A stretch of DNA of 64,000 bases, from assembly GCF_056712565.1 (NCBI RefSeq), contig NZ_CM160072.1, one strand, 5' to 3'. The notes beneath the pieces were generated by a model. It did not search any database. It was not told the origin of the DNA and saw nothing but the letters and a program-made list of their open reading frames with translations. Positions within the stretch are counted from its first letter, which is position 1, and the number at the start of each line of letters is the position of its first letter. The position numbers were made by a program, and so were the translations under genes. This document shows, piece by piece, positions 1 to 64,000 of this stretch.

Positions 1-611
1 ATTGGCGGCAGCATTTCGACAATCACCAGACCGTTGTGTAGCCGATTAAGATTAATCTTATTCGAAGTTGTAGAGACGCACACGGGTATAATCGGGACGC
101 CCGCCGCAATTGCCGCGTGAAATGCCCCGGTCTTGAACGGCAGCAGGCCGCGACCACGGCTGCGGGTTCCTTCCGGGAACATCCAGATGGAAATACGGCG
201 TTTTTTGAAGTGATTCACTACTTCCGCAATAGTGCCGTGAGCTTTAGTGCGATTGTTTCTGTCGATCAATAAGTTGCCGGTTAACCAGTACAACTGCCCG
301 AAGAAGGGGATCCACAGCAAGCTCTTTTTACCTACCGTCACTGTCGGCGGCTGCACAATGTTCGATGCCGTCACCATGTCATAATTGTTCTGGTGGTTAG
401 CAATATAGATAGCATTGCCGTAGCTTTCAGCGTCTGCAGGTTTGCGGCACTCCACTTTCAGGCCGAAAAGCGGCGCAAGACGGCCAAACATATGCCCAAA
501 GGTGGCCACATGTTTCGGGTTACGCGGGCTGAAAAGGCAGTAAATGGAGCCGAATACACAGACTAAGATGCTGTAAATCACGGTAATAATAAGACGAAAG
601 ATATATAGCAT
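1..611 (-). CDS. plsC: 1-acyl-sn-glycerol-3-phosphate acyltransferase; N-terminal part only, 3' end lies beyond window start
   Basis: Minus-strand translation from ATG at 609-611 reads MLYIFRLIITVIYSILV..., the PlsC N-terminus; lies downstream of parC as in E. coli. Confidence 0.85.
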   Translation of the reverse strand, partial: MLYIFRLIITVIYSILVCVFGSIYCLFSPRNPKHVATFGHMFGRLAPLFGLKVECRKPADAESYGNAIYIANHQNNYDMVTASNIVQPPTVTVGKKSLLWIPFFGQLYWLTGNLLIDRNNRTKAHGTIAEVVNHFKKRRISIWMFPEGTRSRGRGLLPFKTGAFHAAIAAGVPIIPVCVSTTSNKINLNRLHNGLVIVEMLPP

Positions 612-845
612 AACACCCTCTGAAGGTCTGAGAGACTGGCATTGTACGTCACCTGAAAATCAGGTTAGGGCATTGTTAAAAGCCGCTCTCTGGAAAAGCG
701 TATTGTTAATCGCAACGCATGAATAAACAACGGTTTCAAGGGAATTTTTATCGTTTCCGGGGGTTGAATACGCTGCCGGATGACGACTTAACGTTTCATC
801 CGGCGTTCCTTGCAAGCGGGAGGAAACAGCGCCCTCCCCGGCATA

Positions 846-3104
846 TTACTCTTCGCTATCACCGCTGCTGGCACGGCGAGGAGAGTCGATCTCAACACGA
901 TCGATACGCTGCAAACCGCGCATCAACGTACCGCGGCGTCCACGTTCGCCAGCGACTTTCTGTAGCTCTTCCGGACGCAGTTTAATTTTGCGTTTCCCAA
1001 CATGAATGGTCAGCGTGCTTTGCGGCGGCAGAACGTACAGTTGCGCCAGGCCATCCTCGCCACGCGCGGCTTCTGCCGATGGAATGTTGATAATCTTGTT
1101 GCCTTTGCCCTTCGACAGCTGCGGCAGATCGCTTACCGGGAACATCAACATACGGCCTGCCTGAGTGATTGCCAGCAGCATATCGGAAGCATCTTCAATC
1201 ACCACCGGCGGCATAACATGGGCATTTTCCGGTAAGGTGATCAAAGCCTTACCTGCACGGTTACGCGCCACCAGATCGTTAAAGGTGCAGACGAAACCGT
1301 AACCCGCATCGGAAGCCATCAGCAGTTTCTGATCGTCGCTTTCCATCAGCATATGGTCAACGGTCGCTCCAGGCGGCAACGTTAATTTGCCGGTGAGCGG
1401 CTCGCCCTGACCACGCGCCGACGGCAGCGTAATCGGGTCGATGGCATAGCTACGACCGGTGGAATCAACAAACACTACCGGTTGGTTGCTCTTACCTTTC
1501 ACCGCCGCTTTGAAGCTATCGCCCGCTTTATAATTCAGGCCCGGCGCGTCGATATCATGGCCTTTAGCGCTGCGTACCCAGCCCATCTGCGACAGCACAA
1601 TGGTGACAGGTTCAGACGGCAGCATGTCGTGCTCGCTCATCGCTTTCGCTTCTTCGCGTTCCTGCAACGGCGAACGACGTTCGTCACCGTAGGCTTGCGC
1701 GTCTGCCTGCAGTTCTTTCTTCAGCAGGTTATTCATTTTACGCTCGGAAGCCAAAATGCCCTGCAACTGGTCGCGCTCTTTTTCCAGCTCACTCTGCTCA
1801 CCGCGAATCTTCATCTCTTCCAGTTTGGCAAGATGACGCAGTTTCAGTTCGAGGATCGCTTCCGCCTGGGTTTCCGTAAGGCCAAACCGCGACATCAGCG
1901 CCGGTTTCGGTTCATCTTCATTACGAATGATCTCAATCACTTCGTCGATATTGAGAAACGCCACCAGCAAACCTTCGAGGATATGCAGGCGCTTGAGGAC
2001 TTTCTCCAGACGATAGTTCAGTCGGCGGCGCACGGTATCGCGGCGGAACACCAGCCATTCGGAGAGGATTTCCAGCAGGTTTTTCACCGCCGGACGACCA
2101 TCCAGACCGATCATATTGAGGTTAATGCGATAGCTCTTTTCCAGATCGGTGGTAGCGAAGAGGTGGTTCATCACCTGATCCATATCCACGCGGTTGGAGC
2201 GCGGCACAATCACCAGACGGGTCGGGTTCTCGTGGTCAGATTCATCGCGCAGATCGTCAACCATCGGCAGCTTTTTGTTGCGCATTTGCGCAGCAATTTG
2301 CTCCAGTACGCGCGCACCTGAAACCTGATGCGGCAATGCGCTGATAACCACCGCGCCATCTTCTTTCTTCCAAACCGCGCGCATACGCACTGAACCACGT
2401 CCGTTCTCGTAGATTTTACGAATCTCGGCGCGCGAAGTGATAATTTCCGCTTCAGTCGGATAATCCGGCCCCTGCACGATATCCAGCAGCTGATCGAGCG
2501 TGGTTTTCGGCTGGTCGATTAATGCGATTGCCGCCTGAGCCACTTCACGCAGGTTATGCGGTGGAATATCGGTCGCCATGCCGACGGCAATACCGGTGGT
2601 GCCGTTAAGCAAAATGTTTGGCAGACGGGCAGGTAGCATTTTCGGCTCCTGCAAAGTGCCGTCGAAGTTTGGCACCCAGTCAGCCGTCCCCTGCCCCAGC
2701 TCGCTCAATAGCAGCTCGGAATATTTCGACAACCGGGATTCGGTGTAACGCATTGCCGCGAACGATTTCGGATCGTCCGGCGCCCCCCAGTTCCCCTGAC
2801 CATCAACCAGCGGATAACGGTAAGAGAACGGCTGCGCCATCAGGACCATCGCTTCATAACAGGCACTATCGCCGTGCGGATGGTATTTACCCAGTACGTC
2901 ACCGACGGTACGGGCCGATTTTTTAAATTTGGCGCTGGCATTCAGGCCCAGTTCAGACATCGCATACACAATGCGCCGCTGAACGGGTTTCAGACCATCA
3001 CCAATAAACGGCAACGCACGGTCCATGATCACGTACATGGAGTAGTTTAAGTAGGCGTTTTCCGTAAATTCATGTAGCGCAAGGCGCTCTGCCATATCGC
3101 TCAT
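846..3104 (-). CDS. parC: DNA topoisomerase IV subunit A
   Basis: 752-aa ORF beginning [32 protein letters not shown]..., recognised ParC. Confidence 0.95.
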
Positions 3105-3241
3105 TAATTCTGATTCCTCAACTTATTCGCCAGCCTTCAAAGGGGCAATATTGCCGGAGATACTACATTATCTGCCGCGTCGAGTCACAGGAGATCAGCG
3201 TGAATAGCGCCGCCGGACGTGCTCCGGCGGCGATAAAGGCA

Positions 3242-4849
3242 TCAATGTGCCTTGATATACAACTCTTTGCTGTAGACATAATCCTGGGGATTATGCAGCG
3301 GAAAACCGCCAACGTAGGGTTTAAGCAGTTTGATTAACGGCTGATAGTAGATGGGAATCAGCGGTGCCTGCTGGTTGATGATCACTTCTGCCTGCTGATA
3401 CAACGCATTACGCTTTGTCGCATCAGTGATCTGCGTGGCCTGGTTTAGTAAGGCGTCATACTGCGCATTTTTCCAGTGACCGACGTTTTCTTCACTATCG
3501 CTTTTGAGCGTGTTCAGGAAGCTGGAGGCATCATTGTACGTCGCATCCCACGACTGCCGAGACAGCATAAAATCACCGGCTCGTCGGGCATCAAGATAGG
3601 TTTTCCACTCCATTGTGCGCAGCGTCACCTGTGCACCCAGCCATTTTTTCCATTCGGAAGACAACGCTATCGCGGTCTTTTCATGCAGATCGTACTTGTT
3701 GTAGAACAGCTCAAAGCGTAGCGGATGAGAGGCGTCGTATCCCGCCTGTTTCAGCAAGACTTTTGCCATCGCGACGCGCTCACTCATTGGCTTTTGCAGT
3801 TCATCGAACGTCGTCGCGCTAAAGCCTTTTACCTCTGGCGGCGTCAGCGTGGTTGCGGGCGTTCTCAACCCCAGTACCTTTTGCGCAATAAGCTGTCGAT
3901 CAACCGTAAGATATAGCGCCCGACGCACCCGCACATCGTTAAATGGCGGTTTCTCAAGGTTAAAGTTGTAATATTCGCTGTTCAGACGCGGGATAATTCG
4001 TAGCTCGCCAGGCTGTGATTTTTCAATGGCGGGAATTTGCTGCGCCGGAACCCAGGTGAGATCGACCTCTCCCGCGCGATAGCGGTTATAGCCGGTGACC
4101 GAATTATCCAGCGCCAGATACTCAACCTGTTGCAATACTGTATGTTGCGCATCGCGGTACTTTGGATTTTTGCGTGCAGTAATCTTTTCGTTAACTACCC
4201 ATTTATCAAGCACAAAGGCACCGTTGTAAACCATGTTCTCTGGCTTACTCCAGCTATCGCCATGTTTAGCGATGACATGATGAGGAACCGGGAACAGCGT
4301 CGGCCAGGCGAGCATCGTCGTGAACCAAGGAACTGGCTGCTCAAGCGTAACTTCAAGAGTACGATCATCCGTCGCTTTGACACCCAGCGATGTAACATCT
4401 GCTTTACCCGCAACAATAGCCGCGGCATTGTTAATGTGCGCCTGTGCCAGATAGCCAGCAAAAGGGCTTGCCGTTTTCGGGTCAACCGCGCGCTGCCAGC
4501 CGAGGACAAAATCCTCTGCCGTCAGAGGCTGACCGTCTGACCACTGCAAACCGCTACGCAGATGGAAAATATAGCGCTTGCCGTCGTCAAGTATCTCCCA
4601 GCGTTCAGCCTGAGCGGGCTGCACCTGGCCTTCACCGTCCATCCATACCAGACCTTCAAACAGATCCAGCACAATCTGCGCGGCAGTATTCTCCTCTACC
4701 TTTTGCGGGTCGAGCGTGCCTGGGTCGCTATGATTGTTGTAACGAAAGACTTGTTGCGGGGCGAGCGGTGTGTTGGCGGGAACGTCAGCAGCGTAGAGAG
4801 GAGCCGCACTTACCAGGCTGACCAGCCATAATAAATTTCGCGTATACAT
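3242..4849 (-). CDS. ygiS: periplasmic solute-binding protein (family 5 SBP; YgiS)
   Basis: ORF 3242-4912; start placed at internal Met MYTRNLLWLVSLVSAAPLYA (signal peptide), giving 535 aa. Confidence 0.85.
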   Translation of the reverse strand: MYTRNLLWLVSLVSAAPLYAADVPANTPLAPQQVFRYNNHSDPGTLDPQKVEENTAAQIVLDLFEGLVWMDGEGQVQPAQAERWEILDDGKRYIFHLRSGLQWSDGQPLTAEDFVLGWQRAVDPKTASPFAGYLAQAHINNAAAIVAGKADVTSLGVKATDDRTLEVTLEQPVPWFTTMLAWPTLFPVPHHVIAKHGDSWSKPENMVYNGAFVLDKWVVNEKITARKNPKYRDAQHTVLQQVEYLALDNSVTGYNRYRAGEVDLTWVPAQQIPAIEKSQPGELRIIPRLNSEYYNFNLEKPPFNDVRVRRALYLTVDRQLIAQKVLGLRTPATTLTPPEVKGFSATTFDELQKPMSERVAMAKVLLKQAGYDASHPLRFELFYNKYDLHEKTAIALSSEWKKWLGAQVTLRTMEWKTYLDARRAGDFMLSRQSWDATYNDASSFLNTLKSDSEENVGHWKNAQYDALLNQATQITDATKRNALYQQAEVIINQQAPLIPIYYQPLIKLLKPYVGGFPLHNPQDYVYSKELYIKAH

Positions 4850-4957
4850 GGTATTCCTTACCGGAGAAATTATAAGCCCGACAACAATACGCCTGTGGCA
4901 TTGTTTGCTCAAACTTATCGCGAGTGATTTGGCTCACACTCCGGTAAAGATTCCCCA

Positions 4958-5440
4958 TCACGCCAACGGCACATAAATATCCGTTTCCAGTCGCCGCTCT
5001 GTCATCCCTTCGGCAAGATTGGTGTAGTGAAACAGGATCGGGGCTTTGCGCATTTTTTCGCCGCTTGCAGGTAGCCAGTGGCGAATGATGCCCCATATCG
5101 TGTGTGAAATATCGTCCAGCTCGCCAACATGGCGGGCAACAGCATAACGCCCACCGGTAAGTTCGCCATTACTCACGCCATAACGATTATCGGGGATCGG
5201 TTCGCTAACGCTGCCGCAGATATCAAAGCGAAACGCTTCCGGTGCGGTGGTGGCAGGGTCGTCCCAGGCGACGCCAAAAGTCTGGCTTTGGTTAACAGGA
5301 GAAAGCCCCGTCTCTTTACGCCACATGATAAATTTCGCCACGCTATAGTTGAGCAACTCAGGGCTACAGCGGTGCGGCAACATCGCCACAGGGATTGATG
5401 GGAAATCGATAATATTTACATCCAGTGTCAGGTTTGTCAT
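4958..5440 (-). CDS. ygiV: GyrI-like small-molecule-binding domain protein / transcriptional regulator YgiV
   Basis: 160-aa ORF in the expected position between ygiS and ygiW. Confidence 0.8.
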   Translation of the reverse strand: MTNLTLDVNIIDFPSIPVAMLPHRCSPELLNYSVAKFIMWRKETGLSPVNQSQTFGVAWDDPATTAPEAFRFDICGSVSEPIPDNRYGVSNGELTGGRYAVARHVGELDDISHTIWGIIRHWLPASGEKMRKAPILFHYTNLAEGMTERRLETDIYVPLA

Positions 5441-5492
5441 TTTGCCTCCCTGCGAAATTATTCCCGGGAACGCGTCCCGGGAGCGGTAACAA

Positions 5493-5885
5493 TTACGGAT
5501 TTACTTTGCGGATCTGTTTGACGTCAATTTCAACAGAATTCCAGTCTTTATCGACTTCCCCCTGAATCTCAACCGTATCTTTCGGCGTCACCGTCACGCC
5601 GTTCCAGCGTTTGTGGTCGATATCAACATTGATAGTACCGCTGGCATCTTTGAACACGTAGAGATCGTCAGAGATGCGTTCAACGATATTGCCGCGTAGG
5701 GTTACCCAGGTGTCGTCACGCAGGGATTTTGCGCTTTCTACGGTCGTTACGCTGCCGTTCGGCCCCTGGAATCCTCCGGCCTGACTTTGCGTTGCCGATG
5801 GGCCAGAAAAACCTCCCTGCTCTGCTGCCATAACCGGTGCACTGCACAGGGCCATTACTGCGATTACTGCTGCGAATTTTTTCAT
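5493..5885 (-). CDS. ygiW: BOF/YgiW-family periplasmic stress protein
   Basis: Start placed at MKKFAAVIAVMALCSAPVMA (signal peptide), 130 aa; divergent from qseBC. Confidence 0.85.
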   Translation of the reverse strand: MKKFAAVIAVMALCSAPVMAAEQGGFSGPSATQSQAGGFQGPNGSVTTVESAKSLRDDTWVTLRGNIVERISDDLYVFKDASGTINVDIDHKRWNGVTVTPKDTVEIQGEVDKDWNSVEIDVKQIRKVNP

Positions 5886-6036
5886 GTTTATTACTCCCTT
5901 TAATGTCTGTTTCCGAGCATTTAACAAGATAGTCCTTAACAACTTCTTAAGGGAAAAAAATAAAATTTAATGCTGTACAGAGCGCGTTACAACACGGTTT
6001 ACTGGCAGCAAATACGGTTATCGCAGGGATGAAAAA

Positions 6037-6696
6037 ATGCGAATTTTACTGATAGAAGATGACATGCTGATTGGCGACGGCATCAAAACGGGCCTTAGTA
6101 AAATGGGTTTTAGCGTCGACTGGTTTACACAAGGTCGTCAGGGAAAAGAGGCGCTATATAGCGCACCTTATGATGCGGTGATCCTGGATTTAACCTTACC
6201 GGGCATGGATGGTCGCGATATTTTGCGCGAATGGCGAGAAAAAGGTCAGCGTGAGCCGGTACTGATCCTGACCGCGCGCGATGCGCTGGCGGAACGTGTA
6301 GAAGGGCTGCGTCTGGGAGCTGACGATTATCTGTGTAAACCTTTTGCGTTGATAGAAGTCGCCGCCAGGCTGGAAGCTCTGATGCGCCGAACCAACGGCC
6401 AGGCCAGCAACGAGCTGCGCCACGGCAACGTCATGCTCGACCCCGGCAAACGTATCGCCACGCTGGCTGGCGAACCCTTAACGCTGAAACCAAAAGAATT
6501 TGCCCTGCTGGAATTACTGATGCGTAACGCTGGTCGGGTACTGCCGCGCAAACTGATTGAAGAGAAACTGTATACCTGGGACGAAGAGGTCACCAGTAAT
6601 GCCGTTGAAGTGCATGTGCATCATCTGCGACGCAAACTCGGCAGTGATTTTATTCGTACCGTGCATGGTATTGGCTACACATTAGGTGAGAAATGA
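6037..6696 (+). CDS. qseB: two-component response regulator QseB (OmpR family)
   Basis: 219-aa ORF with receiver domain (MRILLIEDD...) and winged-helix C-terminus; 4-bp overlap with following kinase gene. Confidence 0.92.
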
Positions 6697-8042
6697 AATT
6701 TACCCAACGTCTTAGTCTGCGAGTCAGGCTGACGCTAATCTTTTTAATTCTGGCCTCGGTGACCTGGCTGCTTTCCAGCTTTGTCGCCTGGAAACAAACA
6801 ACGGATAACGTCGATGAGTTGTTCGACACCCAACTGATGCTGTTTGCCAAACGGTTAAGTACGCTCGATCTCAACGAAATCAACGCGGCGGATCGCATGG
6901 CACAGACGCCAAATAAATTAAAACACGGTCATGTTGATGACGATGCGCTGACTTTTGCCATCTTTACCCACGACGGCAGAATGGTCCTTAACGATGGCGA
7001 TAACGGAGAAGATATTCCCTATAGCTATCAGCGGGAAGGTTTTGCTGACGGGCAACTGGTCGGTGAAGACGATCCCTGGCGTTTTGTCTGGATGACCTCA
7101 CCTGATGGCAAATATCGCATCGTTGTGGGTCAGGAATGGGAATACCGTGAAGACATGGCGCTGGCGATTGTTGCCGGACAATTGATCCCGTGGCTGGTCG
7201 CACTGCCGATTATGTTAATCATCATGATGGTACTACTGGGTCGTGAACTCGCGCCGCTGAACAAATTGGCGCTGGCACTACGTATGCGTGACCCAGACTC
7301 GGAAAAACCACTAAACGCGACGGGCGTACCCAGCGAAGTGCGCCCACTGGTTGAGTCGCTAAATCAACTGTTCGCCCGCACACATGCGATGATGGTTCGT
7401 GAACGACGCTTTACCTCCGACGCAGCTCACGAACTTCGTAGCCCGTTAACGGCGCTGAAAGTGCAAACCGAAGTTGCTCAGCTCTCTGACGATGATCCGC
7501 AGGCGCGGAAAAAAGCGCTGCTCCAATTACATTCCGGGATCGATCGCGCTACTCGTCTGGTTGATCAACTGCTCACGCTATCGCGGCTGGACTCACTGGA
7601 TAACCTTCAGGACGTCGCGGAGATCCCGCTTGAAGATCTCCTGCAATCGTCGGTGATGGATATTTACCACACGGCGCAGCAGGCGAACATTGACGTGCGA
7701 CTGACACTCAATGCCAACGGCATCAAACGCACCGGACAACCGCTATTGCTAAGTTTGTTGGTGCGAAATTTGCTGGATAACGCCGTGCGTTACAGTCCAC
7801 AAGGTAGCGTGGTAGACGTCACGCTGAATGCCGATAATTTCATCGTGAGGGATAACGGCCCCGGTGTGACGCCAGAGGCACTGGCGCGAATTGGCGAACG
7901 CTTCTATCGCCCACCCGGACAAACCGCTACCGGCAGTGGACTTGGGCTATCGATTGTCCAGCGAATCGCCAAGCTGCATGACATGAATGTTGAATTTGGG
8001 AATGCGGAACAAGGTGGATTTGAGGCGAAGGTAAGCTGGTAA
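6693..8042 (+). CDS. qseC: sensor histidine kinase QseC
   Basis: 449-aa ORF with two TM segments, H-box (AAHELRSPL) and ATPase motifs. Confidence 0.92.
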
Positions 8043-8049
8043 CTTCTCT

Positions 8050-8083
8050 GTCTATGAGAGCCGTTAAAACGACTCTCATAGAC
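8050..8083. terminator. bidirectional hairpin between convergent qseC and ygiZ
   Basis: Perfect 11-bp inverted repeat gtctatgagag ... ctctcatagac with 12-nt loop. Confidence 0.55.
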
Positions 8084-8087
8084 TTTA

Positions 8088-8420
8088 CTAATAGCAAAAT
8101 ATAAACCGTCCCCAAAAAAGCCACCAACCACAACCCAGACAAATAACGAGCGAGAATACATATAGCCAAAACTCGAACATTTCCCGCATAAAGAGTTTTC
8201 TTAAGATAAGAATAATAAGTGGTGTCAGAAGAAAAAATGCTGCAATCATTGCTTGCAATATACGATCTTCGCCTGAAACAGAAGGTATACTGCAAATATT
8301 GTCTCCCGACTCAAGCATCCAGTCATACTTATTGAAAGCAAAAAAAGAATCTATTAACCAATAAGTAAGCATTATATATAATAGTGCTTCAAATATTGAT
8401 AGTAGTTGTTTTTTTAACAT
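8088..8420 (-). CDS. ygiZ: small inner-membrane protein (about 3 TM helices); YgiZ-like; possible immunity protein of adjacent effector
   Basis: 110-aa ORF, hydrophobic segments, AT-rich; immediately downstream of the effector-like gene (6-bp gap). Confidence 0.6.
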   Translation of the reverse strand: MLKKQLLSIFEALLYIMLTYWLIDSFFAFNKYDWMLESGDNICSIPSVSGEDRILQAMIAAFFLLTPLIILILRKLFMREMFEFWLYVFSLVICLGCGWWLFWGRFIFCY

Positions 8421-8426
8421 ATCTGA

Positions 8427-9137
8427 TTACTCATTAATCAATTTTTTGATATGTTCTCTAATCTCTAACAACCTCATACCATAAGAGATGAATTTATAAT
8501 CATCTGTATCACGCGCAGGCAAATTATTAATTAAACAAATAAAAAAACCCAAATCTCGTTCAACACCACGATTATATCTAATACCAGCCATAATATACTG
8601 CTCATTCGTCATATACAGTGTTGCCGAAGAGGGATAATCAAAAAGAACAAGATCTCTTAAATAAGTAGCAGCAATTTGAAAGGTAAAATCATCCTCCATT
8701 AGGCATGTCGCTAACTCTAACTGATTTCTGGTAGTTAATTCTGAAGGGTCTAGACCTAGAGTAATCGCTGCGGTTCGTATTTGTATACCCATTGAGCCAA
8801 ATGATGTTTTATTTTCAGGCATATCTAACAATCCGATCATTCTTTTTGTTTCATATATCTGAAACTTATAATTTTCAGGCATACCTCCTGACTCAATCCA
8901 GGCCACGCCGCCCAGTAACTCTGGACGAATTCCAGCGGCGTATGCATGTTTAATTATTTTGTCTCTATTATATTGTACATATGCATCTTTATAAGCATTT
9001 AAATAATATACTCCTGAACGGCGACGCGAATCATTTTTTCCTAACTTCCAGAGTAAAACGTCCATTTCATCCCATTTACGGAACTTCGCTTGTGGAATTG
9101 TACAATATCTATTTTTTATAGTGAGATCGCTTTTCAT
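8427..9137 (-). CDS. hypothetical protein with lytic transglycosylase/lysozyme-like (SLT/GH23-type) motifs; candidate Hcp-associated T6SS effector
   Basis: ORF 8427-9164; start placed at ATG 9135-9137 (MKSDLTIKNRY...), 2 bp after hcp stop, with AAGGA RBS inside hcp 3' end. Motifs GGVAWIESGG, FGSMGIQ and AGIRYNRG in SLT-like order; no N-terminal signal peptide. Confidence 0.55.
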   Translation of the reverse strand: MKSDLTIKNRYCTIPQAKFRKWDEMDVLLWKLGKNDSRRRSGVYYLNAYKDAYVQYNRDKIIKHAYAAGIRPELLGGVAWIESGGMPENYKFQIYETKRMIGLLDMPENKTSFGSMGIQIRTAAITLGLDPSELTTRNQLELATCLMEDDFTFQIAATYLRDLVLFDYPSSATLYMTNEQYIMAGIRYNRGVERDLGFFICLINNLPARDTDDYKFISYGMRLLEIREHIKKLINE

Positions 9138-9139
9138 AT

Positions 9140-9619
9140 TTAAAAAATCCTTTCTTCCCAACAACTATATGATTCCGTACTCGCGATATGGTGCTTCCAT
9201 GTTATATTTTTATAATTAAGAACAATGACATCTTCCGGCTGATTACCCGCATGTGTAATTGAGTGTGGATAACATGTCAGAATATTCGATAAATGTGCTC
9301 CTTGCAATTCAATTGTGTAAAACCTTTCAATACAACCGCCAGAATTAATTCTATAAAAATTAAATACAGCTGATAACTCTTCATTTTCAGAAAGAGCGGC
9401 ATTTAATAAAGGGGAGGATTTATCTATTGGCTTGTAAAATTTTATGGGGTGATGCACTACATTATACTCTCGACTTAAAGAATGGTCGAACTGTAAAACA
9501 AAAATTTCATCCACATGATTTATTTGATATTTATTACCAATAGATGCATACGAACCACAACCCTCAGAGATCAAACCTTGTATTTTCCCTTTAATTGATA
9601 AGTATATCATATTTGACAT
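9140..9619 (-). CDS. hcp: Hcp family type VI secretion system tube protein (orphan hcp)
   Basis: 159-aa ORF MSNMIYLSIKGKIQG...; typical Hcp length and conserved blocks (N-terminal YL.IKG, central FYKPIDKSSPLL, C-terminal ITWKH) recognised from memory of Hcp1-family proteins. Confidence 0.75.
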   Translation of the reverse strand: MSNMIYLSIKGKIQGLISEGCGSYASIGNKYQINHVDEIFVLQFDHSLSREYNVVHHPIKFYKPIDKSSPLLNAALSENEELSAVFNFYRINSGGCIERFYTIELQGAHLSNILTCYPHSITHAGNQPEDVIVLNYKNITWKHHIASTESYSCWEERIF

Positions 9620-9868
9620 ATATATTCTCCATAATCATTTTTTCCGAAAAACTCCTGTATCATTTGCATAATACATCTCTCCTGTGGGAGCTTATGGGAA
9701 GTTGATTTAAGTATTGTCATTTTCAGAAAATATTTATCCCGCATCGGTGAATCAGAGAAAGATCAGACTTTTGCTAAATTCGCAAAAGACTTTGCACATT
9801 TTGCTAATTTCACCGTACCGCTCTGTGACGTACTATAGTCGGCAAACGTCTCACCTTGAGGTTAAAAA

Positions 9869-10450
9869 ATGAGCAACATCCTGATTATCAACGGCGCGAA
9901 AAAATTCGCCCACTCCAATGGTCAACTGAACGACACCCTGACCGAAGTCGCGGATGGCACACTGCGCGACCTCGGGCATGATGTCCGCATTGTTCGCGCC
10001 GACAGCGACTACGATGTCAAAGCGGAAGTACAAAACTTTCTCTGGGCTGATGTGGTGATCTGGCAGATGCCAGGCTGGTGGATGGGCGCGCCGTGGACAG
10101 TGAAAAAATATATTGATGATGTATTCACCGAAGGTCACGGGACTCTGTATGCCAGCGATGGTCGTACCCGCAAAGATCCATCAAAAAAATACGGTTCCGG
10201 CGGCCTGGTACAGGGCAAAAAATATATGCTTTCACTGACCTGGAACGCACCAATGGAAGCCTTCACCGAAAAAGATCAGTTCTTCCACGGCGTTGGTGTT
10301 GACGGTGTGTACCTGCCGTTCCATAAAGCAAACCAATTCCTTGGCATGGAACCGCTGCCGACATTTATCGCTAATGACGTGATAAAAATGCCTGATGTTC
10401 CCCGCTATACTGAAGAATATCGCAAGCATCTTGTGGAAATTTTTGGTTAA
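9869..10450 (+). CDS. mdaB: NADPH:quinone oxidoreductase MdaB
   Basis: 193-aa ORF MSNILIINGAKKFAHSNGQLNDTL..., recognised MdaB. Confidence 0.93.
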   Translation: MSNILIINGAKKFAHSNGQLNDTLTEVADGTLRDLGHDVRIVRADSDYDVKAEVQNFLWADVVIWQMPGWWMGAPWTVKKYIDDVFTEGHGTLYASDGRTRKDPSKKYGSGGLVQGKKYMLSLTWNAPMEAFTEKDQFFHGVGVDGVYLPFHKANQFLGMEPLPTFIANDVIKMPDVPRYTEEYRKHLVEIFG

Positions 10451-10480
10451 CTAGAGCTCTGGCTTTAGAAGGAGTTAACC

Positions 10481-10795
10481 ATGATTACAGTAATCGCAGA
10501 AATCCGTACTCGTCCTGGTCAACATCACCGTCAGGCAGTGTTGGATCAGTTTGCTAAAATCGTTCCAACCGTACTGAAAGAAGAAGGTTGCCACGGCTAT
10601 GCGCCAATGGTGGATTGCGCTGCTGGCGTGAGTTTCCAGTCTATGGCACCGGATTCTATCGTAATGATTGAGCAGTGGGAAAGCATCGCGCATCTTGAAG
10701 CGCATCTGCAAACCCCGCACATGAAAGCATATAGCGAAGCCGTAAAAGGTGACGTGCTGGAGATGAATATTCGTATCCTGCAGCCGGGGCTTTGA
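10481..10795 (+). CDS. ygiN: quinol monooxygenase YgiN
   Basis: 104-aa ORF with RBS ggagttaacc before ATG; follows mdaB as in E. coli. Confidence 0.92.
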   Translation: MITVIAEIRTRPGQHHRQAVLDQFAKIVPTVLKEEGCHGYAPMVDCAAGVSFQSMAPDSIVMIEQWESIAHLEAHLQTPHMKAYSEAVKGDVLEMNIRILQPGL

Positions 10796-10839
10796 CATTT
10801 CTAAAAAGAGGCCGGTGCTGCTACCGGTCTCAGCCCAGA

Positions 10840-11727
10840 TTAGCCATTCTTTCTTCCCGTTTTCAGTCCTCGATGGAAATCGTTAATTCGCTTAATGGTT
10901 TTAACCGCACGCTGCGGCACTGCGGAAGCTACCGACCAGACAATCATTTCCAGACACAACAATACCGTACCATGTAGCGGCGTTTTCCCTTTTTCATCCC
11001 CGCGCGGAACATGAATCACGATACTGGCGTCTTTGCTAAAACGTGAATCCAGCGCGTTTGTCAGCAAAATAACAGGGATCCCCAGCCGCCTCGCCTCACG
11101 AAGCGTTGTCAGCCCTTCCCGGTGCGCAGATTTTTGCGCCATCATGATCAGAACATCGCCACGTTGAAGCGCGATCAGTTGCTCGGCAAGGCCAATACCC
11201 GTACGGTTTAGTGCCGTGGCAGGCAAACCTATGCGGTTGAATAGTCGTGCGGTATAGTCCGCCAGAATACCCGAAGCGCCAATGCCAAAAATTGCGACTT
11301 GCCGTGCCTGCACCAACAACGCTACAGCTTGCGCAAGCGCGTGGCGGTTTTCAGGCTCTGACAGGACATTACAGGTATACAAATGCCCTTCAAGAACAAA
11401 GTCGATTGCGGTGTTAACATCGCTCGTCAAGTTACTCACCGTCGTAGACATCTTTTCGCTGGAACTAAGGGCTGGACCAAGCCACTGTTCCAGAGTGCGT
11501 TTCAGATCACGCAGCCCGGCAAACCCCAGGGCCTGTATAGCCCTGATAACTGTGGCATCGGAAGTGTTCAACGTGGCCGCAATTTCCATCGCCGTTTGCT
11601 CGAGTACCACTTCACGATGCTCATTAATGTAGCTGGCGACAGCTCTTAACCCAGGCGTTAACTGACTCGCGCGAGTGCGAAAACGCTCACCAAAAATATC
11701 AACCCGCGCTTTATCTTTCTGGATCAT
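10840..11727 (-). CDS. RpiR/MurR-family transcriptional regulator (N-terminal HTH, C-terminal SIS domain); last gene of Fit-like uptake operon
   Basis: 295-aa ORF; HTH region then SIS-like segment VAIFGIGASG...; start overlaps stop of upstream binding-protein gene. Confidence 0.8.
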   Translation of the reverse strand: MIQKDKARVDIFGERFRTRASQLTPGLRAVASYINEHREVVLEQTAMEIAATLNTSDATVIRAIQALGFAGLRDLKRTLEQWLGPALSSSEKMSTTVSNLTSDVNTAIDFVLEGHLYTCNVLSEPENRHALAQAVALLVQARQVAIFGIGASGILADYTARLFNRIGLPATALNRTGIGLAEQLIALQRGDVLIMMAQKSAHREGLTTLREARRLGIPVILLTNALDSRFSKDASIVIHVPRGDEKGKTPLHGTVLLCLEMIVWSVASAVPQRAVKTIKRINDFHRGLKTGRKNG

Positions 11728-12671
11728 TTAGCCTCCGGTAGAGGTCGCCCTGCAATTTGTGATTGTATCTGCGCAGCCATCAGCCCCAGAGATGCAAAGG
11801 AGTTAGAAATTGCCTCTTCACGAGAAATCAGCACATAACGCCCGGAACGACAGGCAGTCAGAAACTGACACCATCCCGGCATGACTTTTTCCATTGCTGC
11901 CAGCTCATCCTGAGGTTTACCACCGGTGTCACCGCGCCAGGTTGCAAAAACAAAATCGGCATCCAGTTCAGGTAAACGCTCCGCGCTCACATCCATTCGC
12001 CCACCTTCAGGAATGCTCTCAATCAGCGGCGGAAAACGAAAACCAGCATCGCGTAATACCCGCCCCAGCGAATGATAGCTATGCATCACATTAATTTTTC
12101 CCTGGTTTGCCTGAATCACCGATACCGTTATTTTTTGGCTGTCCAGCGTCGCCTTCAGCGCATTGATTTGTGCCTGATAGCGGCGTTCAAGTATCGCCAG
12201 CTGCGACTGCGTTCCTGTAAGTTCTGCCAGCTTGCGATAGATTTCTGGCGCACCCCCTTTGAGATGATCAATGCTCACCGTGGGCGCAATTTTTTCAAGT
12301 TGTTCAATGGGCGTATTACGGGTCGGTTCTGTGATGATCAGGTCAGGCTTTGCCGCCACAATCGCTTCAATATCAATATCAGCGGTACCAATAAAGGCGA
12401 TCGATGAATTATCAAAGTCGACACCTGTCAATAACGCGCCAGATCGAATGAAATGGCTACCGTCAGGCCGAGTTCGCCCGTGGCTGGCGACAGGAGGTAC
12501 ACCGAGCTCAATCAGAGGAATAGTGATATCAAGATCGTGTAAAGAGACAATTCTCTTTGGATGAGCAGGAACAGTGACTTTGCGCCCTAAATCATCAGTA
12601 AATACCTGAACAGGTTCTGTTGCACGGGAAAAAAATGACAACAGTATCAGCAGAGAAAAAAATAAACGCAT
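11724..12671 (-). CDS. periplasmic substrate-binding protein of iron-siderophore/B12-type ABC transporter (Fit-like)
   Basis: ORF 11724-12734; start placed at MRLFFSLLILLSFFSRA (signal peptide); cluster-9 type SBP. Confidence 0.8.
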   Translation of the reverse strand: MRLFFSLLILLSFFSRATEPVQVFTDDLGRKVTVPAHPKRIVSLHDLDITIPLIELGVPPVASHGRTRPDGSHFIRSGALLTGVDFDNSSIAFIGTADIDIEAIVAAKPDLIITEPTRNTPIEQLEKIAPTVSIDHLKGGAPEIYRKLAELTGTQSQLAILERRYQAQINALKATLDSQKITVSVIQANQGKINVMHSYHSLGRVLRDAGFRFPPLIESIPEGGRMDVSAERLPELDADFVFATWRGDTGGKPQDELAAMEKVMPGWCQFLTACRSGRYVLISREEAISNSFASLGLMAAQIQSQIAGRPLPEAK

Positions 12672-12681
12672 ATAACTCCCG

Positions 12682-13731
12682 TTAAAAACTGTTCCTGCGC
12701 TGCCAGAGCAGTAGCAAAAAAAATGGTCCACCAATCAGTGAGATAATGATTCCGGCAGGCAGTTGCAAAGGCAAAAAAGCCAAACGACCAATGCTATCCG
12801 CCAGAATAACTAACAACGCCCCCGATACCGCGCTCCCCAGCAGTAATGTCGTCTGCCCGCCACGTAGAATAAAACGTGATATATGGGGTGCTATCAATCC
12901 GACAAAACCGATGTTACCAACACACGAAACGCAGACGGCTGTCAGGATTATGGGTGCGGCGACACGTAACAACGCCAGACGAGAACTATTCACCCCTAAC
13001 CCGGTTGCAACCTGATGACCAAGCAGAGCGATATCCGCAGTCCTGGCGGTGAACAGCAATAAAAGAGCGGCTGGCAACATCCAACAGGCTGAAATACCGA
13101 CTAACATCCAGTTAGCTGCATGCAGGCTTCCCGATAACCACATCAATGCAGTTTGTACATCTCGAACATCTGCAGTGGTCATAAATACACCGATACCGGC
13201 GGCGAAAAACCAGGAAACACCAATACCAATCAGAACAAATCGCGGGCGGGAAATATCGCGCGCACAAAAAATCACGATTAAAGCCACCAACAGACCACCA
13301 GCAAGACCAGCCACTGGACGCCAGAACATTCCCAGCATTGGAAACTGGAAAATCAGCCACAGCACCGCCACGCTACATCCTTCTTTGACGCCGATTAAAC
13401 CAGGATCGGCAAGGCCGTTACGCGCAATGGATTGCATCGCGGCCCCCGCCATACCTAACATGGCCCCGCATAGCAATGCCATGATGACTCTCGGCAAGCG
13501 AATATCCTGCACAATATAACGTGCGTCTGTGCTTACGTTTTCTGGAGCAAACAACGCTCGTCCTACTTCCGATGCCGGAACAGAGAAAGAACCCTGCATC
13601 AGACCGAATATCAGTATTCCAACCGCAAGCAGGAACAGCCCACCAAGCAACAGCAGATTTTTAGGGCGCACCAGTGTCGAAAACTTACCAACACGTAGTG
13701 GGCGTAGCCCGACGTTCATTATCCGACTCAT
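12682..13731 (-). CDS. FecCD-family ABC transporter permease (Fit-like)
   Basis: 349-aa polytopic membrane ORF; 4-bp overlap with upstream permease gene. Confidence 0.82.
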   Translation of the reverse strand: MSRIMNVGLRPLRVGKFSTLVRPKNLLLLGGLFLLAVGILIFGLMQGSFSVPASEVGRALFAPENVSTDARYIVQDIRLPRVIMALLCGAMLGMAGAAMQSIARNGLADPGLIGVKEGCSVAVLWLIFQFPMLGMFWRPVAGLAGGLLVALIVIFCARDISRPRFVLIGIGVSWFFAAGIGVFMTTADVRDVQTALMWLSGSLHAANWMLVGISACWMLPAALLLLFTARTADIALLGHQVATGLGVNSSRLALLRVAAPIILTAVCVSCVGNIGFVGLIAPHISRFILRGGQTTLLLGSAVSGALLVILADSIGRLAFLPLQLPAGIIISLIGGPFFLLLLWQRRNSF

Positions 13732-14711
13732 TTGAACATCCTCGTCGCCATAATGACAAAAACAGGCGCACCAACTAACGCCGTCATGACACCGGTCGCT
13801 AACTCATGGGGCGTGAAAAGCGTCCGGGCAATAATATCTGCCAGTAATAACAAAAGCGCGCCGACACAAGCTGAAAGAGGGAGCAGAACGCGCAGATCCG
13901 CTGATACCAGACGCCGGACAATCTGCGGTACTAGCAGGCCGACAAAACCAATGGGGCCAGCAATCGATACGGCTGCGCCACAGAGCAACGCGATCGCAAG
14001 CAGGGTGAATGTTCGCGTGCGGAGTACAGAGACGCCCAGCCCCTGCGCCATGCGATCGCCCAGTGCCAACATGTTAAGGGAGGGTGCAAGGTAAAGGGCT
14101 AACACAAATCCCCCCAGAGAAAACCAGGCGGACGTACCCAGCGTCGCCCAATCCTGCCCCGCTAAATCACCTGCTAGCCATGTCCGCATCGCCAGCAGTG
14201 TTTGTTCGTCAAGAATCAGGATTGCAGCCGTTATTGAGGACACGAACGCCGATAGCGCCACGCCGCATAAAGTAACTTTCATTGGCGTTAACCCTGAACG
14301 CCCTGCGGAGGAAAGCAGCAATATCAACAGGAACAATAACGCGCCCCCCGTAGATGCCAGCAGTGGGCGTCCAACCGGAAAGGCCAGTCCAAGCGCACTA
14401 GCGGCAACGACAGCAAGAGCGGCTCCGGCATTTAAGCCTAAAATATGTGGCTCCCCCAATGGGTTACGAATGACAGCCTGCAACAAAGCACCAGCAACAC
14501 CAAGAGAAGCACCGGTAAGCAATGCTGCCGCTAAACGCGGCAAACGGAGTCTTACAATTACGTTGTGATCGAAGTTTTGCGGATCAAAATGAAGAAATGC
14601 CTGCAACACCGTTTGTGGTGCAATAAATCGGGCACCAATCCCTGGATATACCACGCATCCCACCAGCAGTAAGGCGAGGAAAATTACAGTAACCAGCCCT
14701 GTGCGCATCAT
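13728..14711 (-). CDS. FecCD-family ABC transporter permease (Fit-like)
   Basis: 327-aa polytopic membrane ORF; 4-bp overlap with ATPase gene. Confidence 0.82.
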   Translation of the reverse strand: MMRTGLVTVIFLALLLVGCVVYPGIGARFIAPQTVLQAFLHFDPQNFDHNVIVRLRLPRLAAALLTGASLGVAGALLQAVIRNPLGEPHILGLNAGAALAVVAASALGLAFPVGRPLLASTGGALLFLLILLLSSAGRSGLTPMKVTLCGVALSAFVSSITAAILILDEQTLLAMRTWLAGDLAGQDWATLGTSAWFSLGGFVLALYLAPSLNMLALGDRMAQGLGVSVLRTRTFTLLAIALLCGAAVSIAGPIGFVGLLVPQIVRRLVSADLRVLLPLSACVGALLLLLADIIARTLFTPHELATGVMTALVGAPVFVIMATRMFK

Positions 14712-15517
14712 ACTTTTTCTACACCACGAAACGGCATGAAGTACGGCTTTCCCGTCAGAGGATTTATTGATGCGTGAACATCAACGTCAAAGACCGCTTT
14801 TACCAGCTCAGGCGTGCAATGCTCCCCCTCATTCAACACACGCACCACTTTCCCCTGGCGTAAAAATATCAACGTATCACCATAATTGACGGCAAAATTC
14901 AGATCATGCAACACCACGACGACTGTACGCCCGTGATGACGCGTTAAATCATGTAATAACTCAAGAATTTCAACCTGATAACGTAAATCAAGCCAGGTTG
15001 TGGGTTCATCCAGCAGGATATAAGGCGTCTTTTGCGCCAACACCATCGCAATCCAGCAACGCTGGCGCTGCCCACCAGAGAGTTTTTCAACAGGTAAATG
15101 TGCAAACTCCTGCGTACCCGTTAATTTCAGGGCCTCTTCCACCGCCAGCTCATCGGCGTCGCTCCATTGACGTATGAAATTTTGCCAGGGAAAACGCCCA
15201 CGCGATACCAGTTCATAAACGGTTAAGCCCTCCGGCAATAATGGCGACTGCGGCAAGATCCCAAGTCTACGGGATAACGCTTTCGTTGGTTGCTCGTGAA
15301 TCGCTTTGCCATCAAGCAATATCGAACCGCCCATGGGTTGCAAGATACGTGCAATGGTGCTGAGCAACGTCGACTTTCCACAGCCGTTTGCCCCAACCAG
15401 AACGGTCATTTTTTCTGTGGGAACGGAGAAAGAAACACCATCAACAATGATCTTCTTGTGATACCCGGCAGAAACATTGTCGAGGATCAGCCCCTGCCCT
15501 TTTGCGTTATGTGCCAC
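14708..15517 (-). CDS. ABC transporter ATP-binding protein (Fit-like)
   Basis: 269-aa ORF with Walker A GANGCGKST, signature LSGGQRQR and Walker B ILLDEP. Confidence 0.88.
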   Translation of the reverse strand: MAHNAKGQGLILDNVSAGYHKKIIVDGVSFSVPTEKMTVLVGANGCGKSTLLSTIARILQPMGGSILLDGKAIHEQPTKALSRRLGILPQSPLLPEGLTVYELVSRGRFPWQNFIRQWSDADELAVEEALKLTGTQEFAHLPVEKLSGGQRQRCWIAMVLAQKTPYILLDEPTTWLDLRYQVEILELLHDLTRHHGRTVVVVLHDLNFAVNYGDTLIFLRQGKVVRVLNEGEHCTPELVKAVFDVDVHASINPLTGKPYFMPFRGVEKV

Positions 15518-15771
15518 GTGTACGCCAACTTAATCAAAGACAAACAAAAATAAAACTCATTCTCCTTTGAGAGTTTGACGCCACAAAATGTAGTAGTCAA
15601 GCAGTTAAAAGCCACACAAAAACAAGGTAAATAACAGGTAAACTATTTTTATACATAAAAATAAAAACATTAAATATCAATAAATTAAAAGCAATCAAAT
15701 TGTATAAACTTTTCATAAAAACACATGTAGCAATTTTTTGTTATTTCTCATTTACTACTACATTACTGCGT

Positions 15772-15790
15772 GATTGAATGATTCTCAATT
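15772..15790. promoter_or_regulatory. weak Fur-box-like sequence in divergent promoter region between ABC operon and receptor gene
   Basis: gattgaatgattctcaatt partially resembles the GATAATGATAATCATTATC consensus inside a 370-bp AT-rich intergenic region. Confidence 0.25.
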
Positions 15791-15890
15791 ACATATCCGA
15801 TGGCGAAATAACAAACGGATAGTGCTTAGTGAGCAATAAGAAACAATTTTCACTCGCGACAATCCGCGAGTTTTTGGGATAACAGACTAA

Positions 15891-18032
15891 ATGGCTATGT
15901 TCACACCTTCATTCTCAGGACTCAAAGGTCGGGCGCTCTTTTCACTGCTTTTTGCGGCACCGATGATTCATGCAACAGACTCTGTAACGACCAAAGATGG
16001 CGAAACAATCACTGTTACAGCAGATGCAAATACCGCAACTGAGGCAACCGATGGTTATCAACCTCTGAGCACCTCCACGGCGACATTAACCGATATGCCG
16101 ATGCTGGATATCCCGCAGGTGGTCAATACGGTTAGCGATCAGGTTCTGGAAAACCAGAATGCGACAACGCTGGATGAGGCGCTTTATAACGTCAGTAACG
16201 TGGTACAGACCAATACATTAGGCGGGACTCAGGATGCTTTTGTACGCCGTGGGTTTGGCGCAAACCGGGATGGCTCCATCATGACCAACGGTCTGCGAAC
16301 CGTACTTCCTCGTAGTTTCAACGCCGCAACAGAGCGTGTGGAAGTGCTAAAAGGCCCGGCCTCCACGCTGTATGGCATTCTCGATCCTGGCGGACTGATT
16401 AACGTCGTGACCAAGCGCCCGGAAAAAACATTCCATGGTTCGGTTTCAGCCACCTCCTCCAGTTTTGGTGGCGGCACTGGGCAACTTGATATCACAGGTC
16501 CCATTGAAGGCACTCAGCTGGCGTATCGCCTTACCGGGGAAGTGCAGGATGAAGATTACTGGCGAAACTTCGGTAAAGAGCGCAGTACATTTATTGCCCC
16601 GTCACTCACCTGGTTTGGTGATAATGCAACAGTAACCATGCTCTATTCCCATCGGGACTATAAAACTCCATTCGATCGTGGAACGATTTTCGACCTTACG
16701 ACGAAACAGCCCGTAAACGTTGATCGAAAAATACGTTTTGACGAACCGTTTAATATTACAGATGGTCAGTCCGATCTGGCGCAACTCAACGCAGAATATC
16801 ATCTCAATAGCCAGTGGACAGCGCGCTTTGATTACAGCTACAGCCAGGATAAATACAGCGATAATCAGGCGCGTGTTACCGCGTATGATGCAACGACAGG
16901 AACACTGACACGGCGTGTTGATGCAACTCAGGGATCTACCCAGCGTATGCATGCTACTCGTGCGGATCTGCAAGGGAATGTTGATATTGCCGGATTCTAT
17001 AATGAGATTCTGGGTGGGGTGTCATATGAATATTATGATCTTCTGCGTACAGATATGATTCGCTGTAAAAAAGCTAAAGATTTCAATATATACAACCCTG
17101 TTTATGGTAATACCAGCAAATGTACAACGGTTTCGGCGTCGGACAGCGATCAGACGATCAAACAGGAGAACTACTCAGCTTATGCACAGGACGCGCTCTA
17201 TCTGACCGATAACTGGATTGCCGTCGCCGGGATCCGCTATCAGTATTACACGCAATATGCGGGTAAAGGCCGTCCTTTTAATGTCAATACTGACAGCCGC
17301 GATGAACAATGGACGCCCAAACTGGGGTTAGTCTACAAACTGACGCCATCGGTATCCTTATTTGCCAATTATTCGCAAACATTTATGCCGCAGTCGTCAA
17401 TTGCCAGCTACATTGGCGATCTTCCACCAGAATCATCTAATGCTTACGAAGTCGGGGCAAAATTCGAGCTATTCGATGGTATCACCGCAGATATTGCGCT
17501 GTTTGATATCCATAAACGTAATGTGTTGTATACCGAAAGTATTGGTGATGAAACCATCGCCAAAACGGCAGGCCGCGTTCGTTCAAGAGGGGTAGAAGTC
17601 GACCTTGCGGGAGCATTAACTGAAAACATTAATATCATTGCCAGCTACGGCTATACCGATGCAAAGGTTCTGGAAGATCCTGATTATGCAGGGAAACCAT
17701 TGCCGAATGTTCCTCGTCATACCGGTTCGCTATTCCTGACCTATGATATTCATAACATGCCAGGCAATAACACACTGACGTTTGGCGGTGGCGGACATGG
17801 TGTAAGCCGTCGTTCGGCAACCAATGGGGCTGACTATTATCTGCCTGGCTATTTCGTTGCCGATGCCTTCGCCGCATACAAAATGAAATTGCAGTATCCG
17901 GTCACTCTGCAATTAAACGTCAAAAACCTGTTTGATAAAACGTATTACACCTCTTCCATCGCCACAAATAATCTGGGCAACCAGATTGGCGATCCGCGTG
18001 AAGTGCAATTCACGGTGAAAATGGAATTTTGA
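15891..18032 (+). CDS. TonB-dependent outer-membrane receptor (Fit-like iron-compound receptor)
   Basis: 713-aa ORF; signal peptide, TonB-box-like ETITVTA, plug then beta-barrel, C-terminal aromatic residue (…VKMEF). Confidence 0.88.
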   Translation: MAMFTPSFSGLKGRALFSLLFAAPMIHATDSVTTKDGETITVTADANTATEATDGYQPLSTSTATLTDMPMLDIPQVVNTVSDQVLENQNATTLDEALYNVSNVVQTNTLGGTQDAFVRRGFGANRDGSIMTNGLRTVLPRSFNAATERVEVLKGPASTLYGILDPGGLINVVTKRPEKTFHGSVSATSSSFGGGTGQLDITGPIEGTQLAYRLTGEVQDEDYWRNFGKERSTFIAPSLTWFGDNATVTMLYSHRDYKTPFDRGTIFDLTTKQPVNVDRKIRFDEPFNITDGQSDLAQLNAEYHLNSQWTARFDYSYSQDKYSDNQARVTAYDATTGTLTRRVDATQGSTQRMHATRADLQGNVDIAGFYNEILGGVSYEYYDLLRTDMIRCKKAKDFNIYNPVYGNTSKCTTVSASDSDQTIKQENYSAYAQDALYLTDNWIAVAGIRYQYYTQYAGKGRPFNVNTDSRDEQWTPKLGLVYKLTPSVSLFANYSQTFMPQSSIASYIGDLPPESSNAYEVGAKFELFDGITADIALFDIHKRNVLYTESIGDETIAKTAGRVRSRGVEVDLAGALTENINIIASYGYTDAKVLEDPDYAGKPLPNVPRHTGSLFLTYDIHNMPGNNTLTFGGGGHGVSRRSATNGADYYLPGYFVADAFAAYKMKLQYPVTLQLNVKNLFDKTYYTSSIATNNLGNQIGDPREVQFTVKMEF

Positions 18033-18039
18033 TCAAAAA

Positions 18040-18075
18040 AGCCCGGTATACACTTGTATACCGGGCTATGTTTTA
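18040..18075. terminator. bidirectional hairpin terminator between receptor gene and parE
   Basis: agcccggtataca / tgtataccgggct inverted repeat flanked by A-run and T-run. Confidence 0.6.
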
Positions 18076-18095
18076 TTCTTCTGGCGGGAGGATTA

Positions 18096-19991
<1,896 letters not shown>

Positions 19992-20016
19992 TTAAGTTAG
20001 CAATTCGAGTTGATCG

Positions 20017-20598
20017 TCAGAGATGGTGCAGACCAAGAAAATCGACGATCGGGTTGAAATAATCTTCGAAGCCCGTGAATGCGTGGTTGCCGCCTTCTAT
20101 GACAGTCTGGCGGCAGGAAGCGTAGTACGCCACCGCCTGGCGGTAATCCAGCACTTCATCTCCCGTCTGTTGCAGCAGCCAGATCAAATCCGGCGCTTCC
20201 AGCGGGTCAATCTGCATGACTTTGAGATCGTAAATATGGCGTGACTCTAGCACATATTGCTGCCCGGTGTAGGGGTTCTCGTTCTGACCGAGATAGTCCG
20301 TCAGCAGTTCAAACGGGCGCACCGCCGGGTTGACCACCACTGCGGGCAGCATAAAACATTGCGACAACCAGGTGGCGTAATATCCCCCCAGTGACGAACC
20401 GACAATACCCAGCGAATCGCCGCCATGTTCCAGGACAATAGATTCCAGCAGTTCTGCCGCGTCAGAAGGATACGGGGGCAACTGCGGAATGATCATCTCA
20501 ACGTCAGGGTGATGTTCCGCCAGCCAGTTTTTTAACAAGCTCGCTTTTGCAGAGCGCGGCGAGCTGTTGAAACCGTGTAAATAAAGAAGCGTAGACAT
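20017..20598 (-). CDS. yqiA: esterase YqiA
   Basis: 193-aa [22 protein letters not shown]..., alpha/beta hydrolase. Confidence 0.9.
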
Positions 20599-21425
20599 CA
20601 GTAGCCTTCTGAAGCGGTATCAGGTTGGAAGCGTGCGTCCGCCAGGCGATGCACCTCGGTGGTCAGCGTGCCATCAGCATGTAACTCGAGAGTACGCCAG
20701 CCGGGCGCGATGGTGTCCAGCGTAAAGTTAGAACAATGCGGCTTAAACTGCACACAGGTCGACGGCGTTGCCAGCAAGCGGCGACCGTTCCAGTCGAGAT
20801 CCAGCTCCTGATGAATGTGACCGCACAGCAAGTATTTGACGTGCGGAAACTTCGCCAGCACGGTATCCAGTTCGCCCGCGTTACGCAGGCTGTGTTGATC
20901 AAGCCAACTACAACCTGCAGGTAGCGGATGATGATGCAGCAGCAGCAACGTATGGCGTTCTGGCGCATCGGCCAGTTTACGTTCCAGCCACTCAAGCTGA
21001 AACTCGCTCAGCTCACCGTGCGGCACGCCAAACACCTGGCTATCCAGCAACAGGATTTGCCATTGCTCACCAATAAACACGCGCTTCGCCGGGGAGATAC
21101 CCGCATCCTGTAACGCACTGTACATCGCGGGCTGGAAATCGTGGTTGCCCGGCAGCCAGACGCAGGGCGCACGAAAACTTGCGATGCCTTCAGCGAAATG
21201 CTGATAGGCCGCAGAGGATTGATCCTGCGCTAAATCACCTGTCGCGACAATCAGGTCGAATTCGTGCTGGTGTGGCCGAATCGCCTCCAGCACCGCCTGG
21301 TAGCTTTCCCAGGTGTTTACCCCTAACAGGGCTTCGTGCTTTTGTGCAAACAGGTGAGTGTCGGTAATTTGTAAAATCCTGACTCTGGCCTCACCAGCCA
21401 GAGGAAGGGTTAACAGGCTTTCCAA
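20598..21425 (-). CDS. cpdA: 3',5'-cyclic AMP phosphodiesterase
   Basis: 275-aa ORF with metallophosphoesterase motifs (GDLAQD, GNHD). Confidence 0.92.
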
Positions 21426-21449
21426 ATGGTGTCCTTAGGTTTCACGACG

Positions 21450-21872
21450 CTAATAAACCGGAATCGCCATCGCTCCATGTGCTAAACAGTATCGCAACCA
21501 GTCCGCTAAAAACTGATTAATTTGATGCTTTTCGTCGCGTTGATGCAACTTTTTATTAGGATAATCATACCGCGCTTTGAAGCGAAAAATCTGCTGGCTT
21601 GAACACACTTCAGCCACCATCGCGTCATGATACAGACGCACCGTCATTGACGGAAGGCTCCAGTAACTGATCGCGGGCGCAGTCTGTTCTATTGTCACCA
21701 GGGTAGTGTATCGGGTCGATTCCACAATCGTCAGCCGATATTGTGCGTTTGCCACCTGATAGCTTACAGTTTCGCCGGGTGCGTCATTGCGCGGTAACAA
21801 ACGGCGCAATTGTGAAAAGTTCATCTCGCACAGGCGCATCATTTCAGGAAAGTCAGGTGTGTAACGCTTCAT
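21450..21872 (-). CDS. yqiB: DUF1249 protein YqiB
   Basis: 140-aa ORF between cpdA and nudF. Confidence 0.85.
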
Positions 21873-22502
21873 TTATGCCCACTCATTTTTTAACGCTTGA
21901 TGATGCAGCTGCAGCCATTGCAAAGCGATGACCGACGCTGCGTTGTCGATTTTCCCCTCTTCTACCCACTGGTATGCCTGTTCCCGGCTTACCACATGAA
22001 CGCGAATATCTTCGTTTTCATCAGCCAGACCGTGAATACCGCTTGCGGTCGTGGCGTCCACTTCGCCCACCATAATTGACGAACGCTCACTGGTGCCCCC
22101 CGGGCTTGCCAGGAAACTTAACACCGGTTTGGTCCGTTTGACTATCAGTCCCGCCTCTTCAATCGCTTCGCGACGGGCAACATCTTCCACACTTTCCCCC
22201 TCTTCAATCATCCCGGCAACCATCTCCAGTAGCCAGGGGGTTTCGCTGGTGTCGTACGCGGCAATCCGAATCTGCTCAATCAGCACAACTTCATCACGTA
22301 CTGGGTCAAAGGGTAGCAAGACTGCGGCGTGACCGCGCTCAAAAATTTCCCGCCGTACCTCATGACTCATTTGCCCGTTGAATAGACGATGACGAAATCT
22401 ATAAAGATCTAATGAAAAAAAGCCGCGATAAAGTGTTTCTCGTGCAATAATTTCTACATCGTTTTTGCCAAATGTAACGGGCAGGTTGTCTGGCTTAAGC
22501 AT
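21873..22502 (-). CDS. nudF: ADP-ribose pyrophosphatase
   Basis: 209-aa ORF with Nudix-box-like segment (…REAIEEAG…). Confidence 0.9.
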
Positions 22503-22602
22503 TGTTAATGTCCTGGCACTAATAGTGAATTAAATGTGAATTTCAGCGACGTTTGACTGCCGTTTGAGCAGTCATGTGTTAAATTGAGGCACATTAACGC
22601 CC

Positions 22603-22622
22603 TATGGCACGTAACGCCAACC
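22603..22622 (+). promoter_or_regulatory. mar/sox/rob box of tolC promoter
   Basis: tatggcacgtaacgccaacc upstream of a tagaat -10-like hexamer (22644-22649); matches remembered tolC marbox. Confidence 0.5.
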
Positions 22623-22706
22623 TTTTGCGGTAGCGGCTTCTGCTAGAATCCGCAATAATTTTACAGTTTGATCGCGCTAAATACTGCTTCACCACAAGGA
22701 ATGCAA

Positions 22707-24188
22707 ATGAAGAAATTGCTCCCCATTCTTATCGGCCTGAGCCTCTCTGGGTTCAGTTCGTTGAGCCAGGCCGAGAACCTGATGCAAGTTTATCAGCAAG
22801 CACGCCTTAGTAACCCGGAATTGCGTAAGTCTGCCGCCGATCGTGATGCTGCCTTTGAAAAAATTAATGAAGCGCGCAGTCCATTACTGCCACAACTAGG
22901 TTTAGGTGCAGATTACACCTATAGCAACGGCTACCGCGACGCGAACGGCATCAACTCTAACGCGACCAGTGCGTCCCTGCAGTTAACTCAATCCATTTTT
23001 GATATGTCGAAATGGCGTGCGTTAACGCTGCAGGAAAAAGCAGCTGGGATTCAGGACGTCACGTATCAGACCGATCAACAAACCTTGATCCTCAACACCG
23101 CGACCGCTTATTTCAACGTGTTGAATGCGATTGACGTTCTTTCCTATACACAGGCGCAAAAAGAAGCGATCTACCGTCAATTAGATCAAACCACCCAACG
23201 TTTTAACGTGGGCCTGGTAGCGATCACCGACGTGCAGAACGCCCGCGCACAGTACGATACCGTGCTGGCGAACGAAGTGACCGCACGTAATAACCTTGAT
23301 AACGCGGTAGAGCAGCTGCGCCAGATCACCGGTAACTACTATCCGGAACTGGCGGCGCTGAATGTCGAAAACTTTAAAACCGACAAACCACAGCCGGTTA
23401 ACACGCTGCTGAAAGAAGCCGAAAAACGTAACCTGTCGTTGTTACAGGCGCGCTTGAGCCAGGACCTGGCGCGCGAGCAAATTCGCCAGGCGCAGGACGG
23501 TCACTTACCGACTCTGGATTTGACGGCCTCTACCGGAATTTCTGACACCTCTTACAGCGGTTCAAAAACCCGTGGTGCCGCTGGTACCCAGTATGACGAT
23601 AGCAATATGGGCCAGAACAAAGTTGGCCTGAGCTTCTCGCTGCCGATTTATCAGGGCGGAATGGTTAACTCGCAGGTGAAACAGGCCCAGTACAACTTTG
23701 TTGGTGCCAGCGAGCAACTGGAAAGCGCGCATCGTAGCGTCGTGCAAACCGTACGTTCCTCCTTCAACAACATTAATGCTTCTATCAGTAGCATTAACGC
23801 CTACAAACAAGCCGTAGTTTCCGCTCAAAGCTCATTAGACGCGATGGAAGCGGGTTACTCGGTTGGTACGCGTACCATTGTTGATGTGTTGGATGCGACC
23901 ACCACGCTGTACAACGCTAAGCAAGAGCTGGCAAATGCGCGTTATAACTACCTGATTAACCAGTTGAATATTAAGTCAGCTCTGGGTACGTTGAACGAGC
24001 AGGATCTGCTGGCACTGAACAATGCGCTGAGCAAACCGGTTTCCACTAATCCGGAAAACGTTGCCCCGCAAACGCCGGAACAGAATGCTATTGCTGATGG
24101 TTATGCGCCTGATAGCCCGGCACCCGTCGTTCAGCAAACATCCGCACGCACTACCACCAGTAACGGTCATAACCCTTTCCGTAACTGA
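22707..24188 (+). CDS. tolC: outer membrane efflux channel TolC
   Basis: ORF 22668-24188; start placed at MKKLLPILIGLSLSGFSSLSQA, giving 493 aa. Confidence 0.95.
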   Translation: MKKLLPILIGLSLSGFSSLSQAENLMQVYQQARLSNPELRKSAADRDAAFEKINEARSPLLPQLGLGADYTYSNGYRDANGINSNATSASLQLTQSIFDMSKWRALTLQEKAAGIQDVTYQTDQQTLILNTATAYFNVLNAIDVLSYTQAQKEAIYRQLDQTTQRFNVGLVAITDVQNARAQYDTVLANEVTARNNLDNAVEQLRQITGNYYPELAALNVENFKTDKPQPVNTLLKEAEKRNLSLLQARLSQDLAREQIRQAQDGHLPTLDLTASTGISDTSYSGSKTRGAAGTQYDDSNMGQNKVGLSFSLPIYQGGMVNSQVKQAQYNFVGASEQLESAHRSVVQTVRSSFNNINASISSINAYKQAVVSAQSSLDAMEAGYSVGTRTIVDVLDATTTLYNAKQELANARYNYLINQLNIKSALGTLNEQDLLALNNALSKPVSTNPENVAPQTPEQNAIADGYAPDSPAPVVQQTSARTTTSNGHNPFRN

Positions 24189-24335
24189 CGACGACGACGG
24201 GGCTTCGGCCCCGTCTGAACGTAAGGCAACGTAAAGATACGGGTTATCTGCCGCATTCTTCCCCCTTCTCGCTTCAATTTCGACCAGCCATCCTCTATTC
24301 TGATGGGTATTTACCACTGGTCCCGGAAGACAAAA

Positions 24336-25007
24336 ATGAAACGGACAAAATCCATACGCCACGCATCGTTCCGCAAAAACTGGAGCGCACGCCATCTGAC
24401 ACCAGTCGCTCTCGCGGTTGCCACTGTTTTTATGCTGGCTGGCTGTGAAAAGAGTGATGAAACAGTGTCTCTCTATCAAAATGCTGACGACTGTTCAGCT
24501 GCAAACCCAGGCAAAAGCGCCGAATGTACCACCGCGTACAACAATGCGCTGAAAGAAGCCGAACGTACTGCGCCGAAATACGCCACCCGTGAAGACTGTG
24601 TTGCTGAATTTGGTGAAGGTCAGTGCCAGCAGGCACCAGCCCAGGCTGGCATGGCACCAGAAAACCAGGCGCAGGCCCAGCAATCCAGCGGGAGTTTCTG
24701 GATGCCGCTGATGGCCGGTTACATGATGGGACGTCTGATGGGCGGCGGCGCGGGATTTGCACAGCAGCCGCTGTTCTCCTCGAAAAACCCGGCCAGCCCG
24801 GCTTACGGTAAATATACCGACGCGACCGGTAAAAACTATGGCGCAGCCCAGCCAGGCCGCACCATGACCGTACCGAAGACGGCAATGGCACCAAAACCGG
24901 CGACCACTACTACTGTTACCCGTGGCGGTTTTGGTGAATCTGTTGCCAAACAAAGCACTATGCAGCGTAGCGCAACCGGCACCTCTTCTCGTTCAATGGG
25001 TGGCTGA
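24336..25007 (+). CDS. ygiB: DUF1190 lipoprotein-like protein YgiB
   Basis: ORF 24303-25007; start placed at MKRTKSI..., 223 aa; ...MLAGC lipobox-like. Confidence 0.85.
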
Positions 25008-25012
25008 TACCG

Positions 25013-26173
25013 ATGGAAAGAGTCAGTATTACCGAGCGCCCGGACTGGCGCGAAAAAGCCCACGAATACGGTTTCAATTTTCACACCATGTACGGCGAGC
25101 CGTACTGGTGTGAAGATGCTTACTACAAGTTGACCCTCGCCCAGGTTGAAAAGCTGGAAGAAGTCACCGCCGAACTGCACCAGATGTGCCTGAAAGTGGT
25201 GGAAAAAGTGATCGCCAGCGATGAGCTGATGACCAAATTCCGCATTCCAAAACACACCTGGAGTTTTGTGCGCCAGTCATGGCTGACGCACCAGCCATCG
25301 CTTTATTCGCGTCTTGATCTGGCGTGGGATGGCACTGGCGAACCTAAACTTCTGGAAAATAACGCCGATACGCCAACGTCACTATACGAGGCGGCGTTCT
25401 TTCAGTGGATCTGGCTGGAAGATCAGCTTAACGCCGGTAACTTGCCGGAGGGCAGCGACCAGTTTAACAGTTTGCAAGAAAAGCTGATCGATCGCTTCGT
25501 TGAGCTGCGTGAACAGTATGGCTTCCAGTTGCTGCATCTCACCTGCTGTCGCGACACGGTGGAAGATCGCGGAACCATTCAGTATTTGCAGGACTGCGCG
25601 ACGGAAGCTGAAATCGCTACCGAGTTCCTCTACATCGACGATATCGGGTTAGGTGAAAAAGGTCAGTTCACGGATTTACAGGATCAGGTGATTTCCAACC
25701 TGTTCAAGCTGTATCCGTGGGAATTTATGTTGCGTGAGATGTTCTCCACCAAGCTGGAGGATGCAGGCGTACGCTGGCTGGAACCGGCGTGGAAGAGCAT
25801 TATCTCCAACAAAGCGCTTCTACCGCTACTGTGGGAGATGTTCCCGAATCACCCGAACCTGCTGCCCGCTTATTTTGCGGAAGATGATCATCCGCAAATG
25901 GAAAAATATGTGGTTAAACCGATCTTCTCCCGTGAAGGCGCAAACGTGTCGATCATTGAGAACGGCAAAACCATTGCAGCAGCGGAAGGTCCGTATGGCG
26001 AAGAAGGGATGATTGTTCAGCAATTCCACCCGTTACCGAAATTCGGCGACAGCTATATGCTGATTGGTAGCTGGCTGGTGAACGATCAACCTGCCGGAAT
26101 TGGCATTCGTGAAGACCGTGCATTGATCACCCAGGATATGTCTCGGTTTTATCCGCATATTTTTGTTGAGTAA
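25013..26173 (+). CDS. ygiC: glutathionylspermidine synthase-like ATP-grasp protein YgiC
   Basis: 386-aa ORF immediately after ygiB. Confidence 0.88.
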
Positions 26174-26657
26174 TACAGCTTAATATTGCCCCGATAAGCG
26201 GGGCAATCTCTTATAATCCACCATTCATAACTCCCATCAATATATAAACACATACATATCCAACCTTTATTTAACATTAATACTCAATTTAATGTTAAAT
26301 CGTCATATGCAAGCGATATTGTAATTAAAGTAAGTGAATACATCACAACATAACTATTTGATATTATTTAAATACTTTACTTTTATCTCACCAGATTTAA
26401 ATTTAATAATTAAAAAACAATGTTGCAGGGATCACACTACACAGTATTGAACATTGTGATTGATATATTGCCCCCCTACTATCCATTAAACATAAATATT
26501 TGTTTCACCGAATAACAACATATTTAAAAGAAACACAAAAGCATTCTCACTCTTTATTGAATTAATATTTATATTCACGTAACGAATTTATTAGCACCCT
26601 CTCAACAGTCGATATTCATCATTATTATATATTTGCGTTATATAAGGAGATATATCC

Positions 26658-28454
26658 ATGTTTGATAAATATAGAAAAACACTCGTAGCCGGAACTGTGG
26701 CGATAACCCTGGGTTTGTCAGCATCGGGGGTGATGGCTGCGGGTTTTAAACCAGCGCCACCTGCCGGGCAACTGGGTGCGGTCATTGTCGATCCCTACGG
26801 CAATGCACCACTGACCGCTTTGGTTGACTTAGATAGCCATGTTATTTCTGACGTCAAAGTTACCGTCCATGGGAAGGGCGAAAAAGGCGTAGAAATCAGC
26901 TATCCCGTGGGTCAGGAATCACTAAAAACTTACGATGGTGTACCGATTTTTGGTCTTTATCAGAAATTTGCTAACAAAGTGACCGTTGAGTGGAAAGAAA
27001 ACGGCAAGGTCATGAAAGATGATTATGTGGTGCACACTTCGGCCATCGTCAATAATTACATGGATAACCGCTCTATCTCCGATTTACAACAGACCAAAGT
27101 TATTAAAGTCGCACCGGGTTTTGAAGATCGCCTCTATCTGGTTAATACCCACACCTTTACCGCCCAAGGTTCCGATCTCCACTGGCATGGTGAGAAAGAT
27201 AAAAATGCCGGTATCCTTGATGCGGGTCCGGCAACCGGCGCACTCCCTTTTGATATCGCGCCCTTTACTTTCATCGTCGATACCGAAGGTGAATACCGCT
27301 GGTGGCTGGATCAAGACACTTTCTACGATGGTCGTGACCGCGATATCAACAAGCGTGGTTATCTGATGGGTATCCGCGAAACGCCACGCGGCACCTTTAC
27401 CGCTGTACAAGGTCAGCACTGGTACGAGTTCGACATGATGGGGCAGGTGCTCGAAGATCACAAACTACCGCGCGGATTTGCTGACGCCACTCATGAGTCC
27501 ATTGAGACGCCAAATGGCACGGTACTGTTGCGCGTAGGTAAGAGTAACTATCGTCGCGATGACGGCGTACACGTCACCACCATTCGTGACCATATCCTCG
27601 AAGTCGATAAATCTGGTCGCGTTGTCGATGTATGGGATCTGACCAAGATCCTCGATCCGAAACGCGATGCACTGCTCGGCGCGCTGGATGCAGGTGCAGT
27701 TTGCGTTAACGTTGACCTTGCCCATGCAGGACAACAGGCAAAACTGGAACCAGATACACCGTTCGGCGACGCGCTGGGTGTAGGGCCAGGCCGCAACTGG
27801 GCGCACGTGAACTCTATCGCCTATGACGCAAAAGATGACTCTATCATCCTCTCCTCTCGCCACCAGGGTGTTGTGAAGATTGGTCGTGATAAGCAAGTGA
27901 AATGGATCCTTGCGCCCTCTAAAGGTTGGGAAAAACCGCTGGCCAGCAAGCTGCTGAAACCGGTTGATGCTAACGGTAAGCCAATTACCTGTAACGAAAA
28001 TGGCCTGTGCGAAAACTCAGACTTCGACTTTACCTACACCCAGCATACCGCCTGGATTTCCAGCAAAGGAACGCTCACCATTTTTGATAATGGCGATGGG
28101 CGTCATCTGGAACAACCTGCCTTACCAACCATGAAATACTCTCGCTTTGTGGAATATAAGATTGATGAGAAGAAAGGCACCGTTCAGCAAGTGTGGGAAT
28201 ACGGTAAAGAACGTGGCTACGATTTCTATAGCCCGATTACCTCCATCATTGAATATCAAGCCGACCGTAACACCATGTTTGGCTTCGGTGGTTCTATTCA
28301 TTTGTTCGATGTCGGGCAGCCAACCGTCGGTAAGTTGAACGAAATCGATTACAAAACCAAAGAAGTGAAAGTGGAAATCGACGTGCTGTCAGATAAACCC
28401 AATCAGACTCACTACCGTGCGCTGTTAGTCCGTCCACAACAGATGTTCAAATAA
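26658..28454 (+). CDS. assT: periplasmic arylsulfate sulfotransferase
   Basis: 598-aa ORF with signal peptide; followed by dsbL and dsbI as in uropathogenic E. coli. Confidence 0.88.
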   Translation: MFDKYRKTLVAGTVAITLGLSASGVMAAGFKPAPPAGQLGAVIVDPYGNAPLTALVDLDSHVISDVKVTVHGKGEKGVEISYPVGQESLKTYDGVPIFGLYQKFANKVTVEWKENGKVMKDDYVVHTSAIVNNYMDNRSISDLQQTKVIKVAPGFEDRLYLVNTHTFTAQGSDLHWHGEKDKNAGILDAGPATGALPFDIAPFTFIVDTEGEYRWWLDQDTFYDGRDRDINKRGYLMGIRETPRGTFTAVQGQHWYEFDMMGQVLEDHKLPRGFADATHESIETPNGTVLLRVGKSNYRRDDGVHVTTIRDHILEVDKSGRVVDVWDLTKILDPKRDALLGALDAGAVCVNVDLAHAGQQAKLEPDTPFGDALGVGPGRNWAHVNSIAYDAKDDSIILSSRHQGVVKIGRDKQVKWILAPSKGWEKPLASKLLKPVDANGKPITCNENGLCENSDFDFTYTQHTAWISSKGTLTIFDNGDGRHLEQPALPTMKYSRFVEYKIDEKKGTVQQVWEYGKERGYDFYSPITSIIEYQADRNTMFGFGGSIHLFDVGQPTVGKLNEIDYKTKEVKVEIDVLSDKPNQTHYRALLVRPQQMFK

Positions 28455-28471
28455 TTAAGAAGGGAATAAAA

Positions 28472-29140
28472 ATGTCGAAATTAGGGATCTCATCACTATT
28501 TAAAACCATACTGCTTACCGCAGCTCTGGCGGTTTCATTTACCGCTTCTGCATTTACCGAAGGCACGGATTACATGGTTCTGGAAAAACCAATTCCGAAT
28601 GCCGACAAAACGCTGATTAAGGTATTTAGCTACGCCTGCCCGTTCTGTTACAAGTACGACAAAGCGGTTACCGGTCCGGTATCGGAAAAAGTGAAAGATA
28701 TCGTTGCTTTCACGCCATTCCATCTGGAAACAAAAGGTGAATACGGCAAACAAGCAAGCGAAGTCTTTGCGGTCTTGATCAATAAAGATAAAGCAGCAGG
28801 CATTTCCTTATTTGATGCTAACTCTCAGTTTAAGAAAGCCAAGTTTGCCTACTACGCGGCTTATCACGACAAAAAAGAACGCTGGTCTGACGGTAAAGAT
28901 CCGGCTGCTTTTATCAAAACCGGTCTGGATGCCGCAGGTATGAGTCAGGCGGATTTTGAAGCGGCACTGAAAGAACCAGCGGTTCAAGAAACACTGAAAA
29001 AATGGAAAGCCTCTTATGATGTCGCCAAAATCCAGGGAGTTCCAGCCTATGTCGTTAATGGTAAGTACTTGATCTACACCAAGAGCATCAAATCCATCGA
29101 CGCGATGGCAGACCTTATCCGTGAGTTAGCAAGCAAATAA
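28472..29140 (+). CDS. dsbL: periplasmic thiol:disulfide oxidoreductase DsbL (DsbA paralogue)
   Basis: 222-aa ORF with signal peptide and CPFC active-site motif. Confidence 0.88.
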
Positions 29141-29154
29141 CAGGGAAACAGGCT

Positions 29155-29826
29155 ATGGGTATTAAGGGAATGTGGAAAGATCTTCGCACATCACCAGTTG
29201 ACACACTGGTCAGATGGCAGGAGCAACGCTTGTTGTGGTTGTTAATGGCCGTTGCGATGGGCGCGTTAATTATCCTGGCGCACTCTTTCTTCCAGATCTA
29301 TCTCTACATGGCACCCTGTGAGCAATGTGTATACATTCGCTACGCCATGTTTGTGATGGTTATTGGAGGATTGGTTGCAGCGATCAACCCAAAGAACATC
29401 ATCCTAAAGCTAATTGGCTGCGTGATGGCATTTTACGGCAGCATTTTGGGACTGAAGTTTTCGCTCAAACTGAACGATATCCACCATGCAGTACATAATC
29501 CGGATCCCGATTCACTGTTTGGCGTACAGGGTTGCTCTACCGATCCCACTTTTCCCTTTAACCTGCCGCTGGCACAGTGGGCACCAAATTGGTTCAAGCC
29601 TACCGGGGATTGTGGCTATGACGCACCAATCGTTCCTGATGGCGTCACACTGAGCAGCACGCAACAGTGGTTTGTGGAAATGTATCAGCAATCTGAAGGC
29701 TGGTATCTGCTACCACCATGGCATTTTATGAATATGGCTCAGGCTTGTATGCTGGCTTTTGGTATGTGTCTGGTGCTGCTGGTCATTATGAGTGGCGCAT
29801 GGGCGCTTAAAATCATCAGAGGCTAA
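29155..29826 (+). CDS. dsbI: membrane disulfide oxidoreductase DsbI (DsbB paralogue)
   Basis: 223-aa membrane ORF with CEQC motif. Confidence 0.88.
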
Positions 29827-29835
29827 CTCAGCAAC

Positions 29836-29870
29836 ACCCGAAGCCAGTCGTTCTGGCTTCGGGTTCTTTT
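29836..29870. terminator. bidirectional hairpin terminator between dsbI and ygiD
   Basis: acccgaagccag-tcgtt-ctggcttcgggt perfect stem followed by tctttt. Confidence 0.65.
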
Positions 29871-29871
29871 A

Positions 29872-30660
29872 TTAACCTATCTGCACCGACAGCATACTTA
29901 AACTGCCCATTTCTATACCATCGACCGGAATGGTAATTGGCTCCTGCCCATCCCACGCCCCTAAGACATACAACAACGGCAGATAGTGCTCTGGCGTTGG
30001 GTTCGATAACGCGCCACCTTCATGGTCGAGATAATTCACCAGAGGATGTTGTTCCACTGGCCCTTGCCACGTCAGATTCGCTTTCACATACTCATTAAAC
30101 GACGTCGCCCACGGATACGGTGAACTATCACCGTGCCACTTCACTGTACGCAGGTTATGCACCACGTTGCCACTGGCGACCAACATTATCCCTTCATCAC
30201 GCAGCGCCGCGAGTTTGCGCCCCATTTCGAAATGCCAGGCGGCAGGTTTGCTACTGTCGATACTCAACTGCACCATCGGGATATCGGCGTCAGGGTACAT
30301 CTTAATCAGCACTCCCCAGGAACCGTGGTCAAAGCCCCAGGCTTCTTTATCCAGCGCCACAGGAACCGGCGCTAACAGCTCAACCAGACGCTGTGCCAGC
30401 GCAGGCGAACCCGGAGCAGGATAATGCGTATCGTACAGTGCCTGCGGGAAGCCACCAAAATCATGAATCGTGGGCGGCGTCTCCATCGCGGTCACTCCTG
30501 TTCCCCGGGTAAACCAGTGAGCCGAAACCACCACAATCGCTTTCGGGCGTGGCAATGTCATTCCCAACGTCTGCCAGCTGCGGGTATACAAATTATCTTC
30601 CAGCACGTTCATCGGACTACCGTGACCTAAAAACAATGCTGGCATACGTGTTGAAGACAT
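29872..30660 (-). CDS. ygiD: 4,5-DOPA dioxygenase extradiol-like protein YgiD
   Basis: ORF 29872-30687; start placed at MSSTRMPALFLGHGSPMN (262 aa). Confidence 0.88.
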   Translation of the reverse strand: MSSTRMPALFLGHGSPMNVLEDNLYTRSWQTLGMTLPRPKAIVVVSAHWFTRGTGVTAMETPPTIHDFGGFPQALYDTHYPAPGSPALAQRLVELLAPVPVALDKEAWGFDHGSWGVLIKMYPDADIPMVQLSIDSSKPAAWHFEMGRKLAALRDEGIMLVASGNVVHNLRTVKWHGDSSPYPWATSFNEYVKANLTWQGPVEQHPLVNYLDHEGGALSNPTPEHYLPLLYVLGAWDGQEPITIPVDGIEMGSLSMLSVQIG

Positions 30661-30802
30661 GATGATATCCTTAACTAAAGGTGTCATTTTGATATCCTCA
30701 CAATACGCTTGTTCGGCGGAGTAAGAACCCGGATAACAATGATGATGATCATCAGTTATTTTGACGATCTGCCTGAAGGTGAAGATTTATAAGGAGTTGT
30801 CG

Positions 30803-31576
30803 ATGTCAGTACCTCTCATTCTGACCATACTGGCGGGGGCAGCCACGTTTATTGGCGCGTTTCTCGGCGTTCTCGGGCAAAAACCCTCGAACCGCTTACT
30901 GGCGTTTTCGCTAGGATTTGCGGCGGGGATCATGTTGCTCATCTCATTAATGGAAATGCTTCCTGCCGCATTAGCCGCCGAAGGAATGTCGCCTGTGTTG
31001 GGTTATGGAATGTTTATCTTCGGTCTGCTTGGCTATTTTGGCCTGGACCGCATGTTGCCACATGCGCATCCGCAGGATTTAATGCAAAAATCGGTGCAGC
31101 CGTTGCCAAAATCGATCAAGCGCACAGCCATTCTGCTCACTCTCGGCATCAGTCTGCATAACTTCCCGGAAGGGATTGCCACCTTTGTCACGGCGAGCAG
31201 CAACCTGGAGCTGGGATTTGGCATCGCCCTGGCCGTAGCGTTGCACAATATTCCTGAAGGTCTGGCGGTTGCAGGCCCGGTTTACGCTGCAACAGGATCG
31301 AAACGTACCGCGATTCTGTGGGCGGGCATTTCCGGACTGGCTGAAATTCTCGGTGGCGTTCTGGCGTGGTTAATTCTTGGCAGCATGATTTCTCCGGTGG
31401 TCATGGCGGCAATCATGGCGGCGGTTGCAGGAATTATGGTGGCGCTCTCCGTTGATGAATTAATGCCGCTCGCCAAAGAGATTGACCCCAATAATAACCC
31501 CAGCTATGGCGTGCTATGTGGAATGTCAGTGATGGGATTCAGTTTAGTGCTGCTACAAACGGCGGGAATTGGTTAA
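30803..31576 (+). CDS. zupT: zinc transporter ZupT (ZIP family)
   Basis: ORF 30761-31576; start placed at [22 protein letters not shown] (257 aa). Confidence 0.92.
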
Positions 31577-31587
31577 AGACGATAATG

Positions 31588-31621
31588 ACAGATGTTGCCC
31601 ATTGCTAAAGGCAACATCTGT
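31588..31621. terminator. hairpin terminator downstream of zupT
   Basis: acagatgttgcc - cattgctaaag - ggcaacatctgt inverted repeat. Confidence 0.6.
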
Positions 31622-31637
31622 ATCGTTATTAAAGGTA

Positions 31638-31823
31638 TTATTGATGCTTTTCAAACACTTCTTTATCGGAGCGTTTATCTAATTTACTTCGGGCAGCTAA
31701 CAGCGCATCTCTGTCATGGCGAAAAGCTTTACAGTAACGTTTAAGATGAAGAAAATAGCCACCAGCCAGTAGAACAATTAATACAATCCAGTACCAGGCA
31801 ATAAACATCCTTTTCACCTTCAA
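31638..31823 (-). CDS. small single-TM membrane protein (61 aa), hypothetical
   Basis: ORF MKVKRMFIAWYWIVLIVLLAGGYFLHLKRY... with one hydrophobic helix and basic tail; flanked by terminator hairpin and AT-rich upstream region. Confidence 0.4.
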   Translation of the reverse strand: MKVKRMFIAWYWIVLIVLLAGGYFLHLKRYCKAFRHDRDALLAARSKLDKRSDKEVFEKHQ

Positions 31824-32378
31824 AATTTAACATTACTAAACATTTAGCGTTAAAATTTCACATATCCATCGTTGAATACATTCATATACTCGCATAATTC
31901 TGGATCAAGTATATGATTTCGATCATAGTAAGTGTTGTATTATATACCATATCTGGTCAAAAAAAGAACAACCAAGGCTATTAATATATATTATCCCCCG
32001 ATAAAACATTACTAATTAATAATAAAACTTAATAAGCATCGCTAGATATATATTATATCTTCACGATTATTAAGCCCCTACTCGTTATAATAAGTATACA
32101 CTCCCCCCTTTACAACATTAGGCGTAAACCTTTGTCAACAAACGGTTGTTTTTTCGCCGCAATTCATACAAAAAAATTATCACAAATAACGATAAACAAC
32201 AAACATCTAGATATATACACCTCAATATATAACGGGGAATTATATTTTAAGTTTTACTTAATCAGCATTTAATATAAATAACGAGTCAAATTATCTCAGG
32301 TTATGGTAATGTCCATAGCTGAATTAATATTAAATTCAAACCTGTATTTTCCTCATCCATTTATAAAGGATTATAGTC

Positions 32379-32942
32379 ATGTTAAAAAAAACATTGTTAT
32401 CTATGTTCGCAACCGCATTGTTATCAGGCGTTGCTTTTAACGCTCTTGCTGACGATGCTAATCAGGGTTCAGGTAAAATTACTTTTAAAGGTGAAGTTAT
32501 CGATGCACCTTGTTCTATTGCTCCTGGTGATGAAGATCAGACAATAAACCTCGGTGAAGTTGCTGATACCGTATTAAAAAGCGGTCAGAAATCACTGCCT
32601 GTAGATGTCACCATTCATTTGCAGGATTGTATTTTATCTGACGGCACTAACACTGTTGATAAAGTCAAAATCACCTTTAGTTCTGCCAGTGTTGACGCTA
32701 CCGACTCCAACCTGCTTAAAAACACTCTGGAAGGTAACATCGGCGGCGCAACTGATGTAGGCGTACGTCTGGTGAAATCAGACAACACCAACGTGACTCT
32801 TGGCACTCCAATCACTATCAACTTCCCGACGACTAACTCTTACCAGGAGTTGAACTTTAAAGCCCGTATGGAGTCTCTGGGACGCACCGCGACCCCGGGT
32901 AACGTGCAGGCACAGGCTAATTACGTACTCGACTACAAGTAA
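32379..32942 (+). CDS. fimbrial major subunit (chaperone-usher pilin)
   Basis: 187-aa ORF with signal peptide, pilin Cys pair and C-terminal beta-strand (…ANYVLDYK). Confidence 0.85.
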   Translation: MLKKTLLSMFATALLSGVAFNALADDANQGSGKITFKGEVIDAPCSIAPGDEDQTINLGEVADTVLKSGQKSLPVDVTIHLQDCILSDGTNTVDKVKITFSSASVDATDSNLLKNTLEGNIGGATDVGVRLVKSDNTNVTLGTPITINFPTTNSYQELNFKARMESLGRTATPGNVQAQANYVLDYK

Positions 32943-33028
32943 TCGGTAGTCAATACCTACACAACGCCAGGCGGTAAAGCCGATGAAATTTCATCGGCAA
33001 CTTTGGGCCTTTTTAGAAATGGATTTTT

Positions 33029-35551
33029 ATGAACAATAAAAACACGTTTTCCCGGGATAAGTTATCCCATGCAATTAAAAATGCCCTGTCTGGCGTTGTG
33101 TGTTCCCTACTCTTCGTTTTGCCAGTCCACGCCGTAGAATTCAACGTCGATATGATTGACGCAGAAGACCGTGAGAATATCGACATCTCTCGTTTTGAGA
33201 AAAAAGGCTATATCCCCCCTGGTAGATACCTCGTTCGTGTGCAAATAAATAAAAATATGTTGCCACAAACGTTAATACTGGAATGGGTAAAAGCCGATAA
33301 TGAAAGTGGTTCGTTACTCTGCTTAACCAAAGAAAATTTGACTAATTTCGGTCTTAATACGGAATTTATTGAATCATTGCAAAACATAGCTGGCAGCGAA
33401 TGTCTCGATTTAAGCCAACGTCAGGAGTTAACGACACGACTTGATAAAGCTACGATGATATTATCGCTAAGTGTTCCCCAGGCATGGTTAAAATACCAGG
33501 CAACAAACTGGACGCCACCAGAGTTTTGGGATACCGGTATCGCCGGGTTTATCCTTGATTACAACGTGTACGCCAGCCAGTATGCCCCACATCACGGAGA
33601 CAGCACCCAAAACGTCAGCTCCTATGGTACGTTAGGCTTTAACCTCGGCGCATGGCGCTTACGTAGCGATTACCAATATAATCAGAATTTTGCTGATGGA
33701 CGCTCGGTAAACCGCGACAGCGAATTTGCGCGAACTTATCTGTTTCGCCCTATCCCCTCCTGGTCGTCAAAATTCACTATGGGCCAGTACGACCTGAGCT
33801 CCAATCTTTACGATACCTTCCACTTTACTGGCGCATCGCTGGAAAGTGATGAAAGCATGCTGCCGCCAGATTTACAGGGTTATGCGCCACAAATTACCGG
33901 CATCGCGCAGACCAACGCGAAAGTAACTGTGGCACAAAATGGTCGTGTACTTTATCAAACCACTGTCGCGCCAGGCCCTTTTACTATTTCTGATTTGGGG
34001 CAATCGTTTCAGGGGCTGCTGGATGTCACAGTGGAAGAAGAAGATGGCCGCACCAGCACCTTCCAGGTTGGCTCCGCATCCATTCCCTATTTAACCCGTA
34101 AAGGGCAAGTGCGCTATAAAACGTCACTGGGAAAACCGACATCCGTCGGGCATAACGATATCAATAATCCCTTTTTCTGGACGGCGGAAGCCTCCTGGGG
34201 CTGGCTGAACAATGTGTCGTTGTATGGTGGTGGCATGTTCACCGCTGATGATTATCAGGCTATCACTACCGGTATTGGCTTTAACCTTAACCAATTCGGT
34301 TCGCTTTCTTTTGATGTCACTGGAGCAGACGCGTCTTTACAGCAACAAAATAGCGGCAATCTGCGTGGTTACAGCTATCGCTTCAACTATGCAAAGCATT
34401 TCGAATCGACAGGCAGTCAGATTACCTTCGCGGGTTATCGCTTCTCAGATAAAGATTACGTGTCGATGAGTGAGTACCTCAGCTCGCGTAATGGCGATGA
34501 GTCAATCGATAATGAAAAAGAGAGTTATGTCATTTCCTTGAACCAGTACTTTGAAACGCTGGAATTAAACTCTTATCTCAACGTTACACGCAATACTTAT
34601 TGGGACAGCGCCAGCAATACCAACTACTCCGTATCTGTAAGCAAAAACTTTGATATTGGCGATTTCAAAGGTATATCTGCATCGCTGGCAGTAAGTCGAA
34701 TCCGCTGGGATGACGACGAAGAGAATCAATATTACTTCTCTTTCTCTCTACCTTTACAACAAAACCGCAACATCTCCTACAGTATGCAGCGAACGGGAAG
34801 CAGTAATACTTCGCAGATGATTTCCTGGTACGATTCATCAGATCGCAACAATATCTGGAATATTTCAGCGTCGGCAACGGACGACAATATACGTGATGGC
34901 GAACCAACACTGCGCGGCAGCTACCAGCACTATTCGCCGTGGGGACGTCTGAACATTAATGGCAGTGTACAGCCGAATCAGTACAATTCTGTTACCGCAG
35001 GCTGGTACGGTTCACTTACCGCTACACGTCATGGTATCGCCCTTCACGATTATAGCTATGGCGATAACGCCCGCATGATGGTCGATACCGATGGCATCTC
35101 CGGCATTGAAATCAACTCTAACCGTACCGTTACCAACGGGCTGGGCATCGCCGTGATACCTTCGTTATCGAACTACACCACCTCCATGTTGCGGGTGAAC
35201 AATAACGATCTGCCAGAAGGTGTCGATGTCGAAAACTCGGTTATTCGCACCACGCTCACCCAGGGTGCCATCGGCTACGCAAAACTGAATGCCACCACCG
35301 GTTACCAAATCGTCGGCGTTATTCGTCAGGAAAATGGGCGCTTCCCTCCACTAGGTGTGAATGTCACGGATAAAGCGACAGGTAAAGATGTGGGCCTGGT
35401 CGCGGAAGACGGCTTCGTTTATCTCAGCGGTATTCAGGAAAATAGTACTCTGCATTTAACCTGGGGTGATAATACCTGTGAAGTCACGCCGCCAAACCAA
35501 AGTAACATTAGCGAAAGCGCAATAATTTTACCTTGTAAAACAGTCAAATAA
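33029..35551 (+). CDS. fimbrial outer-membrane usher
   Basis: 840-aa ORF with signal peptide, in usher position. Confidence 0.88.
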   Translation: MNNKNTFSRDKLSHAIKNALSGVVCSLLFVLPVHAVEFNVDMIDAEDRENIDISRFEKKGYIPPGRYLVRVQINKNMLPQTLILEWVKADNESGSLLCLTKENLTNFGLNTEFIESLQNIAGSECLDLSQRQELTTRLDKATMILSLSVPQAWLKYQATNWTPPEFWDTGIAGFILDYNVYASQYAPHHGDSTQNVSSYGTLGFNLGAWRLRSDYQYNQNFADGRSVNRDSEFARTYLFRPIPSWSSKFTMGQYDLSSNLYDTFHFTGASLESDESMLPPDLQGYAPQITGIAQTNAKVTVAQNGRVLYQTTVAPGPFTISDLGQSFQGLLDVTVEEEDGRTSTFQVGSASIPYLTRKGQVRYKTSLGKPTSVGHNDINNPFFWTAEASWGWLNNVSLYGGGMFTADDYQAITTGIGFNLNQFGSLSFDVTGADASLQQQNSGNLRGYSYRFNYAKHFESTGSQITFAGYRFSDKDYVSMSEYLSSRNGDESIDNEKESYVISLNQYFETLELNSYLNVTRNTYWDSASNTNYSVSVSKNFDIGDFKGISASLAVSRIRWDDDEENQYYFSFSLPLQQNRNISYSMQRTGSSNTSQMISWYDSSDRNNIWNISASATDDNIRDGEPTLRGSYQHYSPWGRLNINGSVQPNQYNSVTAGWYGSLTATRHGIALHDYSYGDNARMMVDTDGISGIEINSNRTVTNGLGIAVIPSLSNYTTSMLRVNNNDLPEGVDVENSVIRTTLTQGAIGYAKLNATTGYQIVGVIRQENGRFPPLGVNVTDKATGKDVGLVAEDGFVYLSGIQENSTLHLTWGDNTCEVTPPNQSNISESAIILPCKTVK

Positions 35552-35557
35552 TTCAGG

Positions 35558-36307
35558 ATGAATATAATGAAATCACCATTAATCACAACAGGAATGATTT
35601 GTTTACTGGGGATCTGCAACTTTGCCCAGGCGACTGTCTCTCCCGACAGAACACGCATCATTTTTAATGCTTCGAATAAAAGCGCAACGGTTCGCCTGAC
35701 CAACCAAAGTAAAATCGATCCCTATCTGGCTCAGTCGTGGATTGAAGATGCCAGCGGTAAAAAAACGCGTGATTACATCTCGACATTGCCGCCGATGGAA
35801 CGTATTGAGCCTGATGAACAGATACAAATTCGCCTGATGGCACTGGCCTCGTTAAACGACTTACCACAGGACCGAGAAACGTTGTTCTACTATAACGTGC
35901 GAGAAATTCCGCCGCGCGCCAAAGAACAGAATGTAATGCAAATCGCCATGCAAAGCCGCCTGAAGCTATTCTGGCGGCCAAAAGCGATTGAGTTAAAAGA
36001 GGGGGAGATGATTCCTCTGCAAAAAGTAACGATTACCCGCACCGCCGCCGGTCTGACCCTGAATAACCCGACGCCTTATCATATTACCGTCGGTTATATC
36101 GGCACTAATGGCAAGACACTGATGCCCGGTGCGGACAGTATTATGGTGGTACCATTTACTTCTGCAACTCAACACCTAAGCAGCCTGCCCTCTACCTTCC
36201 AGTTAGGCTTTGTGGCGGACTACGGCGGGCTGGAGATGTTTAAAGTCGAATGTAATTCCATCCAATCCCTCTGCCAAACCTCTCCTGCTAAGAAGGGGAA
36301 AATATGA
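35558..36307 (+). CDS. fimbrial periplasmic chaperone (PapD-like)
   Basis: 249-aa ORF with signal peptide; 4-bp overlap with adhesin gene. Confidence 0.85.
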   Translation: MNIMKSPLITTGMICLLGICNFAQATVSPDRTRIIFNASNKSATVRLTNQSKIDPYLAQSWIEDASGKKTRDYISTLPPMERIEPDEQIQIRLMALASLNDLPQDRETLFYYNVREIPPRAKEQNVMQIAMQSRLKLFWRPKAIELKEGEMIPLQKVTITRTAAGLTLNNPTPYHITVGYIGTNGKTLMPGADSIMVVPFTSATQHLSSLPSTFQLGFVADYGGLEMFKVECNSIQSLCQTSPAKKGKI

Positions 36308-37353
36308 TTACGCTTTTTCGTTTACTGGCGATTCTTTGCCTGTTTTTTAACGTTTCAGCTTTTGCTGTTGATTGCTATCAGGATGGGTACAGAGGAACAA
36401 CCCTCATAAATGGAGATTTACCAGCGTTCAAAATTCCAGAGAACGCGCAACCTGGGCAAAAAATTTGGGAGAGTGGAGATATTAATATCACGGTTTATTG
36501 TGACAATGCACCAGGATGGACAACAGACAATCCATCAGAAAATATCTATGCCTGGATCAAATTACCCCAAATAAATAGTGCCGACATGTTGAATAATCCA
36601 TATTTAACCTTTGGCGTGACTTATAATGGTGTAGATTATGAAGGGATAAATGAAAGAATTGATACTCATGCATGCCTGGATAAATATGAGCAATACTATA
36701 ATGGGTATTATTATGACCCTGTATGCAATGGCAGTACCCTTCAAAAAAATGTAACATTTAATGCCCATTTTCGCGTCTATGTAAAATTCAAAAGCCGCCC
36801 AGCAGGAGATCAGACGGTGAACTTTGGCATAGTCAACGTGTTACAATTCGATGGCGAAGGAGGGGCAAACATGTCCTCTAACGCGAAGAATTTACGCTAT
36901 GTGATTACGGGATTAGATAATATTTCATTCCTTGACTGTAGTGTCGACGTCCGGATTTTTCCAGAAAGCCAGATAGTTAATTTCGGGCAAATTGCTGCAA
37001 ACTCTATTGCTACTTATCGACCAAAAGCTGCATTTAGCGTATCTACTATAAAAGATGTTGCTGCCGATTGTACCGAGCAATTTGATGTTGCCACCAGCTT
37101 TTATACGACAGATACGTTACATGATGATACGCATCTGGAAATGGGTAATGGTTTGTTGATGCGTATTACTGATCAAAAAACACAAGAAGACATTAAGTTT
37201 AATCAGTACAAACGCTTCACCACATATATTCCAGGTCAGACTGGAGCGATGGTTACCCGTGATTACCAGGCTGAACTTTCACAAAAACCGGGGGAGACTC
37301 TCGTTTATGGGCCTTTCAAAAAAGATCTCATCGTAAAAATAAACTATAACTGA
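36304..37353 (+). CDS. fimbrial tip adhesin (two-domain: lectin + pilin domain)
   Basis: 349-aa ORF with signal peptide, Cys-rich N-terminal domain; last gene of operon. Confidence 0.75.
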   Translation: MITLFRLLAILCLFFNVSAFAVDCYQDGYRGTTLINGDLPAFKIPENAQPGQKIWESGDINITVYCDNAPGWTTDNPSENIYAWIKLPQINSADMLNNPYLTFGVTYNGVDYEGINERIDTHACLDKYEQYYNGYYYDPVCNGSTLQKNVTFNAHFRVYVKFKSRPAGDQTVNFGIVNVLQFDGEGGANMSSNAKNLRYVITGLDNISFLDCSVDVRIFPESQIVNFGQIAANSIATYRPKAAFSVSTIKDVAADCTEQFDVATSFYTTDTLHDDTHLEMGNGLLMRITDQKTQEDIKFNQYKRFTTYIPGQTGAMVTRDYQAELSQKPGETLVYGPFKKDLIVKINYN

Positions 37354-37406
37354 ACAGCAAAATGCCGGGAACACCCCGGCATTTTCATATTTAGTATTTC
37401 ACGTCA

Positions 37407-38060
37407 TTAGCTGGCTTTACGCTCATGTGCCTGACGGTATGCCACCAGGTCTTCAATAGTCACGAGCGCCATATTGTGTTTATTGGCAAACTCAATGCAC
37501 TCTGGTGCACGCGCCATCGTGCCATCGTCATTAGTCAGCTCACACAGCACACCAGCTGGTTTAAAGCCTGCCAGCGTCATCAGATCGATAGTCGCTTCAG
37601 TATGACCGCCACGCGTCAGTACACCACCTGCCTGCGCGCGAAGTGGGAAAACGTGGCCCGGACGATTCAGATCTGAAGGTTTTGCGCCATCGGCAATCGC
37701 TGCGCGAACGGTCGTAATACGGTCAGCGGCAGAAACACCGGTAGTCACACCTTCAGCCGCTTCAATGGTCACGGTAAAACCGGTGCCATAGGCGCTGGTG
37801 TTATTTTCTACCATCATTGGCAGATCGAGTTGTTTACGGCGATCGTCAGTAATGCACAGGCAAACAATACCACTCCCGTGGCGAATGGTCAGCGCCATCT
37901 GCTCAACGGTCATGGTTTCTGCCGGGAAGATCATATCGCCTTCGTTTTCACGGTCTTCATCATCAAGCACCATCACACCGCGTCCTTCACGCAGCGCAGC
38001 CAGTGCATTTTCAACACGTTCGAAAGGCGTACCAAAAGAGGAAAGTAGCGTCTGATTCAT
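37407..38060 (-). CDS. ribB: 3,4-dihydroxy-2-butanone 4-phosphate synthase
   Basis: 217-aa [45 protein letters not shown]..., recognised RibB. Confidence 0.95.
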
Positions 38061-38119
38061 GGTAAAAAAACCTCACTAAAATTATGGTTACCAGAATCAG
38101 GGCAGTCTTAGGAGTGGCG

Positions 38120-38315
38120 GCATATAGCCAAAATAACGTGAGCGGGTCCATGCCCGACAGAATCGTTACTCTCTCCCATCCGGACTCTAACCGTCGGCCC
38201 CGGAATTACACCGGATCTGCTGTCCTTTGAGTTCGCACCCAAAGCGCTCGCGGGCTTTCAACTGAGTTGATTTACCGCCGGTGGGGAATTTCGCCCCGCC
38301 CTGAGAATAAGCGGA
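38120..38315 (-). promoter_or_regulatory. FMN riboswitch (RFN element) in ribB 5' leader
   Basis: Minus-strand sequence contains ...GGGCGGGGCGAAATTCCCCACCGGCGGTAAA...CCGACGGTTAGAGTCCGGATGGGAGAG..., conserved FMN-aptamer blocks. Confidence 0.8.
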
Positions 38316-38433
38316 TTCACTATAACGCTAATGATTAGCGCCAGCAACGCATAGCTTCACATAATTCTGGTTTATGACTTACCCTTATCGCACTACAATG
38401 GCACTCAACACCTATCAGTACAGGGAAACTACA

Positions 38434-38733
38434 ATGATTGACCCGAAAAAAATTGAGCAAATCGCTCGCCAGGTTCACGAATCAATGCCTAAAGGAATCA
38501 GGGAGTTCGGGGAAGATGTGGAGAAAAAAATCCGCCAAACCCTACAAGCGCAGCTGACGCGTCTCGATCTGGTAAGCCGCGAAGAATTCGACGTTCAGAC
38601 GCAAGTCCTGTTACGGACTCGTGAAAAACTGGCGTTACTGGAGCAGCGCATCAGCGAACTGGAAGCGCGCAATAATCCGATAGCAGAACTTCAATCTCCT
38701 CCGGCTATCCCGCCAGTTGATAAAGCAGAATAA
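38434..38733 (+). CDS. ubiK: ubiquinone biosynthesis accessory factor UbiK (YqiC)
   Basis: ORF 38374-38733; start placed at [13 protein letters not shown]... preceded by agggaaa RBS. Confidence 0.8.
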
Positions 38734-38767
38734 AGCACCACAAAAACGGGCCAGACGGCCCGTAATA

Positions 38768-38968
38768 TCAGTGTTCTAATTCAAGTTCTCTGGTTTGCAT
38801 CATCTGTTGGCAATACCAGGCATAACGCGCGCAAAACCAGGTTCTATGTTCTTCATCCATGTTACCAGTAACGGCCAGAATATCGACCGGGCGACCTTCT
38901 GCGTGCATTCTGGCAAAACTACGCGCGAGAAAATCGAAATTATTTAAAGAATTAAGACTATGATCCAT
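38768..38968 (-). CDS. glgS: surface composition regulator GlgS
   Basis: [66 protein letters not shown] (66 aa). Confidence 0.9.
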
Positions 38969-39237
38969 AAGCACATCCTCCGGTTATTGCATACCTTTTA
39001 AGGCCATATGCTTTTTCTGATTTCAGTATTCCCCAATCAGTGTAGTGCCTTTAAACATAACGTGCGTAAATATATTGTCCCCGATCACACTTTTTAGTGA
39101 AAAATAAAAAAACCATATTAAAAGACTTTCTCTTCCAGAACCTCTCTAACATGTGTTATTATTAACAAAGACAAATGTAAGCAAGGAAACTATTCCAAAG
39201 TAAATATTGCGTCACTAAATGGACATTGGAGTGACAT

Positions 39238-39867
39238 ATGATTTTATTCGCCGACTATAACACCCCTTATCTTTTCGCTATTTCCTTTGTACTCTTGATC
39301 GGCCTTTTAGAAATTTTTGCACTTATCTGCGGTCACATGCTCTCCGGTGCTCTTGATGCACATCTTGACCATTATGATTCCATAACCACAGGTCATATTA
39401 GCCAGGCACTTCATTATCTCAATATTGGAAGATTACCAGCTCTCGTCGTCCTCTGCTTACTCGCTGGTTTTTTTGGTCTTATTGGCATCCTGTTGCAACA
39501 TGCCTGCGTTACGCTCTGGCAATCACCACTCCCCAACCTGTTCGTGGTTCCTGTCAGTTTACTGTTTACAATTATTGCAGTGCATTATACCGGTAAAGTC
39601 GTTGCACCCTGGATTCCACGCGACCATAGTTCAGCTATTACAGAAGAAGAATATGTTGGTAGCATGGCATTAATTACCGGCCATCAAGCCACTTCAGGTA
39701 ACCCTTGCGAAGGAAAACTCACCGATCAATTTGGCCAAATACATTATTTGCTACTGGAGCCTGAAGAAGGAAAAACTTTCACTAAAGGAGACAAAGTGTT
39801 AATTATTTGCCGACTTTCTGCAACGCGATATTTGGCGGAAAATAATCCCTGGCCCCAGATATTGTGA
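39238..39867 (+). CDS. yqiJ: NfeD-like inner membrane protein YqiJ
   Basis: 209-aa membrane ORF upstream of flotillin-like yqiK. Confidence 0.85.
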
Positions 39868-39893
39868 TTTATTAATCAAAAGGAAATTTAATA

Positions 39894-41555
39894 ATGGATG
39901 ATATCGTTAATTCTGTGCCCTCCTGGATGTTTACCGCGATTATCGCCGTATGCATTCTGTTTATTATTGGAATTATTTTCGCCAGGCTCTATCGTCGCGC
40001 TTCGGCAGAGCAAGCATTTGTTCGTACTGGTTTAAGTGGGCAAAAAGTGGTGATGAGCGGTGGCGCAATCGTGATGCCGATCTTTCATGAAATAATTCCC
40101 ATCAATATGAATACCCTGAAGCTGGAAGTCAGCCGCTCAACCATTGATAGCCTGATTACGAAAGATCGTATGCGTGTTGATGTTGTAGTGGCTTTCTTTG
40201 TACGGGTAAAACCGTCAGTAGAAGGCATCGCCACTGCGGCCCAGACGCTGGGGCAACGCACCCTGTCGCCTGAAGACTTACGTATGCTGGTGGAAGATAA
40301 ATTTGTCGATGCCCTCCGTGCAACAGCGGCACAAATGACCATGCATGAGTTACAGGATACCCGCGAGAACTTCGTGCAGGGAGTACAAAATACCGTAGCT
40401 GAAGATCTGTCGAAAAATGGCCTGGAACTGGAAAGCGTTTCACTTACCAACTTTAACCAGACCTCGAAAGAACATTTCAATCCGAACAATGCCTTTGACG
40501 CCGAAGGTTTAACCAAACTGACTCAGGAGACGGAGCGCCGTCGTCGCGAACGTAACGAAGTTGAACAGGATGTGGAAGTCGCAGTGCGTGAGAAAAACCG
40601 TGATGCACTTTCGCGCAAGTTGGAGATTGAACAACAAGAAGCGTTTATGACGCTTGAGCAGGAGCAGCAGGTTAAAACCCGTACCGCTGAGCAGAATGCG
40701 AAAATTGCGGCTTTTGAAGCTGAACGTCGTCGTGAAGCAGAGCAGACGCGAATTCTGGCTGAACGACAGATTCAGGAAACGGAAATCGACCGCGAACAGG
40801 CCGTCCGCTCAAGAAAGGTTGAGGCCGAACGTGAAGTTCGCATTAAAGAGATCGAACAGCAGCAGGTCACCGAAATCGCTAACCAGACGAAATCGATCGC
40901 TATTGCCGCCAAATCGGAACAACAGTCCCAGGCAGAAGCGCGTGCTAACCTTGCACTCGCAGAAGCAGTAAGCGCCCAACAAAACGTAGAAACCACTCGC
41001 CAGACTGCCGAAGCCGATCGTGCTAAACAAGTGGCGTTGATCGCCGCAGCGCAGGATGCAGAAACCAAAGCGGTTGAACTGACCGTGCGGGCGAAAGCAG
41101 AAAAAGAAGCCGCAGAGATGCAGGCGGCGGCTATCGTTGAGTTAGCCGAAGCTACACGTAAAAAGGGTCTGGCGGAAGCAGAAGCACAACGTGCGCTGAA
41201 CGATGCTATCAACGTACTTTCTGATGAACAAACCAGCCTTAAATTCAAACTGGCATTATTGCAGGCGCTGCCTGCGGTAATTGAGAAATCCGTTGAGCCT
41301 ATGAAGGCTATCGACGGCATCAAAATTATTCAGGTCGATGGGCTGAATCGTGGTGGCGCTACGGGTGATGCAAACACGGGGAATGTGGGGGGCGGAAACC
41401 TGGCAGAACAAGCGTTATCAGCCGCACTCTCTTACCGCACACAGGCACCGCTGATTGACTCCTTGCTCAATGAAATTGGCGTTTCAGGCGGCTCACTGGC
41501 GGCATTGACTTCATCCTTAAGCTCAACAACTCCCGTCGAAGAAAAAGCAGAGTAA
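39894..41555 (+). CDS. yqiK: flotillin-like SPFH/band-7 protein YqiK
   Basis: 553-aa ORF with N-terminal TM, SPFH domain and long Ala/Glu-rich coiled coil. Confidence 0.88.
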   Translation: MDDIVNSVPSWMFTAIIAVCILFIIGIIFARLYRRASAEQAFVRTGLSGQKVVMSGGAIVMPIFHEIIPINMNTLKLEVSRSTIDSLITKDRMRVDVVVAFFVRVKPSVEGIATAAQTLGQRTLSPEDLRMLVEDKFVDALRATAAQMTMHELQDTRENFVQGVQNTVAEDLSKNGLELESVSLTNFNQTSKEHFNPNNAFDAEGLTKLTQETERRRRERNEVEQDVEVAVREKNRDALSRKLEIEQQEAFMTLEQEQQVKTRTAEQNAKIAAFEAERRREAEQTRILAERQIQETEIDREQAVRSRKVEAEREVRIKEIEQQQVTEIANQTKSIAIAAKSEQQSQAEARANLALAEAVSAQQNVETTRQTAEADRAKQVALIAAAQDAETKAVELTVRAKAEKEAAEMQAAAIVELAEATRKKGLAEAEAQRALNDAINVLSDEQTSLKFKLALLQALPAVIEKSVEPMKAIDGIKIIQVDGLNRGGATGDANTGNVGGGNLAEQALSAALSYRTQAPLIDSLLNEIGVSGGSLAALTSSLSSTTPVEEKAE

Positions 41556-41571
41556 ACCCTCTTCTATGAAT

Positions 41572-41603
41572 AATCCCTGGCCCAAAAAGCCGGGGATTTT
41601 TTA
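41572..41603 (+). terminator. rho-independent terminator of yqiJK
   Basis: aatccctgg - loop - ccggggatt stem followed by tttttat. Confidence 0.65.
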
Positions 41604-41749
41604 TATCTGCGTTCCGCTAAAAGGTGCAAATGATCAGGCTGTTGCAGCATTTTGCGTGACTGCTCGGGGAAGGTAAAACTGCCTCTGGGAAAGCGTTGCG
41701 CGGGGTCCGGCGCTCATCAACAATCGGGGAGTCAGCAAGGGGCTGAAAC

Positions 41750-41895
41750 GGGAAAGCCCCTCCCGAGGAAGGGGCCTTATAGAAGGAAAGGGTTATGATG
41801 AAGTTCGTCATCATACTGGTTGTGTTGTTACTGTTAAGTTTCCCGACTTACTAACAACTCATCAGAGGGGGGAGAAATCCTCCCTTACCCTTGTT
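41750..41895 (-). ncRNA. sib: Sib antitoxin sRNA antisense to ibs (approximate ends)
   Basis: Minus strand opposite ibs begins near ...aagggtaagggaggatttctcccccctctgat..., a Sib-like 5' block; boundaries not determined. Confidence 0.5.
41795..41854 (+). CDS. ibs: Ibs-family type I toxin (19-aa hydrophobic peptide)
   Basis: atgatgaagttcgtcatcatactggttgtgttgttactgttaagtttcccgacttactaa encodes MMKFVIILVVLLLLSFPTY; yqiK-hldE intergenic, the remembered sibD/sibE locus. Confidence 0.7.
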   Translation: MMKFVIILVVLLLLSFPTY

Positions 41896-41973
41896 CCTTT
41901 ACTTTAGGTTGAAAAAACAACAGCGTCAATAGATCTGCCTGCTACGAAGCGAGATCTGTGAACCGCTTTCCAG

Positions 41974-43407
41974 TTAGCCTTTTTTATCCAGTTGGATCTT
42001 CTTGATGATATTGGTCGTCGAGCAACCGTCTTCAAAGTTGAGCACCAGCACTTCGCCACCGTTGGCCCAGACTTCTTTACTCCCGGCAATCTCTTCTGGT
42101 TTATAGTCGCCGCCTTTCACCAGCAGATCTGGCAAGATCCCGGCGATCAAGCGCTGCGGCGTGTCCTCTTCAAACGACACCACCCAGTCGACCGCTTCCA
42201 GTGCGCCCAGCACAATCATACGCTGTTCGAGCGGGTTAACGGGGCGGGAATCCCCTTTCAGCCGTTTGGTGGAGGCATCGCTGTTCACAGCGACAATCAA
42301 ACGGTCACCCAGTTTACGGGCATTTGCCAGATAAGAGACGTGCCCAGCGTGCAGGATGTCAAAGACACCGTTGGTCATCACCACTTTTTCACCGCGTTTA
42401 CGCGCTGCCGCTACAGCAAGCTTCAGTTCCTCTTCGGTCATCACACCAAAGCCGGTATCTGCACGTCCACGTACTGCGTTTTCCAGCTCGATCGGCGAAA
42501 CCGTGGATGTCCCCAGTTTGCCGACCACCACACCAGCCGCCGCATTGGCAAAGAAGCAGGCTTCTTCCAGCGAATTACCCGCTGCCAGCGTTGCCGCCAG
42601 GACGCCAATCACCGTGTCGCCCGCACCGGTAACGTCATACACTTCCTGCGCCTGGGTTGGCATATGCAGCGGCGCTTTACCCGGTTGCAGCAGCGACATA
42701 CCCTGTTCGGAACGGGTCACTAACAGAGCCGAGAGTTCGTAATCGGCAATCAGTTTCATGCCGCGCTCAACAATCTCTTCTTCGGTCTTACATTTACCGA
42801 CAACAGCTTCAAATTCCGAGAGATTCGGCGTTAACAGCGTAGCGCCGCGGTAGCGCTCAAAATCGGTACCTTTTGGATCAATCAGCACCGGAACACCCGC
42901 TTTACGCGCCAGTTGGATCATCTGCTGTACGCTTGCCAGCGCACCTTTGGCGTAGTCAGAAAGCACCAGCGCGCCAATCGAACTCAGTGCCTGATTAATC
43001 CGCTCGTGCAGCGGCTGCGGATCAACCCCTTCGAAACCTTCTTCGAAATCCAGACGGATCAGCTGTTGGTTGCGGGAAAGTACCCGTAATTTGGTGATGG
43101 TCGGATGCGTCGGTACAGAAACAAAGTCGCATTTGACGTTGACGTCGGCCAGAGATTTACTGAGCGCGCGCGCCGCATCGTCAATGCCCGTCAACCCGAC
43201 CAGGCGTGCATTAGCACCGAGAGAAGCGATATTCATCGCCACGTTAGCCGCGCCGCCCGGACGTTCTTCGATGGTATTCACTTTAACCACGGGCACCGGC
43301 GCTTCCGGCGAGATACGGCTGGTGGGACCATACCAGTAACGATCCAGCATCACATCACCAACCACCATCACTCCTGCACGTTCAAACTCTGGCAGCGTTA
43401 CTTTCAT
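41974..43407 (-). CDS. hldE: bifunctional D-beta-D-heptose 7-phosphate kinase / heptose 1-phosphate adenylyltransferase
   Basis: 477-aa [30 protein letters not shown]..., recognised HldE (RfaE). Confidence 0.95.
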
Positions 43408-43454
43408 TCCTGTCTCCTGAGAGATTCAAAATTTGCGCGCGATAATACCATACT

Positions 43455-46295
43455 TCATTCTTCCACCAGCCACTTCTGCCAGCTTGCCCGCACCAGTTCA
43501 CGCTCTGCGGTGAAGCAATCCTCCGACACATGGCCCGGCAATTCCTGTAATGCCAGATGATGAAGTTCATCGCGCAGCGTTGTGTAAGCACGGGTCAGCG
43601 CCATCGCTTCCTGCTCTTCCATAATGTCGTTTTGCGCCAGTAGTTCCAGAATGCGCACGTTGTCTGACCAGCGCGTTAACTTCGGTTTTTCATGAGCGTA
43701 GCGCAACACCAGATATTGAGTAATAAATTCGATATCGGTAATTCCGCCTTCATCGGCTTTGATATCAAAGCGATCGCGATGTTTATTGCCGAGATGGGCA
43801 CGCATTTTCTCGCGCATTTCCCGCACTTCTGTTTGCAGGGTTTTGCCTTCGCGCGGCAGCGTCATAATCTCCCGGCGTACTGCGTCAAAGTGCGCGGTGA
43901 GCTGCGGATCGCCGTACACTACACGCGCACGCACCAGCGCCTGATGCTCCCACGTCCAGGCCTCGTTTTTCTGATAATCAGCAAATGCTTCTGCGGATGT
44001 CACCAGCATTCCCGCCGCCCCGGACGGACGCAGTCGTGCATCCACTTCATACAAAATGCCGGAAGAGGTTCGCGTACTGAACAGATGCATGATGCGTTGC
44101 GCCAGACGCAGATAAAACTGTCGCCCGTCGATTTCCCGCTCGCCGTCAGTCATCGCATCCATTGGGCAATCATGGAGGAAGATCAGGTCAAGATCGGAAC
44201 TGTAGCCTAACTCCCAGCCACCCAGCTTGCCGTAGCCGACCACCGCAAAACCACGCCCTTCGCGTTCGTTCAGGTGATTTGGCTTACCGTAGCGGGCAAC
44301 CATTTGAACCCACGCCTGCTGAACGACGGCATCAATCATGGCTTCTGCCAGCCAGGTTAAGTGATCGCTCACTTTCATTACCGGTAGCGTACCGGCGATA
44401 TCCGCTGCCGCAATGCGTAACAGCTGCGCCTGTTTGAACTGACGCAGCGCCTCAAGCTGTTGTTCTTCGTCATCTTCCGGCACGCGCAGCAAATACTGGC
44501 GCAGTTCATCACGGTAGGCATCCGTCGCCGTTGGTTGGTAGAGGGTATTTGGATCGAGCAATTCATCCAGCAATAATGGATAACGCGCTAGCTGGCTGGC
44601 AATCATCGGCGATGCAGCACACAGAGAAATCAAATGTTTAAGCGCCGCAGGGAATTCACTAAGCAGCTCAAGATAAGTGGTGCGAGTAACAATCCCCACC
44701 AGCAAGGCGGTAATGCGCGACAGCGTGACAGCAGCGTCTTCACGCGCACAGACATCACTTAGCAGATGTGGCATCAGATGGTCGAGCACCTGACGTCCTC
44801 GCGGCCCGATGGTGCGCTTATCCAGCTCTTTGCGAAAATCAGCAATCAGCATTAGCACCTGTTTGCGCTCATCCTCGCTAAGATGCGCCAGCACTGGCGT
44901 GGTGTCATCTTCCTGCAACGCATCCTGCCACAGCTCACGCCACTGTTCCGACAGCGACTCTTCCTGAGTTTCACTTTCGTCGTCGCCAATCAATTCATTA
45001 AACACCCGGCGCACATTGGCCATATGTGCGGTCAGCACCCCGGTCAATTGCGGCCAGTCAGCAAAGTCCATCGCCCACGCCAGCCGCGCACGGGTAAGCT
45101 CATCAGAAGGAAGCGTCTGGGTTTGTTCGTCGTTAATGCTTTGCAGCAGGTTTTCCAGACGCCGCAGGAACAGATACGCCACTCGCAATTGTTCAGCATC
45201 GTTTTCAGAAAGCAGATGCAGCGCGGCAATGGCGCTGAGCGTTGGCAGTAAAGCGCGCGATTGCAGCGACGGTTCGCGCCCGCCGCGAATGAGCTGGAAC
45301 ACCTGGACGATAAATTCAATTTCGCGAATGCCGCCTGCGCCAAGTTTGATGTTGTCGGTCAAACCGCGTCGACGCACTTCACGGGCAATCATTCCTTTCA
45401 TGTTGCGCAGCGACTGAATCACGCTGAAATCGATGTAACGACGGAAAACAAACGGACGCAGCATCGCACGCAACTCGTTAGCATAGACGCCGTCGCTATC
45501 CCCCATAATCCGCGCCTTGACCATCGCGTAACGCTCCCAGTCGCGCCCCTGCTCCTGGTAATAATCTTCCAGCGCCGCAAAACTCAGCACCAGCGGGCCA
45601 CTTTCACCAAACGGACGCAGCCGCATATCCACGCGATAGACGAAGCCATCCTGCGTTGGTTGATCCAGCACTTTAATCAGCCGCTGCCCCATGCGGGTAA
45701 AAAACTGCGCGTTATCCAGTTCCCGGCGTCCACCCTGGGTACAACCATGTTCCGGCCAGGCAAAAATCAGATCGATATCAGAGGAGAAATTCAGTTCCCC
45801 GCCGCCCAGCTTACCCATGCCTAAAATCAGCAGCGGTTGCGCTTCGCCCTGCGCATTGCACGGCGTTCCCCATTCGCGGCAGCAGGCGTCATACAGCCAG
45901 TCACGCGCCGCAACAATCAGCGTCTCCGCCAGATGGCTGAGCTGCTGCAATATGCTCTCTTCAGTAACCAGAGCCAGCGTTTGCGCCCAGGCGATGCGCA
46001 CCATAATGCGCCGCCGGAATAGCCGCAGCTCGCGCATTAACCCGGCTTCGTCACTCACATTACTGAGCGCCTCCTGCAACCATGCAGCGTAATGCTGCCA
46101 TTCGTCGGCCTGCGGCGGTTGGCTTTCCAGTTCCGTCAGCCACTCTGGATGCGCAATCACGCTGTCCTGCACAAAATCACTGAAAGTAAGTACTGACTTC
46201 GCCTGTGCGCTAAGTGATTCCTCGGCTAAAGGCTCTGGCAGCCGCTCAACAACGGTCTGCCAGTACTGCTGTAACGGTGAAGAGAGCGGCTTCAT
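43455..46295 (-). CDS. glnE: glutamine synthetase adenylyltransferase/adenylyl-removing enzyme
   Basis: ORF 43455-46499; start placed at [21 protein letters not shown], giving 946 aa. Confidence 0.93.
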
Positions 46296-46317
46296 AAGCG
46301 ATTTTATCCTTGCCTGA

Positions 46318-47619
46318 TTAACGTTTTCCGCTGTGCAACCAGAACGGTTCCTGATTGTTTGCCTCATTACGGAAATGTTCAATTTCAATGCGTTGCCCGG
46401 TCGCAATAGCGTGACGCAGCCCCTGCCAGTTCTCCAGCCAGTCTTGCGCGACGACAGGATCGTAGTAACCCGCCAGCAACAGTATTGAGTCAATATCACG
46501 CGTCAGGCGTGGCAATTGGTCACGGTAGCGATCGCCTAACGGCTGGCAGAAAACGCTTTTAAGTTCAGCAGCATGGCGGGAAAGATGGATATCGGCAAAG
46601 CGTTTGAAGGAATCGCTCATTTTACTCTGCGCTTTGGCATCTAAAAACGGCTGCCAGGCTTTGCTTACCAGCCATTCGGTCAACGCCAGCTTCGCCATTG
46701 CCGTTTCGGTAGAGTAGACCGCCGTTACGGCAGAAACCGCAGAAGCAATGGTCGCCTCGCATTGAGTCAGCAGATCACGTAAGTGAGTGCTCGCTTTACG
46801 CGGCACGATACCGCCGAACAGCATCAGTGTATGACGGACCAGGCCAATGGCTGCCAGCACCTGCTCTTTCGCCGCATCGTTGCCGCGTACCCACAGTTCT
46901 TCATGATACTGCCATTGCGCTAACGCCAGCTCGAGCGCCGCTTCCAGCCCCTGTTCCACATCAGCTTTTGCCGCAACATGCAAAATGGTGGTCGGTTTGA
47001 TTTCACGCGCCGGATTGCCCTGCGCCAGATGATAGCCACGCGCTGCTTTGCTCAGGCTGCCCTGGCGTAATCCGGTTTGCGATACCAGTTGGTTCGCCAG
47101 TTTCAGCACCGCACGCATGTCGCCGCTAAGCAGTTCCAGTTCCAGCTCACAGATAGGTTCAGCAAATTCACCCGCTTTCACTTCCCCCTGGTCGAGGGCG
47201 ATTTCAATTTGGCTACCATCAACCTCTACCAGCCACTTTTCGCGATAAAAATCGGTGCTGAACAGCGGTTGTACGCGGGAAGCGAGATCGGCAGGCAATT
47301 CGCCGTTCGGCCAGACTTCCGTCGGTAACTGCGCCAGGTCGAGCGTCGGTGCGCTCAACGCCACGTTATATTCCGGGCGCTGGTGTAAGCCGCCTGTCAC
47401 TCTTCCTGCAACTTTCATGGTCATCTCATAGCGACCGTTTTCGCCACGAATACGCAAGCCCATATCGTGCCCACGCAGCCAGTTATCCGGCGTTTCGTAG
47501 TAAATATTCAGCAACTGCACGGGGTCATGGTGCTCGCCGTCCAGCGTATTGAGATGGTCACGCAGCGCCTCAACGGCACTGTGATTAACAATAAACTTTA
47601 ATTCGATTTCCTGAGCCAT
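46318..47619 (-). CDS. ygiF: inorganic triphosphatase (CYTH domain) YgiF
   Basis: 433-aa [14 protein letters not shown]... (CYTH EXEXK-type N-terminus). Confidence 0.9.
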
Positions 47620-47860
47620 AGCCTTTACTTATCGGTTATGTCACATAAGTGACGATGAACGGCGAACTTAATGCGATCTTTTTTGTCAGTAGATAGTATT
47701 TTGCGCCAAATTGCCATGCAACGGGCAATTTGACGGGCGTAAAAGTTTGAAGCAGTGGCAAGACCTGACACAGAGGATTCCGATTGATGTCGAATGCTTT
47801 GCGTAGCGACACTGATGCCACTACTATCGTTCCACTTTCCATGACAATAACGACAGCCTG

Positions 47861-48481
47861 ATGCCAAAATTACGCCTGATCGGATTAACTTTACTCGCAC
47901 TTAGCGCCACTGCCGTCTCACACGCTGAAGAAACGCGCTATGTTTCTGATGAACTGAATACCTGGGTCCGTAGCGGTCCGGGAGATCATTATCGCCTCGT
48001 GGGCACGGTTAACGCCGGCGAGGAAGTGACCTTATTACAAACTGACGCCAACACCAATTATGCCCAGGTGAAAGACAGCTCTGGCCGTACCGCCTGGATC
48101 CCGTTGAAACAACTTAGCACTGAGCCAAGCCTGCGCTCCCGTGTGCCAGATCTGGAAAATCAGGTCAAAACCCTGACCGATAAACTCACCAATATCGATA
48201 ACACCTGGAATCAGCGCACCGCAGAAATGCAGCAAAAAGTGGCGCAGAGCGACAGCGTGATCAACGGGTTAAAAGAAGAAAATCAGAAACTGAAAAACGA
48301 GCTGATTGTCGCGCAGAAAAAGGTCGATGCCGCCAGCGTACAGCTGGATGACAAACAGCGCACCATCATCATGCAGTGGTTTATGTATGGCGGTGGCGTG
48401 CTGGGGCTTGGCTTGCTGCTCGGTCTGGTACTGCCGCACCTGATCCCAAGCCGCAAACGCAAAGATCGCTGGATGAACTAA
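47861..48481 (+). CDS. ygiM: SH3-domain membrane-anchored protein YgiM
   Basis: 206-aa ORF with signal peptide, SH3b-like region, coiled coil and C-terminal TM. Confidence 0.88.
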   Translation: MPKLRLIGLTLLALSATAVSHAEETRYVSDELNTWVRSGPGDHYRLVGTVNAGEEVTLLQTDANTNYAQVKDSSGRTAWIPLKQLSTEPSLRSRVPDLENQVKTLTDKLTNIDNTWNQRTAEMQQKVAQSDSVINGLKEENQKLKNELIVAQKKVDAASVQLDDKQRTIIMQWFMYGGGVLGLGLLLGLVLPHLIPSRKRKDRWMN

Positions 48482-48544
48482 ATCGCCTTCTTCGTTGCAC
48501 TGTCTTATTATTAGGAATTGTGTATTTGACGAAGGGATGATGGC

Positions 48545-49783
48545 GTGAAGATTTATCTGGTCGGTGGTGCTGTTCGGGATGCATTGTTAGGGCTACCGGT
48601 CAAAGACAGAGATTGGGTGGTGGTCGGCAGTACGCCACAGGAGATGCTCGACGCGGGCTACCAGCAGGTAGGCCGCGATTTTCCTGTGTTTCTGCATCCG
48701 CAAACGCATGAAGAGTATGCACTGGCACGTACCGAACGGAAATCCGGTTCCGGTTACACCGGTTTTACCTGCTATGCCGCACCGGATGTCACGCTGGAAG
48801 ATGATCTTAAGCGTCGCGATCTGACCATTAATGCGCTGGCCCAGGACGATAACGGCGAGATTATCGACCCGTACAACGGTCTGGGCGATCTGCAAAATCG
48901 TCTGTTGCGCCATGTTTCCCCCGCTTTTGGCGAAGATCCGTTACGCGTGTTGCGCGTAGCGCGTTTTGCTGCGCGTTATGCCCACCTCTGTTTCCGTATT
49001 GCCGATGAAACTCTGGCGCTGATGCGCGAGATGACCCATGCGGGTGAACTGGAACACCTGACGCCTGAACGGGTATGGAAAGAGACGGAAAACGCCCTCA
49101 CCACCCGCAATCCCCAGGTGTTCTTCCAGGTACTGCGCGATTGCGGCGCACTGCGCGTTTTATTCCCGGAAATTGACGCCCTGTTTGGCGTTCCGGCCCC
49201 TGCCAGGTGGCATCCGGAAATCGACACCGGTATTCATACCTTAATGACGCTCTCAATGGCGGCGATGCTGAGTCCGCAGGTCGATGTCCGTTTCGCAACG
49301 TTATGCCACGATCTCGGTAAAGGACTGACGCCACCAGAACTTTGGCCGCGTCATCATGGTCATGGCCCGGCGGGTGTGAAGTTAGTGGAACAACTATGCC
49401 AGCGTCTGCGCGTGCCAAATGAAATTCGCGATTTAGCCAGACTGGTGGCTGAGTTTCACGATCTCATCCACACCTTCCCAATGCTGAACCCAAAAACCAT
49501 CGTCAAACTATTTGATTCCATCGACGCCTGGCGTAAACCGCAGCGTGTCGAGCAACTGGCGCTGACCAGCGAGGCTGATGTGCGCGGCAGAACCGGTTTT
49601 GAATCAGCCGACTACCCGCAAGGCCGCTGGTTGCGCGAAGCCTGGGAAGTGGCACAGTCAGTGCCGACAAAAGCCGTCGTTGAAGCGGGATTTAAAGGTG
49701 TGGAGATTCGCGAGGAGCTGACCCGACGGCGGATTGCGGCGGTGGCTGGCTGGAAGGAACAGCGTTGCCCAAAACCTGAGTGA
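48545..49783 (+). CDS. cca: tRNA nucleotidyltransferase (CCA-adding enzyme)
   Basis: 412-aa ORF with GTG start, [16 protein letters not shown]..., HD domain. Confidence 0.93.
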
Positions 49784-49797
49784 GTGTTGGATATTTT

Positions 49798-49955
49798 GCC
49801 GGATGCGACGTAAGCGTCTTATCCGGCTACATGTCAACGACAGTTGTAGGCCTGATAAGACGCGCGAGCGTCGCATCAGGCGTTGATTGCCGGATGCGGC
49901 GTGAACGCCTTATCCGGCCTACGCAATCTGATAAGACGCGTCAGCATCATATCCG
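49798..49955. repeat. BIME: cluster of 3-4 REP palindromic units
   Basis: Alternating-orientation units gccggatgcgacgtaagcgtcttatccggc / gcctgataagacgcgcgagcgtcgcatcaggc / gccggatgcggcgtgaacgccttatccggcc. Confidence 0.85.
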
Positions 49956-49970
49956 ACACTGTTCTTCACA

Positions 49971-50792
49971 TCAAAAGAACACAACGTACACCGCAGCCGC
50001 CACAATAAAGCGATAAATGGCGAACGGGATAAACGAAATGCGCTTAATCAATTGCAGGAAGGTTTTAATCGCTATCAGCGCCACCACAAAAGCGGTGATA
50101 AACCCAACGGCAAACATCGGGATATCGCCGGTAGTCAGGAAGCCCCAGCTTTTGTAGAGATCGAGCGCCGTTGCGCCCATCATCATCGGCACCGCCAGCA
50201 GGAACGAGAACTCGGAAGCAGCGTAACGGCTCACCCCCATCAGCATCCCACCTGAAATGGTCGCCCCGGAACGGGAGAAACCCGGCCACAGCGCCAGACA
50301 CTGGAAACAGCCAATCATAAACGCCTGACGATAGGTCATATCATCAAGACCCGGCGCACGCGGCTCTTTCGGCTTCAGGCATTCGGCGGCAATCAGCAAC
50401 AGACCGCCAACGACCAGTGCATACATGACATTTATCGGGTTAAACAATGATTTAATCGTGTCGTGGAACAACAGCCCCAGTACCACCGCCGGAATCATCC
50501 CCAGCAAGATGTGGATCAGCGTTAAACGACCTTTGCTTTCTCCTTCGTGCTGCAACGGGCGACCAAAGTGGATGCCAATCAGGCCAAACAGACGCCGCCA
50601 GAACATCACTACTACCGCCAGAATTGATCCTAACTGGATCACGACTTCAAAGGTTTTCGCCGTGTCGCCCTCAAACCCCAACAAGTGACCGACAATAATC
50701 ATATGGCCCGTGCTGGATACCGGCAGAAATTCTGTCAATCCTTCGACCACACCCAATATTGCCGCTATCAGCAGCGAGTGCATATCGCTCAT
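49971..50792 (-). CDS. uppP: undecaprenyl-diphosphate phosphatase
   Basis: ORF 49971-50795; [30 protein letters not shown]..., recognised UppP/BacA. Confidence 0.92.
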
Positions 50793-50882
50793 CAATAAAC
50801 CCCTAAATTATAAAAATGTAACGCTTGTCCGAACTACTGCAGTATGACCAGGTTATAATCGTTTGGTTTAACAGCTGTAAAA

Positions 50883-51251
50883 TTAATTATTTTCTTTCAG
50901 ATTATTGCCACGCTCAATGATTACGCCAACATTCGCCGCCCGCGCCACTGCGCCTGGCTTGCTGAGTTTGATACGCACCCACGGCGAGTTGAAGCGTGCT
51001 AACAGCAGCTCCGCCACCTCTTCAGCCACGCGTTCCACCAGCGCAAAACGCGCTCCCTCGACGTGGCTGACCACCGTTTCTGCAATGTCAGCGTAACTGA
51101 GGCAATCCGCCACATCATCACTTTTCGCCGCTTTACGGTTATCCCACGCCATTTCGATATCGAACACTAACTTCTGTTCGATGGTCTGTTCCCAGTCGTA
51201 AACACCAATAGTGGTGATTACCGAAAGTTGCTCTATAAATACAATATCCAT
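50883..51251 (-). CDS. folB: dihydroneopterin aldolase
   Basis: MDIVFIEQLSVITTIGVYDWEQTIEQKLVFDIEMAWD... (122 aa). Confidence 0.9.
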   Translation of the reverse strand: MDIVFIEQLSVITTIGVYDWEQTIEQKLVFDIEMAWDNRKAAKSDDVADCLSYADIAETVVSHVEGARFALVERVAEEVAELLLARFNSPWVRIKLSKPGAVARAANVGVIIERGNNLKENN

Positions 51252-51355
51252 CACGTCCTGCCTGCTTTTTGGCTAACCGGATACCACTTCCGGCGAAATG
51301 TGCGTATTATCCACAGATTCATCGTTGAACACGAATTTTCAAAACGGAACAGCTT

Positions 51356-51973
51356 ATGAGTGCAATCGCGCCTGGAATGATCCTCATCGCGTACCTCTGC
51401 GGCTCCATTTCCAGTGCCATTCTGGTTTGCCGCTTGTGTGGGTTGCCCGATCCGCGAACCAGCGGCTCCGGCAATCCAGGCGCAACCAATGTGTTACGTA
51501 TCGGTGGCAAGGGAGCAGCCGTAGCAGTACTGATTTTCGACGTTCTGAAAGGAATGTTGCCCGTCTGGGGCGCGTATGAATTAGGTGTCAGCCCCTTCTG
51601 GCTAGGCTTAATTGCCATCGCCGCCTGTCTTGGACACATCTGGCCCGTTTTCTTCGGTTTTAAAGGAGGAAAAGGCGTTGCTACCGCTTTTGGTGCCATC
51701 GCACCCATTGGCTGGGATCTCACTGGAGTAATGGCGGGAACCTGGTTACTGACCGTGCTATTGAGTGGTTACTCGTCGCTGGGAGCGATTGTCAGTGCAC
51801 TGATTGCTCCGTTTTATGTCTGGTGGTTTAAGCCACAATTCACCTTCCCGGTTTCGATGCTCTCTTGCCTGATCCTGCTGCGTCATCATGACAACATCCA
51901 GCGTCTGTGGCGTCGTCAGGAGACAAAAATCTGGACGAAATTCAAAAGAAAGCGCGAAAAGGATCCCGAGTGA
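51356..51973 (+). CDS. plsY: glycerol-3-phosphate acyltransferase PlsY
   Basis: 205-aa membrane [29 protein letters not shown]... Confidence 0.92.
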
Positions 51974-51985
51974 TTTCTGGTGGAT

Positions 51986-52918
51986 CTACATGACCTGATA
52001 GCCTTCGTCGGGCTTGCCCAGCCGTTGCTGGCACCATGCCGCCAGAAATTCCACACAGACACGTAATTTCATGCTGCGATAGAGCGGCTCCCGGTAAACA
52101 GCCCAGATATTGGCGCTTTGTGCATACTCCGGCAATACTCGCACCAGTTTGCCACTCTCCAGAAACGGCAACACATCCCACTCGGAACGCAGCATAATCC
52201 CTTTGCCCTCCAGCGCCCATTGCAGCACAATCTCGCCGCTATTGGAGGAAAGATGTCCGCTTACCTTCACCGATTTTTTCTCCTGACCGTTCCCCAACTC
52301 CCATATTCCGTGGGTCATATCGCGCTCTTTGGTCACCAGGCAGTCATGACGACTTAATTCCTGTAAGGATTGTGGCTGCGGATATTTTTGCAGATACTCA
52401 GGTGCTGCGCATAATATTCTTTTATTTTTTGTCAAAAGATGCGCAATATAATAATCAGGAATTGCGTCATTAATACGAATATCCAGATCAATATTATCCT
52501 GCACTAAATCAATTTGTCGATCGAACAATTCAAAATGCACCTGTAACTCAGGATAATTGCGCATCAGTTCGGTAATAGCTGGCGCAATATGGCTGCGCCC
52601 AAAACCAAAACTGCAACCAATGCGGATCATCCCCTCCGGGCGCGTTTTGATTTGCGTGACGTCATCGACCAGTCGCTGATATTGGGTGAGGATTTCCAGC
52701 GCATGTTCGTAACAACGCTGGCCACTTTCAGTCAGCGCCACGCCGCGAGCGGAGCGGTTCAGCAGAGTTGTTGCCAGCGTATTTTCAAGGATTTGGATCC
52801 GCTTGGTGACAAATGCAGGCGTTTGCCCAAGCGTCGCCGCTGCAGCACTAAAACTCCCGCTATGGACGATTTCCACCAGTACCTGCAAGTCTTTGGCTAA
52901 AGGCCAGCTATTTAGCAT
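51986..52918 (-). CDS. ttdR: LysR-family transcriptional activator of tartrate utilisation
   Basis: ORF 51986-52972; start placed at [27 protein letters not shown] (310 aa); divergent from ttdAB. Confidence 0.85.
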
Positions 52919-53124
52919 TGTTAAATATCCGCAGTTTTGATAAACGCAGTGTATTTCGCAAAACATTACCATTCCCTGCTCTGGCGCAATATTCGTTCTT
53001 ATTTTCGCGTTGATTCACGAACTGTTAATTACATATTCACGGTGGCAAAAAATATAAAACCACATTTTTAGTGGTAGTTTGTGGCGGTGAATTTTTCCAG
53101 ACAAATACATAAACTGGAGTTGCC

Positions 53125-54036
53125 ATGATGAGCGAAAGTAATAAGCAACAGGCAGTGAATAAGTTGACGGAGATTGTCGCTAACTTTACCGCCATGATTT
53201 CTACCCGAATGCCTGATGACGTGGTGGATAAACTAAAACAGCTAAAGGATGCCGAAACATCGTCGATGGGAAAAATCATCTACCACACGATGTTCGATAA
53301 CATGCAAAAAGCGATCGACCTGAATCGTCCTGCCTGTCAGGACACCGGCGAAATCATGTTTTTTGTTAAGGTCGGTTCCCGTTTCCCACTGCTTGGCGAG
53401 CTGCAAAGCATACTCAAACAAGCCGTGGAAGAGGCAACCGTCAAAGCGCCACTGCGTCACAATGCGGTAGAAATTTTTGACGAAGTAAACACCGGCAAAA
53501 ATACCGGCAGTGGCGTACCGTGGGTCACCTGGGATATCGTCCCCGACGGTGACGATGCGGAAATCGAAGTTTACATGGCAGGCGGCGGCTGCACGCTACC
53601 TGGCCGATCGAAAGTGTTAATGCCGTCAGAAGGCTACGAAGGCGTAGTGAAATTCGTCTTCGAAAATATCTCCACCCTCGCCGTAAACGCCTGTCCGCCG
53701 GTACTTGTGGGCGTTGGCATCGCTACCTCGGTGGAAACCGCCGCAGTGCTCTCGCGTAAAGCCATTTTGCGCCCGATTGGCAGCCGCCATCCCAATCCAA
53801 AAGCGGCAGAGCTGGAGCTACGCCTGGAAGAAGGACTCAACCGTCTGGGGATTGGTCCACAAGGGCTGACTGGCAACAGTTCAGTGATGGGCGTGCATAT
53901 CGAATCTGCCGCTCGCCATCCGTCAACCATCGGCGTTGCTGTTTCTACCGGCTGCTGGGCGCATCGTCGCGGCACACTGCGAGTTCATGCCGATCTCACC
54001 TTTGAAAATCTGTCTCATACCCGGAGCGCGTTATGA
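53125..54036 (+). CDS. ttdA: L(+)-tartrate dehydratase alpha subunit
   Basis: 303-aa [21 protein letters not shown]... Confidence 0.92.
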
Positions 54037-54638
54037 AAAAGATCCTGACAACCCCGATCAAAGCTGAAGATCTGCAAGATATTCGCGTCGGCGATGTGAT
54101 CTACCTGACCGGTACGCTGGTGACCTGCCGTGACGTTTGTCACCGCCGATTGATCGAACTGAAACGTCCGATCCCTTACGATCTCAACGGCAAAGCGATT
54201 TTCCACGCTGGCCCCATCGTGCGCAAAAACGGCGACAAATGGGAGATGGTGTCCGTCGGCCCGACAACCAGTATGCGTATGGAAAGTTTTGAACGTGAAT
54301 TTATCGAGCAGACCGGCGTGAAACTGGTGGTCGGCAAAGGCGGAATGGGGCCGCTGACCGAAGAAGGCTGCCAGAAATTCAAGGCGCTGCATGTGATTTT
54401 CCCGGCTGGCTGTGCGGTACTGGCGGCAACTCAAGTGGAAGAGATTGAAGAGGTACACTGGACAGAACTCGGGATGCCAGAGTCGCTGTGGGTCTGCCGG
54501 GTCAAAGAGTTTGGCCCGCTGATTGTCTCTATAGATACCCACGGCAACAACCTGATAGCCGAAAACAAAAAGCTGTTCGCCGAACGCCGCGATCCCATCG
54601 TGGAAGAGATCTGCGAGCACGTCCACTACATCAAATAA
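54033..54638 (+). CDS. ttdB: L(+)-tartrate dehydratase beta subunit
   Basis: 201-aa ORF, 4-bp overlap with ttdA. Confidence 0.92.
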
Positions 54639-54685
54639 CCCTCCCGGAGAGGCTCGCCCCTCTCCTTTTTCTCAGGCATAACACG

Positions 54686-56149
54686 ATGAAACCTTCCACT
54701 GAATGGTGGCGATACCTTGCGCCGCTGGCGGTCATCGCCATTATTGCTCTACTTCCGCTTCCCGCAGGGCTGGAGAGTCATACCTGGCTCTACTTTGCCG
54801 TTTTTACTGGCGTGATCGTTGGACTGATCCTCGAACCCGTGCCGGGTGCCGTGGTGGCGATGGTGGGTATATCCATCATCGCCATTCTTTCGCCGTGGCT
54901 GCTGTTTAGCCCGGAGCAGCTCGCCCAGCCAGGTTTTAAGTTCACCGCCAAATCCCTCTCCTGGGCGGTTTCTGGTTTTTCTAATTCAGTTATCTGGCTT
55001 ATTTTCGCCGCCTTTATGTTTGGTACGGGCTATGAAAAAACCGGGCTTGGACGTCGCATCGCTCTGATTCTGGTGAAAAAAATGGGGCATCGCACGCTGT
55101 TTCTCGGCTATGCAGTGATGTTCTCCGAGCTGATACTCGCGCCTGTAACACCGTCCAACTCGGCGCGTGGTGCGGGGATTATCTATCCCATCATCCGTAA
55201 CCTGCCACCGCTCTATCAATCACAACCAAACGACAGCAGTTCGCGCAGCATTGGCTCGTACATCATGTGGATGGGGATTGTTGCCGATTGCGTGACCAGC
55301 GCCATTTTCCTGACGGCGATGGCTCCAAATTTGCTGTTAATTGGACTGATGAAAAGCGCATCTAACGCCACGCTGAGCTGGGGCGACTGGTTCCTCGGGA
55401 TGTTGCCGCTCAGTATTTTACTGGTTCTGCTGGTTCCCTGGCTGGCTTACGTGCTGTACCCGCCGATACTGAAGTCTGGCGATCAGGTGCCGCGCTGGGC
55501 AGAGACGGAACTGCAGGCAATGGGCCCGCTCTGTTCGCGTGAAAAACGGATGCTGGGGCTGATGGTAGGCGCACTGGTGCTGTGGATTTTTGGCGGTGAT
55601 TATATCGATGCCGCGATGGTCGGTTACAGCGTGGTGGCGCTGATGCTGCTTCTGCGCATTATCTGCTGGGACGACATTGTCAGTAATAAAGCGGCGTGGA
55701 ACGTTTTCTTCTGGCTGGCCTCGCTTATCACCCTCGCTACCGGACTCAACAACACCGGTTTTATTAGCTGGTTTGGCAAACTGTTAGCAGGCAGCTTAAG
55801 CGGTTATTCGCCAACGATAGTGATGGTGGCGTTGATTGTGGTCTTTTATCTGCTGCGCTACTTTTTTGCCAGCGCCACAGCGTATACCTCCGCTCTCGCA
55901 CCGATGATGATTGCCGCCGCGCTGGCGATGCCGGAAATCCCGCTGCCGGTGTTCTGCCTGATGGTTGGTGCGGCAATTGGTCTGGGGAGCATTCTTACAC
56001 CATACGCCACCGGACCCAGTCCGATTTACTACGGTAGTGGTTATCTGCCAACGGTGGATTACTGGCGACTGGGGGCAATTTTTGGGCTGATATTCCTCGT
56101 GTTGCTGGTGATTACCGGCTTACTGTGGATGCCCATGGTGTTGCTTTAA
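54686..56149 (+). CDS. ttdT: tartrate/succinate antiporter
   Basis: ORF 54488-56149; start placed at MKPSTEWWRYLAPLAVIAIIALL (487 aa), polytopic. Confidence 0.9.
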   Translation: MKPSTEWWRYLAPLAVIAIIALLPLPAGLESHTWLYFAVFTGVIVGLILEPVPGAVVAMVGISIIAILSPWLLFSPEQLAQPGFKFTAKSLSWAVSGFSNSVIWLIFAAFMFGTGYEKTGLGRRIALILVKKMGHRTLFLGYAVMFSELILAPVTPSNSARGAGIIYPIIRNLPPLYQSQPNDSSSRSIGSYIMWMGIVADCVTSAIFLTAMAPNLLLIGLMKSASNATLSWGDWFLGMLPLSILLVLLVPWLAYVLYPPILKSGDQVPRWAETELQAMGPLCSREKRMLGLMVGALVLWIFGGDYIDAAMVGYSVVALMLLLRIICWDDIVSNKAAWNVFFWLASLITLATGLNNTGFISWFGKLLAGSLSGYSPTIVMVALIVVFYLLRYFFASATAYTSALAPMMIAAALAMPEIPLPVFCLMVGAAIGLGSILTPYATGPSPIYYGSGYLPTVDYWRLGAIFGLIFLVLLVITGLLWMPMVLL

Positions 56150-56191
56150 GTGAGGACGGTGCCGGAAATTGCTCTCCGGCACCTAATAGTT

Positions 56192-57205
56192 TTACGCGGC
56201 CGGTAACTCTGCCAGCGGCCAGCGCGGACGCACGCTAACGCCGAGATCCGCCGTCGCGCCTGCTTTAAACCGCACCATTCCGGCATAGGCGATCATCGCA
56301 CCGTTATCAGTGCAAAATTCCGGACGCGCGTAGAACACTTCGCCACGACGCTTTTTCATCATTTCAGCCAGCTTCGCCCGCAGTGTGCGGTTAGCACTCA
56401 CGCCGCCTGCCATGACCAGTCGCTTAAAGCCCGTCTGATCCAGTGCTCGCTTACACTTAATCATCAACGTATCGACCACTGCATCTTCAAAGGCGCGGGC
56501 GATATCGGCACGCGTCTGATCGTCAGTGCCGTTGTCACGTATGGTATTTGCCGCGAAGGTTTTCAGACCAGAAAAGCTGAAATCCAGCCCCGGACGGTCG
56601 GTCATCGGGCGCGGGAAGACAAAGCGCCCGGCAGTACCCTGAGCCGCCATTTTCGACAGTAATGGCCCGCCAGGATAATCCAGCCCCAGCAGCTTCGCGG
56701 TTTTATCAAACGCTTCACCAGCCGCATCATCGATAGACTCTCCGAGCAGCTCGTACTGACCAATGCCAGTCACGCTGATTAACTGCGTATGACCGCCGGA
56801 AACCAGCAGCGCGACAAACGGAAATTCCGGTGGGTTATCTTCCAGCATCGGCGCTAACAGATGTCCTTCCATATGATGTACCGGGATTGCCGGAACGTCC
56901 CAGGCAAACGCCAGAGAACGCCCCACGGTCGCGCCAACCAGCAGTGCGCCGACTAATCCTGGGCCTGCGGTATAGGCCACAGCATCAATGTCTTTTGCCG
57001 TTAAACCAGACTCCTTTAGCGCCTCCTGGATCAACGGTACGGTTTTACGCACGTGATCGCGGGAGGCCAGTTCAGGCACGACGCCGCCGTAGTCAGCGTG
57101 CAATTTCACCTGACTATACAATTGGTTGGCTAACAAACCTTTTTCATCGTCGTAAATGGCGATGCCGGTTTCATCGCAGGAAGTTTCAATACCCAGTACA
57201 CGCAT
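56192..57205 (-). CDS. tsaD: tRNA N6-adenosine threonylcarbamoyltransferase
   Basis: 337-aa [23 protein letters not shown]... Confidence 0.95.
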
Positions 57206-57403
57206 GACTTGTTTTACCTCGCTTTATTACCGCGCAGTGTAGGACCAATGCGGGTTGATGTAAAACTTTGTTCGCCCCTGGAGAAAGCCTCGTGTATACT
57301 CCTCACCCTTATAAAAGTCCCTTTCAAAAAAGGCCGCGGTGCTTTACAAAGCAGCAGCAATTGCAGTAAAATTCCGCACCATTTTGAAATAAGCTGGCGT
57401 TGA

Positions 57404-57658
<255 letters not shown>

Positions 57659-57664
57659 TTCCCC

Positions 57665-57745
57665 GAGAGCGTTGCTCTCCGATCAGACCGAGTTGTAGTT
57701 GTAAGGCCGTGCTTCCGAAAGGAATGCGCGGCTTATTTTCGTTTA
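57665..57745 (+). terminator. rpsU-dnaG intercistronic hairpins (partial terminator T1 region)
   Basis: gagagc-gtt-gctctc hairpin, then imperfect GC-rich stem followed by cttattttcgttt. Confidence 0.5.
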
Positions 57746-57768
57746 TGAATTGCTAAAAATCGGGGCCT

Positions 57769-59514
57769 ATGGCTGGACGAATCCCACGCGTATTCATTAA
57801 TGATCTGCTGGCACGCACTGACATCGTCGATCTGATCGATGCCCGTGTGAAGCTGAAAAAGCAGGGCAAGAATTTCCACGCGTGTTGTCCATTCCACAAC
57901 GAGAAAACCCCGTCATTCACCGTTAACGGTGAGAAACAGTTTTACCACTGCTTTGGATGTGGCGCGCATGGCAACGCGATCGACTTCCTGATGAACTACG
58001 ACAAGCTCGAGTTCGTCGAAACGGTCGAAGAGCTGGCAGCAATGCACAATCTTGAAGTGCCATTTGAAGCAGGCAGCGGCCCCAGCCAGCTCGAACGCCA
58101 TCAGCGGCAAACGCTTTATCAGTTGATGGACGGTCTGAATACGTTTTACCAACAATCTTTACAACAACCTGTTGCCACGTCTGCACGCCAGTATCTGGAA
58201 AAACGCGGATTAAGCCACGAGGTTATCGCCCGCTTTGCGATTGGTTTTGCGCCCCCCGGCTGGGACAACGTCCTGAAGCGGTTTGGCGGCAATCCAGAAA
58301 ATCGCCAGTCATTGGTTGATGCGGGCATGTTGGTCACTAACGATCAGGGTCGCAGTTACGATCGTTTCCGCGAGCGGGTGATGTTCCCCATTCGTGATAA
58401 ACGCGGTCGGGTGATTGGTTTTGGCGGACGCGTGCTGGGCAACGATACCCCCAAATACCTGAACTCGCCGGAAACGGACATTTTCCATAAAGGCCGCCAG
58501 CTTTACGGTCTTTATGAAGCGCAGCAGGATAACGCTGAACCCAATCGTCTGCTTGTGGTCGAAGGCTATATGGACGTGGTGGCGCTGGCGCAATACGGCA
58601 TTAATTACGCCGTTGCGTCGTTAGGTACGTCAACCACCGCCGATCACATACAACTGTTGTTCCGCGCGACCAACAATGTCATTTGCTGTTATGACGGCGA
58701 CCGTGCAGGCCGCGATGCCGCCTGGCGAGCGCTGGAAACGGCGCTGCCTTACATGACAGACGGTCGTCAGCTACGCTTTATGTTTTTGCCTGATGGCGAA
58801 GACCCTGACACGCTGGTACGAAAAGAAGGTAAAGAAGCGTTTGAAGCGCGGATGGAGCAGGCGATGCCACTCTCCGCATTTCTGTTTAACAGTCTGATGC
58901 CGCAAGTTGATCTGAGTACCCCTGACGGGCGCGCACGTTTGAGTACGCTGGCACTGCCACTGATATCGCAAGTGCCGGGCGAAACGCTGCGAATATATCT
59001 ACGTCAGGAATTAGGCAACAAATTAGGCATACTTGATGACAGCCAGCTTGAACGATTAATGCCAAAAGCGGCAGAGAGCGGCGTTTCTCGCCCTGTTCCG
59101 CAGCTAAAACGCACGACCATGCGTATACTTATAGGGTTGCTGGTGCAAAATCCAGAATTAGCGACGCTGGTCCCGCCGCTTGAGAATCTGGATGAAAATA
59201 AGCTCCCTGGACTTGGCTTATTCAGAGAACTAGTCAACACTTGTCTCTCCCAGCCAGGTCTGACCACCGGGCAACTTTTAGAGCACTATCGTGGTACAAA
59301 TAATGCTGCCACCCTTGAAAAACTGTCGATGTGGGACGATATAGCAGATAAGAATATTGCTGAGCAAACCTTCACCGACTCACTCAACCATATGTTTGAT
59401 TCGCTGCTTGAACTACGCCAGGAAGAGTTAATCGCTCGTGAGCGCACGCATGGTTTAAGCAACGAAGAACGCCTGGAGCTCTGGACATTAAACCAGGAGC
59501 TGGCGAAAAAGTGA
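57769..59514 (+). CDS. dnaG: DNA primase
   Basis: 581-aa ORF MAGRIPRVFINDLLARTDIVDLIDARVKLKKQGKNFHACCPFHNEKTPSF... Confidence 0.97.
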   Translation: MAGRIPRVFINDLLARTDIVDLIDARVKLKKQGKNFHACCPFHNEKTPSFTVNGEKQFYHCFGCGAHGNAIDFLMNYDKLEFVETVEELAAMHNLEVPFEAGSGPSQLERHQRQTLYQLMDGLNTFYQQSLQQPVATSARQYLEKRGLSHEVIARFAIGFAPPGWDNVLKRFGGNPENRQSLVDAGMLVTNDQGRSYDRFRERVMFPIRDKRGRVIGFGGRVLGNDTPKYLNSPETDIFHKGRQLYGLYEAQQDNAEPNRLLVVEGYMDVVALAQYGINYAVASLGTSTTADHIQLLFRATNNVICCYDGDRAGRDAAWRALETALPYMTDGRQLRFMFLPDGEDPDTLVRKEGKEAFEARMEQAMPLSAFLFNSLMPQVDLSTPDGRARLSTLALPLISQVPGETLRIYLRQELGNKLGILDDSQLERLMPKAAESGVSRPVPQLKRTTMRILIGLLVQNPELATLVPPLENLDENKLPGLGLFRELVNTCLSQPGLTTGQLLEHYRGTNNAATLEKLSMWDDIADKNIAEQTFTDSLNHMFDSLLELRQEELIARERTHGLSNEERLELWTLNQELAKK

Positions 59515-59708
59515 TTTAACGGCTTAAGTGCCGAAGAGCGATCGGGAAGCCCCCGACAGCCGCACTGAGAGGCAGCGGCAAATATATAAGTACGCCCTCG
59601 TAATTATCGTTGGCGGTAAACAACCGTTGGATTTCAGCGTTAACGGCTGAAGGACATCGGGTCAATCGCCCAACACCAACCTCATGAAATAAGTGTGGAT
59701 ACCGTCTT

Positions 59709-61550
59709 ATGGAGCAAAACCCGCAGTCACAGCTGAAACTTCTTGTCACCCGTGGTAAGGAGCAAGGCTATCTGACCTATGCCGAGGTCAATGACCATCT
59801 GCCGGAAGATATCGTCGATTCAGATCAGATCGAAGACATCATCCAAATGATCAACGACATGGGCATTCAGGTGATGGAAGAAGCACCGGATGCCGATGAT
59901 CTGATGCTGGCTGAAAACACCGCGGACGAAGATGCTGCCGAAGCCGCCGCGCAGGTGCTTTCCAGCGTGGAATCTGAAATCGGGCGCACGACTGACCCGG
60001 TACGCATGTACATGCGTGAAATGGGCACCGTTGAACTGTTGACCCGCGAAGGCGAAATTGACATCGCTAAGCGTATTGAAGACGGGATCAACCAGGTTCA
60101 ATGCTCCGTTGCTGAATATCCGGAAGCGATCACCTATCTGCTGGAACAGTACGATCGTGTTGAAGCAGAAGAAGCGCGTCTGTCCGATCTGATCACCGGC
60201 TTTGTTGACCCGAACGCAGAAGAAGATTTGGCACCTACCGCCACTCACGTCGGTTCTGAGCTTTCCCAGGAAGATCTGGACGATGACGAAGATGAAGACG
60301 AAGAAGATGGTGACGACGATACCGCCGATGATGACAACAGCATCGACCCGGAACTGGCTCGCGAAAAATTTGCGGAACTGCGCGCTCAGTACATTGTAAC
60401 GCGTGACACCATCAAAGCGAAAGGCCGCAGTCACGCTGCCGCTCAGGAAGAGATCCTGAAACTGTCTGAAGTATTCAAACAGTTCCGCCTGGTGCCGAAG
60501 CAGTTTGACTACCTGGTCAACAGCATGCGCGTCATGATGGACCGCGTTCGTACGCAAGAACGTCTGATCATGAAGCTCTGCGTTGAGCAGTGCAAAATGC
60601 CGAAGAAAAACTTCATTACCCTGTTTACCGGCAACGAAACCAGCGATACCTGGTTCAACGCGGCAATTGCGATGAACAAGCCGTGGTCGGAAAAACTGCA
60701 CGATGTCTCTGAAGAAGTGCATCGCGCCCTGCAGAAACTGCAGCAGATTGAAGAAGAAACCGGCCTGACCATCGAGCAGGTTAAAGATATCAACCGTCGT
60801 ATGTCCATCGGTGAAGCGAAAGCCCGCCGTGCGAAGAAAGAGATGGTTGAAGCGAACTTGCGTCTGGTTATTTCTATCGCTAAGAAATACACCAACCGTG
60901 GCTTGCAGTTCCTTGACCTGATTCAGGAAGGTAACATCGGTCTGATGAAAGCGGTTGATAAATTCGAATACCGCCGTGGTTACAAGTTCTCCACCTACGC
61001 AACCTGGTGGATCCGTCAGGCGATCACCCGTTCTATCGCGGATCAGGCGCGCACCATCCGTATTCCGGTGCATATGATTGAGACTATCAACAAGCTCAAC
61101 CGTATTTCTCGCCAGATGCTGCAAGAGATGGGCCGTGAACCAACGCCGGAAGAACTGGCTGAACGCATGCTGATGCCGGAAGACAAGATCCGCAAAGTGC
61201 TGAAGATCGCCAAAGAGCCAATCTCCATGGAAACGCCGATCGGTGATGATGAAGATTCGCATCTGGGGGATTTCATCGAGGATACCACCCTCGAGCTGCC
61301 GCTGGATTCTGCGACCACCGAAAGCCTGCGTGCGGCAACGCACGACGTGCTGGCTGGCCTGACCGCGCGTGAAGCGAAAGTTCTGCGTATGCGTTTCGGT
61401 ATCGATATGAACACCGACCACACGCTGGAAGAAGTGGGTAAACAGTTCGACGTTACCCGCGAACGTATCCGTCAGATCGAAGCGAAGGCGCTGCGCAAAC
61501 TGCGTCACCCGAGCCGTTCTGAAGTGCTGCGTAGCTTCCTGGACGATTAA
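59709..61550 (+). CDS. rpoD: RNA polymerase sigma factor sigma-70
   Basis: 613-aa [58 protein letters not shown]... Confidence 0.98.
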
Positions 61551-61603
61551 TCGGTAGGCCGGATCAGGTGTTACGCCGCACCCGGCACTAGTCCCTCCGC
61601 ACA

Positions 61604-61630
61604 AACGCCACCTTTTCGGTGGCGTTTTTT
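61604..61630. terminator. rho-independent terminator after rpoD (bidirectional with mug)
   Basis: acgccacc-ttttc-ggtggcgt followed by ttttta; preceded by REP-like palindrome at about 61568-61600. Confidence 0.7.
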
Positions 61631-62135
61631 ATCGCCCACGCACTACCAGCGCCTGGTCCAGCTCGCGATACGCTTCAACCAGTTTCTCCAGTGAAACGCG
61701 ACTTAAACCGCTGGGATTTGGCAGCACCCAAATCTGCGTCGAACCAATGGTGAGAGTTTGTTTCCCCCACTGTGCACCGCGCTGGCTGAATCCCTGTTCA
61801 TATGCTTGTTTGCCCAGAATCGCCAACGCCTGCGGCTGATAATCTTCAATTTTTTCAATCAGCTTACGCCCGCCTGCGTGTAGTTCTTGCTTTGAAACTT
61901 CATTGGCTTGCACCGTTGGACGGTCTACCAGTTTGGTGACGCCACAACGATAATCCAGCAGATGCTGTGCCTCCTGCGGCTTCAACTGACGGTCGGTAAA
62001 CCCGGCCTGATATATCACCTTCCAGAAGCGATTTGCCGGATGAGCAAAGGGAAAACCAGTCCCGGCGGATGAAAGCCCAGGGTTGATACCGCAAAACACG
62101 ACCCGTAACCCTGGAGCCAAAATATCCTCAACCAT
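61629..62135 (-). CDS. mug: G/U mismatch-specific DNA glycosylase
   Basis: 168-aa [54 protein letters not shown]... Confidence 0.93.
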
Positions 62136-62259
62136 ATTTACTCCTTTCTAACATCACCAGGAAAAGTATAACGGATTGAAAATACATTGTTTATAAAAAC
62201 AGCAGGCGCGCGGTAATGGCTGGATTGCGACACGGAGTTACTTTATAATCCGCTACCAT

Positions 62260-62335
62260 GGCCCCTTAGCTCAGTGGTTAGAGCAGGCGACTCATAATCG
62301 CTTGGTCGCTGGTTCAAGTCCAGCAGGGGCCACCA
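62260..62335 (+). tRNA. ileX: tRNA-Ile (anticodon CAU, lysidine-type minor isoleucine tRNA)
   Basis: 76-nt ggccccttagctcagtggttagagcaggcgactcataatcgcttggtcgctggttcaagtccagcaggggccacca with encoded CCA; upstream ttgcga-17bp-tataat promoter. Confidence 0.9.
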
Positions 62336-62343
62336 GATATAGC

Positions 62344-62379
62344 AAAGGCTGACGAGAAATCGTCAGCCTTTTTCTTTTT
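62344..62379. terminator. bidirectional terminator between ileX and yqjH
   Basis: aaaggctgacga-gaaa-tcgtcagccttt followed by ttcttttt. Confidence 0.7.
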
Positions 62380-62388
62380 ATATATCAG

Positions 62389-63153
62389 TTACTTTGCGTG
62401 CCAGTAAGCCGCTGCACGTACCCGCTGTGGGTCATACTGTTCCGCTTCAAAGCGGCGGCTTAAATTCTTAACGACTTTGCCTTCGCCGGTTATCCAGATG
62501 AAGTAATCATCGGCAGGGATTTGCATCTGCGCCAGACGCTCATCTACCGCCTGCTCATCATGTGCCAGCCATTCGATATTAAAACCATCAAGGTGCGCGA
62601 GATAATCCTGACAGGCGTTATCCCGCACGCTAACCAGCGCGCTAACTTGCGGTTTAACGGCAAGTTTGCTCAACGTTTCCAGGCGGCGGCGCAGTGCGGG
62701 CATTCCGGATTCATCGCAGACATACAGCTGATACGCGTAATCCTCTGGCACCACCAGCGAACCGCGCGGACCTGCCACCGTGAGTTTATCGCCCGGTTGC
62801 GCCTGCATCGCCCAGCCGCTGGCGACGCCACCGTCGTGAATAAAGAAATCAATCGCCAGTTCATGGCGTAGTTCGTCATACAGCGGCGTATAGTCACGCG
62901 ACGGTGGGCGTGGTCCTTCCGGCCAGACGATGCCCTCTTCCGTTACCGTTGGCGGCACAAAGTGAGCATCAGATTGAGGAAAGAAGAGTTTGCTGTGATC
63001 GTCAAAGCCGCGCGATGTAAAACCGTCCAGCGCCTCGCCGCCAAGGACAATGCGCTGAAAACCGGCGCTAATACGCTCAGCGCGTAGCACAGTCAATTCA
63101 CGGAAGCGCAGATCATTGCGAACGCGCTGCGGGTAGCGGGGGGAGTTATTCAT
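62389..63153 (-). CDS. yqjH: siderophore-interacting NADPH-dependent ferric reductase
   Basis: 254-aa ORF MNNSPRYPQRVRNDLRFRELTVLRAERIS... Confidence 0.92.
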   Translation of the reverse strand: MNNSPRYPQRVRNDLRFRELTVLRAERISAGFQRIVLGGEALDGFTSRGFDDHSKLFFPQSDAHFVPPTVTEEGIVWPEGPRPPSRDYTPLYDELRHELAIDFFIHDGGVASGWAMQAQPGDKLTVAGPRGSLVVPEDYAYQLYVCDESGMPALRRRLETLSKLAVKPQVSALVSVRDNACQDYLAHLDGFNIEWLAHDEQAVDERLAQMQIPADDYFIWITGEGKVVKNLSRRFEAEQYDPQRVRAAAYWHAK

Positions 63154-63202
63154 TGTTATCGCCTTCGTGATAGTAATCAGATATATCTAAATAAATTTCG
63201 CA

Positions 63203-63230
63203 AATGATAATGATTGTTAATCATGATAAA
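63203..63230. promoter_or_regulatory. Fur box in yqjH-yqjI divergent promoter region
   Basis: aatgataatgattgttaatcatgataaa closely matches GATAATGATAATCATTATC. Confidence 0.65.
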
Positions 63231-63429
63231 TGCAAGCGATTTGTAGAACTGATATATCTGAAGTATGAGAAGACATTCAGCGTCGTAGCAAGGCTGCTGG
63301 ATGCGGCGTGAACGAATTATCCGGCCTGGATGTGAGGTGTATTCACGTTTAAAAATCATTTTTATACTTGCAAAAGCGCTCATATCAGATATAAATTAGA
63401 TATATCTAATTAAGCAAAAGGAGGCTGAT

Positions 63430-64000
63430 ATGAGCTATCATCACGAAGGGTGTTGTAAACATGAAGGCCAGCCACGCCATGAAGGCTGCTGCAAAGGTGA
63501 GAAGTCAGAACATGAGCACTGCGGACACGGTCACCAGCATGAACACGGTCAATGCTGCGGTGGTCGCCACGGTCGCGGCGGCGGTCGTCGGCAGCGTTTC
63601 TTTGGTCACGGTGAATTGCGTCTGGTGATTCTGGATATTCTCTCGCGCGATGACAGCCACGGTTACGAGTTGATTAAAGCGATTGAAAATCTGACCCAGG
63701 GGAATTACACCCCAAGCCCGGGCGTCATCTACCCGACGCTGGATTTTCTGCAGGAGCAGTCGCTGATTACCATCCGCGAAGAGGAAGGTGGTAAGAAGCA
63801 GATTGCGCTGACCGAACAGGGCGCGCAGTGGCTGGAAGAAAACCGCGAACAGGTGGAGATGATTGAAGAACGCATCAAAGCGCGTTGCGTTGGCGCGGCG
63901 CTACGCCAGAACCCGCAAATGAAGCGGGCGCTGGATAATTTTAAAGCGGTGCTGGATTTACGCGTCAACCAGAGCGATATCACTGATGCACAAATAAAAA
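63430..64000 (+). CDS. yqjI: PadR-family metal-responsive repressor YqjI (C-terminus beyond window)
   Basis: ATG at 63430 preceded by aaggagg RBS; MSYHHEGCCKHEGQPRHEGCCKGEKSEHEHCGHGHQHEH... His/Cys-rich N-terminus then PadR winged helix; no stop in window. Confidence 0.85.
   Translation, partial: MSYHHEGCCKHEGQPRHEGCCKGEKSEHEHCGHGHQHEHGQCCGGRHGRGGGRRQRFFGHGELRLVILDILSRDDSHGYELIKAIENLTQGNYTPSPGVIYPTLDFLQEQSLITIREEEGGKKQIALTEQGAQWLEENREQVEMIEERIKARCVGAALRQNPQMKRALDNFKAVLDLRVNQSDITDAQIK

Follow-up and report, generated by a model that had tools for sequence, protein, structure and literature searches.

A U-less hairpin between tolC and ygiB in Escherichia coli: a probable protector of the tolC mRNA 3' end at a partial, Rho-dependent terminator

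The tolC-ygiB spacer and its hairpin

The window referred to below is the whole stretch of DNA that was analysed, 64,000 nucleotides of contig NZ_CM160072.1 (NCBI RefSeq assembly GCF_056712565.1), and positions are counted from its first letter. It contains tolC, which encodes the outer-membrane exit duct that the multidrug efflux pumps of E. coli have in common, followed by ygiB and ygiC; these gene names, given from the sequence alone in the original prediction, agree with the RefSeq annotation of the identical E. coli locus. The features considered here are the following.

22707-24188, + strand: tolC CDS (open reading frame list; RefSeq annotation of the identical E. coli locus)
24186-24188, + strand: tolC stop codon, TGA
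24187-24198, + strand: (GAC)4 run, read from the sequence, reaching from the stop codon across the 7-nt spacer into the hairpin 5' arm
24189-24195, + strand: 7-nt spacer from the tolC stop to the hairpin
24196-24215, + strand: hairpin, proposed 3'-exonuclease barrier that would define the stable tolC mRNA 3' end
24196-24203, + strand: 5' arm, GACGGGGC, from the sequence
24204-24207, + strand: loop, TTCG, from the sequence
24208-24215, + strand: 3' arm, GCCCCGTC, from the sequence
24220, + strand: steady-state RNA 3' end (K-12 position 3179628, Adams et al. 2021), 5 nt 3' of the stem
24221-24235, + strand: GTAAG-gcaac-GTAAA direct repeat matching the CpxR consensus, probable activator site of the ygiB promoter
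24250-24299, + strand: C-rich, G-poor tract, with 17-18 C as against 3-5 G in each 40 nt; candidate site for Rho loading (rut) on the RNA of read-through transcripts
24273-24301, + strand: putative ygiB promoter, with TTCAAT at 24273-24278, a 17-nt spacer and TATTCT at 24296-24301, in a block conserved across genera
24336-25007, + strand: ygiB CDS (DUF1190 lipoprotein; open reading frame list, RefSeq), ATG at 24336, the first downstream gene

The 5' arm of the hairpin begins 8 nt past the tolC stop codon. The element, GACGGGGC-TTCG-GCCCCGTC, consists of eight perfect pairs, seven of them G-C, closed by a C(UUCG)G tetraloop, exactly at the coordinates at which a perfect 8-bp GC-rich stem with a UUCG loop had been predicted. 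In its 33-nt context the predicted fold reaches -18.0 kcal/mol as compared to -10.3 ± 2.4 kcal/mol for dinucleotide shuffles (z = -3.2), a stability equalled by 1 of 200 shuffles, and the 45 nt that lead up to the mapped 3' end at 24220 fold at -19.1 kcal/mol (z = -2.8). Conversely, the stability of the spacer taken as a whole (24180-24340) is unremarkable (z = -0.6), so that the hairpin alone stands out and a larger structured RNA is absent. Past the stem, the nucleotides 24216-24240 (UGAACGUAAGGCAACGUAAAGAUAC) are rich in A and mostly unpaired in the predicted centroid fold.

The absence of a T-run after the stem, also claimed from the letters alone, was borne out: the 8 nt 3' of the stem (TGAACGTA) contain only two T, and the hairpin was called neither by the terminator scan nor by a re-implementation of its rule. 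A T-run is likewise absent on the minus strand. The stem itself, with 8 bp and a 4-nt loop, falls within the range of intrinsic terminators (about 5-14 bp, short loop), and like these it is a GC-rich hairpin lying soon after a stop codon. It differs from them in the absence of the U-tract that normally occupies some 7-8 nt 3' of the stem, here TGAACGTA with a terminator score of 1.32; this U-less arrangement (UCUGAACG) is found in both E. coli and Citrobacter.

Within E. coli, the sequence of 24100-24420 is shared, at 99% identity or more, by 5356 of 5426 complete genomes. The hairpin 20-mer occurs at one place per genome in 5424 of these 5426, and the 30-mer 24191-24220 is identical in 5231 of the 5424. 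The 20-mer is unchanged in five other aligned E. coli sequences, namely K-12 and four strains chosen among the minority variants, and the polymorphisms seen in this sample, which is not a census, are located at 24189, 24193 and 24217, all outside the hairpin. Two of these sites, 24189 and 24193, fall within the (GAC)4 run. Position 24189 is T in K-12 and in most E. coli, and C in the window. With T, positions 24188-24190 read ATG, overlapping the tolC stop and opening the old 'ygiA' reading frame through the hairpin and the CpxR-like box, while the window and just over 900 other genomes have ACG. The old K-12 reading frame ygiA was rejected as a gene, since its ATG needs the T that the window does not have; its annotation was dropped in NC_000913.3, and it is very likely a phantom gene. 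In NZ_CP025268.1, a derivative of K-12 MG1655, the match starts only at 24202, the 3' end of tolC and the hairpin 5' arm being gone; the gap is presumably an engineered tolC deletion with its junction inside the hairpin.

The hairpin shares with REP and BIME elements the character of a stable stem-loop located between the genes of an operon. Those elements, for example between malE and malF, are intercistronic mRNA stabilisers that block 3' exonucleases, with the upstream gene expressed above the downstream one. The tolC hairpin differs from them in being only 20 nt long, in not matching the REP consensus and in being present at a single place in 5424 of 5426 E. coli genomes instead of in multiple copies, and the idea of a repeated element was ruled out on this last ground. 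The exact 20-mer, ACGGGGCTTCGGCCCCGTCT, was also encountered on 49 plasmid records, including plasmid p2 of E. coli EC06 (L084, positions 701-720), the one inspected, where it lies in the 5' part of a gene for a phospholipase D family nuclease, beside virB11; this plasmid occurrence is probably a coincidence (BLAST E = 2). At a permissive threshold, Rfam returned for 23800-24700 only three chance-level matches to eukaryotic families (E at least 1.1). The U-tail expected of an Hfq-type sRNA derived from a 3' UTR is absent, and the literature search found no record of such an sRNA.

RNA 3' ends and Rho dependence at the hairpin

Published data bear directly on the fate of transcripts at this site. 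Adams et al. (2021, eLife, PMC7815308) mapped RNA 3' ends of E. coli K-12 by Term-seq, and their supplementary files 1 and 3 contain a tolC 3' end of the 'primary' category at 3179628 (+), which was found in all three conditions used (LB at OD 0.4, LB at OD 2.0 and M63). K-12 coordinates were transferred to the window by anchoring on the end of tolC at 3179596 in NC_000913.3; across the hairpin region the two sequences show a single difference, at 24189, and the sequence printed for this 3' end (...GACGGGGCTTCGGCCCCGTCTGAA[C]) places it at 24220. No further curated 3' end is present in these data between 3179500 and 3180199 of K-12. The supplements of a SMRT-Cappable-seq study mention neither tolC nor ygiB. 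The intrinsic-terminator score at the tolC 3' end is 1.32, where values above the cut-off of 3.0 suggest intrinsic termination (PMC7815308).

The same study assigns to 3179628 a Rho score of 2.16 and flags it 'Yes' as a region of Rho termination, the regional maximum being 2.30 (p = 1.6e-7) at 3179617, inside the hairpin; with a cut-off of 2 in that study, the site at 2.2-2.3 is barely over the threshold. The underlying DirectRNA-seq counts are 204 reads upstream and 107 downstream without bicyclomycin, a drop of about 50%, and 161 upstream and 194 downstream with the drug (PMC7815308). Recomputing (194/161)/(107/204) gives 2.297, the published Rho score, which confirms the column order of the read counts. 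The downstream/upstream ratio thus rises from 0.52 to 1.20 with bicyclomycin, a figure that comes from 800-nt windows and therefore does not locate the release sites and also counts transcripts from the ygiB promoter; since that promoter lies within the windows, its induction by bicyclomycin would mimic read-through. With this reservation, the loss of the coverage drop in bicyclomycin suggests that the partial stop is due to Rho, at work on the 3' side of the hairpin, and that the hairpin itself is not its cause. Rho regions less than 50 nt past a gene are few in that dataset (PMC7815308), which counts against a role of Rho.

The original prediction held the hairpin to be more likely a stabilising or partially attenuating structure than a full terminator, and named complete termination at the hairpin, or an absence of 3' ends there, as observations that would speak against it. 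The published data show neither, and so support the prediction: Term-seq places a 3' end 5 nt past the stem, and coverage drops by only about 50%. Its further proposal, that the hairpin lies within a tolC-ygiBC transcript, stands in so far as about half of the transcription reads through, but is incomplete since ygiB very probably has a CpxR-type promoter of its own as well. The involvement of Rho and the separate ygiB promoter are the parts that were missing from this first reading.

These features recall a class of 3' ends described by Dar and Sorek (2018, PMC6061677), who found that Rho-dependent transcripts of E. coli end, at steady state, right after stable stem-loops. Such stem-loops resemble terminator hairpins except that they have neither a U-tract nor an upstream A-tract; the RNA downstream of them is enriched in C over G, and the diffuse tails released by Rho are trimmed back to the stem by PNPase and RNase II (PMC6061677). 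The tolC stem-loop has the energy and size of a terminator hairpin, likewise has neither the U-rich tract nor the upstream A-tract, and displays a sharp steady-state 3' end a few nucleotides past the stem (stem +5), a read-through that seems sensitive to bicyclomycin, and a C-rich, G-poor RNA on its 3' side. It departs from the class in that termination is partial and feeds a downstream operon, in that the presumed rut region doubles as the promoter of the next gene, and in that trimming by PNPase and RNase II is here only presumed. On these grounds, the hairpin probably protects the 3' end of the tolC mRNA at a terminator that is partial and Rho-dependent.

Two other accounts of the 3' end have to be weighed against the Rho-dependent one. 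According to the first, the hairpin is a decayed but still working intrinsic terminator, which releases some polymerases at the U-poor UCUGAAC, perhaps with the aid of NusA, NusG or Rho, so that 24220 would be the true termination point. The sharpness of this 3' end and its identity in all growth conditions would fit, and mixed or transitional cases between intrinsic and Rho-dependent termination were explicitly proposed by Dar and Sorek (PMC6061677). However, hairpin-driven release by E. coli RNA polymerase requires a U-rich tract (review knowledge quoted in PMC6061677) and the 8 nt past the stem contain only two U; the published score of 1.32 is below 3.0, and bicyclomycin removes the coverage drop. 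In addition, the 3' end lies only 5 nt past the stem. Intrinsic release usually takes place 7-9 nt past the stem. This account, to which the comparison of species described below lends some weight, seems unlikely.

The second account does without termination in the spacer: an endonuclease such as RNase E would cleave the tolC-ygiBC transcript in the A-rich stretch past the hairpin, the product would then be trimmed, and the hairpin would serve as a stabiliser only. It is consistent with the A-rich, mostly unpaired character predicted for 24216-24240, with the description of tolC-ygiBC as an operon in the literature and with the fact that Adams et al. (PMC7815308) ascribe most 3' ends that are neither intrinsic nor Rho-dependent to processing. 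The shift of the downstream/upstream ratio with bicyclomycin is, however, not expected from processing alone, and the literature search found no cleavage data for the tolC-ygiB site. As processing is compatible with the Rho-type explanation, it could coexist with it but would not replace it, and as the sole origin of the 3' end it is rather improbable.

The distal spacer, the putative ygiB promoter and a model for tolC transcripts

In the C-rich, G-poor tract (24250-24299), C outnumbers G by a factor of 3.6-5.7, and the excess of C over G in the 70 nt past the CpxR-like box ranks at the 97th percentile of the window. The tract overlaps the conserved elements of the putative ygiB promoter. The excess downstream is not stronger in species that have no U-tract at this site (medians of 0.26 against 0.29, p = 0.13), and since species with a U-tract are equally C-rich, the tract does not constitute specific evidence for a rut site.

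Between the hairpin and this tract, starting 6 nt past the stem, lies the direct repeat GTAAG-N5-GTAAA (24221-24235), to be compared with the CpxR consensus GTAAA-N(4-8)-GTAAA. It is found in 80 of 80 Enterobacteriaceae species, where it ends approximately 85-111 nt 5' of the ygiB start codon. The box is followed by a strongly conserved block, GCTTCAATTTCGACCAGCCATCCTCTATTCTGA, that was delimited in a 21-species alignment and reads as a TTCAAT-17 nt-TATTCT promoter, an assignment of the hexamers made from sequence; a sigma-70 consensus scan calls no promoter in the tolC-ygiB spacer. For Citrobacter rodentium, published work describes a CpxR site in the tolC-ygiB spacer and a ygiB-lux fusion whose expression depends on Cpx. 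Judging by these motifs, E. coli ygiBC probably has its own Cpx-activated promoter, as in C. rodentium. Transcription downstream of the hairpin is then not solely read-through from tolC, since this promoter lies past the hairpin.

The perfect 8-4-8 inverted repeat located 6 bp upstream of the CpxR-like box might also act at the DNA level, as a palindromic binding site for a dimeric regulator of the ygiB promoter, instead of as an RNA element. That an RNA 3' end maps at the hairpin argues against such an operator. In other genera, moreover, the hairpins are unrelated whereas the box and the promoter block are invariant, the distance between hairpin and box is variable, and the compensatory changes within a clade (see below) preserve RNA pairing and not a recognition sequence. 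It is very improbable that the repeat acts in this way.

The preferred reading, a protective stem-loop at a partial, Rho-dependent terminator, can be cast as the following sequence of events. RNA polymerase coming from the tolC promoters would pass the hairpin without stopping, because the U-tract is absent. The ribosome would leave at the UGA codon, so that the 147-nt spacer is naked and untranslated, and Rho would load on its C-rich, G-poor RNA, at about 24250-24299, to free roughly half of the polymerases at scattered positions farther downstream. The 3'-to-5' exonucleases PNPase and RNase II would then cut the tails back to the C(UUCG)G-capped stem, so that the tolC mRNA, monocistronic and protected, ends uniformly at 24220. 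The other half, approximately, of the polymerases would continue into ygiBC and produce a tolC-ygiBC co-transcript, such as has been reported in the literature, and ygiBC would additionally be driven by its own CpxR-type promoter, which starts 6 nt past the stem. The element would in this manner partly uncouple the tolC regulon from the Cpx-controlled ygiBC. Two observations are consistent with a partial uncoupling: overproduction of BaeR raises tolC only (1.9-fold), ygiB and ygiC being unchanged, and the tolC and ygiB reporters of C. rodentium respond oppositely to Cpx.

At the distal end of the spacer, an ACA triplet begins 6 nt 5' of the ygiB ATG (24330-24338), and a published table of the MazF regulon lists ygiB with the value 6, which would mean a nearly leaderless ygiB mRNA under MazF stress.

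Hairpins at the orthologous site in 80 Enterobacteriaceae species and elsewhere in the window

Scanning species-representative genomes with TolC gave 80 Enterobacteriaceae loci, in all of which tolC is followed by ygiB. In all 80, the spacer from the tolC stop to the box, whose length varies from 32 to 521 nt, contains a strong hairpin (-12.7 to -29 kcal/mol). When compared to dinucleotide shuffles, 77 of 79 spacers were more stable than at least 95 of 100 (median z of -4.2). Hairpin and box are separated by about 0 to 49 nt, apart from one outlier at 388 nt. A hairpin is therefore under selection across these 80 species, while its sequence changes between genera and the box and the promoter block remain invariant.

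The identical 20-mer is common to Escherichia and most Citrobacter. In Buttiauxella the hairpin is CGGGGGCATG-ACAA-CATGCCCCCG, Klebsiella and Raoultella have a longer palindrome (GCGCTTCGCTTA...), and in Enterobacter, Lelliottia and Salmonella enterica subsp. arizonae REP-like palindromes occupy the spacer between tolC and the box. Covariation was assessed solely on an ungapped alignment of Buttiauxella and Dryocola; a cross-genus MAFFT alignment lost the register of the stem and was left out. Changes on both sides of the stem (compensatory changes) affect three of the ten pairs, pairing holds in 95% of the cells as opposed to 40-64% after displacing the partner by 1-3 columns, and none of 500 shuffles matched the observed covariation score.

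In Enterobacter hormaechei (L043) the spacer from stop to box measures 521 nt, versus 32-107 nt in the other species; this length points to inserted DNA, possibly repeat elements, separating tolC from the ygiB promoter.

By the rule of the scan tool, 24 of the 80 sites are U-tract terminators and the other 56 are not. The U-tract is present in Kluyvera, Cedecea, Kosakonia, Phytobacter and Pseudocitrobacter, in which the orthologous site is a textbook intrinsic terminator. In Kosakonia and Phytobacter, the hairpin ACGGGGGC-N5-GCCCCCGT continues as GCCCCCGT-TTTTAC-GTAAGG, where E. coli has GCCCCGTC-TGAAC-GTAAGG, both hairpins standing in the same register with respect to the box. In E. coli and Citrobacter the element accordingly looks like an intrinsic terminator without its U-tract, a switch of the sort foreseen by Dar and Sorek (PMC6061677). 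The canonical sites speak for a decayed intrinsic terminator in E. coli, where the coverage drop nevertheless appears Rho-dependent.

A tentative hypothesis, which I would hold as possible but somewhat doubtful, is that the sites represent one orthologous terminator that switches between intrinsic and Rho-dependent modes while pinned against the invariant CpxR box. The U-tract would have been lost, or never acquired, in Escherichia, Citrobacter, Buttiauxella and Klebsiella, and REP-like palindromes would have replaced the hairpin in Enterobacter and S. enterica subsp. arizonae. If so, the coupling of tolC to ygiBC would be tuned in each lineage by a few bases past the stem, as would the cross-talk between mar/sox/rob-type and Cpx regulons.

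The tolC hairpin is an ordinary element of a known kind that does not challenge current understanding: the 3' end, the low intrinsic score and the Rho dependence are already contained in a published dataset, the class is well described, and the series of hairpins across species is a small addition to it. Its significance is modest. The way in which the tolC mRNA ends and spills into ygiBC does bear on the reading of tolC deletions, of reporter fusions and of the tolC cassette in wide use for selection. For teaching, the site is a neat case of a U-less hairpin marking a Rho-type 3' end, and the cross-species series offers a ready test of whether terminators change type by gain or loss of a U-tract.

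Of perfect GC-rich hairpins with stems of 8 bp or more, the window as a whole has eight distinct ones (nine overlapping calls), as compared to 1.3 ± 1.1 in shuffles. This roughly sixfold excess indicates that such hairpins are a selected class in the window. A second perfect 8-bp hairpin, TTGCCCCGATAAGCGGGGCAA at 26186-26206, lies 13 nt past the ygiC stop and is followed by TCTCTTATAA, in which the T-run is not clean; judged by this sequence it may be another U-poor 3'-end hairpin. An aryl-sulfate sulfotransferase gene is located downstream of it, where K-12 differs in sequence. Further hairpins of this perfect, GC-rich kind are found at 3209-3231, 5462-5482, 37362-37382 and 56159-56182, and the hairpins at 61605-61625 and 62347-62368 are followed by TTTTT runs and resemble canonical terminators.

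Follow-up and report, generated by a model that had tools for sequence, protein, structure and literature searches.

The assT-dsbL-dsbI operon of UPEC-type Escherichia coli is an already known and well-studied system. In UPEC strain CFT073, DsbL and DsbI constitute an extra redox pair (PMC6067686). Structures of the CFT073 aryl-sulfate sulfotransferase (ASST; PDB 3ELQ, 3ETS and 3ETT) and of DsbL (3C7M) are credited to Grimshaw et al. 2008 and Malojcic et al. 2008 in the papers that cite them. The catalytic His436 of ASST is transiently sulfurylated, the sulfuryl group is bound by His252, His356, Asn358, Arg374 and Thr501, and activity requires a disulfide between Cys418 and Cys424 (PMC13426309). 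Quinone-linked reoxidation of DsbL by DsbI is attributed to Grimshaw 2008, as cited in PMC6067686 and PMC13426309. The chromosomal gene of CFT073 is silent under standard laboratory conditions (PMC7810732), and in Salmonella Typhi the orthologous operon is reported to be repressed by H-NS and activated by LeuO (PMC4264507).

We analyzed a 64,000-nucleotide stretch of an E. coli genome (the window) that carries such an operon. The window matches ATCC 11775 at 100% identity; this type strain of E. coli is a cystitis isolate of phylogroup B2. A preliminary description, made from the sequence alone, had suggested an ExPEC-type genome, and a B2 type strain recovered from cystitis urine agrees with that reading. 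The genes and their flanks are as follows.

25013–26173, + strand: ygiC (glutathionylspermidine synthase family; ORF and RefSeq), the upstream flank, outside the module
26658–28454, + strand: assT, periplasmic PAPS-independent aryl-sulfate sulfotransferase, 598-aa precursor (RefSeq "aryl-sulfate sulfotransferase")
26658–26738, + strand: assT signal peptide, 27 aa, a hydrophobic N-terminus ending in VMA that precedes the crystallized mature chain
28472–29140, + strand: dsbL, periplasmic DsbA-like dithiol oxidase, 222 aa, CPFC at residues 56–59
29155–29826, + strand: dsbI, predicted DsbB-like inner-membrane quinone-linked DsbL reoxidase, 223 aa, CEQC at 55–58
29836–29874, + strand: intrinsic operon terminator, a hairpin (29836–29864) plus T-run, overlapping the ygiD stop codon
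29872–30660, − strand: ygiD (4,5-DOPA dioxygenase extradiol; RefSeq), the convergent downstream flank, outside the module

The three genes have the layout expected of a single operon. All three ORFs lie on the + strand, as first described, separated by only 17 nt (assT/dsbL) and 14 nt (dsbL/dsbI), with no strong internal terminator and a sole strong terminator at 29836–29864. Their order is common to 20 enterobacterial loci, and both the ORFs and the RefSeq annotation place them between ygiC and ygiD, where the preliminary description had put them. We hold with high confidence that the region is the assT-dsbL-dsbI operon, under a joint account that takes in the enzyme, its redox pair, transcription, silencing and ancestry.

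Protein comparisons support the identity of the enzyme. Residues 28–598 of AssT are identical to the crystallized UPEC enzyme (3ELQ/3ETS/3ETT; 571/571 against 3ELQ), so the active-site residues and both cysteines are necessarily present; the cysteines fall within TCNENGLC at mature positions 417–424. Pfam profiles PF05935 (453.9 bits) and PF17425 (99.8 bits) far exceed their cut-offs of 24.2 bits each, and the protein has the N-terminal Ig-like beta-sandwich and C-terminal six-bladed beta-propeller of the ASST family. Aryl sulfotransferase activity has been measured for the identical CFT073 protein (PMC13426309, PMC7810732). AssT would be exported to the periplasm through its 27-residue signal peptide and form a homodimer there. 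In a PAPS-independent reaction it would take the sulfuryl group off a phenolic sulfate ester and hand it to a second phenol, following a ping-pong mechanism with a transient sulfo-histidine at His436 of the mature protein. The enzyme would be active only once the single Cys418–Cys424 disulfide has formed.

The redox pair is recognizable too. DsbL residues 28–222 match the 3C7M structure at 194 of 195 positions, the sole difference from 3C7M/CFT073 being K in place of E, and the protein combines a DsbA fold (Pfam DSBA PF01323, 48.9 bits), the CPFC motif and a signal peptide. Its score against the DsbA equivalog NF008198 (77.8 bits) falls far under the cut-off of 279, which makes it a DsbA paralogue rather than DsbA itself. 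DsbI matches Pfam DsbB PF02600, passes the NCBIfam DsbI equivalog NF003304 (417.7 bits, cut-off 212) and fails the DsbB equivalog (82.9 bits, cut-off 157). In alignments to E. coli DsbB (PDB 3E9J/2HI7), C55/C58 and C127/C153 of DsbI fall on the two DsbB cysteine pairs. Thus the matches to 3ELQ, to 3C7M and to the DsbI equivalog bear out the three names originally given to these proteins, a naming that an absence of protein matches would have overturned. In the proposed pathway, the CPFC-bearing DsbL would introduce the AssT disulfide, and DsbI, through its two cysteine pairs, would reoxidize DsbL and pass the electrons to membrane quinones. The pair can be called dedicated to AssT only in a relative sense, given that in CFT073 ASST expressed from a plasmid relies on DsbA while dsbLI is silent (PMC7810732).

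The operon ends at 29836–29864 in a hairpin that has the textbook form of an intrinsic terminator on the + strand only. This 12-pair hairpin includes 8 G-C pairs and has a folding energy of −23.5 kcal/mol (z = −7.5), matched by 0 of 200 shuffled sequences. The preliminary description had called this a strong bidirectional terminator. Its strength stands, and the hairpin folds equally on both strands, but in this genome bidirectionality is only half true because the T-run (TCTTTTATTA) lies on the + strand alone; the consensus terminator scan found no − strand terminator at 29836–29864. The CCGAAGCC...GGCTTCGG hairpin also lies 3' of dsbI in Citrobacter, Salmonella and Intestinirhabdus, there accompanied by an A-run as well as a T-run.

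How the operon came to lie between ygiC and ygiD depends on where else it occurs. It is present in 1508 of 5426 complete E. coli genomes (28%), including bovine, swan and other isolates that have K-12-type flanks and no neighboring B2 fimbrial cluster. It matches UPEC, as the preliminary description had it, but is not exclusive to uropathogens. K-12 was the comparison proposed at the outset, and there the two flanking genes are separated by only 37 bp. The last 74 nt of ygiC align with K-12 at 72 of 74 positions up to the stop codon, and ygiD aligns with its K-12 counterpart from the stop codon (29872–29874 in the window) onward. No similarity links the K-12 spacer to either end of the module; sampled module-negative genomes carry a 37-bp REP-like hairpin at the junction, and the K-12 hairpin resembles the ygiC-ygiD spacer of Salmonella and Citrobacter at the same offset. 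We reject clean excision in K-12 on these grounds: any loss was not a clean deletion, because the empty-site hairpin is no remnant of the module ends.

Outside E. coli, the module also lies between ygiC and ygiD in E. albertii, E. whittamii and another two genomes of Escherichia. In most comparisons, which reach from E. coli to Salmonella, its coding sequence and the flanks have diverged to about the same extent; in Escherichia sp. MOD1-EC7003, divergence is greater in the module than in the flanks. The features of a mobile genomic or pathogenicity island are missing. We found no meaningful direct or inverted flanking repeats, no tRNA within 27 kb, no integrase and no true plasmid copies, the only "plasmid" matches being records of 4.9 Mb and 728 kb. 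The shared site, the mostly flank-like divergence and the lack of island features together argue that the module is probably ancestral to the genus Escherichia and was probably lost in K-12-like lineages. The earlier portrayal of the module as an insertion thus probably had the direction wrong. The operon would then be an old chromosomal resident of the tolC-ribB neighborhood of Enterobacteriaceae that occupied the ygiC/ygiD junction throughout Escherichia and is now missing from K-12-like E. coli.

The opposite history, in which pathogenic lineages gained the module horizontally as an ExPEC/UPEC islet that went in between ygiC and ygiD, would account for the variable presence within E. coli and for an AT-rich leader typical of foreign DNA. 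It also fits a report that the DsbL/DsbI pair is missing from commensal and enteric pathotypes (PMC6067686), and the matching hairpin offset in Salmonella and Citrobacter means that the K-12 empty site may be the ancestral state. Yet the coding GC of the module (0.42–0.57) is close to the genome average, and the bovine and swan isolates, the likewise occupied junctions in other Escherichia lineages, the parallel divergence of module and flanks and the missing mobility features all weigh against it. No divergence spike was found beside the indel, and recent foreign import of either allele is unsupported. We consider acquisition as an islet very unlikely and retain ancestry with subsequent loss.

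The position of the unit differs among genera. In Salmonella, Citrobacter and Intestinirhabdus it sits at the yqiD-ribB junction, which in Salmonella and Citrobacter is ~2 kb away from the ygiC-ygiD site. Pseudocitrobacter carries it at ygiC-ygiD together with yqiD, and Escherichia at ygiC-ygiD without yqiD. If ygiD-zupT-yqiD-assT-dsbL-dsbI was once duplicated in tandem and reciprocal losses came afterwards, each of these three arrangements would be accounted for. In B2 E. coli the vacated yqiD-ribB junction now holds a chaperone-usher fimbrial cluster.

Upstream of assT lies a long leader with the following features.

26174–26657, + strand: assT leader/regulatory region, 484 bp, GC 0.281
26185–26207, + strand: hairpin right after the ygiC stop codon, 9 pairs, −15.4 kcal/mol, z = −3.4
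26410–26489, + strand: conserved upstream block, candidate operator and distal promoter, from an alignment of 11 leaders of 4 genera
26416 and 26451, + strand: inverted repeat in the conserved block, AACAATGT at 26416 and ACATTGT at 26451
26418–26439, + strand: candidate CRP-like 22-mer
26454–26459 and 26477–26482, + strand: predicted candidate distal promoter, −35-like TTGTGA and −10-like TACTAT
26599–26628, + strand: predicted candidate proximal promoter, CTCTCA-18-TATTAT, an 8/12 match in a loose scan
26644–26649, + strand: assT ribosome-binding site AAGGAG, 8 nt before the ATG

The extreme AT-richness first ascribed to this leader holds: at 28.1% GC, against 50.3% for the window, it is the most AT-rich tract of its size in the window, equaled by only 0.2% of all 484-bp windows. 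A search for ORFs within it returned none longer than 42 aa and none that was gene-like; one longer ORF touches the leader, a 64-aa frame on the − strand (26591–26785) that runs antisense into assT. Rfam gave zero matches across 25900–30100 at a permissive E-value, so no known riboswitch, leader or sRNA lies at the locus. The hairpin at 26185–26207, which the preliminary description did not mention, recurs at the matching place in other Escherichia lineages and in Pseudocitrobacter with differing stem sequences. It lacks the T-run demanded by the terminator scan, and is a probable weak ygiC terminator that would shield assT from read-through.

Conservation divides the leader into parts of different age. 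Its proximal ~250 bp have homologues upstream of assT in Citrobacter, Salmonella and Pseudocitrobacter, and ATATAAGGAGATATATCCATG, around AAGGAG, is almost invariant in 13 taxa. The distal part (26174–26400) is conserved within Escherichia only; E. coli has distinct leader allele classes, between which this part is 80–83% identical. Within the conserved block, conservation per 10 nt across the 11 homologous leaders ranges from 0.64 to 0.94 and peaks at GATCACACTA. On its + strand the leader yielded no promoter to the standard sigma-70 scan, and candidates from the looser scan reach just 8/12. Among these, the proximal promoter, which falls under the threshold of the standard scan, lies in a partly conserved region.

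A leader of 484 bp at 28.1% GC is the long AT-rich upstream region characteristic of H-NS-type control. Extrapolating from S. Typhi and from base composition, we find it plausible that H-NS silences the E. coli operon through this leader, a possibility that the preliminary description had raised. The three genes would be transcribed from one or more promoters in the leader as far as the hairpin after dsbI. H-NS-type binding would probably hold them silent in ordinary growth, and silencing would give way to a specific activator, LeuO for instance, or to particular conditions, as for the S. Typhi orthologue.

Alternatively, the leader could be mostly decayed filler from local rearrangement, such as a degenerated yqiD, that plays no part in silencing and leaves control to a short promoter-proximal segment. 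The poor conservation of the distal leader invites this reading, as does the genomic neighborhood: Pseudocitrobacter has a real yqiD homologue between ygiC and assT, and in Salmonella and Citrobacter yqiD adjoins the assT leader directly upstream. Neither tblastn nor blastn, however, detected any trace of yqiD in the E. coli leader, its distal part included. Moreover, the block 170–240 bp upstream of the ATG is conserved in four genera, which makes the functional region far longer than a minimal promoter, and the S. Typhi orthologue is reported to be under H-NS and LeuO control (PMC4264507). Decay to filler is thus unlikely, and silencing through the AT-rich leader remains our preferred account.

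The conserved block raises a further candidate, in which class I cAMP-CRP activation from the distal promoter, instead of or besides H-NS/LeuO, mainly governs the operon. The canonical class I CRP position is −61.5, and the 22-mer at 26418–26439 comes close to it, with its center ~60.5 bp upstream of the start site that the conserved TTGTGA-17-TACTAT predicts. Its right half-site, GATCACA, is perfect and kept in 11 taxa of 4 genera, but the left one (TGTTG, TGTCG or TGCAA) matches poorly and the start site that sets the spacing is itself a prediction. Core matches with two mismatches occur at chance level (23 found, 27 expected), and our literature search returned no paper tying ASST to catabolite repression in enterobacteria. 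CRP as the main regulator therefore seems doubtful to us, and H-NS-type silencing stays the favored mechanism.

Two further readings are possible, though less likely than not. The assT unit, comprising the proximal leader, the three genes and the terminator hairpin, may have moved within a 10-kb neighborhood, and its ~70-bp conserved block may point to class I cAMP-CRP control acting over H-NS/LeuO. As far as we searched the literature, neither relocation of the unit nor the conserved block has a prior description.

The practical value of these results lies first in correct annotation of a structurally and biochemically characterized ASST/DsbL/DsbI system, one that DsbA-inhibitor screens use as a read-out and that finds use as a biocatalyst for PAPS-free sulfation. 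Refinements to its ancestry, its position in sister genera, its conserved block and terminator and its leader alleles should help in switching on the silent chromosomal operon, and are also useful for the assT locus as a phylogenetic marker.

Of the described systems, that of UPEC CFT073 is closest. Mature AssT is identical, DsbL is one residue off, DsbI belongs to the same equivalog, and the gene order and ygiC/ygiD location match the RefSeq annotation here. Nothing substantial separates the two beyond their being different B2 strains, the present one ATCC 11775, the species type strain.

Salmonella enterica (S. Typhi IMSS-1 and S. Typhimurium) follows, with the three genes in the same order at 85–87% protein identity and ~78% nucleotide identity to E. 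coli. The proximal leader and terminator hairpin are homologous, whereas the distal leader is not, and the Salmonella terminator is bordered by both an A-run and a T-run, unlike that of E. coli with its T-run on the + strand only. In S. enterica subsp. arizonae and in Citrobacter the unit lies after zupT at the yqiD-ribB junction, not at ygiC-ygiD.

DsbA and DsbB share folds and chemistry with DsbL and DsbI: each pair consists of a CXXC oxidase with a thioredoxin fold and a membrane protein with four cysteines. The alignment of DsbL with DsbA has E ~1e-12, and DsbI aligns with DsbB over residues 23–154, including both cysteine pairs. The missed equivalog cut-offs nevertheless mark DsbL and DsbI as paralogues, not orthologues, and the active site is CPFC in DsbL but CPHC in DsbA (PMC6067686). 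DsbL/DsbI are co-encoded with a single client enzyme, whereas DsbA/DsbB are the general oxidation pair. More distant still are the AST/dsbA-type gene pairs of other gut bacteria, such as the assT locus of Campylobacter, where AssT is ~45% identical and DsbL-like and DsbI-like genes lie within a few kb; gene order and orientation differ and extra DsbL copies are present, a distant relation only.

The module between ygiC and ygiD comprises assT, which encodes an aryl-sulfate sulfotransferase (ASST), followed by the genes of the DsbL/DsbI redox pair; the RefSeq annotation here reads aryl-sulfate sulfotransferase, DsbA/DsbL and DsbI. The ORF list places these co-directional genes exactly where the preliminary description, made by a model from the sequence alone, had put them:

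26658-28454, + strand: assT, 598 aa
28472-29140, + strand: dsbL, 222 aa
29155-29826, + strand: dsbI, 223 aa

Upstream, ygiC ends at 26173; downstream, ygiD runs convergently, its stop codon occupying 29872-29874. The gaps between the genes (17 nt for assT/dsbL, 14 nt for dsbL/dsbI) each contain a Shine-Dalgarno-like sequence. We infer a single operon from these tight gaps, from one strong terminator, and from a gene order that is unchanged in 20 enterobacterial loci. In S. Typhi, dsbL-dsbI reportedly also has internal start sites.

Alignments match all three proteins to AssT, DsbL and DsbI, as had been proposed. AssT carries both Pfam ASST domains, and its residues 28-598 are identical (571/571) to the crystallised ASST of the uropathogenic E. 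coli (UPEC) strain CFT073 (PDB 3ELQ, 3ETS, 3ETT). Because mature AssT here equals the crystallised protein, it has, by identity, the catalytic residues as well as Cys418/Cys424 (TCNENGLC). DsbL residues 28-222 match PDB 3C7M apart from a single K/E difference; scoring 77.8 bits against the DsbA equivalog, far under the cut-off of 279, DsbL is a paralogue of DsbA. Against the NCBIfam DsbI equivalog model, DsbI scores 417.7 bits, above the cut-off of 212, and in alignment its C55/C58 and C127/C153 correspond to both cysteine pairs of DsbB. The CPFC and CEQC motifs named in the preliminary description are both present, at DsbL residues 56-59 and DsbI residues 55-58.

According to the literature (PMC13426309; PMC6067686), ASST works in the periplasm as a homodimer, passing sulfuryl groups from one phenol to another independently of PAPS, by a ping-pong mechanism via sulfo-His436. 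The same papers describe one ASST disulfide as essential for activity, and DsbL/DsbI, from the same operon, as needed for efficient production of active ASST. The oxidase pair had been called dedicated, which holds only in a relative sense: in CFT073 with a silent chromosomal dsbLI, DsbA oxidises plasmid-expressed ASST (PMC7810732).

Over 4 kb, the window matches with 100% identity the chromosome of E. coli ATCC 11775 (= DSM 30083), the type strain of the species. This phylogroup B2 strain was obtained in 1941 from a cystitis patient's urine (PMC4334874), so the earlier suggestion of an ExPEC-type genome was right. The module had also been described as an accessory of uropathogenic E. coli. 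It is indeed variable, with 1508 carriers among 5426 complete E. coli genomes (28%), but it is not restricted to that pathotype, since carriers include the bovine strain XJ6.1 and the swan strain S1bESBLb. A Japanese isolate of unrecorded source, WP5-S18-ESBL-08, is also module-positive. All three have a K-12-type YgiC and lack the neighbouring B2 fimbrial cluster. Farther afield, in Campylobacter MAGs and C. showae, a DsbL-like gene follows the gene for an AssT homologue (about 45% identity), and a DsbI-like gene and second DsbL-like gene are paired a few kb off on the opposite strand, their products 52-68% identical to the proteins of E. coli; by homology, the ASST/DsbL/DsbI association therefore reaches Campylobacterota, in a different layout.

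The module was presented as an insertion, which is probably wrong. We found no flanking repeats around it, no tRNA within 27 kb, and no copy on a true plasmid in PLSDB, where the three matching records (NZ_CP134663.1 and NZ_CP141089.1, 4.9 Mb each; NZ_LN868944.1, 728 kb) are evidently chromosomes or chromosome fragments filed as plasmids. "Plasmid" matches from that collection therefore need a size check. The E. coli genome matches to the module include a single "plasmid" place.

The same arrangement, ygiC-[assT-dsbL-dsbI]-ygiD, occurs in E. albertii, E. whittamii, Escherichia sp. MOD1-EC7003 and one divergent "E. coli" representative. Moreover, nucleotide divergence of the three genes mostly tracks that of the flanks: identities are 96-99% within E. 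coli, 92-93% versus 89-94% (genes versus flanks) in E. whittamii, and 77-82% versus 76-86% in Pseudocitrobacter, Salmonella and Citrobacter. The sole exception is MOD1-EC7003 (6001-9168 of its locus), where assT and dsbL share 84-85% identity with the window versus 92-97% for tolC, ygiB, ygiC and zupT; the flanks may have recombined with E. coli, or the module allele may be an older one. No divergence spike was seen beside the indel. Within zupT, identity to both K-12-like and O157 sequences dips to 88-89% at 31222-31371, compared with 94-100% in the rest of the gene, and this stretch may be a recombination patch.

On the simplest reading of these comparisons, the module has long been inherited vertically: it would have stood at the ygiC/ygiD site in the genus ancestor and been lost on the branches that led to K-12, O157 and similar strains. 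All 20 module-less E. coli genomes sampled share an identical 340-bp match span, corresponding to this empty site in place of the 3,698-bp module:

37 bp: empty ygiC-ygiD spacer (K-12, locus L002 1675-1711; O157, locus L003; compare L010-L016, L012, L021)

The spacer is a REP-like perfect palindrome (TACCGGATGGC-ACTC-GCCATCCGGTA, -23 kcal/mol) that begins 8 nt past the ygiC stop, an offset shared by the ygiC-ygiD REP elements of Salmonella and Citrobacter. We rejected a clean deletion of the module, because the spacer has nothing in common with the module ends and resembles those REP elements.

The gene order around the module differs between genera. Citrobacter, S. enterica subsp. arizonae and Intestinirhabdus have the order tolC-ygiB-ygiC-REP-ygiD-zupT-yqiD-[assT-dsbL-dsbI]-ribB-ubiK, Pseudocitrobacter has ygiC-yqiD-[assT-dsbL-dsbI]-REP-ygiD-zupT, and Escherichia has ygiC-[assT-dsbL-dsbI]-ygiD-zupT-yqiD. 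One speculative route to all three orders is a tandem duplication of ygiD-zupT-yqiD-assT-dsbL-dsbI with reciprocal losses afterwards; a yqiD remnant was not found in the E. coli leader. Citrobacter sp. On2M (locus L051, 3094-4611) has, at the usual post-zupT position, a fragmentary AssT match (63% identity over part of the protein) with no DsbL or DsbI match after it, which may be a decayed module copy.

The yqiD-ribB junction, exactly where Salmonella and Citrobacter carry the module, is filled in the window by a fimbrial cluster, next to a yqiD-like ORF:

31638-31823, - strand: yqiD-like small ORF, WP_001296421.1, annotated "hypothetical protein"
32379-37353: chaperone-usher fimbrial cluster of four genes (fimbrial-like subunit, usher, chaperone, pilus protein)

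The fimbrial cluster has its own very AT-rich leader (31824-32378, GC about 0.28), and K-12-like genomes have nothing at this junction. Because the cluster is missing from module-bearing XJ6.1, S1bESBLb and WP5-S18-ESBL-08, the two polymorphisms vary independently. WP_001296421.1 is only about 68% identical to YqiD WP_000469266.1 of the non-B2 strains XJ6.1 and S1bESBLb, an accession also found in the K-12-like strain LR-71-1, and its C-terminus, the end adjoining the fimbrial cluster, is entirely unlike.

A hairpin closes the module at 29836-29864 (12 pairs, -23.5 kcal/mol, z = -7.5) and is followed by TCTTTTATTA. The preliminary description called this a strong bidirectional terminator. The palindrome does fold in either orientation, but a U-tract is absent from the - strand (GUGUUGCUGAGUU), on which the scan called no terminator at this place. 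The hairpin (CCGAAGCC...GGCTTCGG) travels with the module genes across their relocated positions. Since an A-run and a T-run both flank the Salmonella/Citrobacter copy, between dsbI and ribB, that copy is by its sequence truly bidirectional, and the A-run has been lost from the Escherichia copies.

The 484-bp leader between the ygiC stop and the assT ATG (26174-26657) is as extremely AT-rich as first described, at 28.1% GC against 50.3% for the window. It is the most AT-rich such tract in the 64 kb, and equally AT-rich 484-bp windows make up 0.2% of all. A further extended AT-rich tract lies at 8049-9837, with 484-bp GC down to 0.31. Searches of the leader gave no Rfam match and no credible ORF. 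In cross-genus comparison, its promoter-proximal ~250 bp are homologous to assT upstream regions of Citrobacter, Salmonella and Pseudocitrobacter, while conservation of the distal half is confined to Escherichia. Conservation peaks at 26410-26489 (GATCACACTA, 94% conserved), at 26620-26629, and in the ribosome-binding region, with an almost invariant ATATAAGGAGATATATCCATG. The 26410-26489 block holds an inverted repeat and two predicted elements:

26418-26439, + strand: CRP-like 22-mer, with GATCACA at 26430-26436
26454-26482, + strand: conserved promoter-like TTGTGA-17-TACTAT

The CRP-like site would lie at about -60.5 from the start site predicted by TTGTGA-17-TACTAT, near 26489; a candidate proximal promoter would start transcription near 26635. 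Two-mismatch matches to the CRP core occur at chance level (23 observed versus 27 expected), and we found no paper tying ASST to catabolite repression in enterobacteria. According to PMC4264507, citing Gallego-Hernandez 2012, assT-dsbL-dsbI of S. Typhi is under H-NS repression and LeuO activation that vary with the growth conditions; by orthology, this makes the H-NS-type silencing first suggested for the E. coli leader plausible. In UPEC CFT073, chromosomal assT is unexpressed under standard conditions (PMC7810732). E. coli has distinct leader allele classes: the XJ6.1 and S1bESBLb leaders (loci L057 and L058, 3175-3658) are only 80-85% identical to that of the window, versus 98.2% for assT and 94% for dsbL, which suggests that the regulatory region has evolved fast or undergone mosaic recombination.

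The module is the UPEC assT-dsbL-dsbI system, a member and not a variant. That system is already known structurally, biochemically and genetically, and our analysis adds minor refinements: its ancestry, its relocation, a conserved upstream block, a half-bidirectional terminator and leader allele classes.

Follow-up and report, generated by a model that had tools for sequence, protein, structure and literature searches.

The analysed stretch of DNA (64,000 nucleotides, hereafter the window) is 100% identical to Escherichia coli ATCC 11775, the type strain. Between the zinc transporter gene zupT and a fimbrial operon, both the sequence and the mechanical list of open reading frames hold the minus-strand frame 31638..31823 (61 aa from a TTG start) just as it was quoted in the original prediction, where it was described as unannotated-looking. 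It turned out to be annotated: RefSeq carries the CDS WP_001296421.1 here (171 nt, 56 aa, 'hypothetical protein'), which starts at an internal ATG, and the exact protein was found on more than 1000 contigs under the UniRef name 'DUF4051 domain-containing protein'. The K-12 counterpart at the equivalent locus, likewise convergent with zupT, is a named and validated gene, yqiD (b4756, WP_000469266.1, 56 aa), whose product is YQID_ECOLI in UniRef/Swiss-Prot. The features of the locus are collected in Table 1.

Table 1. Features of the yqiD locus; positions are those of the window unless another locus is named.
Feature	Position	Strand	Remarks
dsbI and upstream block	window 29155-29826; L041 18156-21324		
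zupT (zinc transporter), invariable convergent neighbour	30803..31576	+	annotated; tail-to-tail with yqiD in 38/38 loci
Bidirectional terminator hairpin shared by zupT and yqiD	core stem 31588-31621, extended stem 31573-31632	.	from folding and covariation
yqiD CDS (B2/E. fergusonii-type allele)	31638..31808	-	56 codons + stop: MFIAWYWIVLIVLLAGGYFLHLKRYCKAFRHDRDALLAARSKLDKRSDKEVFEKHQ
Charged C-terminal tail, codons 38-56	31641..31697	-	fast-evolving; dN 0.33-0.86; 42-56% nucleotide identity to K-12
Juxtamembrane cytoplasmic motif, codons 21-37	31698..31748	-	HLKRYCKAFRHDRDALL; family core R-A-[FY]-R-[QH]-[DE]-R-[DE]-A; net charge +3
N-terminal TM helix, codons 2-20	31749..31805	-	FIAWYWIVLIVLLAGGYFL; Kyte-Doolittle mean 2.16, no charged residue; AlphaFold2 helix pLDDT ~84-87
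Non-coding 5' extension wrongly taken into the 61-aa ORF	31809..31823	-	TTG 31821-31823, GTG 31815-31817, Shine-Dalgarno AAGGTG at 31815-31820
Conserved promoter/leader region	31809..31911	-	invariant TATAT box at ~-77; proximal block TTTTAACGCTAAATGTTTAGTAATGTTAAAT
16-bp palindrome, candidate transcription-factor operator	31912..31927	-	TATGATCGAAATCATA; half-sites ATGA-N6-TCAT; -119..-104 from the ATG
Fimbrial operon (fimbrial-like, usher, chaperone, pilus protein)	window ~32379-37350; L041 10629-15603		

The surroundings of the frame were as had been claimed, with a zupT terminator hairpin just 3' of the stop codon and an AT-rich region 5' of the start (GC 25-30% from 31800 to 32400). The hairpin between the zupT stop (31576) and the stop of the frame (31638-31640) has a dG of -27 kcal/mol and z = -7.6, none of 200 shuffled sequences folded as well, and 7 taxa share a consensus stem of 12 pairs, of which 3 show compensatory changes. 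It is bidirectional and common to both genes. The consensus promoter/terminator scan missed this hairpin and gave no minus-strand promoter near yqiD. The spacer between zupT and yqiD is 61 nt in the window and 18-28 nt in some taxa.

The protein belongs to the YqiD family (formerly Pfam DUF4051) by full-length similarity, by sequence and by position. K-12-type cluster representatives (P0027, P0043) were retrieved at E = 4e-16 to 6e-15, an M-[FYL]-I-x-W TM helix is followed by the family core, and the gene lies directly downstream of zupT and convergent with it, as in all 38 homologous loci. Scanned against NCBIfam and a Pfam-A copy lacking the DUF4051 model (the family, which formerly covered both alleles, survives only as a UniRef/NCBI label), both alleles and Citrobacter homologues gave only sub-threshold matches to the TM helix (MerE, DUF2621, DUF4381, HYxxLL). 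Membership in MerE, DUF2621 or DUF4381 was rejected, since the scores of 12-20 bits against cut-offs of 23-80 (for MerE, PF05052/NF010310, 12-13.6 bits against 22.8 and 80) reflect a compositional match to a TM helix plus a basic stretch. A PDB profile search aimed at finding a YqiD-like chain among solved complexes returned nothing beyond chance matches to GapR/UPF0335 (E > 0.04). The Bacillus subtilis yqiD, an ispA homologue, is unrelated, and most of the literature under the name 'yqiD' concerns that gene or an apparently different protein.

The conserved and annotated start of the gene is the ATG at 31808, and the protein is thus 56 aa long and not 61 aa as originally stated; the additional MKVKR is an artefact of choosing the first in-frame TTG and is not conserved. 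The ATG is conserved together with the first 11 codons and an AAGG(G/T) box that lies 7-12 nt before it, and the AAGG(T/G)G Shine-Dalgarno sequence at 31815-31820 is correctly spaced for the ATG only. It is hardly credible that the protein is made as a 61-aa form from the TTG at 31823 or as a 59-aa form from the GTG at 31817. The frame is indeed open from the TTG in ATCC 11775, and the GTG is in frame in E. fergusonii too, but in K-12 and Citrobacter the TTG is absent or replaced (TTA/TAA) and a 1-nt indel breaks the upstream frame, the Shine-Dalgarno box falls inside the putative extension, and the ATG is the start used by PGAP, by the validated K-12 protein and in the alignments of all 38 homologues. 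A 61-aa database entry (P0003) was ruled out as the TTG form, having a different N-terminus. The gene is the known small-protein gene yqiD in a divergent allele, neither new nor encoding 61 aa.

The single clean TM helix that had been predicted was confirmed: the best 19-residue Kyte-Doolittle window of the protein is FIAWYWIVLIVLLAGGYFL, the only strongly hydrophobic segment, and its beginning, MFIAWYWIVLI, is invariant in Escherichia and Citrobacter. AlphaFold2, run with a 27-sequence alignment, modelled residues 2-55 as a single continuous helix, with moderate confidence (mean pLDDT 71, ~85 in the TM part and 55-69 in the tail, pTM 0.33). Residues 2-20 are predicted to cross the inner membrane with virtually nothing exposed in the periplasm; since no residues precede the helix and a net charge of +3 follows right after it, the positive-inside rule predicts the N-out/C-in orientation with the C-terminal 36 residues in the cytoplasm. 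These 36 residues contain 11 K/R and 6 D/E (net +5). Thus the 'highly basic cytoplasmic tail' of the original prediction is indeed basic here and is predicted to be cytoplasmic, but it characterizes the window allele only: the K-12 tail has a net charge of +2, so that the extra charge is allele-specific, and the conserved feature is the juxtamembrane motif.

The family has a narrow distribution. A word-indexed search of 5.8 billion proteins gave no homologues outside Escherichia and Citrobacter, and a profile search of 1.84 billion representatives yielded only 21 clusters. When 100,044 species representatives were scanned, 30 yqiD loci were recovered (Escherichia spp., many Citrobacter, Salmonella arizonae/diarizonae, Intestinirhabdus, Enterobacter sp. 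kpr-6, Kosakonia and Phytobacter), each with an intact ORF of 56-70 aa tail-to-tail with zupT. Together with eight loci fetched by exact protein these made up 38 loci from 7 genera; the intact frame and its arrangement were retained in all of them, and the protein length in the family ranged from 56 to 74 aa.

The coding sequence is under strong constraint. Comparison of the window and K-12 alleles by the Nei-Gojobori method gave a saturated dS of 2.3, a dN of 0.27 and an omega of 0.12. For codons 1-37 omega was 0.06 in this pair and 0.03-0.20 across pairs, and for the tail it was 0.18-0.64 where calculable. Among 27 family members, down to 25% identity, W5, A28 and R30 never vary and R24, R33 and A35 reach 90% conservation or more, while His21 and Cys26 are not kept in the distant members (P0093-P0098). 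Judged from these substitution patterns, purifying selection falls on the TM helix and the juxtamembrane KRYC(K/R)AFR(Q/H)DRDAL, which we take as the functional core, and the tail is fast-evolving. The frame conservation in related genomes and the codon-substitution analysis, both proposed as checks of the original prediction, thus agreed with a real small protein gene, and it is this conservation, not the length of the ORF, that sets it apart from chance. That it is a chance ORF in the zupT 3'/intergenic region, untranslated in ATCC 11775, has only its small size in favour and is effectively refuted by an omega of 0.03-0.2 over codons 1-37 at saturated dS, the frame intact in all loci, the conserved Shine-Dalgarno sequence and ATG, and the translation of the K-12 homologue.

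Ribosome profiling or epitope tagging had also been suggested as a check, and for the K-12 allele both are positive in the literature: chromosomally SPA-tagged YqiD was detected by immunoblot, and it was positive in a tetracycline ribosome-profiling screen as well (VanOrsdel et al. 2018, PMC6001520). Expression of yqiD varies among E. coli isolates with cis non-coding variants, on which a promoter model and a GFP reporter agree (bioRxiv 10.1101/2025.06.10.658842). In enteroaggregative E. coli, Orf3334 ('DUF4051 family') was one of only three tested genes found by qRT-PCR to be up in the aar mutant (Santiago et al. 2017, PMC5570504). In EAEC 042 the identical protein is encoded in the same zupT-ORF-fimbrial-ribB arrangement, and this copy is probably the transcribed, Aar-responsive Orf3334, a match made through the family label and the locus and not through an accession.

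The gene occurs in E. coli as two sharply separated alleles. Megablast with the 171-nt CDS against 5,426 complete E. coli genomes (at least 95% identity to the window allele) assigned the window allele to 993 and the K-12 allele to 4,432 genomes, which sum to 5,425 of the 5,426 with no intermediates. In all 993 the product is annotated as 'hypothetical protein' and PGAP applies the name 'protein YqiD' to the K-12-type allele alone, because the window allele is too divergent for identity-based naming. In these genomes, among them the type strain, ST131 and EAEC 042, the gene is unlinked to the validated yqiD; pangenome tools will count yqiD as two separate 'genes', and studies of regulons (e.g. 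of Aar/H-NS in EAEC) or expression-GWAS will miss that the gene they deal with is yqiD.

The K-12 protein shares with that of the window its length, the identical first 11 residues, the TM helix and HLKRYC(K/R)AFR(Q/H)DRDALL, and its gene shares the convergent position with zupT, the upstream palindrome and the promoter blocks; they differ in that the amino acid identity is 66% over 56 aa and the nucleotide identity 67% (p = 0.33) with saturated synonymous sites, the window tail has no sequence relationship to the K-12 tail and is more basic, and the upstream neighbour is the fimbrial operon in the window and ribB in K-12. In contrast, p is 0.039 (3.9%) for the adjacent zupT, and the ZupT protein is identical in both (dN = 0). 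The dimorphism was seen at window positions 31577-31930 against positions 2678-3030 of the K-12 locus (L002). Along the B2-vs-K-12 alignment, identity was ~0.98 in zupT and dropped abruptly at the zupT stop; within yqiD the tail reached 0.42-0.56 and codons 1-37 reached 0.76-0.78, and the value climbed to 0.86 over the 50 nt just upstream of the start codon. The locus thus presents a sharp, apparently recombination-driven allelic dimorphism beside a highly conserved transporter gene.

The K-12-type allele tracks the Escherichia tree (p = 0.054 to E. whittamii, 0.089 to E. albertii), whereas the window allele is equally distant from K-12 (0.33) and from Citrobacter or Salmonella (0.31-0.39). 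Its closest relative is the allele of E. fergusonii (P0015, locus L009, the species being judged by the ZupT, RibB and YgiD proteins), with 80% amino acid identity and a nucleotide p of 0.20 (0.126 in codons 1-37); the two have in common an LL(A/V)GGYFLHLKRYCKAFR signature and an AxRSKL tail start. Since it is still 20% divergent, the E. fergusonii allele was not the direct donor. The window allele is xenolog-like, and the simplest reading would be an old replacement at the border of a rearranging region, through recombination with its anchor in zupT.

In E. fergusonii itself zupT (L009 3234-4007) differs from E. coli zupT by p = 0.21 (0.51 at third positions) and is as distant as Citrobacter zupT. 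This is far above the expectation for sister species, and the whole zupT-yqiD segment may therefore be foreign or ancient there. A natural recombinant was also encountered: P0017 joins a window-type N-terminal half (LLAGGYFL...KAFRH) to a K-12-type tail (EARNKYLNSTREETAEKVE), and therefore a crossover has occurred inside the 171-nt gene.

The flank of yqiD away from zupT is variable and consists of ribB, assT-dsbL-dsbI or the fimbrial operon. In B2 and EAEC strains, as in ATCC 11775, ST131 and EAEC 042, the four-gene chaperone-usher fimbrial operon separates yqiD from ribB; in K-12 ribB-ubiK stands directly beside yqiD and homologous ygiL-type fimbrial genes lie beyond ubiK. Since the fimbrial/ribB order differs between strains, yqiD is situated at a rearrangement junction. 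The E. fergusonii locus retains ribB next to yqiD.

The palindrome upstream of yqiD has the form TATGATC(A/G)AAATCATA. Its core was identical in the first eight loci, and it was found at -115 to -118 in 26 of 30 further loci, Escherichia, Citrobacter, Salmonella and Intestinirhabdus sharing the fixed distance; Enterobacter kpr-6 retains ATGA-N6-TCAT with a different, GC-rich centre. The single match in 64 kb, where 0.2 is expected, is a copy number that is not significant in itself, and the signal comes from the invariance of the element where synonymous sites are saturated. Operators of CRP and FNR have an inverted TGA-N6-TCA core in which the discriminating base is G for CRP and T for FNR. 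The palindrome has the spacing and the TGA/TCA cores of this class, but its discriminating base is A in both half-sites, invariant across genera. A literal literature search for the palindrome sequence gave 0 matches.

The promoter/leader region is conserved across genera as well, its first 50 nt being more similar to K-12 than codons 1-37 are. The proximal block TTTTAACG...TGTTAAAT extends to the Shine-Dalgarno sequence and can be read as TTAACG-N18-TGnTAAATT, a putative promoter. An RNA structure in the conserved leader found no support, the consensus reaching only -1.4 kcal/mol with mostly invariant pairs, and the Rfam scan of 31400-32500 gave nothing relevant. Expression of yqiD is probably controlled via the candidate ATGA-N6-TCAT operator and the conserved AT-rich promoter region. 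On the plus strand at 31827-31856, opposite to yqiD and inside the conserved proximal block, lies the region's best sigma-70-like match (TTAACA-18-TAAAAT, 10/12), aimed at the fimbrial operon ~520 nt away; it may represent a divergent promoter, an antisense one, or chance in AT-rich DNA, the scan total being no higher than in shuffled sequences.

Our literature search found no functional study of E. coli YqiD. AcrZ, MgtS, KdpF, CydX and PmrR are bitopic bacterial small-protein regulators of membrane proteins. Like YqiD they are under 60 aa long and taxonomically restricted, they have one TM helix and a charged stretch on the cytoplasmic side, and the selected part is the TM helix with the juxtamembrane region; they differ from YqiD in showing no sequence similarity to it, so that the likeness is one of mechanism drawn from general knowledge, not of membership. 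By this analogy, the best inference is that YqiD is a bitopic accessory or regulatory subunit of a larger inner-membrane protein. Its TM helix would dock laterally onto the partner and the conserved charged juxtamembrane turn would contact the partner's cytoplasmic face, whereby activity or stability would be modulated; docking through these two parts is suggested because selection falls on both of them and not on the tail. We assign a probability of about 0.9 to the explanation as a whole, that the gene is yqiD in its minority B2/E. fergusonii-type allele, with an accessory-subunit mechanism proposed by analogy. YqiD is in these terms a core small membrane protein, and the search for its function is narrowed to the TM helix with residues 21-37 and the upstream palindrome. 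What points beyond the known gene is the allele dimorphism, the naming gap and an invariant operator-like palindrome.

As the partner of YqiD, ZupT is a candidate by its position alone. Small proteins acting on transporters are exemplified by MgtS, MntS, KdpF and AcrZ, and the adjacent importer of zinc and other divalent cations could have a dedicated modulator in YqiD. The tail-to-tail arrangement with a common terminator in 38/38 loci of 7 genera, with the other flank variable, agrees with such a role, as do His21 and Cys26 (plus Cys20 in Citrobacter and Salmonella) at the membrane-cytoplasm interface. However, the loss of His21 and Cys26 in the distant members weakens the idea of metal ligands, the two genes are convergent and not co-transcribed, and E. 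coli has exchanged its yqiD allele beside an unchanged ZupT, giving no sign of co-evolution. Moreover, most zupT-bearing genera gave no yqiD match (30 of the 100,044 species representatives did), and the adjacency may be mere inheritance, since a spacer of 61 nt offers little space for rearrangements. Altogether we consider a dedicated ZupT modulator unlikely.

A wider version is that yqiD and its ~120-bp control region form a self-contained cassette, retained next to zupT because YqiD tunes ZupT-dependent metal uptake, and switched by an uncharacterised CRP/FNR-like regulator at ATGA-N6-TCAT, for which the orphan paralogue YeiL would be the candidate. The two ancient allele classes would then be functionally distinct and maintained by selection, the B2/EAEC type having arrived via zupT-anchored recombination. 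This is speculative and we would not expect it to hold; if it were true, the E. coli allele classes, which differ mainly in the cytoplasmic tail, would be distinct functional variants.

Some traits of yqiD also recall a type I toxin-like membrane peptide (Hok/Ldr/Ibs-style) silenced by the conserved upstream region or by an antisense RNA: the protein is small with a single hydrophobic helix, the non-coding upstream region is conserved and carries the promoter-like match on the opposite strand, and an ibs toxin is present elsewhere in the same neighbourhood. Such a role is very improbable, since the tagged K-12 protein is readily detected in ordinary LB culture, 5,425/5,426 genomes carry the gene as a single-copy core gene, the region has neither an Rfam antitoxin or sRNA nor a stable conserved leader structure, and its conserved cytoplasmic motif sets the protein apart from pore-forming toxins.

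A further rearrangement was seen near the locus. The assT-dsbL-dsbI genes (an aryl-sulfate sulfotransferase with its dedicated Dsb pair) are inserted between ygiC and ygiD in the window and in EAEC 042 and are missing in K-12, while in C. rodentium and C. amalonaticus they lie on the opposite side, between yqiD and ribB.

Follow-up and report, generated by a model that had tools for sequence, protein, structure and literature searches.

The fimbrial operon at 32379-37353 of the window, the 64,000-nucleotide stretch of DNA analysed here, is ExPEC adhesin I (EA/I; also known as Yqi or Ygi), in the position it normally has in phylogroup-B2-type E. coli. The best explanation of the locus as a whole combines this identity, a position and history distinct from those of the K-12 homologue, and probable regulation from an AT-rich leader that hosts one conserved block, a candidate promoter or operator, and one chance copy of a sequence motif; we give it a probability of about 0.9. 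The operon, its part in models of avian and urinary-tract infection, its binding of glycans, the structure of the adhesin domain and the operon's position relative to the K-12 homologue are all already known. The leader, its allelic classes and its invariant block are not described in two accounts of EA/I (PMC2771359, PMC8545135). The features of the region are as follows.

31638-31808, minus strand: yqiD, a small backbone gene (ORF list; RefSeq annotation of the identical SF-468 region and of K-12)
31809-31927, no strand: backbone part of the intergenic region, common to K-12 (blastn and pairwise alignment with K-12)
31928-37406, plus strand: strain-specific segment of about 5.48 kb (leader, four genes, terminator), replacing 145 bp of K-12 between yqiD and ribB
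31928-32378, plus strand: hypervariable AT-rich leader (allele comparison, 992 genomes)
32029-32062, plus strand: conserved block, TTAATAAGCATCGCTAGATATATATTATATCTT (allele alignment, promoter scan, BLAST)
32124-32138, plus strand: CpxR-box-like GTAAA-N5-GTCAA, a lead only (sole match in 64 kb)
32207-32217, plus strand: motif copy 2, CTAGATATATA, found only in window-like leader alleles
32247-32261, plus strand: proximal block TTAAGT-TTT-ACTTAA, a 6-3-6 palindrome with an invariant core, TTTACTTAA (32253-32261)
32302-32330, plus strand: invariant 9-mers TATGGTAAT (32302-32310) and AATTAATAT (32322-32330) (allele alignment)
32379-32942, plus strand: major fimbrial subunit, YgiL-like, c3791 homologue, 187 aa (NCBIfam PRK09733)
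33029-35551, plus strand: outer-membrane usher, 840 aa (NCBIfam StdB, StfC-type and SteB-type ushers, E 4e-209 to 6e-179)
35558-36307, plus strand: periplasmic PapD-like chaperone, 249 aa (NCBIfam StdC, SteC and StfD chaperones; RefSeq start 35567)
36304-37353, plus strand: two-domain tip adhesin YqiI (EA/I), 349 aa, 1,050 bp (PDB and Pfam matches)
37359-37385, no strand: hairpin terminator with an 11-pair stem, common to the convergent adhesin gene and ribB (terminator scan)
37407-38060, minus strand: ribB, the right flank, with its FMN riboswitch at 38164-38312
38665-38738, no strand: position of the K-12 Yqi-like operon, unoccupied here; glgS directly follows the 3′ end of ubiK, an end whose sequence departs from K-12

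The first-pass annotation, made from the sequence alone, had read the operon as major subunit, usher, chaperone and two-domain adhesin, resembling ygiL-yqiGHI or ExPEC adhesin I. The open reading frames and family searches bear out this order over the 4,975 bp, and the operon proves to be EA/I itself. The subunit scores 344 bits against the PRK09733 equivalog (cutoff 189), and its start, preceded by a Shine–Dalgarno sequence, AAGGA, at 32366-32370, is the site of primer IMT-P3045. The usher matches 15 usher families over its full length (best E 4e-209) and the chaperone matches 20 fimbrial chaperone families (best E 2.5e-56, StdC-type). Residues 22-213 of YqiI (36367-36942) form the receptor-binding domain and are covered by PDB 9rwu/9rwv (E 2e-125), structures for which a literature search found no paper; residues 214-349 form the pilin domain, with a weak match to Pfam Fimbrial PF00419 on 223-349 (E 0.003).

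The agreement with published strains is complete. A yqi cluster of 4,975 bp with an adhesin gene of 1,050 bp was published from APEC IMT5155, UTI89 and CFT073 (PMC2771359). Compared with EA/I of APEC IMT5155, UTI89, APEC O1 and CFT073 (Antao et al. 2009, PMC2771359; Day et al. 2021, PMC8545135) every testable feature agrees, i.e. cluster length, gene order, adhesin gene length and primer sites, and the operon shows no differences. The published primers also fit: IMT-P3045 (PMC2771359) aligns from 32379 and IMT-P2511 falls on the terminator. Identity is 100% between the window and E. coli SF-468, and 99.8% between the window leader and that of UTI89; among the carriers listed, most are human and avian ExPEC isolates. 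Roles in adhesion and lung colonisation have been published for EA/I, as has binding to terminal GlcNAc and to Lewis and blood-group glycans (PMC2771359, PMC8545135).

By analogy with its family, EA/I subunits would pass into the periplasm, be capped by the chaperone and be polymerised through the usher by donor-strand exchange, with YqiI placed at the fimbrial tip and its N-terminal domain expected to bind host glycans. The best family matches of the usher are StdB, StfC-type and SteB-type profiles, which we take to be ushers of the pi clade of Nuccio and Bäumler, and the window operon would then be a chaperone-usher system of the pi type. The Salmonella Std, Stf and Ste systems give the best curated matches for both usher (StdB, E 4e-209) and chaperone (StdC, E 2.5e-56). 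However, the scores lie far under the equivalog cut-offs (697 versus 1,289 bits), and these systems are therefore relatives and not orthologues. Unlike Std, the window has no stdEF-like regulator genes and its strain-specific leader has no GATC cluster. With Pap (P) fimbriae the operon shares a chaperone-usher system and a two-domain tip adhesin, but it has no papI/papB-like genes; its link to PapB-family regulators runs via TosR.

The operon does lie between zupT and ribB, as had been claimed, except that yqiD intervenes between zupT and the operon. Homology to K-12 breaks off at 31927 and picks up again at 37409. The K-12 map confirms that ygiL-yqiGHI sits between yqiC (ubiK) and glgS, about 1.3 kb from the site of the window operon, and these two genes are, as annotated, adjacent here (38733/38768). 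Synteny thus places the two operons at different sites. The first-pass annotation had offered a choice between a repositioned locus and a distinct paralogous fimbria; what we find is a homologue that is distinct, has diverged and occupies a different site, with amino acid identities to K-12 ygiL, yqiG, yqiH and yqiI of 59, 56, 48 and 37%, below orthologue level. The K-12 Yqi-like system (Wurpel et al. 2013, PMC3559732) has the same gene order, chromosomal neighbourhood and a homologous two-domain adhesin. Its leader is also AT-rich and shares the TTAAGTTTTACTTAATC block, but at 283 bp it is the shorter of the two, and the palindromic block described below is absent from it.

Yqi and "Yqi-like" operons have been described as related, differently placed and mutually exclusive (PMC3559732). 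Of 5,426 complete genomes, 992 carry Yqi and about 3,361 carry Yqi-like; about 1,070 have neither, and none has both. The union, 4,354, is the sum of the two classes, and the ubiK-glgS site is empty in 2,059 genomes. Confirming this exclusivity at the population scale (0 of 5,426 complete genomes) is one modest addition of this work.

That the two operons never occur together, and that they share gene order and neighbourhood, might suggest that the window operon is simply the K-12 fimbria moved 1.3 kb by a local rearrangement. We find this barely credible. Not only is protein identity to K-12 as low as given above, but each of the two receptor-binding domains has its own structure in the PDB, and the window usher is nearer to the zupT-ribB ushers of other genera (62-89%) than to K-12 YqiG (56%). 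The same site is occupied by this operon in E. whittamii, Pluralibacter, Enterobacter asburiae and Trabulsiella, whose ushers are 89, 76, 67 and 62% identical to that of the window, and in a frameshifted form in Leclercia. The Leclercia NCTC13032 locus consists of fragmented open reading frames (assembly frameshifts or pseudogenes) and was therefore used for synteny only. K-12 YqiG is equidistant from the window usher and those of other genera, at 51-56%. Since the zupT-ribB site is common to several enterobacterial genera, the operon there looks ancestral, which argues for retention of an ancestral locus over a recent ExPEC-specific gain; this is a second modest addition. Most likely, judging by synteny and identities, the operon was ancestral in E. 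coli and would have been retained mainly in B2-type lineages; the remaining E. coli carry the more diverged Yqi-like homologue at ubiK-glgS instead, or neither.

The leader had been placed at 31824-32378. It is indeed AT-rich (28% GC), but its true extent is that of the 570-bp divergent intergenic region, because yqiD, which is transcribed divergently from the operon, lies between zupT and the operon. A mechanical yqiD reading frame with a TTG start extends to 31823. The first 104-119 bp or so of the claimed leader and of the intergenic region, respectively, up to 31927, are K-12-type backbone. Leader identity to the window across the 992 carriers falls into classes of about 100, 98, 96, 82, 79 and 61-67%. 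The leader and the receptor-binding domain of the adhesin are two allelic hot spots. Small open reading frames in the leader are all short and of low complexity, and in an Rfam scan of 31500-38800 the ribB FMN riboswitch was the sole passing match, with none in the leader.

H-NS-type proteins would probably keep such a GC-poor leader silent until anti-silencers, e.g. the PapB-family protein TosR, open it. In CFT073, c3791 is raised by TosR overproduction (PMC5956150), and in K-12 the homologous ygiL spacer is bound by RpoD holoenzyme and H-NS (PMC3946193).

One part of this variable leader stands out. The block at 32029-32062 is 91-94% identical where the remaining leader is about 61-80%. It contains a sigma-70-like −35 TTAATA (32029-32034), a 16-bp spacer and a −10 TATTAT (32051-32056), as well as a perfect 7-3-7 palindrome, AGATATA-TAT-TATATCT (32044-32060). 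Within it, a run of 20 columns, CTAGATATATATTATATCTT (32042-32061), is invariant across the 7 sampled alleles, which represent about 3 clades (P=5e-5 by column shuffle). By BLAST, a 45-bp version of the block is present at at least 90% identity, a looser measure than strict invariance, once per genome in 992 of 992 carriers. One allele with a 13-bp deletion recreates TTAATA at the same spacing. On the other hand, promoter-like sites are not in excess in the region (5 versus 5.6 in shuffles), and the block is absent from the leaders of E. whittamii and of the K-12 Yqi-like operon. With the leaders of other genera, only the ribosome-binding region, TATAAAGGATTATA, is in common; the palindrome is absent there at up to 5 mismatches. 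The block is, on this comparative evidence, our best candidate for a distal sigma-70 promoter, an overlapping operator, or both.

The block includes the first of two ctagatatata motifs. The first-pass annotation had noted these near-identical motifs about 165 bp apart and proposed them as possible regulator sites. They do exist: CTAGATATATA occurs exactly twice in the 64-kb window, at 32042 (copy 1, 32042-32052) and 32207, 165 bp apart. Whether the pair is unusual depends on the null. Whole-window shuffles give an expectation of 0.01, which looks significant, but the correct null is local dinucleotide shuffling of the leader, where an exact repeat of at least 11 bp arises in 26% of shuffles (P=0.26); two other 11-mers are also repeated in the leader. 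As a repeat, the pair is no more than chance.

It is accordingly improbable that the motifs work as a pair, both bound by the same regulator, e.g. by looping over the 165 bp, even though both include the rare CTAG and the whole-window count is so low. In the orthologous leaders copy 1 is kept and copy 2 is absent from most: NRZ14408 and U1 have CCAGGTATACG in its place, PM06121 and AZ153 have CCAGAAAAATA, and going by sampled class representatives, leader classes with an altered copy 2 make up roughly 87 plus about 530-560 of the 992 carriers, i.e. about two thirds. Nor does copy 2 have the right half of the palindrome; it is most likely a chance match. Constraint is seen at copy 1 only, as part of the palindromic promoter-like block and not as a repeat unit. 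Even less plausible, indeed highly improbable, is a fim-like invertible promoter element flipped by a recombinase in trans. Perfect 10-bp inverted repeats, TAAAACTTAA (32023-32032) and TTAAGTTTTA (32247-32256), lie 214 nt apart, flank the block at 32029-32062 and overlap both conserved blocks, and B2 strains carry extra FimB-like recombinases. However, the same AT-rich leader holds several other perfect 10-bp inverted repeats, the arms match at only 8 of 10 positions in the AZ153 allele, and the annotation of the neighbourhood lists no recombinase gene, whether fimB/fimE-like, as first noted, or other. Searches with both major leader alleles gave a single position on one strand in essentially every carrier (992 genomes with 992 places, and 989 with 990), and the inverted orientation was seen in none. 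A pap-type Dam/Lrp or Std-like GATC switch was rejected as well. The pap switch has two conserved GATC sites within Lrp sites about 100 bp apart, plus its papI/papB-like genes, whereas the intergenic region has just two GATC sites, at 31903 and 31921, which are 18 bp apart, lie in the backbone part and are unconserved, the first being lost in strain U1 and in K-12.

A more serious alternative, though one we regard as doubtful, is that the block serves only as the operator of a dedicated dimeric transcription factor, and that the promoter lies in the proximal elements at 32247-32330. The perfect inverted repeat speaks for this, and the proximal blocks are common to the K-12 ygiL and E. whittamii leaders, the K-12 spacer being one that binds RNA polymerase. 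But palindrome arms of this length are ordinary for the composition (P=0.52), no regulator gene lies within or beside the operon, and the conserved stretch also spans the TTAATA upstream of the palindrome. Compared by eye with the consensus sequences for Lrp, Fis, IHF, CRP, OxyR and TrpR, the palindrome gave no convincing fit. A promoter fits the block better than a pure operator, because the hexamer is conserved and the deletion allele restores it at the same spacing. A bolder version of the promoter reading, which we put forward tentatively and would not bet on, is that the block is the control point of EA/I, a promoter with an overlapping operator for a regulator acting in trans, and that leader and receptor-binding domain are cassettes swapped by recombination. 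If true, both the adhesin variant expressed and the wiring of its regulation would differ between ST95-like and ST131-like lineages, with only the core site in common. The block also offers a concrete 34-bp target for mapping how a usually silent fimbria gets switched on, a third modest addition.

The main promoter may instead be proximal, since the blocks at 32247-32330 are more deeply conserved than the one at 32029-32062. The block at 32247-32261 recurs in the K-12 leader ahead of ygiL and, a few mismatches aside, in that of E. whittamii, and the 9-mers at 32302-32330 are possible proximal promoter elements (TGn-TAAT.., TAATAT). For K-12 ygiL a computational −35/−10 pair, TCGATA-17-TATAAA, has been proposed (PMC3946193); its position is not conserved in the window and it was set aside as the promoter here. 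Finally, the CpxR-box-like match at 32124-32138 has an expectation of 0.15 in 64 kb, at least one match arising in 13 of 100 shuffles. Its GTAAA...GT.AA is kept in 7 of 7 alleles, and the AZ153 allele carries a perfect GTAAA-N5-GTAAA.

The chaperone-usher operon between zupT and ribB is a known, named and functionally studied fimbria, ExPEC adhesin I (EA/I, also called Yqi). We identify it as such because several lines of evidence agree. E. coli SF-468, an isolate from human blood, matches the window region at 100% identity, and 32379-37353 measures 4,975 bp, the length given for the yqi cluster of APEC IMT5155 (Antao et al. 2009, PMC2771359), which was reported to be identical in UTI89 and APEC O1 (PMC2771359). 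The cloning primer IMT-P3045 of Antao et al. 2009 includes ATGTTAAAAAAAACATTGTTATCTATGTTCGCAAC, the window sequence at 32379, and their knock-out primer IMT-P2511 includes the terminator hairpin. The leaders of UTI89 and of the window share 99.8% identity, and glycan arrays have been done with the same operon cloned from CFT073 (PMC8545135). The finding is thus already known, and the remaining interest is small, namely a block of sequence kept within an otherwise variable leader. What the first-pass annotation observed is for the most part correct; its interpretation holds for the operon and its position, and fails for the repeat. The features used below are as follows.

31638-31808, - strand: yqiD, a small gene (flank annotation)
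32302-32310: proximal conserved element of the leader, TATGGTAAT
32322-32330: proximal conserved element of the leader, AATTAATAT
32379-32942, + strand: fimbrial subunit (PRK09733, 344 bits against a cut-off of 189)
33029-35551, + strand: outer-membrane usher (best family match StdB, E 4e-209)
35558-36307, + strand: fimbrial chaperone (best family match StdC, E 2.5e-56)
37359-37385: hairpin terminator, ending the operon against the convergent ribB
38164-38312, - strand: FMN riboswitch 5′ of ribB (Rfam RF00050, 120.9 bits)

Four co-directional ORFs lie here (32379-32942, 33029-35551, 35558-36307 and 36304-37353), and with the curated family matches these bear out the operon order of the first-pass annotation: subunit, usher, chaperone, two-domain adhesin. 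The last ORF had no match in an NCBIfam search. We read it as the two-domain adhesin since residues 22-213 are nearly identical to a solved domain (PDB 9rwu/9rwv, E 2e-125) and residues 223-349 match Pfam Fimbrial, weakly (E 0.003). The operon is flanked by zupT, yqiD, ribB, ubiK and glgS, the last two adjoining each other (38733/38768). The annotation of this neighbourhood contains no recombinase gene, in agreement with the earlier remark that none of the fimB/fimE type lies nearby. Elsewhere in the window, 28472-29826 and the DNA upstream of it carry genes for an aryl-sulfate sulfotransferase, a DsbA/DsbL-type oxidoreductase and DsbI, 5′ of ygiD. K-12 has ygiB and ygiC in their place, and we take the window genes to be the known UPEC assT-dsbL-dsbI cluster.

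The first-pass annotation placed the K-12 operon between yqiC (ubiK) and glgS, and suggested that the window might hold a distinct fimbria. Both points are correct. The K-12 order is zupT, yqiD, ribB, ubiK, ygiL, (IS2), yqiG, yqiH, yqiI, glgS. In a synteny comparison window 31928-37406 stands in place of 145 bp between yqiD and ribB, and the ubiK-glgS interval is 6.6 kb in K-12 versus 74 bp in the window. The K-12 operon (Yqi-like) is homologous to that of the window, yet distant in sequence, with amino acid identities of 59% (subunit), 56% (usher), 48% (chaperone) and 37% (adhesin), and the receptor-binding domains have separate PDB structures, 9rwu for the window type and 9rwe for the K-12 type. 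A local translocation of the K-12 operon is excluded by this divergence. The positional difference has already been published: Wurpel et al. 2013 (PMC3559732) describe Yqi and Yqi-like as closely related, differently placed and mutually exclusive, Yqi belonging to phylogroup B2 and Yqi-like to A, B1, D and E.

In a set of 5,426 complete E. coli genomes, the window-type operon is present in 992 and the K-12 type in 3,361; ubiK directly adjoins glgS in 2,059. Co-carriage was examined with a chimeric query, for which a genome with both operons would yield one place at ~100% coverage; none of the 5,426 did so. Carriers of either operon number 4,354, the same as the two classes added together, so ~1,070 genomes have neither operon; in these, zupT to glgS spans only ~2.8 kb. 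One of the 992 matches to operon plus leader lies in a record labelled plasmid.

When species-representative genomes were scanned, the operon was also present at zupT-ribB in E. whittamii, Pluralibacter, Enterobacter asburiae and Trabulsiella, their ushers being 89%, 76%, 67% and 62% identical to that of the window, against 56% for K-12 YqiG. YqiG is about equidistant (51-56%) from all of these zupT-ribB ushers. The simplest reading of synteny and identities is that the zupT-ribB operon would be an old locus retained vertically, with K-12 Yqi-like as the outlier. Leclercia has the operon at this site too, in frameshifted form; in L. adecarboxylata NCTC13032 (7000-12000 of the extracted locus) it is split into many short ORFs, through assembly frameshifts or pseudogenisation.

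The region 5′ of the subunit gene is 28% GC, as AT-rich as first described, but the first 104-119 bp of the supposed 555-bp leader are backbone common with K-12. The motif CTAGATATATA occurs at 32042 (copy 1) and 32207 (copy 2) and at no other place in the window, and this pair had been proposed as possible regulator sites. As a repeat the motif fails: when the 555-bp leader is shuffled 2,000 times with dinucleotides preserved, 26% of the shuffles contain an exact direct repeat of at least 11 bp, and copy 2 is missing from alleles unlike the window's. Two further 11-mers are repeated in the real leader. In an alignment of seven leader alleles, picked across the identity classes found in the 992 genomes, copy 1 is kept, whereas copy 2 is limited to window-like alleles, reading CCAGGTATACG in NRZ14408 and U1 and CCAGAAAAATA in PM06121 and AZ153.

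With the window leader as query, 153 of the 992 genomes match at ≥99% identity, 192 at 95-99%, 87 at 80-90% and 560 at 60-80%; the AZ153 leader matches 527 at ≥95%. Copy 1 opens the longest invariant run of the strain-specific leader (31928-32378), CTAGATATATATTATATCTT at 32042-32061, 20 columns against a background of 50% invariant columns (P=5e-5, column shuffle). Between allele clades the surrounding block, 32029-32062, is 91-94% identical versus 61-80% for the remaining leader, and a 45-bp query around it has a match of ≥90% identity in each of the 992 carriers, with one copy per genome. A stretch of 20-34 bp is kept across E. coli lineages that are ~99-100% identical in their backbone yet diverge by up to 39% in the rest of the leader.

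The block appears in the promoter-scan list as a sigma-70-like TTAATA-16 bp-TATTAT, and includes the perfect inverted repeat AGATATA-TAT-TATATCT. Strain 1410D004 has a 13-bp deletion (window-equivalent 32016-32028) between two TTAATAA direct repeats; the original TTAATA is lost and a second one comes to lie 16 bp from TATTAT, as the first did, which fits selection on a promoter. Against over-reading this role we weigh that promoter-like matches in the leader region are no commoner than in shuffles, that the palindrome arm length is ordinary for the composition, and that the block is absent from the E. whittamii and K-12 ygiL leaders. The proximal elements (32247-32261, 32302-32310 and 32322-32330) are conserved more deeply; the first, TTAAGT-TTT-ACTTAA, has an exact copy 5′ of K-12 ygiL and a few mismatches in E. 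whittamii. Block and proximal elements are all candidates for the working promoter.

As to regulation, the literature offers the hints that c3791 rises strongly in CFT073 when TosR is overproduced (PMC5956150), that RpoD holoenzyme and H-NS bind the K-12 yqiC-ygiL spacer in genomic SELEX (PMC3946193), and that BolA overexpression raises ygiL in K-12 (PMC4337573). Together with the 28% GC these make it likeliest that the leader would be silenced by H-NS-type proteins and released by anti-silencers, the conserved blocks serving as promoter or factor sites. An invertible switch might be imagined from the perfect 10-bp inverted repeat (32023-32032, 32247-32256) on both sides of the block; it is rejected by the single orientation in ~990 genomes and the abundance of like repeats in this AT-rich DNA. 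A Pap- or Std-like Dam switch is likewise rejected, as there are only two GATC sites, which lie in the backbone part at a distance of 18 bp and are not conserved. An Rfam search of 31500-38800 found no RNA element in the leader, and an ORF scan gave nothing there beyond short, low-complexity ORFs.

Some further observations concern the leader. GTAAACCTTTGTCAA at 32124-32138 resembles a CpxR box (GTAAA-N5-GTAAA) and is the sole match in 64 kb; 7/7 alleles keep GTAAA...GT.AA, with perfect consensus in AZ153. The region's best sigma-70 consensus match, TTAACA-18-TAAAAT (10/12, 31827-31856, + strand), lies in the backbone part and is directed toward the operon; K-12, without an operon there, has a similar TTAACA-17-TATAAA. 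The homopolymer tracts A7 (31957-31963), C5 (31995-31999) and C6 (32104-32109) show one-base differences between near-identical leaders, e.g. window and Nissle 1917, as short tracts varying by single-base indels; the UTI89 and HS13-1 leaders also have a 1-bp length difference.

Set against the commonest other allele, that of E. coli Ecol_AZ153, the window operon is mosaic. Nucleotide identity is 61-66% in the leader (31928-32378), and amino acid identity is 76% in the adhesin receptor-binding domain (36367-36942) versus 97.8% for the pilin domain, 97.7% for the usher and 99.5% for the subunit; the flanking genes are 99-100% identical. Regulatory region and receptor-binding domain look like cassettes exchanged separately.

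Finally, the last ~20 residues of UbiK are entirely unlike between the window (38665-38733) and K-12 (11625-11684 of the K-12 locus, ending ...NRSTEIKKQPDPETLPPTL). Homology with other genera likewise ends at 38664, so this tail varies in general, with the boundary of K-12 Yqi-like falling inside ubiK.

Follow-up and report, generated by a model that had tools for sequence, protein, structure and literature searches.

The FMN riboswitch of the ribB leader in an Escherichia coli genome: identity with the K-12 element and organization of the expression platform

The ribB gene, which specifies the 217-residue enzyme 3,4-dihydroxy-2-butanone-4-phosphate synthase, is located at positions 37407..38060 on the minus strand of the window, i.e., the entire 64-kb stretch of DNA that was analysed. 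The open reading frame list, PGAP and the K-12 annotation agree on this placement. The divergent ubiK gene starts at position 38434 in both PGAP and the K-12 annotation, and the two coding regions are separated by 373 bp (38061-38433). The gap was reported as 313 bp in the preliminary description of the locus, a value that derives from use of an in-frame upstream ATG at 38374, which gives the longest open reading frame, as the ubiK start. The accompanying proposal that a riboswitch accounts for this long gap holds in substance, although not with that number: ribB is the regulated gene and its leader is 252 nt in length, thereby filling 252 of the 373 bp, and it carries on the same strand an FMN aptamer that ends 103 nt before the ribB AUG. 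The other 121 bp of the gap accommodate the promoter of ribB and presumably that of the divergent ubiK gene.

The whole window was scanned with Rfam 15 at gathering thresholds, which produced four matches, one of them to the FMN riboswitch family RF00050. The match extends from 38312 to 38164 on the minus strand with a score of 120.9 bits, compared to a gathering score of 66.2 (E = 1.1e-27), and takes in model positions 1-138 of 138 without truncation. A scan with this family had been named in the preliminary description as the means to verify the riboswitch, and the outcome is a full-length match at nearly twice the gathering score. The aptamer comprises helices P1-P6 and corresponds to leader positions 1-149 (38164..38312, minus strand). 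In addition to RF00050, this assignment is based on covariation in 113 aptamers that is described below and on a riboswitch feature assigned by PGAP: the "FMN riboswitch" annotated in the type-strain genome ATCC 11775, which is 100% identical, converts exactly to window positions 38164-38312. The structure line of the Rfam alignment places the 5′ strand of P1, UUAUUCUC, at leader positions 3-10 (38303..38310, minus strand), and the same alignment locates the 3′ strand, GAGAGUAA, at positions 140-147 (38166..38173, minus strand). The consensus structure includes 28 pairs, all of which form in the window sequence save one flagged position in P4.

Two conserved aptamer blocks that had been quoted for the ribB leader are exact. 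The block GGGGCGAAATTCCCCACCGGCGGTAAA is at 38271-38297 and the block CCGACGGTTAGAGTCCGGATGGGAGAG at 38171-38197, both on the minus strand, and each occurs once in the 64-kb window; no match to either block was found in 100 dinucleotide-preserving shuffles. The assignment of an FMN riboswitch to the ribB leader on the minus strand is therefore borne out by RF00050, by the PGAP feature and by identity with K-12. The span of 38120-38315 that was originally proposed for the element encloses the whole aptamer plus 44 nt past it, but leaves out 38061-38119, the remainder of the expression platform, where the switching segment and the ribosome-binding site are found.

The transcription start (+1) of the published ribB riboswitch numbering corresponds to the G at position 38312 on the minus strand, where the Rfam match also begins. 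With +1 set at 38312, all of the numbered landmarks in the published study sit on the correct base: C175, G176 and U181, the probe targets 137-146 and 218-227, and the 282-nt transcript that consists of the leader and 10 codons (PMC11571811). Inspection by eye revealed a candidate −10 hexamer, TATAGT, at −12 to −7 (38319..38324, minus strand), which fits a start at 38312, and a candidate −35 hexamer, TTGCTG (38342..38347, minus strand), that is 17 nt upstream of the −10 element and has three of six matches to TTGACA. Both putative hexamers were placed relative to the start implied by the literature. A scan with the sigma-70 consensus did not report a ribB promoter, as the weak −35 sequence with three of six matches falls below threshold, even though TATAGT makes a good −10 element.

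When 410 nt of the minus strand (38031-38440) were compared with the K-12 MG1655 sequence, a single difference emerged, which is at position 38341, the first base of the promoter spacer: G in the window and C in K-12. The leader from +1 to +282 is base-for-base identical to that of MG1655, and therefore published experiments with K-12 apply directly to the transcribed leader examined here. The K-12 element, also termed the RFN element, shares this leader, the same ribB gene, the divergent ubiK gene and membership of RF00050, and is distinguished from the present locus by the one promoter-spacer base and by a different wider neighborhood. Thus, the element is the K-12 ribB riboswitch itself in another strain; it has been annotated and studied experimentally before, and nothing about it is new. 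The leader RNA also has been listed in the K-12 annotation as the small RNA SroG.

The element is almost universal within the species. A 701-bp query around it was matched at ≥95% identity in 5425 of 5426 complete E. coli genomes, several at 100%, and the matches listed for this query all are annotated as riboswitch, ribB and ubiK. In three of the more divergent E. coli alleles, changes within the leader are confined to positions 49, 50 and 74 and to the length of a U-tract. Positions 49 and 50 are in the apical loop of P3 and position 74 is in distal P4, which leaves the conserved core untouched, and the variable U-run separates the Shine-Dalgarno sequence from the AUG. The same three alleles possess the K-12 base at 38341.

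Gene order in the window is unlike that of K-12 at 31928-37408 and at 38665-38738. One breakpoint is directly after the ribB stop codon and the other is within the 3′ end of ubiK, with the result that UbiK has 99 residues here compared to 96 in K-12. A yqi-like fimbrial operon that encodes a fimbrial-like protein, usher, chaperone and pilus protein is present at 32379-37353 (plus strand), between yqiD and the ribB stop, whereas the homologous operon of K-12 is between ubiK and glgS. The operon displays 65-75% nucleotide identity to ygiL-yqiGHI of K-12, compared to 95-98% for the flanks. It is convergent with ribB and terminates 53 bp downstream of that gene. A perfect 11-bp hairpin, AAAATGCCGGG-AACAC-CCCGGCATTTT, with A and T runs on its flanks is located at 37359-37385, between the convergent pilus gene (end at 37353) and ribB (end at 37407). 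The hairpin looks like a bidirectional intrinsic terminator and the segment is without counterpart downstream of ribB in K-12.

Other features of the window also were noted. Three plus-strand open reading frames of 598, 222 and 223 residues at 26658-29826 adjoin ygiD and match the aryl-sulfate sulfotransferase, DsbA/DsbL-like and DsbI genes of ATCC 11775 by length, order and position alone. The three genes are between ygiC and ygiD in ATCC 11775, whereas ygiD directly follows ygiC in K-12. A single Sib antitoxin RNA (RF00113, 142.2 bits) is at 41780-41929 on the minus strand; the corresponding position in the type-strain record NZ_CP033092.2 bears the ibsE toxin gene (682127-682186), and K-12 has tandem sibD/ibsD and sibE/ibsE copies, both of which align to the one copy in the window. 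The two further Rfam matches are to naRNA4 (RF02564, 83.1 bits), a REP/BIME-type repeat at 49849-49919 (minus strand), and to a tRNA gene (RF00005, 73.1 bits) at 62260-62332 (plus strand).

The structure and distribution of the aptamer were assessed with relatives retrieved from a species-level genome collection. A degenerate pattern that describes P6 and J6/1 yielded 120 loci that span Proteobacteria, Firmicutes, Actinobacteria, Chloroflexi, Bacteroidota and other phyla. In 45 of the 119 usable loci, the same strand encodes a RibB homologue no more than 1.2 kb downstream. With the window sequence as guide, the Rfam consensus structure was projected onto 113 aptamers aligned by MAFFT. Standard pairs are formed in 92.7% of cells, a value that drops to 36-56% if the 3′ partners are shifted by 1-3 columns, and both sides have changed in 19 of the 28 pairs; the retrieval pattern had itself fixed P6 and two P1 pairs, and P4 is poorly aligned by MAFFT. 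None of 500 column shuffles of this alignment reached the observed values by any measure.

Conservation extends into the region between the aptamer and ribB. Comparison of the ribB leaders of Escherichia albertii, Citrobacter, Enterobacter, Acerihabitans, Providencia, Photorhabdus, Aeromonas, Enterovibrio, Vibrio and Shewanella showed that neither the length nor the sequence of the linker behind the aptamer is preserved, and that the motifs CCCUGAUUCUGG and ACCAUGAAUCAG are kept. Unlike the rest of the leader, the switching segment and its ACCAUGAAUCAG partner are conserved from Escherichia to Vibrio and Shewanella. This conservation includes synonymous positions of ribB codons 2-3. When the window's own aptamer was added to the 120 retrieved loci, the heptamer GCCCUGA was found ≤320 nt downstream in 46 of the 121 aptamers, compared to about two to three expected by chance. 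Among these same 121 FMN-riboswitch loci, CCCUGAUUCUGG is conserved in 22, including those of Vibrio, Shewanella and Aeromonas, and ACCAUGAAYCAR is maintained at the nucleotide level in 22. The ribB leaders of Vibrio, Shewanella, Aeromonas and other Enterobacterales share with the window the aptamer, the platform logic, CCCUGAUUCUGG, ACCAUGAAUCAG and a downstream ribB gene, but differ in the linker between aptamer and switching segment and in lineage-specific insertions in P3 and P4. The same platform motifs, preceded by an FMN riboswitch and followed by ribB, are present at 1794-1956 (minus strand) of pMJ3 of Candidatus Enterovibrio escacola, a record that is labelled as a plasmid of a symbiont.

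The expression platform downstream of the aptamer was dissected into discrete parts, all of which are on the minus strand. The 3′ strand of the anti*-P1 helix, CGUUAUUUU, was mapped to leader positions 175-183 (38130..38138), within which the pause sites at 175 and 181 are located; duplex energy was also considered in this assignment. It pairs with AGAGUAACG at positions 141-149 in a helix that has exactly two G-C pairs, as in the published structure (PMC11571811). Positions 191-220 (38093..38122) form a C-rich, G-poor stretch with 12 C compared to 5 G residues. The composition is as expected for a Rho loading region and marks the stretch as a candidate Rho-utilisation (rut) site, the putative boundaries of which were set from composition. 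The switching segment, GCCCUGAUUCUGGUAA, occupies positions 210-225 (38088..38103) and was delimited by duplex energies and conservation. A Shine-Dalgarno sequence, GUGAGG, was recognised by eye at positions 237-242 (38071..38076) and is paired in the sequestering hairpin in predicted folds. The 3′ strand of the sequestering stem, UUACC-AUG-AAUCAG, was assigned to positions 248-261 (38052..38065) by constrained folding and takes in the AUG (38058-38060), codons 2-3 and the 247-249 pause region.

The switching segment has two potential partners. In the putative anti-P1 helix, GCCCUGA (210-216) pairs with UCAGGGC (9-15), which is the end of the P1 5′ strand together with J1/2, although the exact base pairs are a prediction. 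In the sequestering stem, positions 213-225 pair with 248-261 and a small inner hairpin pairs the GAGG of the Shine-Dalgarno sequence. As positions 213-216 are needed by both, the anti-P1 and sequestering pairings are mutually exclusive. The predicted duplex energies are −8.7 kcal/mol for P1, −6.2 for anti*-P1, −15.0 for anti-P1 and −17.6 for the sequestering stem. As P1 contributes just −8.7 kcal/mol, the ligand would be required for it to compete. The platform helices are invariant, and hence their support is in the form of conservation rather than covariation.

Folding algorithms were less informative about switching. The aptamer was not recovered by unconstrained minimum free energy (MFE) folding of the leader and the energy did not differ significantly from that of shuffled sequences (z = −1.32). 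The approach was rejected as a test because the FMN aptamer relies on tertiary contacts and on its ligand. When folds were constrained to the ON and OFF states, the sequestering hairpin appeared in every predicted state. Given these two outcomes, energy minimisation alone cannot demonstrate switching, and the case for the riboswitch is built on the covariance model, covariation, conservation of the platform and the literature.

With the position and identity of the aptamer, the match to K-12, the mutually exclusive pairings and the lack of an intrinsic terminator established in the window, the following mechanism is proposed. Transcription would start at approximately 38312 on the minus strand and the first 149 nt would fold into the six-helix FMN aptamer. 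If FMN is bound while RNA polymerase is still within the leader, P1 would close by pairing of positions 3-10 with 140-147. With P1 closed, GCCCUGAUUCUGGUAA (210-225) would be free to pair with 248-261, thereby hiding the Shine-Dalgarno sequence and AUG. The leader then would be untranslated with its C-rich platform exposed, and Rho would terminate transcription inside the leader. Without FMN, CGUUAUUUU (175-183, anti*-P1) is predicted to capture the P1 3′ strand, and GCCCUGA (210-216, anti-P1) to capture UCAGGGC (9-15). The ribosome-binding site would thus be open, and ribB would be both transcribed and translated.

FMN binding, protection of P1 and of the sequestering stem, pausing and Rho dependence have been described for the identical K-12 sequence and would be expected to apply equally to the leader in the window. 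The Kswitch values for FMN on nascent K-12 ribB transcripts are 23-206 nM (PMC11571811, Eschbach et al., 2024), with a value of 176 nM for P1 and of 206 nM for the sequestering stem, as probed in its 5′ strand (PMC11571811). FMN protects the P1 3′ strand region from RNase H probe 137 and also protects positions 215-227 (PMC11571811). RNA polymerase pauses at 175/181 and at 247-249 in the ribB leader; co-transcriptional sensing of FMN is tight when polymerase is at the 175 pause (23 nM) and has nearly disappeared by the 247 pause, such that the sensing window closes near +247 (PMC11571811). The anti*-P1 stem is backed by mutants (PMC11571811). Each end of the aptamer, 5′ as well as 3′, is engaged in a helix in the ON state, and RNase H accessibility without FMN is minimal at approximately position 214 (PMC11571811), two observations that are in agreement with the anti-P1 assignment. 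In regard to Rho, the ribB leader has a Rho termination score of 3.1, and the rho R66S mutant no longer exerts this control; Rho-dependent attenuation of ribB, assessed by RNA polymerase occupancy, likewise is gone in that mutant (PMC5499598). Furthermore, ribocil-C alters Rho termination at the ribB leader in single-molecule assays with purified components (PMC10085680).

The contribution of Rho is the point at which a purely translational reading would diverge: FMN would sequester only the ribosome-binding site, and the drop in mRNA would be an indirect outcome of the action of Rho or RNases on untranslated message with no direct gating of rut. The sequestering stem does span the Shine-Dalgarno sequence, AUG and codons 2-3, and is protected by FMN (PMC11571811), the leader is devoid of an intrinsic terminator, and an indirect mechanism of exactly this kind was described for thiM by Bastet et al. 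(PMC5499598). More generally, ligand-dependent conformation likewise ties translation and/or rut exposure to Rho in the thiM and thiC TPP riboswitches of E. coli and in the mgtA leader of Salmonella (PMC5499598), although these systems employ other ligands and aptamer folds than ribB. However, whereas thiM reaches Rho indirectly via translation, control of ribB is reported as direct (PMC5499598). It is treated in the same way in the single-molecule study, and Rho termination is ligand-dependent in vitro without ribosomes (PMC10085680). The platform also has a stretch rich in C and poor in G ahead of the ribosome-binding site, which argues against the translational reading. On balance, this reading is unlikely. 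The FMN riboswitch of Bacillus subtilis ribD (ribDEAHT) offers a different comparison, in that it shares the aptamer family and ligand but controls an intrinsic terminator of the hairpin and U-tract type. The ribD and ribB switches both are kinetically driven with co-transcriptional, pause-assisted sensing (PMC11571811), and a U7 run ahead of the ribB start codon might be viewed as part of such a terminator alongside the common RF00050 aptamer. Nevertheless, a terminator scan of the minus strand at 38061-38312 identified no G+C-rich hairpin followed by a U-tract, and the U7 run is inside the hairpin that sequesters the Shine-Dalgarno sequence and AUG, where it is flanked by weak A-U and G-U pairs. 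With no intrinsic terminator between the aptamer and AUG, the element is not a switch of the Bacillus type and would act by sequestration of the Shine-Dalgarno sequence and AUG in conjunction with Rho; the scan has already refuted intrinsic termination, to which a negligible probability is attached.

A further reading places the function of the leader elsewhere, with the main product being a stable trans-acting small RNA, SroG, that corresponds approximately to the aptamer and regulates other genes, and with control of ribB as a secondary activity. An RNA of ~150 nt from the ribB leader was catalogued as SroG in small RNA screens, papers on plasmids and strain engineering still use that name, and premature termination would yield a fragment of this type. 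Yet no trans target is reported in the papers that were examined, and the same architecture recurs upstream of ribB in distant genera. As control in cis explains every conserved feature, be it the aptamer core, the switching segment or the pairing of that segment with the ribB start codon, a principal role in trans was set aside as very improbable. The element instead is, with near certainty, the FMN riboswitch of the E. coli ribB leader that functions as a cis-acting OFF switch.

The ON state of this riboswitch may hold an additional conserved helix between J6/1 and a C/U-rich element of the platform, although the proposal is speculative and probably incorrect. In the MFE fold, the anti*-P1 helix is extended by pairing of GGGAG (136-140) in J6/1, which is part of the FMN-binding core, with CUCC (199-202), a C/U-rich element ~10 nt upstream of the switching segment. 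The sites of this pairing, J6/1:CUCC(U), correspond to window positions 38173-38177 and 38110-38114 (leader positions 136-140 and 199-203). When FMN is absent, the pairing together with anti*-P1 would close a long-range helix around positions 150-198 and the start of the candidate rut region (191-220). The two variable purines in J6/1 seem to co-vary with their partners: the combination is GG-CC in Enterobacterales, AA-UU in Aeromonas and a Desulfoplanes metagenome-assembled genome (MAG), AG-CU in Enterovibrio, Shewanella and Vibrio, and GA-UC in a Desulfobacteraceae MAG. A per-locus shuffle test of the GGGAG:CUCC pairing was not significant, with p ≤ 0.05 in just two of 22 loci. The rut site is shut in a hairpin at low FMN in the published model (PMC10085680). 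If the J6/1:CUCC helix is genuine and absent from that model, it would refine the description of how rut is hidden.

Labelling of the 252-nt non-coding leader as a riboswitch keeps the gap between ribB and ubiK from being taken for a novel element or for a gene that annotation has missed. In practical terms, the ribB FMN riboswitch is of interest both as an antibacterial target, for roseoflavin and ribocil, and as a model for riboswitches that are coupled to Rho. As the sequence here is identical to that of K-12, work on the ribB riboswitch transfers unchanged to this strain.

What the first reader, a model, noticed from the sequence alone, without database searches (positions are those of the whole stretch)
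41606..41973. Single ibs/sib type I toxin-antitoxin copy in the yqiK-hldE intergenic region
A 19-codon ORF (41795-41854) encodes the hydrophobic peptide MMKFVIILVVLLLLSFPTY, an Ibs-type toxin. The opposite strand has a Sib-sRNA-like start block and GC-rich hairpins. From memory, K-12 carries two tandem copies (sibD/ibsD and sibE/ibsE) at this locus; only one is present here, indicating copy-number variation of this TA repeat between strains.
Basis: partly seen in the sequence, partly recalled or inferred. Interest (0 to 1): 0.45.

Follow-up and report, generated by a model that had tools for sequence, protein, structure and literature searches.

The report
Single ibsE/sibE toxin-antitoxin copy, known variant
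The gap between yqiK and hldE holds one intact Ibs toxin / Sib antisense-RNA module where E. coli K-12 has two in tandem; this one-copy form is in about a quarter of complete E. coli genomes, is already annotated and published, and is therefore correct but ordinary.

Summary
The ORF at 41795-41854 (+) encodes MMKFVIILVVLLLLSFPTY, which is K-12 IbsE with L4F. The opposite strand gives a full-length Rfam SIB_RNA match of 142 bits (gathering score 56), the only one in the 64-kb window. By homology the Sib RNA runs 41894->41751 (-): 144 nt, 140/144 identical to K-12 SibE.

The yqiK-hldE gap is 418 bp here and 794 bp in MG1655, which carries sibD/ibsD plus sibE/ibsE. The difference is one ~377-bp repeat unit.

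Among 5,426 complete E. coli genomes:
- 1,325 (24%) have the one-copy arrangement.
- 3,943 (73%) carry the K-12 D-to-E junction.
- At least one genome has three copies.

E. albertii has two copies with the same junction and D-type and E-type ORFs matching K-12's. A Citrobacter has one copy at the same locus. So the one-copy state here is most likely a secondary loss of the D unit by recombination between the repeats. Other one-copy strains keep D-type or chimeric units, which points to repeated independent losses.

RefSeq already annotates this gene as ibsE. A 2020 paper lists a strain with four Ibs, including a single ibsE homolog. Verdict: real, correctly interpreted, already known, low interest.

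The parts
41556..41973 (.). yqiK-hldE intergenic region, 418 bp (794 bp in K-12 MG1655)
   Evidence: ORF list and RefSeq annotation of the identical ATCC 11775 locus. Lengths compared.
41573..41929 (.). The single SIB repeat unit, homologous to each of the two ~377-bp units of K-12. It is 95.3% identical to the K-12 E unit and 92% to the D unit.
   Evidence: blastn of the window against K-12, and of the K-12 region against itself. Alignments.
41572..41598 (+). Terminator-like hairpin followed by a T run, just after the yqiK stop. It lies inside the repeat unit, so every unit of a multi-copy array carries one.
   Evidence: Terminator scan. The hairpin is present at the start of both the D and E units in K-12 and E. 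albertii.
41696..41724 (+). Inferred ibs promoter: TTGCGC, 17-nt spacer, AACAAT. The predicted transcription start is near 41731.
   Evidence: The motif is conserved upstream of ibsD and ibsE, with an equivalent upstream of ibsC. The predicted start sites fit the published 163-nt (ibsD) and 159-nt (ibsC) mRNA lengths (PMC2943612). This is an inference; it is below the threshold of the consensus scan.
41731..41893 (+). Inferred ibs mRNA of about 163 nt. It includes the Shine-Dalgarno-like AAGGAAAGGG at 41783-41792.
   Evidence: Inferred from the promoter position and the published ibsD mRNA length. The ends were not measured in this strain.
41795..41854 (+). ibs ORF of 19 codons plus stop, MMKFVIILVVLLLLSFPTY. 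This is K-12 IbsE with L4F, and is annotated ibsE / WP_001387082.1 in RefSeq.
   Evidence: Aligned with IbsA-E.
41751..41894 (-). Sib antitoxin RNA gene, 144 nt, SibE type (140/144 identical to K-12 SibE). The region equivalent to TRD1 is 41826-41848 and the region equivalent to TRD2 is 41776-41795.
   Evidence: Ends mapped from the K-12 sibE annotation. Rfam match of 142 bits. Predicted fold -51.8 kcal/mol, z = -3.84. TRD regions mapped against SibC.
41901..41929 (-). Sib promoter: -35 TTGACG (41929-41924), 17-nt spacer, -10 TAAAGT (41906-41901). The start A at 41894 lies 7 nt downstream.
   Evidence: Promoter scan. Its position matches the 35-bp minimal sibD promoter described in PMC12956327.
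41753..41778 (-). 3' terminator hairpin of Sib (11 bp stem, loop UCGG), followed by a weak U tract (CUUUCC), as in K-12 SibD and SibE.
   Evidence: Folds.

Best explanation
This is one intact ibs/sib type I toxin-antitoxin module of the IbsE/SibE type.

How it works:
- The + strand makes a ~160-nt mRNA for a 19-residue hydrophobic membrane peptide.
- The - strand makes a 144-nt Sib RNA from its own sigma-70 promoter. Sib is perfectly complementary to the ORF and ribosome-binding region of that mRNA.
- Sib pairs with the mRNA, nucleating in the ORF (TRD1) and at the translation-initiation region (TRD2). This blocks toxin synthesis and leads to duplex cleavage.

How it arose: the strain has one unit where K-12 has two because one ~377-bp repeat unit (the D unit) was lost. 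The most likely route is homologous recombination between the two tandem units of an ancestral two-copy array.

Why such changes are tolerated: toxin and antitoxin are encoded on opposite strands of the same DNA. Any deletion or chimeric unit therefore remains self-cognate, and copy number drifts between 1 and 3 among E. coli lineages.

Shown here: sequence, family match, copy number, population frequencies, and the shared junction in E. albertii. Inferred: transcription, repression, toxicity, and the recombination mechanism.
For: Family and anatomy:
- Rfam SIB_RNA 142 bits, full length.
- Sib is 140/144 identical to K-12 SibE and has the same predicted fold.
- The peptide differs from IbsE only by L4F and keeps the family pattern MMK/R..VIIL...SF..Y.
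- Sib promoter TTGACG-17-TAAAGT lies 7 nt upstream of the homologous start.
- A conserved ibs promoter-like motif fits the published mRNA lengths.
- RefSeq annotates the ORF as ibsE.

Copy number:
- One SIB match in 64 kb.
- The gap is 418 bp against 794 bp in K-12.
- 1,325 of 5,426 genomes are one-copy and 3,943 of 5,426 carry the D-to-E junction.
- Three copies in CFSAN004176.

Direction of change:
- E. albertii NBRC 107761 has two copies between yqiK and hldE. Its junction is AGAAGGTTTCGCTAACACAT, against AGAAGGTTTCATTAACACAT in K-12. Its first ORF is identical to IbsD and its second is E-type.
- Citrobacter sp. FP75 has one copy at the same locus.

Recurrence: one-copy alleles of other strains carry D-type, E-type or chimeric units.

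Mechanism as established for the family: PMC2943612.
Against: - There are no expression or toxicity data for this strain.
- The L4F change is untested. It is, however, also the E-copy residue in E. albertii and in two- and three-copy E. coli arrays.
- Only one E. albertii genome supports the direction of change, and inter-species recombination could mimic shared ancestry.
- The crossover point cannot be placed. Against K-12 the unit looks mosaic. Against closer arrays it is E-type throughout.
- The NCBIfam HMM scan of the peptide found nothing, but the query was only 20 aa.
- The Sib terminator has a weak U tract. The same is true in K-12.
Confidence: 0.88

Rival explanations
1. The single copy is the ancestral E. 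coli state, and the second copy in K-12 and others is a later, lineage-specific duplication.
For: - Citrobacter sp. FP75 has one copy at the same locus.
- Against K-12 D and E the window unit shows a mix of D-like and E-like bases. That is what an undiverged ancestor would show.
- Fozo et al. 2010 describe lineage-specific duplications of ibs.
Against: - E. albertii carries two copies with the same 20-bp junction as K-12 (2 mismatches) and orthologous D-type and E-type ORFs. The duplication therefore predates the E. coli / E. albertii split.
- 73% of E. coli genomes hold that same junction.
- One-copy alleles are heterogeneous (D-type, E-type, chimeric), as expected from several independent deletions rather than one ancestral state.
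- Against closer two- and three-copy arrays the window unit is E-type throughout.
Confidence: 0.08
2. The single copy is an assembly artefact: two ~91%-identical tandem units collapsed into one.
For: Tandem repeats of ~377 bp can collapse in short-read assemblies. This is general knowledge, not a tool result.
Against: - The same 818-bp arrangement, flanks included, is found at >=80% coverage in 1,325 complete genomes. These include ATCC 11775 and strain N21 at 100% identity and Nissle 1917.
- The unit is a coherent E-type sequence with an intact ORF, not a D/E consensus.
Confidence: 0.02
3. The copy is a silent relic: the sequence is conserved but the module is no longer expressed or toxic in this lineage.
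For: - No expression data were obtainable here.
- The peptide carries L4F relative to K-12 IbsE.
- The ibs promoter is a poor consensus match and was not flagged by the scan.
Against: - The ORF, the Shine-Dalgarno-like sequence, both promoter motifs and the Sib fold are all intact and essentially identical to the experimentally active K-12 modules.
- F4 is the residue of the E copy in E. albertii and in multi-copy E. coli arrays.
- The same weak ibs promoter motif is present in K-12 ibsD, whose 5' end was mapped.
Confidence: 0.07

Closest known systems
sibE/ibsE of E. coli K-12 MG1655 (b4611/b4666)
   Same: - Same locus, next to the hldE 3' end, and same orientation.
- Sib is 140/144 identical.
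- The TRD1-equivalent segment is identical.
- The peptide is 18/19 identical.
- Same promoter layout and same predicted fold.
   Different: - L4F in the peptide.
- -10 box TAAAGT instead of TAGAGT.
- Two changes in the TRD2-equivalent segment, which bring it closer to SibD.
- No sibD/ibsD unit between it and yqiK.
sibD/ibsD of E. coli K-12 (b4447/b4664)
   Same: It has the same family and the same repeat unit. It is the yqiK-proximal unit, and its left flank is the one retained here.
   Different: The Sib is only 89.7% identical. The peptide MMKLVIILIVLLLVSFAAY differs at 5 of 19 positions. This unit is the one missing from the window.
Ibs-4 of AIEC strain NRG857c (Front Microbiol 2020, PMC7232551)
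   Same: This is a published E. coli genome listed with four Ibs loci: homologs of ibsA, ibsB, ibsC and a single 'homologous to ibsE'. No ibsD is listed, so the arrangement is the same as here. ATCC 11775 likewise shows four Sib-like places.
   Different: The sequences were not compared here. That paper did not analyse how the copy was lost.
Copy-number variation of other tandem type I modules (zor-orz, ldr-rdl)
   Same: These are also tandemly duplicated type I toxin-antitoxin units in one intergenic region, with 0 to 4 copies among E. coli strains (PMC11264685; PMC2887945; PMC7232551).
   Different: They belong to different toxin and sRNA families. In zor-orz the antitoxin is divergently encoded and antitoxin-only remnants occur. 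In ibs/sib the two genes overlap fully, so a unit is gained or lost as a whole.

Membership tests
Sib RNA (Rfam RF00113, SIB_RNA) | Covariance-model score above the curated gathering threshold, over the full model | tested here: met
   142.2 bits against 56, model positions 1-147 of 147, E=5e-31. This score is comparable to K-12 sibD (147.7) and sibE (142.1).
Sib RNA (Rfam RF00113, SIB_RNA) | Conserved multi-hairpin fold closed by a long-range stem, plus a 3' terminator hairpin | tested here: met
   The MFE structure is the same as that of K-12 SibE. Energy -51.8 kcal/mol, z = -3.84, and 0 of 200 shuffles fold as well. The cmscan alignment flags only two non-standard pairs.
Sib RNA (Rfam RF00113, SIB_RNA) | Encoded exactly antisense to an ibs ORF and its ribosome-binding site | tested here: met
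   Sib at 41894-41751 (-) spans the ibs ORF 41795-41854 (+) and the Shine-Dalgarno-like sequence 41783-41792.
Sib RNA (Rfam RF00113, SIB_RNA) | Own promoter and detectable ~140-nt transcript | tested here: inconclusive
   The promoter-like site TTGACG-17-TAAAGT is correctly placed. Transcription itself cannot be tested with these tools.
Ibs toxin family | 18-19-residue, strongly hydrophobic peptide with the pattern MM(K/R)..(V/I)I....LL..SF..Y | tested here: met
   Alignment with IbsA-E; mean Kyte-Doolittle hydropathy 2.19, against 1.98-2.59 for the K-12 peptides.
Ibs toxin family | Match to a curated protein-family model | tested here: inconclusive
   The NCBIfam scan of a 20-aa query (V plus the peptide) returned no family. 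The peptide is below the size at which HMMER filters work, and Pfam scanning needs at least 30 aa. RefSeq names the identical protein WP_001387082.1 'type I toxin-antitoxin system Ibs family toxin'.
Ibs toxin family | Toxic to the cell when overproduced | not testable with these tools
   Shown for K-12 Ibs peptides in the literature (PMC2943612). Not tested for the F4 variant.
Type I toxin-antitoxin system | The antisense RNA represses synthesis of the toxin by pairing with its mRNA | not testable with these tools
   Full complementarity follows from the overlap. The TRD1-equivalent segment is identical to SibE. Repression itself is inferred from K-12 work.
K-12-type tandem sibD-sibE array | Two repeat units joined by the junction AGAAGGTTTC..TAACACAT | tested here: not met
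   The window has one unit only and no junction. The window therefore carries the one-copy allele, not the K-12 array.

The most novel reading that the evidence does not exclude
The yqiK-hldE ibs/sib array may be a recombination hot spot. Its copy number (1, 2 or 3) and its D/E chimeras would then be repeatedly re-made and fixed in a lineage-specific way. Under this reading, the one-copy E-type allele shared at 99-100% identity by ATCC 11775, Nissle 1917 and about 880 other genomes reflects selection on toxin dosage or on Sib target specificity (new TRD1/TRD2 combinations), not neutral drift.
Probability: 0.12. Interest if true: 0.35.

Novelty: already known. Interest (0 to 1): 0.12.

Why it matters
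It matters little beyond correct annotation. The module is a textbook type I toxin-antitoxin pair. Its presence as a single ibsE-type copy is already in RefSeq and in a published strain inventory.

This check adds a modest quantitative picture:
- About 24% of complete E. coli genomes have one copy at this locus, about 73% have two or more, and a few have three.
- The two-copy state predates the E. coli / E. albertii split.
- Loss has happened more than once, leaving different survivors.

This is useful background for anyone who deletes or probes sibD/sibE in non-K-12 strains, or who uses these repeats as markers.

Tried and rejected
1. The scan of genome contigs with the degenerate pattern AAGGANAGGGNNATGATG was too loose.

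2. The NCBIfam scan of the peptide found nothing, because the peptide is too short for HMMER.

3. Fozo et al. 2008 (PMC2597788) and the 2008 MMBR review (PMC2593563) are not held. The original statement on repeat numbers in other strains could not be read.

4. I tried to place the deletion crossover using K-12 and E. albertii as references. That suggested a D-to-E switch between 41782 and 41833. It rests on two sites only, and closer two- and three-copy arrays make the whole unit E-type. I therefore do not claim a crossover position.

5. A K-12-specific duplication, an assembly collapse and a decayed relic were considered and rejected (see rivals).

6. A permissive Rfam scan of 41000-42500 found nothing else in the intergenic region. 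The only other hit was the weak mirror-strand echo of SIB_RNA (29.9 bits, below threshold).

Full report
**Observation.** It sits in the 418-bp gap between yqiK (39894-41555, +) and hldE (41974-43407, -). A permissive Rfam scan of 41000-42500 gives a full-length SIB_RNA (RF00113) match on the opposite strand, 41780-41929. It scores 142.2 bits against a gathering score of 56, E=5e-31. A gathering-threshold scan of the whole window finds no other SIB_RNA. The intergenic region is 100% identical to E. coli ATCC 11775, where RefSeq already annotates the ORF as ibsE (WP_001387082.1, 'type I toxin-antitoxin system Ibs family toxin') between yqiK and hldE.

**Anatomy.** I transferred the ends of K-12 sibE by alignment.
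- The Sib RNA is 41894->41751 (-), 144 nt. It is 140/144 identical to SibE and 89.7% identical to SibD.
- Its predicted fold equals that of SibE. A long closing stem encloses three hairpins, followed by an 11-bp terminator hairpin at 41778-41753. The energy is -51.8 kcal/mol, z = -3.84.
- A sigma-70-like promoter, TTGACG (41929-41924), 17 nt, TAAAGT (41906-41901), lies 7 nt upstream of the start A. This matches the 35-bp minimal sib promoter studied in PMC12956327.
- On the + strand, the motif TTGCGC-17-AACAAT (41696-41724) is conserved upstream of ibsD and ibsE, with an equivalent upstream of ibsC. Starts predicted from it reproduce the published 163-nt and 159-nt mRNA lengths. I therefore infer an ibs mRNA of about 41731-41893.
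- AAGGAAAGGG (41783-41792) is the likely ribosome-binding site.
- The peptide fits the IbsA-E pattern and hydropathy.
- The segment equivalent to SibC TRD1 (41826-41848) is identical to SibE. The segment equivalent to TRD2 (41776-41795) differs from SibD at one position and from SibE at two.

**Comparison with K-12.** MG1655 has sibD/ibsD and sibE/ibsE in a 794-bp gap. The two K-12 units (intergenic positions 18-375 and 395-750) are 90.8% identical. The window aligns to the E unit at 95.3% and to the D unit at 92%. The 376-bp length difference is one unit. Each unit starts with the terminator-like hairpin that follows yqiK (41572-41598 here).

**Population.** I searched 5,426 complete E. coli genomes with two queries.
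- An 818-bp query (window gap plus 200 bp of each flank) is covered to >=80% in one piece in 1,325 genomes (24.4%). In two-copy genomes coverage stops at 73%.
- A 91-bp query across the K-12 D-to-E junction is covered to >=80% in 3,943 genomes (72.7%). Eighteen records have two junction matches.
- 158 genomes fall in neither class.

One three-copy array (D, D, E) was seen directly in CFSAN004176. Sib-like places per genome range from 2 to 11, with a median of 6. ATCC 11775 has 4 and Nissle 1917 has 3. Nissle 1917 has the same one-copy arrangement, with YqiK, Ibs and HldE proteins identical to those of ATCC 11775.

**Direction of change.** E. albertii NBRC 107761 has two SIB_RNA matches between yqiK and hldE. 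Its inter-unit junction is AGAAGGTTTCGCTAACACAT, against AGAAGGTTTCATTAACACAT in K-12. Its first ORF is identical to IbsD. Its second is E-type, MMKFVIILIVLLLLSFPTY, with the same F4 as the window. Citrobacter sp. FP75 has a single copy between hldE and yqiK. The simplest history has three steps:
- One copy in the common ancestor with Citrobacter.
- A duplication before the E. coli / E. albertii split.
- Later contractions and occasional expansions.

One-copy alleles of other E. coli strains differ in which unit survives:

| Strain | Surviving unit |
|---|---|
| 377323_2f | IbsD ORF |
| 2016C04-116 | D-like variant |
| OkiPb01690 | Clean chimera: D upstream, E ORF |
| E166 | Another mosaic |
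| FDAARGOS_1268 and the window | E-type ORF |

That heterogeneity argues for several independent deletions. Against the closest multi-copy arrays (Z142-4, CFSAN004176), the window unit is E-type over essentially its whole length. Those arrays' hldE-proximal copy encodes the very same peptide. So the D unit is the one that was lost. The crossover cannot be placed. An apparent D-to-E switch at 41782-41833 against K-12 and E. albertii rests on two sites and is not supported by the closer references.

**Mechanism.** Established knowledge for this family comes from Han et al. 2010, PMC2943612. Ibs peptides are toxic when expressed. Each Sib represses its cognate ibs mRNA through two independent recognition domains, one in the ORF and one at the translation-initiation region, from which pairing spreads. 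In that study's structure probing, ibsC mRNA showed distinct RNase III cleavage patterns when SibC was bound. The window copy has all the sequence elements needed for this. That it is expressed and functional here is an inference. Because the two genes are opposite strands of the same ~150 bp, any recombinant unit stays perfectly self-complementary. This is my inference for why unit loss, gain and chimerism are tolerated.

**Novelty.** Variation in Ibs number among E. coli, Shigella and relatives was tabulated in 2010: 6 in EDL933, 3-7 in Shigella, 7 in E. fergusonii and 2 in Salmonella. That paper noted the tandem duplication of ibs-sib in one intergenic region (PMC2887945). A 2020 inventory of AIEC strain NRG857c lists four Ibs loci, including a single 'homologous to ibsE' and no ibsD (PMC7232551). 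RefSeq annotates the gene. The finding is therefore correct and already known. The frequencies and the loss polarity given here are incremental.

Noticed in passing
L131 (E. coli CFSAN004176) 171-982: Three tandem ibs ORFs 376 bp apart (D, D, E) next to hldE, so the array also expands. Eighteen records have two junction matches and may be further three-copy arrays.
   Followed up: partly
L029 (E. albertii NBRC 107761) 392-1185: Two-copy array with the same junction as K-12. Its E copy encodes MMKFVIILIVLLLLSFPTY, so F4 (as in the window) rather than K-12's L4 may be the older E-type residue.
   Followed up: partly
window 41810-41837 (-): A second promoter-like site on the Sib strand, TTAACA-16-TATGAT (10 of 12 matches), lies inside the ibs ORF / Sib gene. 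It would give a 5'-truncated Sib. It may be chance: 2 sites were found against 0.5 expected in shuffles.
   Followed up: no
window 38556-38968: In the identical ATCC 11775 locus, ubiK lies directly upstream of glgS. In K-12 the fimbrial gene yqiI occupies that position. The yqiGHI fimbrial genes therefore seem to be absent from this strain at this site.
   Followed up: no
window 38164-38312 (-): FMN riboswitch aptamer, 120.9 bits.
   Followed up: no
window 49849-49919 (-): naRNA4 (nucleoid-associated noncoding RNA 4) match, 83 bits. A counterpart is present in the E. albertii locus L029 at 9061-9131.
   Followed up: no
window 62260-62332 (+): A tRNA gene, 73 bits.
   Followed up: no
E. coli genome collection: Six to nine Sib-like matches lie on plasmids. 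One of the 5,426 genomes has no match at all. 158 genomes fit neither the one-copy nor the junction test, for example CNR20180903, where only 17% of the query matched.
   Followed up: no
window 41930-41973: The 44 bp between the Sib -35 box and the hldE stop contain two AGATCT palindromes flanking a 15-nt spacer. The T-rich spacer of the Sib promoter follows on the hldE strand. The hldE terminator and the Sib promoter may overlap.
   Followed up: no
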